22,514 bases of DNA from Octopus sinensis (Eukaryota), in assembly GCF_006345805.1 (NCBI RefSeq), contig NW_021836788.1, forward strand, positions 1-22,514. Reading direction: 5' to 3'. The notes beneath the pieces are model-generated. The model was given only the letters and a program-made list of their open reading frames with translations, ran no database searches and was not told the DNA's origin. Below, in pieces: positions 1 through 22,514 of this stretch (its first letter is position 1; each line of letters starts with the position of its first letter). A program made the translations under genes and the position numbers.

Positions 1-53
1 AGCCATAAAATGGAATTACAAATTCTAGTAGTGGTAGAAATAAAAAAAGGGTA

Positions 54-105
54 ATGGGCCTATAGGTCATCCTTCAGGCATTTTTGCTCCTTCATCAGCA
101 GCCAT
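54..105 (-). ncRNA. Degenerate type I hammerhead ribozyme
   Basis: Minus strand CTGATGA-AGG...CCT-GAAG. A15.1 is G, and stems I and III are decayed relative to the copy at 1615-1666. Confidence 0.6.
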
Positions 106-123
106 CCGACATCCATGAGCTCA

Positions 124-519
124 TCTTTATATATAAAAGTGAGGTTGTGTGCTGTCTGTCTCCTACGATTTAGATTCCTAACTACTCCCACATTTTGCGG
201 TGCAGTGTAACCAAAACCGGGTATCTTATAGTCGTGATTCATATCGAGCCCTTCTGGGTATTAGCGTGCGTCTACAATGAGTCTACGATTTTAAAAAGAA
301 TTTACCATCAATTTTTCCCATTTTTAATGCATTTTTGGTATATATAAGGGAAGTAACTCGCTAAAAATTTATTATTAAATCTCAGAACGTAAAAAGTTAC
401 AGTAACACCCCCCCTTTGTGGTTAGCCATATTGAGATGGCTATTATACTTTACATCTCTAAAAATGCTTATGTAGTTATTTCCCTTACAAACCCGAGCAA
501 CGCCGGGTGATACTGCTAG
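124..519 (+). mobile_element. Non-autonomous Helitron (396 bp)
   Basis: 5' TC at 124 after A123. GC-rich hairpin CCCGAGC-AAC-GCCGGG at 492-507. 3' CTAG at 516-519 followed by T520. No TSD; removing it restores colinearity with the paralogous repeat. Confidence 0.9.
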
Positions 520-612
520 TTGCTTATACAACCACTGCATACAACAGTGTAACGTTATTGGTTGTATCAATTTACATATTAAACACTTTCCTAGACCTGG
601 CATGTAAATATT

Positions 613-759
613 CTTTTCTACTCTAGACACAAGGCCTGAAATTTTGGGGGAGAGGGGCTAGTCAATTAGATCGACCCCAGTACACAACTGGTACTTAATT
701 TATCGACCCTGAAAGGATGAACGGCAAAGTCGACCTCGGTGGAATTTTAACTCACTTGT
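613..759 (-). mobile_element. 5'-truncated SINE (family containing GGGGTCGATAAATTAAGTACCAGT)
   Basis: Matches 7745-7830 in reverse. TSD GTAAATATT at 604-612 and 762-770. Confidence 0.85.
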
Positions 760-780
760 ACGTAAATATTAATGACTTTC

Positions 781-969
781 ATCTTCGATCTCATTGTTTG
801 TTTACATCTGACATCTTGGATATGAAACGTCGTAACAAAAATCAGTGCTGGTTATAATTTCTCTAGAAAACCTGTAGAGATGATCTTAACAAGTGATGTT
901 AGAGCACTGCTAACACAGTAAATTGTGGTATTAATGTATAAAAACCTTTAATTTTCTTTATAGTATATT
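781..969 (+). repeat. Second half of a 413-bp repeat unit
   Basis: Aligns to 1681-1867 (CAGTGCTGG...CTAGAAAACCTGTAGAGATGATCTTAACAAGTGAT...AGAGCACTGCTAACACAGTA). Confidence 0.9.
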
Positions 970-1197
970 ATGGCATATTTCGGTCATGTTATGCGGAGAA
1001 AATCCCTGGAGAAGGACATCATGCTTGGAATGGTCAGTGGCAAGAGAGGAAGAGGCCGACCAAGAACCCGCTGGCTTGACACCATCAAGAGGGATACCGG
1101 AACGGACATAGCCAGTCTGAAAGAAGCGGCCCAGGATAGAACTGACTGGATGACACTCATCCAACAAGTAACCGAGAGTCGAATTCGACTGAGCGGA
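970..1197 (+). mobile_element. 3' end of an RTE-clade LINE ORF (BovB-like C-terminus)
   Basis: YFGHVMRRKSLEKDIMLGMVSGKRGRGRPRTRWLDTIK...DRTDW...VTESRIRLSG is the typical RTE C-terminus. A (TA)n tract follows. Confidence 0.9.
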
Positions 1198-1221
1198 TAT
1201 ATACATATATGTATATATATA

Positions 1222-1272
<51 letters not shown>

Positions 1273-1454
1273 GGAATGGTCAGTGGCAAGAGAGGAAGAG
1301 GCCCCGACCAAGAACCCGCTGCTTGACACCATCAAGAGTGATACCGGAATGGACATAGCCAATCTGAAAGAAGCTGCCAAGGATAGAACTGACTGGAGCA
1401 CACTGATCCAATGGTAACCGAGAGTTGACTTCGACTGAGCGGATAGATAGATAG
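1273..1454 (+). mobile_element. Second, frameshifted RTE 3' fragment with (GATA)n tail
   Basis: Direct paralog of 1027-1197 with small indels. Ends CGACTGAGCGGA-TAGATAGATAG, with the stop codon inside the tail. Confidence 0.88.
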
Positions 1455-1614
1455 ATGGTTGCATAACGAAATACCGTGTCCCTACAAGTCATTAATGCTT
1501 ATGGACCAGCTTCCAGGAATGTTTAATAGGTAAAATTGGTGCTTCCAATAATGTTGCACCACTGTATTTAGAGGGTCATTTAAGCAATGTGTTCGTGGAT
1601 GGTTAATGGGTTGG

Positions 1615-1666
1615 ATGGGTGCTGAGGAAGGAGCAAAACTTCCTGAAATATGGCATATACACCCAT
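1615..1666 (+). ncRNA. Type I hammerhead ribozyme with intact canonical core
   Basis: Stem I ATGGGTG (1615-21)/CACCCAT (1660-66); core CTGAGGA (1622-28); stem II AGGAG/TTCCT; GAA-A (1645-48); stem III ATATG-G-CATAT; triplet AUA. Predicted cleavage after 1659. Confidence 0.9.
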
Positions 1667-2026
1667 TTACTCCTTTTTTTATTTTCGATCCCATTGCTGT
1701 CTATATCTAGTGTCTCAGATACAAAACATCGTAACAAAATCAGTGCTGGTTCTAATCTCTCTAGAAAACCTGTAGAGATGATCTTAACAAGTGATTTAAG
1801 AGCACTGCTAACACAGTAGAACATGGTAGTGACTTATAAAAACGTTTGATACACTTTGCAGAACATCATGGTTGCATAACGAAATACTGTGTCCCTACAA
1901 GTCATTAATGCTTATGGACCAGCTTCCAGGAATGTTTAATATATAAAATTGGTGCATCCAATAATGTTGCACCACTGTATTTAGAGGGTCATTTAAGCAA
2001 GAGTTCGTGGATGGTGAATGGGTTGG

Positions 2027-2078
2027 ATAGTTGTCGATGAAGGAGCAAAAACTCCTGGAATATGGTATATACATCCAT
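2027..2078 (+). ncRNA. Degenerate hammerhead in the second repeat unit
   Basis: Core TCGATGA instead of CTGANGA; perfect stem II AGGAG/CTCCT; GGAA instead of GAAA; stem I disrupted. Confidence 0.7.
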
Positions 2079-2404
2079 TTCCCCTTTTTTGCAATTTTGA
2101 TCTCATTGCTGTTGTTTACGTCTGACATCTCAGATATGAACCATTGTAACAAAAATCGTGCTGTCTACAATCTAGAAAATCTGTAGAGATGACCTTAACA
2201 TGTGATTCAAGAGCACTGCTAACACAGTAGAAAATGGTATTGACTTATAAAAATGTTTGATATACTTTGTAGTAGTAGATTATGGTTGCATAACGAAATG
2301 TTGCATTCCTACAAATCATTAGTATATACACAAATATTTATATGCATATATAAATACAGACCTACATGCACAAAGATACACAGATATATATATATATATA
2401 TGTT

Positions 2405-2696
2405 AATTAATATGTGACAATTATTCAATAGTCAAGATAAAACTCTGAGTTTCAGATGCCAAAGTGGAAATCCACAACACCATCTCTTCGGTTCGTATCG
2501 GGCCATCTGAAAACGCTATGAAAAAATACCGTTATATAAGGGAAATTACTGTGTTAAAATCCGCTACTTATATAAATCAAGATTAAAATTTCATAGTAAA
2601 CATAGATAACCGAAGAGATGGTGTTGTGGATTTCCACTTCGGCATCCGAAACTCAGAGTTTTATCTTGACTATTGAATAATTGTCACATATTAATT
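2405..2696. mobile_element. Palindromic element with 89-bp inverted arms, probably a Penelope-like pseudo-LTR pair
   Basis: 2405-2493 and 2608-2696 are inverted repeats (87/89 identical). Each arm carries an HHR-like motif. Confidence 0.75.
2604..2666 (+). ncRNA. Hammerhead-like motif (U4C core variant)
   Basis: Stem I AGATAA/TTATCT; core CCGAAGA (2610-16); stem II GATG...CATC with inner GTGG/CCAC; one extra C, then GAAA (2648-51); stem III ACTC-A-GAGT; triplet GUU, site after 2660. Confidence 0.7.
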
Positions 2697-2796
2697 TACA
2701 GATAAATTTCCTCTATTTACATAATATTGAGGTCTCCTTCTTTCTTTTGTTATCTTATCATTTTTACCAATATATATATATATATATACATATATG

Positions 2797-2907
2797 CTAT
2801 TTACCAATATGGCTGTCCTGAAAGGGGCAATGTTACGGTTGTTTTAGCTCCAAGGAACAACAGTAACATCGTCCCTTTCAGGGCAGCCACATTATGTTGG
2901 CAAATAG
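2797..2907. other. ~110-nt near-perfect hairpin (tiny MITE or pre-miRNA-like)
   Basis: Paired segments GGCTGTCCTGAAAGGG/CCCTTTCAGGGCAGCC, ATGTTAC/GTAACAT and GTTGTT/AACAAC. Basal stem 2797-2810/2894-2907. Confidence 0.7.
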
Positions 2908-3021
2908 GATTTTCTTTAAAGAATTGTTATTGAGAGATTTAGAAATAATAACATTTCTATGCATACATATAAATATATATACACCACACACACATATATA
3001 TATATGTATATATAATACTAT

Positions 3022-3059
<38 letters not shown>

Positions 3060-3451
3060 ATACACCACAACTGATCTCTAGGTCTGAAATTTTCAATCGG
3101 TTGTAAACATATGTCTAAGTACATTTTGTAGAATTGGAAAATTCTGTCTATACCTGATTAACTTGTTGATATCTTTCCAGTGTTATAATATAAGGCTAAG
3201 GAGAGTAACTCTTTTACCTTTCTTAATTTATTATTTTCTGTTTGTTGTTTTCCATTTTTAATCTTCTACATTTTTTATATGCTTCCTTCTCAACTTTGCA
3301 CATTTCTTCTGTCATTCAAATTTTAGTTTGTAAATGACATGTGGTTTGTGCCTGATGAATATTTGAGGTGTGTTTCAACATATGAAACTATTAGTAGCAC
3401 ATAAAAACACGTATTGTGTCTATTAGATAATACATATATATATATATGTAT

Positions 3452-3851
3452 GCAGGAGTGGCTGTGTGGTAAGTAGCTTGCTTGTGAACCATATGGTTCC
3501 GGTTTCAGTCCCACTGCGTGGCACCTTGGGCAAGTGTCTTCTGCTATAGCCTCGGGCCGACCAAAGCCTTGTGAGTGGATTTCGTAGACGGAAAAAGAAA
3601 GAAGCCCGTCGTATGTATGTATATATGTATGTGTGTGTATATGTTTGTGTGTCTCTGTTTGTCTCCCCAACATCACTTGACAACCGATGCTGGTTTGTTT
3701 ACGGCCCGTAACTTAGCAGTTCGGCAAAAGAGACTGATGGAATAAGTACTAGGCTTACAAAGAATAAGTCCTGGGGTCGATTTGCTCGACTAAAGGTGGT
3801 GCTCCAGAATGGCCGCAGTCAAATGACTGAAACAAGTAAAAGAGTAAAAGA
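3452..3851 (+). mobile_element. tRNA-derived SINE with CORE-like segment (family A)
   Basis: A-box-like TGGCTGTGTGG, B-box-like GTTTCAGTCCC, CACCTTGGGCAAGTGTCTT core. Paralogs at 8599-9016, 15369-15535 and 16203-16405. Confidence 0.85.
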
Positions 3852-3869
3852 ATATATATATATATATAT

Positions 3870-4243
3870 AAATCAAAATCGAAATTGATCAACATCAATG
3901 GAAATTGTAGCTGTGATACCAGTGCCAGTTGCATGTAAGAGAACCACTCGAACATGGCCATTGCTAGCACCGCCATGACTGGCCTCTGTGCCGGTGGCAT
4001 GTGAAAAACCCCATCCGATCGTGGCCGTTTGCCAGCCTTGTCTGGCACCTGTGCAGGTGGCATGTAAACAGCACCCACTACACTCACGGAGTGGTTGGCG
4101 TTAGGAAGGGCATCCAGCTGTAGAAACACTGCCAGATCAGACTGGGCCTAGCGCAGCCTTCTGGCTTCCCAGACCCCAGTTGAACCGTCCAACCCATGCT
4201 AGCATGGAAAACGGATGTTAAACGATGATGATGATGATGATGA
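3870..4243 (+). mobile_element. Retroposon with RTE-type 3' tail and (GAT)n end
   Basis: Tail TTGGCGTTAGGAAGGGCATCCAGCTGTAGAAAC...CAACCCATGCTAGCATGGAAA...GTTAAACGATGATG. Paralog at 9236-9644. Confidence 0.8.
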
Positions 4244-4246
4244 TAT

Positions 4247-4277
<31 letters not shown>

Positions 4278-4278
<1 letters not shown>

Positions 4279-4455
4279 AGGTTAATTCCAACGGGAAAAC
4301 AGAAAACAACACGTGAAACAATTACAGTATTAATATTATTAGGCACTCAGGAAATGGAAGAATGAGAGTATGACGTTCGAGCGGAGCTCTTCATCGGAAA
4401 CATAGGAGAAAGAAAGATCCCGAGAGACGGGAGGACAGAGGAAAAAAAAAATTGC
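4278..4455 (-). mobile_element. Putative Penelope-like terminal fragment with a minimal hammerhead remnant at 4368-4401
   Basis: Minus strand GTTT-CCGATGA-A-GAGC-TCC-GCTC-GAAC-GTC-ATAC, lying between TA tracts. Confidence 0.55.
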
Positions 4456-4501
4456 AGGTAGTCTTCACGAGGTCACATACACACATATATATATATATAT
4501 A

Positions 4502-4654
4502 TTGTTGGCATTAGGAAGGGCATCTAACTGTGAAAACTATGACATAACAGACACTAGAGCAAATTTGGTTCCAGTCAAACCACCTTACCAATGTCAGCAT
4601 GGAACACAGATGTTAAACGATGATGATATTGACGATGATGATGATGATAATGAT
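4502..4654 (+). mobile_element. Short diverged RTE-type tail fragment
   Basis: TTGGCATTAGGAAGGGCATC...AGCATGGAA...GTTAAACGATGATG. Confidence 0.7.
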
Positions 4655-4874
4655 GGCAAGAATGAAAATAATATAATATGATAAATGGATGTTCAATGAG
4701 CGTGCATTATAAGATAAGATAATAACTGGTGCTCAAACGGTCCACACCACTGTAGCATAGGTCGAAGACCAGTTTAAAGATGCGGTGCTGTACCACTGAA
4801 CTAATCTCTTAGATCTATGCCAATGCTCTTTCTGGCTGTGCTACGCTTTGCATTTTTATCTGCCTACAAAACTT

Positions 4875-4934
4875 ATAACTACTAACTACTAACTACTAAC
4901 TACTACTACTACTACTACTGTTATTATTATTAAA

Positions 4935-4978
<44 letters not shown>

Positions 4979-5086
4979 CACCACCACCACCACTACATTT
5001 AATAATGATGATGATGAGGATAAAATAATAATAATAATGACAGTAATAATGAGGATAATAAAAATATTAATAATAGGTGTAGCAGA

Positions 5087-5136
<50 letters not shown>

Positions 5137-5235
5137 TAACAATGATAATAATAACAATAATAATAATAATAATAATAATAGTAGTAATAATAAAATAATA
5201 ATAAAAATAACAATAATGACAATATAATAATAATG

Positions 5236-5269
<34 letters not shown>

Positions 5270-5291
5270 TAATGAGAATATAATAATAATG

Positions 5292-5328
<37 letters not shown>

Positions 5329-5350
5329 TAATGAGAATATAATAATAATG

Positions 5351-5405
<55 letters not shown>

Positions 5406-5640
5406 TAATGAGAATATAATAATAATACTAATTATTATTATTATCATCGTCATCCTCCTCATCATCATCATTATCATCATCATCGTCATTATCATCATCA
5501 TCATTATTACTACTACTACTAATAATAATAACAACAACAGCATCAACAACAACAACCGCAACACAACAACAACAACAACAACAATAATAATAATAATAAT
5601 AAAAATACTAGTAATAACAATAATAATGATGATGATAGTA
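4875..5640. repeat. Compound (ACT)n/(AAT)n/(ATC)n/(AAC)n microsatellite
   Basis: Directly visible trinucleotide tracts. Confidence 0.97.
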
Positions 5641-6039
5641 AGCAGGAATATCAAAGGATATCTCCATAATAACGTATGACAAGTATCACGTAGCAGGTAA
5701 ATATCTGATATAGAAATTTCATGAAAGATTTCATTGTAAAGATATCATTACTTAGAAAGAAATGGAGAAACGTAGGTGGTGGTGGTGGGGGGTGGTGGTG
5801 GGGGGATGGGGGGAAGAGATGCTTCCAGAACAAAAGCAAACTGGTATGTAGTTTTGTTCAGTTCTGCGTATGTAGCATATATGTTTCTCTGTGTTTTGAT
5901 GCAATATACCATCCAGATACCATTCATGTGGTTTCCATTTTGTCTCTATAGAAATGCTGCATCTTTTTCTGTAAATGGAACTTCAAAATAATGGTTTGAT
6001 GCTGTTTTGTTTATTATATGGATGTGGAGGTGATAAAGA

Positions 6040-6117
6040 GATGGATACATAGATAGATGGGTAGATAGATAGACAGACAAACAGATAGATAGATAATTAT
6101 ATATATATGTAGATAGA

Positions 6118-6187
<70 letters not shown>

Positions 6188-6234
6188 TATAGATAGATAG
6201 ATAGATGAATAGATGGATAGACAGATAGATAGAC

Positions 6235-6274
<40 letters not shown>

Positions 6275-6283
6275 GGATGGATG

Positions 6284-6326
<43 letters not shown>

Positions 6327-6420
6327 GGATGGATAGATAAATAGATAGATAGATAGATAGATAGATAGATGGATGGATGGATAGATAAATAGATAGATAG
6401 ATGGATGGATGGATAGATAA

Positions 6421-6454
<34 letters not shown>

Positions 6455-6480
6455 GGATAGATGGATAGATTGATAGATAG

Positions 6481-6511
<31 letters not shown>

Positions 6512-6780
6512 TAGAGATAGACAAGTTGACAGACAGACAGGCATATAGATAGAGTGATAAATAGACTGATAGACAGATACATAGATAAATAGACAGACAG
6601 ACATATAGATAGCTAAATAGACGGACAGATATATATATATATATATATAGATAGATATATAGATTGATAGATAGATAGATAGATAGATAGACAGATAGAT
6701 GAAGAGACATAACTAGATAGAAAGACAGATAGTTAAATAAATAAATACATAAAAAAATAAATAATAGATAAATAAAGAGA
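6040..6780. repeat. (GATA)n microsatellite with (TA)n interruptions
   Basis: Directly visible. Confidence 0.97.
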
Positions 6781-6984
6781 TGCGTAGTAAGATGGCTGGG
6801 CCGTAAGAGAGGTAGATGTGTCAGCTTCCCACCTATGTATGTAAGTATTATGTCTACACTGCCATTATCGCAGTCTTTTTCAATTTCATTTTCATCTTTT
6901 ATCATCAGACTTTTATTTAACATGCTCAAATATGTGAGAGATATTGCTTTTCAAATTGAATTTATGTGTCTGAGTTTCTATGAA

Positions 6985-7222
6985 CATACATACATTCATG
7001 CATACACACATACACACATACATGCATGTATATATATATATATATATTATATCTATTATATATATATATCATATAATATATACACATACATATATATATA
7101 TACATATGTATATATATACATGTATATATATTTATATTGCATACATACATATATTCATACCTATATATTTATATACATGTAATATACATATATATATTTA
7201 TGCATATATATACATACATACG

Positions 7223-7269
<47 letters not shown>

Positions 7270-7335
7270 GAATATATTTTTATCAATGATATATAGTACA
7301 TATACATATATATGGGTATGTGATTGTGTGTGTGT
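6985..7335. repeat. (TA)n/(CATA)n low-complexity tract
   Basis: Directly visible. Confidence 0.95.
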
Positions 7336-7671
7336 GTGTTTGTTTTTGTCTATGCTTATATGTCAGGTAATGAATAGACCTGGACAAAAAAAAATCATTC
7401 TTTATATGGTTTCTTTACTCTTATTCTAGAATTGAGTTGCCAATAACCTGTCTTGTTTGCTTTTACATCCTTACAATTAATTTCATTGTTGTTGTTGTTT
7501 GTTGATATATATTTGACACTCTTGGTGTAAAGTTGTTGTTTTCCATGGAGACAATATCCTTTTCAATCCTTGCCAAAAGAAATTTTTATTGGATACTTGT
7601 AAAAAACAAAATATAATAACCAAAGGGGTGGCTGCCCTCGATACCCAGTGGTAGACAACAGGAAGAAGATA

Positions 7672-8438
7672 AGGCGGCAAGCTGGCTGAAACGTTAGCAC
7701 GCCGGGCGATGTTCGTAGCCGTATTTTGTCTGCCGTTACGTTCTGAGTTCAAATTCCACCGAGGTCGACTTTGCCTTTCATCCTTTCGGGGTCGATAAAT
7801 TAAGTACCAGTCACACACTGGGGTCGAAATAATCGACTTAATCCGTCTGTCTGTTCTTGTTTGTCTCCTCTGTGTTTAGTCCCTTGTGGGTAGTAAAGAA
7901 ATAGGTATTTCGTCTGCCGTTACGTTCTGAGTTCAAATTCCGCCGAGGTCAACTTTACCTTTCATCCTTTCGGGGTCGATAAATTAAGTACCAGTTACGC
8001 ACTGGGGTCGAAATAATCGACTTAATCCGTCTGTCTGTCCTTGTTTGTCTCCTCTGTGTTTAGCCCCTTGTGGGTAGTAAAGAAATAGGTATTTCGTCTG
8101 CCGTTACGTTCTGAGTTCAAATTCCGCCGAGGTCAACTTTACCTTTCATCCTTTCGGGGTCGATAAATTAAGTACCAGTTATGCACTGGGGTCGATATAA
8201 TCGACTTAATTCGTCTGTCTGTTCTTGTTTGTCTCCTCTGTGTTTAGCCCCTTGTGGGTAATAAAGAAATAGGTATTTCGTCTGCCGTTACGTTCTGAGT
8301 TCAAATTCTGCCGAGGTCGACTTTACCTTTCATCCTTTCGGGGTCGATAAATGAAGTACCAGTCACACACTGGGGTCGAAATAATCTGTCCTTGTTTGTC
8401 TCCTCTGTGTTTAGCCCCTTGTGGGTAGTAAAGAATTA
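7672..8438 (+). mobile_element. Family B SINE: one head plus four tandem 184-bp body units
   Basis: Head at 7672-7720. GTATTT(C/T)GTCTGCCGTTACG starts at 7721, 7905, 8089 and 8273; the last unit has an internal deletion. Confidence 0.92.
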
Positions 8439-8598
8439 GGAAGACGATGTATGCTTCACAAAGTCAAAACCCACAGCTAAATGTACAAGAGGGAAAAGAA
8501 ATTAAGAGAAAAATATGTTCCAAATATTCTAATAAGTAATTTTGAAGACAACATCAGGAAAACATCGTCAGTGGCTGCTCAAACACTTTTAAAAAACA

Positions 8599-8812
8599 TT
8601 TACTCTTTACTCTTTTACTTGTTTTAGTCATTTGACTGTGGCCATGCTGGAGCACCACCTTTAGTCGAGCAAATCGACCCCAGGACTTATTCTTTGTAAG
8701 CCCAGTACTTATTCTATCAGTCTCTTTTGCCGAACTGCTAAGTGACAAGGACGTAAACACACCAGCATCAGTTGTCAAGCAATGCTGGAGGGACAAACAC
8801 AGACAAACATAT

Positions 8813-8855
<43 letters not shown>

Positions 8856-9016
8856 TACGATGGGCTTCTTTCAGTTTCCGTCTACCAAATCCACTCACAA
8901 GGCATTGGTCGGCCCGAGGCTATAGCAGAAGAGACTTGCCCAAGATGCCACGCAGTGGGACTGAACCCGGAACCATGTGGTTGGTTAGCAAGCTACTTAC
9001 CACACAGCCACTTCTG
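8599..9016 (-). mobile_element. Family A SINE, full length
   Basis: Reverse complement of 3452-3851, including the internal (TA)n tract. Confidence 0.88.
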
Positions 9017-9235
9017 TGCCTATTGAATTCTATCTGTTTGTATAATTGCTGTGTGAAAACTAATTTACCCTCAGTACTAAAGGAATAGGCAGAAATTTTG
9101 GGCCTATCACAGTTACATGGAAAGAGGGAAAATGAATGTAAGAGGAATATTTAAAATCCAACGACATATCTTTGTCTTAGGAGATAATCCAGGAGAGGGC
9201 AAAGAGAAGAATTATATATCTCTGATTATATACCT

Positions 9236-9644
9236 CAATCAACATCAATGGAAATTGCAGCTGTGATACCAGTGTCGGTGGTACGTAAGAGAATAATCCG
9301 AACGTGGCCGTTGCCAGCGCTGCCCTGACTGGCCTCGTGCTGGTGGCACGTAAAAAGCACAATCTGATCGTGGCATTGCCAGCTTTGCCTGGCCCTCGTG
9401 CCGGTGACACGTAAAAAGCACCATCCAATCATGGCTGTTTGTCGGCCTCGTCTGGCACCTGTGCCGGTGGCATGTAAAAAGCACCCACTACACTCATGGA
9501 GTGGTTGGCGTTAGGAAGGGCATCCAGCCGTAGAAACATTGCCAGATCAGACTGGGCCTGGTGCAACCTTCGGGCTTCCCAGACCCCAGTTGAACCGTCC
9601 AACCCATGCTAGCATGGAAAGCGGACGCTAAACGATGATGATGA
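9236..9644 (+). mobile_element. Retroposon with RTE-type tail and internal repeats
   Basis: Paralog of 3870-4243 with repeated GTGCCGGTGGCA(C/T)GTAAAAAGCAC-like modules. Confidence 0.82.
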
Positions 9645-9693
9645 TTATGAAATGATAGAAGTGGATTAAATTTTCTGTCAAGTAGTCTGACAA

Positions 9694-10009
9694 GGGGAGG
9701 CGCAATGGCCCAGTGGTTAGGGCAGCGGACTTGCGGTCGGAGGATCGCAGTTTCGATTCCCAGACCAGGTGTTGTGTGTGTTTATTGAGGGAAAACACCT
9801 AAAGCTCCACAAGGCTCCAGCAGGGGGTGGTGGCGATCCCTGTTGTACTCTTTCAGCACAACTTTCTCTCACTCTCTCTTCCTGTTTCTTGAGTAACGCT
9901 GTGATGGACTGGCATCCCGTCCAACTGGGGGGAACGCATATGCCACAGAAACCAGGAAACCGGGCCCATGAGCCTGGCTAGGCTTGAAAAGGGCACATAG
10001 AGAAAAAAA
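9694..10009 (+). mobile_element. Full-length tRNA-derived SINE (family C) with 10-bp TSD
   Basis: A box TGGCCCAGTGG, B-box-like GTTTCGATTCC, A-rich tail. TSD AGTCTGACAA at 9684-9693 and 10010-10019. Confidence 0.92.
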
Positions 10010-10714
10010 AGTCTGACAAAGTAGTGCAGGGACATGTCAGGAGAAATGCTCTCAATTGATAATGACAAAATATACTGCATTATTTGGAGTATGTTTAAAG
10101 CACAGCCAAGACACAAACTAAAGGCTTGAAAGGAATGAAGCCTGCATGCTGCACTAGATGTGCAGTGTCAATGTGCATGTATGACAAAGTGTAAATGTGT
10201 TGAAAGAAAAAGTGGGCATAAGAGACATCAGTTATAGTGTGGTTGGGAAGCAAACAGATTACCACACAGCTACACATACATATGCACATACATATATATA
10301 TATATATATATTAAATTAGAGATAATATATTTATACTGTAAAATTAGATTTAATCCTAAATCTAATTTTTCCCTGTAAGTTTGGATTTACTCCCTAATAT
10401 TATATATATGTATATATATATATATATATAATTTCAACAATTGAGGGTAAAATTAATTAATTATTAATCAATTTCACCAAGTATTCAGTATGTAAAGGGA
10501 CCATTTTAGGCGAATTCAAAATATTACATTATATATAAGGGCTTAGTAAAATAAATTACTTTGCCACATACTGAACTCATTAGAAATAGCAGCTAAAGAA
10601 ATTTCTTCAGCTATTTCTAATACTTAAAGAAGATCTCTCTCAGATAGTGTTTGCCTAAACCAACTCACAAAGGTATGGGGGAAAAAACATTAAAAATCAA
10701 GTGCAAAGGTTATT

Positions 10715-10766
10715 TGAGAACGTACGTTTCTAGATTAGTCAATTCGACCTTTCTTTCGTCAGCTCA
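10715..10766 (-). ncRNA. Type I hammerhead-like motif, copy 1
   Basis: Minus strand TGAG-CTGACGA-AAGAAAGGTCGAATTGACTAATCTA-GAAAC-GTAC-GTT-CTCA. Stem I 4 bp; palindromic stem III ACGTACGT; A-A mismatch at the base of stem II. Confidence 0.7.
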
Positions 10767-11268
10767 GAATTCCTTGAATCGGATTTGGGAACACTGAAAG
10801 TTGGAGCATACCCTTTCGGCTTCTTATCACTTCTAGAATTCTGCTCGAACTAAAAGTGCTATCAAATCCGAATATGCAAGCGAAGAATTTCTGCTCTCCC
10901 TTTCCACCAGCGGGGTTAAAATTGACAAACACCATGTATTAACGGTGGAAACCGCAGCATTTAACAGAGAGAGATGAATTATAATTTCAACAATTGAGGG
11001 TAAAATTAATTAATTATTAATCAATTTCACCAAGTATTCAGTATGTAAAGGGACCATTTTAGGCGAATTCAAAATATTACATTATATATAAGGGCTTAGT
11101 AAAATAAATTACTTTGCCACATACTGAACTCATTAGAAATAGCAGCTAAAGAAATTTCTTCAGCTATTTCTAATACTTAAAGAAGATCTCTCTCAGATAG
11201 TGTTTGCCTAAACTAACTCACAAAGGTATGGGGGAAAAAACATTAAAAAATCAAGTACAAAGGTTATT

Positions 11269-11320
11269 TGAGAACGTACGTTTCTAGATTAGTCAATTCG
11301 ACATTTCTTTCGTCAGCTCA
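11269..11320 (-). ncRNA. Type I hammerhead-like motif, copy 2
   Basis: Same as 10715-10766 except one change in stem II. Confidence 0.7.
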
Positions 11321-11636
11321 GAATTCTTACGTGGAAGAAGAAGAAAACGATGCGTGCATTCAATCATAAAATAATAATTTAATAAATAAAACATATGCAT
11401 ACATACATCCATATATGTACATACCTACATCTATATGTATATATACATGCATTTATGAGTACAGGACACCACAAACAAACGTAGAACACAACGAGAAACG
11501 AAAGCATAAAATCAAACAAGGAAACGGACTTTTTTTTAACAACGTAAAAACAGAGTACAAGACAAACAATACAAGGAAAATTCCCCTTCTTCAGCTGCCC
11601 CTGCTTCGACTCAATGCATGTTTTGAAGGTAAGGGC

Positions 11637-11669
<33 letters not shown>

Positions 11670-11719
11670 AGTGTATGTTGGTGTCCCCTTATCTAGAAAT
11701 TGGCCAAACTATTCATTGG

Positions 11720-12467
11720 TTCCAGCATGATATGATCAACTGAAGTCTGCTTGAGGAATTAATATGCATATAGCTGAACCCTCCACAGAGATGTGTGCCA
11801 AGGGAGAACCAGCATGATGTAGAAAGCTGGCCCTTTCAATTACAGGTACTACTCACTTTTTTCAGGTGAGTGGACTGGAACGATGTGAAATGTTAATTTG
11901 TGCGCATGTGGTGTGTATGCATCTGCATTATCTGCAAGTGTGCACTTTAGTATATTATATTATTTCTTTACTACCCACAAGGGGCTAAACACAGAGGGGA
12001 CAAACAAGGATAGACAAACGGATTAAGTCGATTATATCGACCCCAGTGCGTAACTGGTACTTATTTAATCGACCCCGAAAGGATGAAAGGCAAAGTCGAC
12101 CTCGGCGGAATTCGAACTCAGAACGTAGCGGCAGATGAAATACGGATACGCATTTCGCCCGGCGTGCTAACGTTTCTGCCAATCATCATCATCAAAATCA
12201 TCGTCGTCATTATCATCATCATCATCAGCATCATCGTCTTAGTCATCATCATCATCAACATTATAATCATCATCACCATCATCATCGTCATCATCATCGT
12301 CGTCGTTATCGCCGCTGCCCCCGCTGGCAGCTCCCCCCCCATCATCATCATAATCAATATGAAATAAAGTGTCTTACTGAAAGGGAACAGTGTGTTTCCA
12401 GGAGTCGAACACATGGCCTTACCATTGTAAGCCACATACCCTGGTCACTAAGCCACACACCTTCTCC
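11720..12467 (-). mobile_element. tRNA/CORE-type SINE split by a nested insertion
   Basis: Head at 12360-12467 (minus strand TGGCTTAGTG, GTTCGACTCC); body at 11720-11891. TGAAAT is duplicated at 11886-11891 and 12360-12365. Confidence 0.65.
11961..12181 (-). mobile_element. Family B SINE
   Basis: Reverse complement of 7680-7904. Confidence 0.9.
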
Positions 12468-12499
12468 TTACTAGACACTACATGAGGGTTGTAAATGAG

Positions 12500-12965
12500 T
12501 ATCACTTCCATACAAGTGGTGTTGTTCATTTCTAGACTTCTTTGAAAAACATGTCTGGCCATGAGAAGGACAACATGGCTGTCCTTGTGGAAACGCATGG
12601 CTTTAGTGGTTAGGGTGTCAGCATCATGATCGTAAGATTGTGGTTTCGATTCCTGGACTGGGTGATTCATTGTGTTCTTGGGCAAAACACTTCATTTCAC
12701 GTTGCTCCAGTTGACTCAGCTGGCAAAAATGAGTCATCCTGCGACAGGCTGGCGTCCCGTCTAGGTGAGGAATTTATATGCTGTGAAACTGGGAATCTGG
12801 CCCTCATGAGTCAGCGTGGCCTAGGAAGGAACTTTCTTTTCTAAACATTACCTTGTCTGGAAACAGGTAATGGTTACCAACTGGAAGAGCATCCGGCTGT
12901 AGTAAAGTCTGCCTCGTCAAATTGTCTTCAACCCATGCAAGCATGGAAAAGTGAACAATAAATGA
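12500..12965 (+). mobile_element. Diverged RTE-tail retroposon interrupted by a SINE
   Basis: AAAACATGTCTGGCCATG (12546-63) and ACATTACCTTG...GGAAGAGCATCCGGCTGTAG...ACCCATGCAAGCATGGAAA (12845-12950) are contiguous in the paralog at 22090-22280. Confidence 0.6.
12577..12843 (+). mobile_element. tRNA-derived SINE (family E)
   Basis: TGGCTTTAGTGG and GTTTCGATTCC boxes. Paralog at 15943-16200; possible TSD AACAT at 12572-76 and 12844-48. Confidence 0.75.
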
Positions 12966-13156
12966 CAATGGTTTAAGCAACACATATAACCACTCAACTT
13001 TTAAAATTTTCAGACAATTTTTGCAAATTTGTTCTACACATGGGAATTCCTACAAATTTTTGTGTCTGTGATTTAAAGGCGATTTAGCTGTTATTTTTGG
13101 TATATCTCATGACCACCTGACTAAGACGATGATGGTGATGATGATTATAATGTTGA

Positions 13157-13388
13157 TGGCAGAGAGCTGGCAGAAGTGTTAGCACACTGGGCGAAATGCA
13201 TAGCCATATTTCGTCTGCCGTTACATTCTGAGTTCAAATTCCGCCAAGGTCAATTTTGCCTTTCATCCTTTTGGGGTCGATAATTTAAGTACCAGTTACG
13301 CACTGGAGTCGATGTAATCGACTTAATCCGTTTGTCTGTCCTTGTTTGTCCTCTCTGTGTTTAGCCCCTTGTGGGTGGTAAAGAAATA
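13157..13388 (+). mobile_element. Family B SINE
   Basis: GAGCTGGCAGAA...GGGGTCGATAATTTAAGTACCAGT...GTAAAGAAATA. Confidence 0.9.
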
Positions 13389-13392
13389 GATT

Positions 13393-13875
13393 ATAATGAT
13401 GATGATGATGATGATGATGATGACGACAATGATGATGATGATGATGGGGATGATGATGACAACAATATGATGTTGATGACGATGATGATGAAGATGACAA
13501 TGATGACAACAACAATGATGATGATGGGGAATATGCTGATGATGATGATGATGATGATGATTATAGTGATGATGATAACGATGATGACATCAATGATGAT
13601 GATGATGATGTCAATGGCAATAACGATGAGGAGAAAGATGATTATATTTAGAATGACATTGATAATGATGGAGATGGGTGATGACAATGATGATGATGAC
13701 AACGACATCGACGATGATGATGATGATGAGTTGATGTCAACAAATAGGACAATGGCAGTGATGACAAAGTCGAACAGGATTATGTTGACAATGACGGTGA
13801 CAACGACTACATTGACAATCTGACAATGACAATGATGACGACGGTGAGGATTTTGAGAATGATGACGATGATGAT
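13393..13875. repeat. Degenerate (GAT)n microsatellite
   Basis: Directly visible; source of the poly-Asp/poly-Met pseudo-ORFs. Confidence 0.95.
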
Positions 13876-14119
13876 ACAGAATACTATAAGATGCACACTC
13901 GCAGATAATGCACACACATGCATGTAGAAAGGAGCATTTTTACCTTTCTCTTTGCTATAAATTGCATGAACATGAAAGCTCGATAGCAAGCAGGTGCCAT
14001 CGATTAATCTAAATGGCATTTTTTGGGAGCAGGATATCTCGGAAAGTGTATTCCATCGATGTGGAATTAACTTCGCTCGCATCAACCTCTATTTCTATTA
14101 ATGATAGAACAGTGAAAAC

Positions 14120-14323
14120 AATATATATATATGTGTGTGTATGCATGTTTATCTGAATCTATCTATTTATCTATCTAACTTACTATCTATTTATATAAAT
14201 ATAAATATATATGTATATATATATATATCTATATAGACATATATATATGCATGGTTGCATGTATTTATACATATGCATCTGTATATATATATGCATATAT
14301 ATATATATATAGATGCATATATG

Positions 14324-14361
<38 letters not shown>

Positions 14362-14730
14362 CACATATACATTTACATATATATATATGTGTGTATATAT
14401 ATATACATATATATATTTACGTACATATATCTTATCTACCTTATCTATCTATATATTTTATTTATATAAATGTCTATGAATTTATACATATAAGTATGTA
14501 TGTGTGTATATATATATAATATATATATATATGCATATATCCTCATGTATATACACATGCATATATATGTATACATATATACATATGTACACACACACAT
14601 GCACACACATATACACCTATACATATACATATATGTGTGTGTGTGTGTGTATATATACATGTAGAAATATATGTAGATATATATGTATATGTGTATATAA
14701 ATGTACACGCACACACACACGCATGCACAG
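14120..14730. repeat. (TA)n/(CA)n low-complexity tract
   Basis: Directly visible. Confidence 0.93.
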
Positions 14731-15128
14731 AGATAAAGAGGGAAAAAATGGGGAGAATTTATGTGGAGAATCTGATCAGATATTATTGCAGGTTCCTCCT
14801 CTTAAAAGGATCACAGAGTTCCATTATGGGTAAATAATATTATGAAAGCTTTTCTTTGAAACAATCTGGTTATTTATTTTTATGTGATATATGTATGGAA
14901 GCCAATAAGGAGTAAAAAAAAAAAGGGACACTGAAGTTATCTAAGGCAGATTTATTTGAATTGCTGCCCCTTAAGCTTTTTTGTTTGTTTTATTGTCTTC
15001 TGTGGCCAGAGGTTGTTTTATCCAATAAATAATCCGTATTCAGTATTGAGTCATTTGTATGTAAACAAAGAAAAAAAGGTGTGTTTTTTAATGTTTTATA
15101 TATATGTGTGTGTGTGTGTGTGTTTGGA

Positions 15129-15210
15129 TCATCATCGTCATCATCATCATCATCATTATCAGCATTTAATGTCCATTTTCCAAGCTGACACGGGTTGGAT
15201 GGTTCGACAG
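15129..15210 (-). mobile_element. Extreme 3' end of an RTE-type tail with (GAT)n
   Basis: Minus strand CCATCCAACCCGTGTCAGCTTGGAAAATGGACATTAAATG...GATGATG. Confidence 0.6.
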
Positions 15211-15298
15211 GAGGTGACAAGTAGGAATGTAGTACCAGGCCTCCAATTGTATGAGTGTGTATATATATATATATATATACACACATATATACATATAT

Positions 15299-15343
<45 letters not shown>

Positions 15344-15368
15344 ATATATATACATACATATATATATA

Positions 15369-15535
15369 GGTGCAGGAGTGGCTGTGTGGTAAGTAGCTTG
15401 CTTACCAACCACATGGTTCTGGGTTCAGTCCCACTGCTTGGCACCTTGGGCAAGTGTCTTCTACTAAAGCCTTGGGCTGACTAAAGCCTTGTAAGTAGAT
15501 TTGGTAGACGGAAACTGAAAGAAGCCCATCGTATA
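15369..15535 (+). mobile_element. Family A SINE head and core
   Basis: Matches 3452-3613. Confidence 0.88.
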
Positions 15536-15539
15536 TGTG

Positions 15540-15602
15540 TGTGTTTATGTGTGTTGCATGTTTGTATGTGTATATATATATATATATATATCTGTCTATC
15601 TA

Positions 15603-15665
<63 letters not shown>

Positions 15666-15690
15666 GTATATATATATATAGGTATATATA

Positions 15691-15726
<36 letters not shown>

Positions 15727-15745
15727 ATGTATATATATATGTATA

Positions 15746-15787
<42 letters not shown>

Positions 15788-15836
15788 CAATATATATATG
15801 AGATATATGTATATATATATATAATGTATATATATG

Positions 15837-15877
<41 letters not shown>

Positions 15878-15940
15878 ATACACACACACATACATACATA
15901 CACATGCATCAATACGCACTCACACACACATATATATATG
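15540..15940. repeat. (TA)n/(CT)n/(CA)n tract
   Basis: Directly visible. Confidence 0.95.
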
Positions 15941-15942
15941 TT

Positions 15943-16200
15943 GGGAGGCATGTAGCTTAGTGGTTAGAGTGTTGGACTCATGATCATAAGATAACGGTTT
16001 CAATTCCTGGACTGGGTGATGCATAGTGTTCTAAAGCAAAACACTTCATTTCATGTTGTTTGAGTCCACTCAGCTGGCAATCATGAGTCATCCTGTAATG
16101 GACCAGTGTCCTGCCCAGGTGGGGAATATATAAGCCATGGAAACCAGGAGTCAAGCCCTATGAGTCGACATGACTCATGAAGCAACTTTGCTTCGCTTTA
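15943..16200 (+). mobile_element. Family E tRNA-derived SINE
   Basis: TAGCTTAGTGG and GTTTCAATTCC boxes. Paralog of 12577-12843. Confidence 0.8.
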
Positions 16201-16202
16201 TA

Positions 16203-16405
16203 TTCTTTTATTTGTTTCAGTCATTTGATTGTGGCTATATTGGAGCACCACCTTGAAGGATTTTAGTTGAACAAGTTGACCCCAGGACATACTTTGTAAG
16301 CCTGGTACTTATTCTATCAGTCTCTTTTGCTAAACTGCTAAGTTACAGGGATGTAAAATCGCCAACATCAGTTGTCAAGCAATGATGGGGCAATAAATAC
16401 AGACA
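16203..16405 (-). mobile_element. Family A SINE 3' half
   Basis: Diverged match to 8605-8810. Confidence 0.8.
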
Positions 16406-16619
16406 CACACACACACACACACACAGATACATACATACATACATACACACATATATATATATATATAAGTAGGGGCAAAAGAAATAAAAAAAAGAAAAAA
16501 GTTCTAATGCCAAAATATGCCGAAAATGGACACTATGTCAATAACCATGTAATATATCACTAAAAGCACATATTTCAAAGAAAGCCGACAGAAATTTCTA
16601 AAAAATTCCGTTATTACCA

Positions 16620-16673
16620 TATCGGACCCAATTTCAGAGTTAGTTCATAAGAAACTTCTCTTCATCAGTGATA
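16620..16673 (-). ncRNA. Hammerhead-like motif in a putative Penelope-like fragment (about 16475-16760)
   Basis: Minus strand TATCA-CTGATGA-AGAG...CTCT-GAAA-TTGG-GTC-CGATA. Stem I has a first-pair mismatch and stem III is weak. Confidence 0.6.
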
Positions 16674-16786
16674 AATGCGGTAAAGAAATAAGTGAAATAC
16701 TCATACCCATGAAAGAAGCGAGCACTAAGCCACGAGCACAATTAAGTACCCCAAATATATCCAAAATAGAAACTCTCTAGCACACC

Positions 16787-16921
16787 ATACATACATACAT
16801 ACATACATACATACGTACATACATACATACTTGCCTACATACATACGTACACACATACATGCACACATACACACACATACATACATACATACATACATAC
16901 ATACATACATACATACATACA
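16787..16921. repeat. (CATA)n microsatellite
   Basis: Directly visible. Confidence 0.95.
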
Positions 16922-17147
16922 GGGTGTATATACGTAAATGACTGCAGCATTTGAAACCTATTGTAGAGAAACAGAAATACTGGGAAAGAAAAACCATTTT
17001 ACTTATTGTTTGATTGACGAATAAAAAAGAAATCATTTCTTTTCATATCCTTTTGCTTTTTTTTCCTATCTACTTCTTGGTTCCAATTGTGGTTATAATG
17101 TTGCAAAATTAAATTTAAAAGATAGGCAAAGATTTTGTCAACAACGA

Positions 17148-17580
17148 TTATGCAACTACAGAATTCACGAGAATTGCCCTCCAGATGACAACTGTTTATA
17201 AAAGTTGATAACATACAGTGCTAAAGTGGTAATAAAGAACAAAGTTGAACTTAGAATATATATTAGGGCAAATAAACTCACATTAAATTGATTTTATAAA
17301 CAGAAACATTCAATTCTCAGCTCTCATAAAAAAAAAAATAAAAGCGTTGTTAAAATTTATACAATTCTGCTTGAGATAAGATCTTACAAATTCAAAATTA
17401 CCTGGTCGATTGTAAATAAAGAACCACCAAAGAGGAATGGTTGCTTCAAATGAAAATGTGGTGTGATTTTTGTTTAATGAAAAATTAAGAATTTTGTTTA
17501 AAGGCAGAAATATTTTGAACAAAACAATGTTATTTTTAGCAACTTGTGTGCATAAAGTTAAGTATCTTTTATGCAAATAG
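17148..17580 (+). pseudogene. Fossil Penelope-like element GIY-YIG endonuclease
   Basis: One frame 17148-17450 reads LCNYRIHENCPPDDNCL*KLITYSAKV...IYIR...LN*FYKQKHS...FKITWSIV. After two frameshifts it continues CDFCL/NEKLRIL...ILNK...TCVHKVKYLLCK*. This follows the PLE pattern CNCR-CP-C, Y..YIG, R, WSI, CxxCLxEK, LLNK, CRH. Confidence 0.72.
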
Positions 17581-17684
17581 CAACATCTCTTTATTTTCTT
17601 CAGGCTCAGGGAGTACAAACCTTGTTTTCAAAGTGTTTAAAACAAAATTGCATACATACAAATTGCATACAAAATTGCATACAT

Positions 17685-19343
17685 GCGCAGAACTCATTGC
17701 CGAGTGCTATGCAAACATATTCACTGTTGAAAGTCAAAATGTACCATCTTCACCATCACTAACAGCAAACTCCATAACAACTATGGAATTTACACCTGCA
17801 ATGCTGCGACGTCACCTTCAAAATAAGCGCAACTATGCCTCCCCTGGTCTCGATGGAGTTACATACCTGCTTCTAAAAGTGGCAGGCACTTCCTTTTACA
17901 CCAGCTTTCTATTTTCTTCCAGTACTGTCTCAACAATGGTGCTACTCCGGAGCAGTGGAAAACTGCCAGTGTCATTCCTCTGTTCAAAAAGGATGACCGC
18001 ACATCACTGTCAACTATCGCCCAGTCAGTCTCACTAGCTGTATTGCAAAACTGATGGAATCGTGTGTCAGAGAAACACTTTGGAACTTCTGGAGCTCTCA
18101 CAGTCTCATCCGACCCTCACAATATGGATTTGTCCCTAACTCCAGCTGCAGTGACCAGCTGGTCGAGTTCCTTGAGGACATTACTCAGATCACTGACAGT
18201 GGCTCATGGGTGGATGTTGTCTACCTTGACTTTGCTAAGGCTTTCAACTCTGTGCCACACAAAAGGCTTATGGTGAAACTCTCTGCAATGGGTGTGGGGG
18301 ATGGATGACCTTTAACTGGTTGAAATCCTTCATCCTCAGCCGAAAGGAGGTAGTCACAGTTCTAGGACAGCACTCTACCCCATGAGATGTCATCGGTGTA
18401 CCACAGGGATCTGTCTTGGTCCCTCCTGTTTGTGGCATACATTAATGACATAGATGCCAATTTAAAGAATGCCACAGTATTGAAATATGCAGATGACATC
18501 AAGCTGTACCTTGAAATCAAGAGGACTGATCCTGATGTCTACAACTCTTTCCTGCAATCAGACCTAGACACAATGCAGCAATGGATCACAGACTGGCACT
18601 GAAACTGGCTGTGGACAAGTGTACCACCATGCATTTTGGGAGAAAAACCCTGCGTCCACATACTCCCTCCACAACACTGATATCAAGAATCTCTCTTGCG
18701 AGCGTGACCTAGGCATCACTGTCAGCAGTGATTTGCATTGGGACAAAGCATATCTCTAAATTGTCAAGAAGGCCGAGGGTGTCTTGGCATCACTCAGCAA
18801 GACTTTTGTTAGCCGCTCTCCAGCCATCTATTTAAAATTGTATACAGCTATGGTACGACCACACTTGGAATTCGCATCATCAGTTTGGAACCCTTATCTG
18901 CTCAGAACATTGACCTCTGGAATCTGTCCAGAGACGTGCAACCAAACGCATACCTCCATCAGACACCTACCATATTCTGAGCGCCTTGTTTCCCTGGGCA
19001 TGGATTCACTGAAGCTCCGGCGTCTGGTGACGGACTTGGTAAACCACCCACAAGGTTATCACACCACCTCACCAACACACAACACTGAACACCTTTTTGA
19101 TTTCCATGTGTCTAAACACACGTGGACATGCCTACAAAGTCAGAAAACACACGCTCCCATGACTTTCGGAAACATTTTTCACGCTCAGAGTTGCTGAAGC
19201 ATGGAATAAACTGCCTGGGTCAGTTGTTGACTGCCATGACACTGCATCCTTTAAGGCCCTCATGCTTTCCGAAATCCGCCGAAACTACACCTGATTATAT
19301 ATACACTTTAGATGAGTTGTAGTGCACCTGAGCACTGTACACA

Positions 19344-19390
<47 letters not shown>
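17685..19390 (+). pseudogene. 5'-truncated CR1/L2-type LINE reverse transcriptase with (ATT)n tail
   Basis: Motifs SPGLDGV, QYGFVP, VDVVYLDFAKAFNSVPHKRL, GVPQGSV, YADD (18486-18497), YTAMVRPHLEFASSVWNPY and RVAEAWNKLP. Multiple frameshifts and stops; terminal stop at 19292-94; tail 19344-19390. Confidence 0.93.
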
Positions 19391-19393
<3 letters not shown>

Positions 19394-19668
19394 GCGCAAT
19401 TTTTAAGACATTACTTTAAAATTTTTCTCACATTATTATTTAAACAGCACAATTTTTTCTTTTTGCTATACAGTGGAAGCTCGTCCACTTGTATGCTATT
19501 GTCACTACTATAATATTGTTGTTGCCACTATTATGGTGTGGCAGTATTCTGCATTTTTTTATATTTCGCTTGTCTATCATGCTATTACTGATAGCTCCAC
19601 AAGACAATGACTTTGAAATGTCTACCCTGATGTTAACTCAAACTTGTATATATCACTTAACTGATATA

Positions 19669-19895
19669 TCCATTTTGGATTATCTAAAATATAGACAAAC
19701 ACCAACCTTTGTATGTGATTGGTTTCAATAATTGGTGGTGACATGTCTGACATGAAACCAATGGTAGCTTTAATGCACAAATAAAGTATCTTTATTCACC
19801 AGTATGTGCACATTCTCATTGTTTGATTGTTTTGTGTATAACATACACACACACACACTCAACACACATATACACATTCACTCACACATACATAT
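19669..19895 (+). repeat. Segment duplicated at 21366-21605
   Basis: TCCATTTTGGATT...AAAATATAGACAAACACCAA...TTTGTATGTGATTGGTTTCAATAATTG...CATGAAACCAATGGTAGCTTTAATG is present in both. Confidence 0.85.
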
Positions 19896-19906
19896 ATATA
19901 CATAAC

Positions 19907-19952
<46 letters not shown>

Positions 19953-20330
19953 TAATATATATACATTATAAATATATATATATGTATGTATGTGTGTGTG
20001 TTCCATTTTATTTATATACCTCAAGCTGCTTCTAATTCCTGTTTAATTTTTTCCAAGGCACAAAGCATTGGGAGATGCCATCGGATGGTGTTTAAATCCT
20101 TTAGCATATAATTGTAGTTGGTGATATGGTTTGCAGCGGGCCTTGTTCAGTTTGCGGTATTAATACATCACAGCAATGATGGAGCATCTATGTCTGTCGC
20201 TCTAAAAAGGAAGATAGGAGGGATATACATATGAATGTTAATTATATATATGTATTATATATGCATATGTATATATACATAATATATATATATATATAAT
20301 ATATATATATGTGTATGTGTGTGTGTGTGT

Positions 20331-20642
20331 GGGAGGTGCAATGGCCCAGTGGTTAGGGCAGTGGACTTGCAGTTGTAGACTCACGGTTTCGATTCCCAGA
20401 CCGGGCGTTGTGAGTGTTTATTGAGCGAAAACACCTAAAGCTCCACGAGGGCTCCGCCAGGGGATGGTGGTGGATCCCTGCGGTACTCTTTCGCCGAACT
20501 TTCTCTCACTCTTCTTCTGTAGGCCTGCTTGCTTAGCCAGTGGGGGTGCATCATTTGAAGGCCTAAAACAATGCGAAGCGCATTGTGACCAGCGATATGT
20601 AGCAACATCTGATAGCCTGGTCGATCATGGTGATCACAGTGG
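20331..20642 (+). mobile_element. Family C SINE with an alternative 3' tail
   Basis: 20331-20511 matches 9694-9874, then the two diverge completely. Confidence 0.85.
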
Positions 20643-20692
20643 TATATATATATATATATATATTATATATGTGGTATAATGTAATATATATA

Positions 20693-20735
<43 letters not shown>

Positions 20736-20763
20736 TATATATATATATATACATACACACACA

Positions 20764-20829
<66 letters not shown>

Positions 20830-21083
20830 CATGCATAAACTCAAACACAGTTTCAACAGCACCAATTCATATCTGTTGCAATTGCAACTACTATAATAGT
20901 AGTGCAATTTCTTCGGGTTCTTCACTTAGTATCCTTTAAGATTTTTGGTTTTTATATAAACCTGTGTGGGTTTATGTATGTATATATTATAAGATATATA
21001 TATATATATATATAGATATATATATATATATACTACACACACATGCATATATATATATATATATTATATATTATATATATATA

Positions 21084-21234
21084 CCACTGTGATCACCATG
21101 ACGGCCAGGCTATCAGCGATGTGCTACATATCGCATGGTCACAAATGCCTTCGCATTGTTTTAGCCTTCCAAATGATGCCCAACCCCACTGGTAAGCAAG
21201 CAGGGGCCTACCGAAAAAAAGAGTGAGAAGGAAA
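21084..21234 (-). repeat. Indel-rich inverted copy of 20500-20642
   Basis: CCACTGTGATCACCATGA is the exact reverse complement of the 3' end at 20625-20642; the rest aligns with many single-base indels. Confidence 0.85.
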
Positions 21235-22089
21235 TATATATATATATATTATACTATAATATATATATATATACTATTTGTGTGTCAAGGCCACCATTGG
21301 TTTCATGCTAAGAAATATCTCAACAAATTATTCAACCCAATCACACAGAAAAATTGATGTTCATCTCCATTTTGGATTTTCCAAAATATAGACAAACACC
21401 AATCTTTGTATGTGATTGGTTTCAATAATTGTGGTGACATGGCTTACATGAAACCAATGGTAGCTTTAATGTATTTTCAAAGTATTTTTATTCACCAGTG
21501 TGCACTCATTCTTATTGTTTGATAGTTATGCTTACACACACACACTCACACACACTCACACGCACACACACACATATACACATTCACTTACGCACATACA
21601 TATGTAATCTCCATGGTGTAATTTGAATATTACAAATAAATATTATATCTTTATTATGATTACATTTGATGCCCAATGTAATAACACCCCCCATACACAC
21701 GTGCACACACACACACACATACACAAGCACACACAAGCACACACACACACACACACAAACACAGACACATAGAAGTCTTACATTGTATTTTAATTTTGCT
21801 GAGTATCTATATTTAATATTGTTTTTGTTGTTTTCTTCGTTAATGTTATCGTTATTTTCACTCATTTGAAAATAATTTATTAGTTTTAGTTTGTCTTGTA
21901 ATGTCGTTTATTTAACGCAGAGTTAACGACATTATTACTGATTCACTAATAATATTTCTTAAATGTTTATGTTGTGTAATTTCATATCATAATAAAATAA
22001 ATGTTTTGTGGAAATTTGTATCTCCTGCAGGAATGGCATGTGAGGAAGCATAAGAGATAATGGCTTCTCCTTTTATATAGAATTGTATT

Positions 22090-22280
22090 CATCATCTTCA
22101 TTCTGATGTTTACTTTATCCTTCATGCATTGGTGTGTTGGAGCCAATCGAGGCCGATTTTCTACAGCTGGGTGCTTTTCCAGTTGCCAACCCTCACCTGC
22201 TTTCAAGCAAAGTAATGTTTCCCCGTGGCTGGACATGTTTTGGGGGAAGATTGAAATGAACAATACTGCTTGTGTGACTA
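22090..22280 (-). mobile_element. Diverged RTE-tail retroposon
   Basis: Minus strand GGTTGGCAACTGGAAAAGCACCCAGCTGTAGAAAAT...GATGATG. Confidence 0.65.
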
Positions 22281-22378
22281 TGAAACTTATTTACCACTAT
22301 TACACAATGCTAAGACAAGGAAACACAAACATAGGCACAGAACACACACACACACACATGCACACACAAAACACTTCT

Positions 22379-22514
22379 TATCTCCTCAAAGACATACATT
22401 ATCTTGAAAGAGTCCAGAAGCTAGCTACCCGCATGGTTCTTGGTCTCCAGTATTTGTCTTATGAAGAAAGGCTGAAGATGCTCGACCTTTATTCTCAAGA
22501 AAAAAACGACGCGC
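22379..22514 (+). pseudogene. CR1-type LINE RT C-terminal fragment running off the window
   Basis: YLLKDIHYLERVQKLATRMVLGLQYLSYEERLKMLDLYS matches the CR1 pattern LERVQRRATxxxxGLxxLSYEERL. Confidence 0.85.

What the first reader, a model, noticed from the sequence alone, without database searches (positions are those of the whole stretch)
1615..1666. Fully canonical type I hammerhead ribozyme inside a satellite repeat
Seen: every core position is present (C3 U4 G5 A6 N7 G8 A9, G12 A13 A14, A15.1-U16.1, H17=A). Stem I is 7 perfect pairs, extendable by wobbles; stem II is 5 bp with a CAAAAC loop. Stem III ATATG-G-CATAT is near-palindromic with a 1-nt centre. Established: short or palindromic stem III is typical of metazoan type I HHRs (newt satellite 2, Penelope HHRs) that can act as double hammerheads. 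Inference: an active self-cleaving RNA cutting after 1659.
Basis: partly seen in the sequence, partly recalled or inferred. Interest (0 to 1): 0.92.

Follow-up and report, generated by a model that had tools for sequence, protein, structure and literature searches.

The report
Hammerhead ribozyme relic in octopus repeat
A real hammerhead self-cleaving RNA motif sits in one unit of a decaying 413-bp tandem repeat of an octopus-like genome, an ordinary example of the animal "retrozyme" repeats, and this copy is probably weak or inactive.

Summary
It is not a chance match. None of 2000 dinucleotide shuffles gave a match as good. Among 540 permuted-core decoy descriptors, only the true hammerhead (HHR) descriptor hit the window three times.

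It lies in a ~413-bp tandem repeat of about 2.6 units with 38% GC and no long ORF. A LINE 3' tail interrupts the repeat, and an inverted HHR-bearing fragment lies upstream. The LINE points to an Octopus-like genome. This matches the known metazoan non-LTR retrozymes, also called HHR satellites.

"Fully canonical" and "active" are overstated for five reasons:
- Pair 10.1-11.1 is A-U, not the conserved G-C, and the cleavage triplet is AUA.
- No Rfam hammerhead model matches, even at E<=10 on 101 nt.
- Two substitutions specific to this copy create a register-shifted helix, AGGAAG/CUUCCU, that buries A6-A9. Its predicted probability is 0.97, against 0.001 for stem II in the HHR register.
- Both sister copies have broken cores.
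- The HHR segment is no better conserved than the rest of the unit.

Verdict: a genuine hammerhead-derived motif and a new member of a known kind. It is most likely a fossil, and its activity is untested.

The parts
1615..1666 (+). Type I hammerhead motif, copy 1. The helix I extension makes it 1612-1669.
   Evidence: Sequence; descriptor hit; decoy control.
1622..1628 (+). Core box CUGAGGA (C3-A9). G at position 7 is specific to this copy.
   Evidence: Copy 2 and the inverted copy have T at this position.
1629..1644 (+). Helix II AGGAG/TTCCT with loop CAAAAC. Pair 10.1-11.1 is A-U and the last pair is G-U.
   Evidence: A-U is kept in all 3 copies.
1625..1644 (+). Competing register-shifted hairpin: AGGAAG (1625-1630) pairs with CTTCCT (1639-1644) and sequesters A6, G7, G8 and A9.
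   Evidence: It is the minimum-free-energy fold. P=0.97 against 0.001. It disappears when either copy-specific change is reverted.
1645..1647 (+). Core G12 A13 A14.
1648..1658 (+). Helix III ATAT-GGC-ATAT, near-palindromic (ATATG-G-CATAT), with A15.1-U16.1.
   Evidence: Pair probability is only about 0.2 as a monomer. A 10-bp intermolecular helix forms in the cofold.
1659..1660 (+). Predicted scissile bond, 3' of A17 (1659) and before C1.1 (1660).
   Evidence: Follows from standard hammerhead numbering applied to the sequence. Inferred, not tested.
1455..1867 (+). Repeat unit 1 (413 bp, 38% GC, no ORF longer than 76 codons).
1868..2281 (+). Repeat unit 2 (12.7% different from unit 1). Its HHR remnant at 2027-2078 has C3>T, U4>C and A13>G, and two broken helix I pairs.
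777..973 (+). Partial repeat unit 0 (matches unit positions about 223-413). It starts inside the T-rich tract that follows the HHR and abuts an inverted SINE.
2282..2321 (+). The first 40 nt of a further unit. This is the 3' end of the array.
974..1454 (+). Later insertion that splits the array: two LINE 3' tails (a 246-bp duplication, 91% identical) ending in (AT)n and (GATA)n.
   Evidence: The translation ...GKRGRGRPRTRWLDTIKRDTG...DRTDW... is.
38..125 (-). Inverted, 5'-truncated copy of the HHR-bearing 3' part of the unit (HHR equivalent at 105-54). It keeps CTGATGA and GAA, but 15.1 is G and helices I and III are broken.
   Evidence: It scores 86.5 bits with model R1.

Best explanation
The motif is a genuine hammerhead-derived sequence. 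It is the type I HHR of an old ~413-bp tandem retroelement of the metazoan non-LTR retrozyme (HHR-satellite) kind, in an octopus-like cephalopod genome.

In the living family the mechanism would run as follows. This sequence of steps is inferred from the family and not shown here.
1. A multimeric transcript folds one HHR per unit, alone or as a double hammerhead through the near-palindromic helix III.
2. Each HHR cuts 3' of A17, leaving a 2',3'-cyclic phosphate and a 5'-OH.
3. The unit-length RNA is circularised by a host tRNA ligase.
4. The circle is copied back into DNA by a Penelope-like or LINE reverse transcriptase, giving tandem insertions.

This particular locus is a fossil. It has about 2.6 diverged units, a LINE tail splits it, and a SINE abuts it. 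Copy 1 keeps every core nucleotide, which is what neutral decay would give in roughly one copy in three. It has also picked up two private substitutions, U7>G and loop A>C, that favour a misfold burying A6-A9. I therefore expect weak or no self-cleavage from the monomer.
For: - The motif is present and far beyond chance.
- It lies in a tandem 413-bp repeat with low GC and no ORF. That matches the published definition: 150-450 bp units, GC below 50%, type I HHR (PMC7229834).
- The majority consensus of the three copies is a cleaner HHR, CUGAUGA-AGGAG-CAAAAA-UUCCU-GAAA. The ancestor therefore carried the ribozyme.
- The sister copies have lost core residues.
- The HHR 52-mer differs at 10 of 52 positions between units, against 12.7% for the whole unit. 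The chance that 15 core nucleotides stay untouched at about 6.4% per-lineage divergence is about 0.37.
- The misfold has P=0.97 against 0.001. Reverting either private change restores stem II to P=0.41-0.57.
- A LINE tail is inserted in the array.
- LINE relatives are from Octopus bimaculoides.
- The giant squid genome is reported to hold 235 Rfam Hammerhead_1 hits (PMC6962438), so cephalopods do carry type I HHRs.
Against: - No Rfam hammerhead model scores the motif, so membership rests on a descriptor and not on a curated model.
- There are only three copies and no compensatory change.
- No further family copies were found anywhere. The metagenome and viral scans gave only chance hits. A protein-space search with a pseudo-ORF of the repeat found nothing. 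There are none in 91 kb of O. bimaculoides.
- The unit RNA is not unusually self-paired (z = -0.07), unlike the "highly self-paired" circRNAs described for retrozymes.
- Nearest-neighbour folding ignores tertiary contacts and co-transcriptional folding, so the predicted misfold does not prove inactivity.
Confidence: 0.7

Rival explanations
1. One reading: copy 1 is a currently active self-cleaving ribozyme. It cuts after 1659 as a monomer or double hammerhead and is maintained for that function.
For: - All nucleotides required by the minimal hammerhead rule are present, and helix I is strong.
- A near-palindromic helix III allows a 10-bp intermolecular helix. The cofold of two copies is -53.4 against 2 x -20.0 kcal/mol.
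- The copy 1 core could in principle pair with the copy 2 site: helix I has 7 pairs with one G-U. This is inferred.
- Mussel retrozyme HHRs that lack the archetypal loop-loop nucleotides still cleave, at kobs about 0.1 per min (PMC7229834).
Against: - Pair 10.1-11.1 is A-U instead of the highly conserved G-C (PMC4209133).
- The competing helix has P=0.97.
- Helix I runs 10 bp unbroken, so no internal loop sits where loop II could dock. This is read from the sequence, and the expected position is from my own knowledge.
- The neighbouring unit's core is dead.
- The HHR segment is no more conserved than its surroundings.
- There is no Rfam match.
Confidence: 0.25
2. The repeat is not a free-standing retrozyme. 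It is the remnant of pseudo-LTRs of a Penelope-like element (PLE), whose HHR lies near the element's 3' end.
For: - The array starts at the equivalent of about 1678. The inverted fragment ends at the equivalent of about 1686. Both fall in the T7-ATTTTC tract 15-25 nt after the cleavage site. The unit's termini therefore lie just 3' of the HHR.
- Tandem copies with an upstream inverted 5'-truncated copy are the arrangement described for PLE insertions, with HHRs in the pseudo-LTRs near the 3' end (PMC8557442).
- A 2026 preprint derives non-LTR retrozymes from PLE pseudo-LTRs (10.64898/2026.07.22.740005).
Against: - No PLE reverse transcriptase or GIY-YIG ORF turned up in the window. Pfam on ten ORFs found only LINE RVT_1.
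- PLE HHRs are usually "minimal", with a helix III of 0-2 bp, a longer helix II and G10.1-C11.1 (PMC4209133). That does not fit here.
- About 650 bp of unrelated sequence separates the inverted fragment from the array.
Confidence: 0.15
3. The motif is a chance constellation of CTGANGA, GAAA and three inverted repeats in AT-rich DNA.
For: - Three separate scans with the Rfam library (window at gathering score, 4 kb and 101 nt at E<=10) reported no hammerhead match.
- The A-U pairs at 10.1-11.1 and 15.2-16.2 are what AT-rich noise would produce.
Against: - No match as good in 2000 shuffles.
- Decoy descriptors average 0.011 hits per window, against 3 for the true descriptor.
- The consensus of three diverged copies is a better hammerhead than any single copy.
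Confidence: 0.03

Closest known systems
Metazoan non-LTR retrozymes (Cervera and de la Pena 2020, PMC7229834), e.g. the Mytilus galloprovincialis 350-390-bp repeats
   Same: Tandem units of a few hundred bp (413 here), low GC (38%), no ORF, and one type I HHR per unit on one strand. The host is a mollusc. The HHR lacks the archetypal loop 1/loop 2 nucleotides.
   Different: Only about 2.6 units, and only one has an intact core. Pair 10.1-11.1 is A-U. The unit RNA is not predicted to be unusually self-paired. Neither expression nor a circular RNA has been shown.
Classical HHR satellites: newt satellite 2, Schistosoma Sm-alpha, Dolichopoda pDo500 (PMC2837043)
   Same: Type I topology, a weak or palindromic helix III that permits a double hammerhead, and a location in tandem repeats.
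   Different: Canonical metazoan HHRs have a helix I of about 6 bp and a helix II of about 4 bp with interacting loops, a helix III of 1-2 bp and G10.1-C11.1 (PMC4209133). Here helix I is 7-10 bp and unbroken, helix II is 5 bp, helix III is 4 bp with a triloop, and 10.1-11.1 is A-U. Rfam Hammerhead_1 does not match.
Minimal HHRs in the pseudo-LTRs of Penelope-like elements (PMC4209133, PMC8557442)
   Same: The HHR sits a few tens of nt from the unit's 3' end. There is a tandem array plus an inverted truncated copy. TA-rich microsatellites are nearby.
   Different: No PLE ORF in the window. No extra nucleotide between A9 and 10.1. Helix III is present. Pair 10.1-11.1 is not G-C.

Membership tests
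Hammerhead ribozyme, type I (structural definition) | Conserved core: C3 U4 G5 A6 N7 G8 A9, G12 A13 A14, A15.1-U16.1, H17 | tested here: met
   Read directly. Descriptor hit.
Hammerhead ribozyme, type I (structural definition) | Three helices around the core, with helix I open (type I) | tested here: met
   Helix I has 7-10 bp, helix II 5 bp and helix III 4 bp. However, only helix I is predicted to form in the thermodynamic ensemble.
Hammerhead ribozyme, type I (structural definition) | Highly conserved G10.1-C11.1 pair (PMC4209133) | tested here: not met
   A1629-T1644 is A-U in all three copies.
Hammerhead ribozyme, type I (structural definition) | Tertiary contact between loop II and a loop or bulge in helix I | tested here: inconclusive
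   Helix I is continuous for 10 bp, so no internal loop lies at the usual distance. This cannot be judged from sequence alone.
Hammerhead ribozyme, type I (structural definition) | Site-specific self-cleavage giving a 2',3'-cyclic phosphate and a 5'-OH | not testable with these tools
   Needs in vitro transcription.
Rfam hammerhead clan (Hammerhead_1 and relatives) | Score at or above the family's gathering threshold | tested here: not met
   No hammerhead match at gathering score, nor at E<=10 on 4 kb or on 101 nt.
Hammerhead ribozyme (comparative support) | Compensatory base changes that keep the helices | tested here: not met
   Three copies give 0 pairs with changes on both sides. The departures are broken pairs. 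With three sequences this test has little power.
Metazoan non-LTR retrozyme | Tandem repeat units of about 150-450 bp | tested here: met
   413-bp units, about 2.6 copies.
Metazoan non-LTR retrozyme | Low GC (<45-50%), non-coding, no LTR/PBS/PPT | tested here: met
   GC is 0.38 and 0.357, with 4-14 stop codons per frame. LTR, PBS and PPT were not searched for specifically.
Metazoan non-LTR retrozyme | A type I HHR in every unit | tested here: inconclusive
   It is present in the three-copy consensus. It is intact only in unit 1 and degenerate in unit 2 and in the inverted copy.
Metazoan non-LTR retrozyme | Expressed as unit-length linear and circular, highly self-paired RNA | not testable with these tools
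   No expression data are available. The fold of the 413-nt unit has z = -0.07 against shuffles, which gives no support for unusual self-pairing.
Penelope-like element pseudo-LTR | Flanks a PLE ORF (reverse transcriptase plus GIY-YIG endonuclease) | tested here: not met
   Pfam on ten window ORFs found only LINE-type RVT_1 at 17997-18599. A badly decayed PLE ORF could be missed.

The most novel reading that the evidence does not exclude
Octopods may carry a lineage-specific hammerhead variant with A10.1-U11.1 and an AUA site. It would be invisible to the Rfam models, dispersed through the genome and still catalytically competent.

Three non-homologous motifs with these same idiosyncrasies lie in this one 22.5-kb window, at 1612-1669 (+), 3347-3401 (+) and 16614-16674 (-).

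If true, model-based censuses undercount animal hammerheads, and the G10.1-C11.1 "rule" is looser in nature than assumed.
Probability: 0.2. Interest if true: 0.45.

Novelty: new member of a known kind. Interest (0 to 1): 0.28.

Why it matters
Type I hammerheads in short tandem repeats of animals have been known since 1987. They were formalised as non-LTR retrozymes in 2020, so this locus adds an instance and not a principle.

Two things give it modest value. First, I found no description of an octopus hammerhead or retrozyme family in the searchable literature. The only paper found that reports hammerheads in a cephalopod is the giant squid genome paper, with 235 Rfam hits. Second, this motif and two further motifs in the window escape every Rfam hammerhead model because they use A-U at 10.1-11.1. 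Cephalopod HHR counts made with covariance models may therefore be too low.

The locus also shows how a repeat-borne ribozyme decays. The core survives in one copy by chance, while private substitutions already favour a misfold.

Tried and rejected
1. Rfam cmscan at gathering score and at E<=10 on 4 kb and on 101 nt gave no hammerhead, twister, HDV-like or other ribozyme match on either strand.

2. I scanned metagenome contigs and viral contigs with the family pattern GANGAAGGAGCAAAANNNCCTGRAR. The 12 loci were all chance matches with unrelated flanks.

3. I searched protein space with a pseudo-ORF that spans the unit 2 HHR region, hoping for ORF calls on other copies of the repeat. It found nothing.

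4. I fetched 91 kb of Octopus bimaculoides around LINE relatives (L013-L015, L017) and one 656-bp ENA contig (L016). They hold no copy of the 413-bp unit, no descriptor hit and no hit with model R1.

5. Covariance model R1, built from the three copies, recovers only those three. The other two HHR-like motifs are not family members: one, at 16588-16690 (-), scores 11.8 bits, which is noise level.

6. A, B and C are the three motif-bearing units: A is the 413-bp repeat unit, and B and C hold the motifs at 3347-3401 and 16614-16674. Pairwise alignments found no homology among them outside the core.

7. Covariation counting on three sequences was uninformative.

8. A literature search for quantitative data on A10.1-U11.1 variants found nothing usable. 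I recall from memory, not from a paper I read here, that changes at this pair lower the rate of minimal hammerheads (Ruffner et al. 1990).

9. I considered and dropped a Pol III-terminator reading of the T7 tract after the HHR, because I could not test it.

Full report
**1. What is there**

The + strand at 1615-1666 reads ATGGGTG CTGAGGA AGGAG CAAAAC TTCCT GAA ATATGGCATAT A CACCCAT. In hammerhead (HHR) numbering:
- Helix I is ATGGGTG/CACCCAT, 7 Watson-Crick pairs. With two G-U and one U-A it extends to 10 pairs (1612-1669).
- The core is C3 U4 G5 A6 G7 G8 A9, then G12 A13 A14.
- Helix II is AGGAG/TTCCT, with A10.1-U11.1 as its first pair, a closing G-U as its last, and loop CAAAAC.
- Helix III starts with A15.1-U16.1.
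- A17 is at 1659, so the predicted cut lies between 1659 and 1660.

One detail needs correcting. A 1-nt hairpin loop is impossible, so helix III as a monomer is 4 A-U pairs with a GGC triloop.

**2. Is it more than chance?**

I wrote an RNAmotif-style type I descriptor. It requires CTGANGA, a helix II of at least 3 bp, GAAA, a helix III of at least 2 bp ending in T, H17, and a helix I of at least 4 bp.
- In 2000 dinucleotide-preserving shuffles of the window, only 5 contained any hit. None had helices as long as those observed.
- As a control on the real, unshuffled sequence, I ran 540 descriptors whose core boxes were permuted but kept their composition. Of these, 533 gave no hit and 6 gave one. 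Only the true hammerhead descriptor gave three.

The motif is therefore not a chance constellation. The window is enriched in hammerhead-type motifs; the other two are described in section 7.

**3. Context**

The motif lies in a tandem repeat with a unit of about 413 bp:
- Unit 1 is 1455-1867. Unit 2 is 1868-2281 and differs from unit 1 at 12.7% of aligned positions (K2P 0.14).
- The last 197 bp of an earlier unit lie at 777-973. The first 40 bp of a further unit lie at 2282-2321.
- Between 973 and 1455 the array is split by two 5'-truncated LINE 3' tails. Their translation is ...GKRGRGRPRTRWLDTIKRDTG...DRTDW..., and they end in (AT)n and (GATA)n.
- An inverted SINE abuts the array's 5' end.
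- A third copy of just the HHR-bearing segment lies inverted at 38-125.

The units have 36-38% GC and stop codons in every frame.

A degenerate LINE reverse transcriptase at about 17.5-19.4 kb has its closest named relatives in Octopus bimaculoides, at 77-79% amino-acid identity. The window's SINEs recur in O. bimaculoides chromosomes. The source is therefore an octopus or a close relative.

**4. How the copies compare**

Aligning the three copies of the HHR segment gives the majority consensus ...ATGGnTG CTGATGA AGGAG CAAAAA TTCCT GAA ATATGGCATAT A CACCCAT. This is a cleaner hammerhead, with the usual CUGAUGA box. The ancestor of the repeat therefore carried the ribozyme.

The individual copies are decaying:
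- Unit 2 has C3>T, U4>C and A13>G, plus two broken helix I pairs.
- The inverted copy has G at 15.1 and broken helices I and III.
- No pair shows a compensatory change, although three sequences give that test little power.

Between units 1 and 2 the 52-nt HHR differs at 10 positions (19%), which is no less than the 12.7% for the whole unit. At about 6.4% divergence per lineage, the chance that 15 core nucleotides stay untouched is about 0.37. One intact core among three copies is what neutral decay predicts. Nothing at this locus indicates selection for activity.

**5. Is copy 1 likely to cleave?**

Several points argue against "fully canonical" and "active".

(a) Pair 10.1-11.1 is A-U in all three copies. 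PMC4209133 calls G10.1-C11.1 "highly conserved" and "typical of canonical HHRs". Pair 15.2-16.2 is U-A and the site triplet is AUA, where the common natural form is C-G with GUC (the natural form is from my own knowledge). These departures probably explain why no Rfam hammerhead model reports the motif at gathering score, at E<=10 on 4 kb, or at E<=10 on 101 nt.

(b) Copy 1 carries two private substitutions, U7>G and loop A>C. They turn AGGA-AGGAG into a slippery repeat. AGGAAG (A6 to G10.2, 1625-1630) can pair perfectly with CUUCCU (1639-1644).
- ViennaRNA gives this fold -15.6 kcal/mol, against -10.0 for the hammerhead fold.
- The shifted helix has probability 0.97, against 0.001 for stem II in the hammerhead register.
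- Reverting either substitution raises the hammerhead register to 0.41-0.54. Reverting both raises it to 0.57.

(c) Helix I is unbroken for 10 bp. I see no internal loop placed to dock with loop II. This is a reading of the sequence, not a test.

(d) Helix III alone is weak, with pair probability about 0.2.

In favour of some activity:
- The minimal rule is fully met.
- Helix III is nearly palindromic. Two copies cofold at -53.4 kcal/mol against -40.0 for two monomers, with a 10-bp intermolecular helix III, as in double hammerheads.
- Mussel retrozyme HHRs without the archetypal tertiary nucleotides still cleave at about 0.1 per min (PMC7229834).
- Nearest-neighbour models ignore tertiary and co-transcriptional effects.

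My estimate is that detectable in vitro cleavage of the native copy has a probability of roughly one in three.

**6. What it is**

The features match the published definition of metazoan non-LTR retrozymes: type I HHRs in tandem units of 150-450 bp, with low GC and no LTR/PBS/PPT, found from cnidarians to molluscs and amphibians. These repeats are transcribed, self-cleaved, circularised by a tRNA ligase, and presumably copied back by a retroelement reverse transcriptase (PMC7229834).

One structural detail points to the Penelope-like connection proposed in PMC8557442 and in the preprint 10.64898/2026.07.22.740005. The array begins at the equivalent of about 1678. The inverted fragment ends at the equivalent of about 1686. 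Both fall in the T7-ATTTTC tract 15-25 nt after the cleavage site. The unit's termini therefore seem to lie just 3' of the HHR. A tandem array with an upstream inverted 5'-truncated copy is the arrangement described for PLE insertions. No PLE ORF was found in the window, so this stays an inference.

The unit RNA is not predicted to be unusually structured (z = -0.07). This differs from the reported retrozyme circles and is consistent with decay.

**7. Other hammerhead-type motifs in the window**

The descriptor also hits two other places:
- 3347-3401 (+): TGTGC CTGATGA ATAT...ATAT GAA ACTATTAGT A GCACA.
- 16674-16614 (-): TTATCA CTGATGA AGAG...CTCT GAA ATTGGGTCCGAT A TGGTAA.

Both are single-copy in the window and share no homology with the 413-bp unit or with each other. 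Both fold weakly and are missed by Rfam. Both have A10.1-U11.1 and A17, like the main motif, and each sits in a 320-365-bp stretch between TA-rich microsatellites.

Given the decoy rate of about 0.011 per window, they are unlikely to be noise. I could not establish what elements they belong to. In 91 kb of O. bimaculoides sequence the descriptor finds nothing.

**8. Limits**

I could not reach the source genome or any other cephalopod assembly by DNA search. The metagenome and viral scans gave only chance hits, and the pseudo-ORF search gave nothing. Family size, family consensus and covariation therefore remain unknown, and no expression data are available.

**9. Verdict**

The motif is a genuine type I hammerhead-derived sequence in a retrozyme-type tandem repeat, and the cleavage site is correctly predicted. 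It is not fully canonical, it shows no sign of being maintained, and its private substitutions predict a misfold. It is most likely a fossil copy.
- It is a new member of a known kind and of modest interest.
- The one thread worth pulling is whether octopods hold an unannotated population of A10.1-U11.1 hammerheads that covariance-model censuses miss.

Noticed in passing
window 3347-3401 (+): A second type I hammerhead descriptor hit: TGTGC|CTGATGA|ATAT..ATAT|GAA|ACTATTAGT|A|GCACA. Helix II extends to 4 bp, a bulge and 4 more bp. It has A10.1-U11.1 and A17. It is single-copy in the window and lies in about 365 bp between (AT)n at 2994-3059 and (TA)n at about 3425. Rfam does not see it.
   Followed up: partly
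window 16614-16674 (-): A third type I hammerhead descriptor hit: TTATCA|CTGATGA|AGAG..CTCT|GAA|ATTGGGTCCGAT|A|TGGTAA. It also has A10.1-U11.1 and A17. It is single-copy and lies in about 320 bp between (TA)n at 16450-16465 and (CATA)n at 16786-16921. Three hits in 22.5 kb compare with about 0.011 expected from the decoy descriptors.
   Followed up: partly
window 974-1454 (+): Two 5'-truncated LINE 3' tails (a 246-bp duplication, 91% identical) end in (AT)n and (GATA)n. They are inserted into the 413-bp array at ATGG, so the array is older than this LINE insertion.
   Followed up: partly
window about 17540-19360 (+): A frameshifted LINE reverse transcriptase (Pfam RVT_1). Its closest named relatives are Octopus bimaculoides proteins at 77-79% identity, which gives the likely source organism.
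   Followed up: yes
window 7721-8386 (+), and 606-766 (-): A 184-bp SINE-like unit is present as a 3.6-copy tandem array at 95% identity. The same element, inverted, abuts the 5' end of the hammerhead array. A tandem arrangement is unusual for a SINE.
   Followed up: no
window 2394-2707 and 2806-2893: A 314-bp palindrome (arms 77% complementary, MITE-like) and an 88-nt foldback. The foldback scores 37 bits on Rfam MIR7723, far below that family's gathering score of 200, so it is probably just a foldback element.
   Followed up: no
window 1674-1686 (+): A T7-ATTTTC tract 15-25 nt after the cleavage site is kept in all three copies. It coincides with the start of the array and with the end of the inverted fragment, so it probably marks the unit's termini.
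   Followed up: partly
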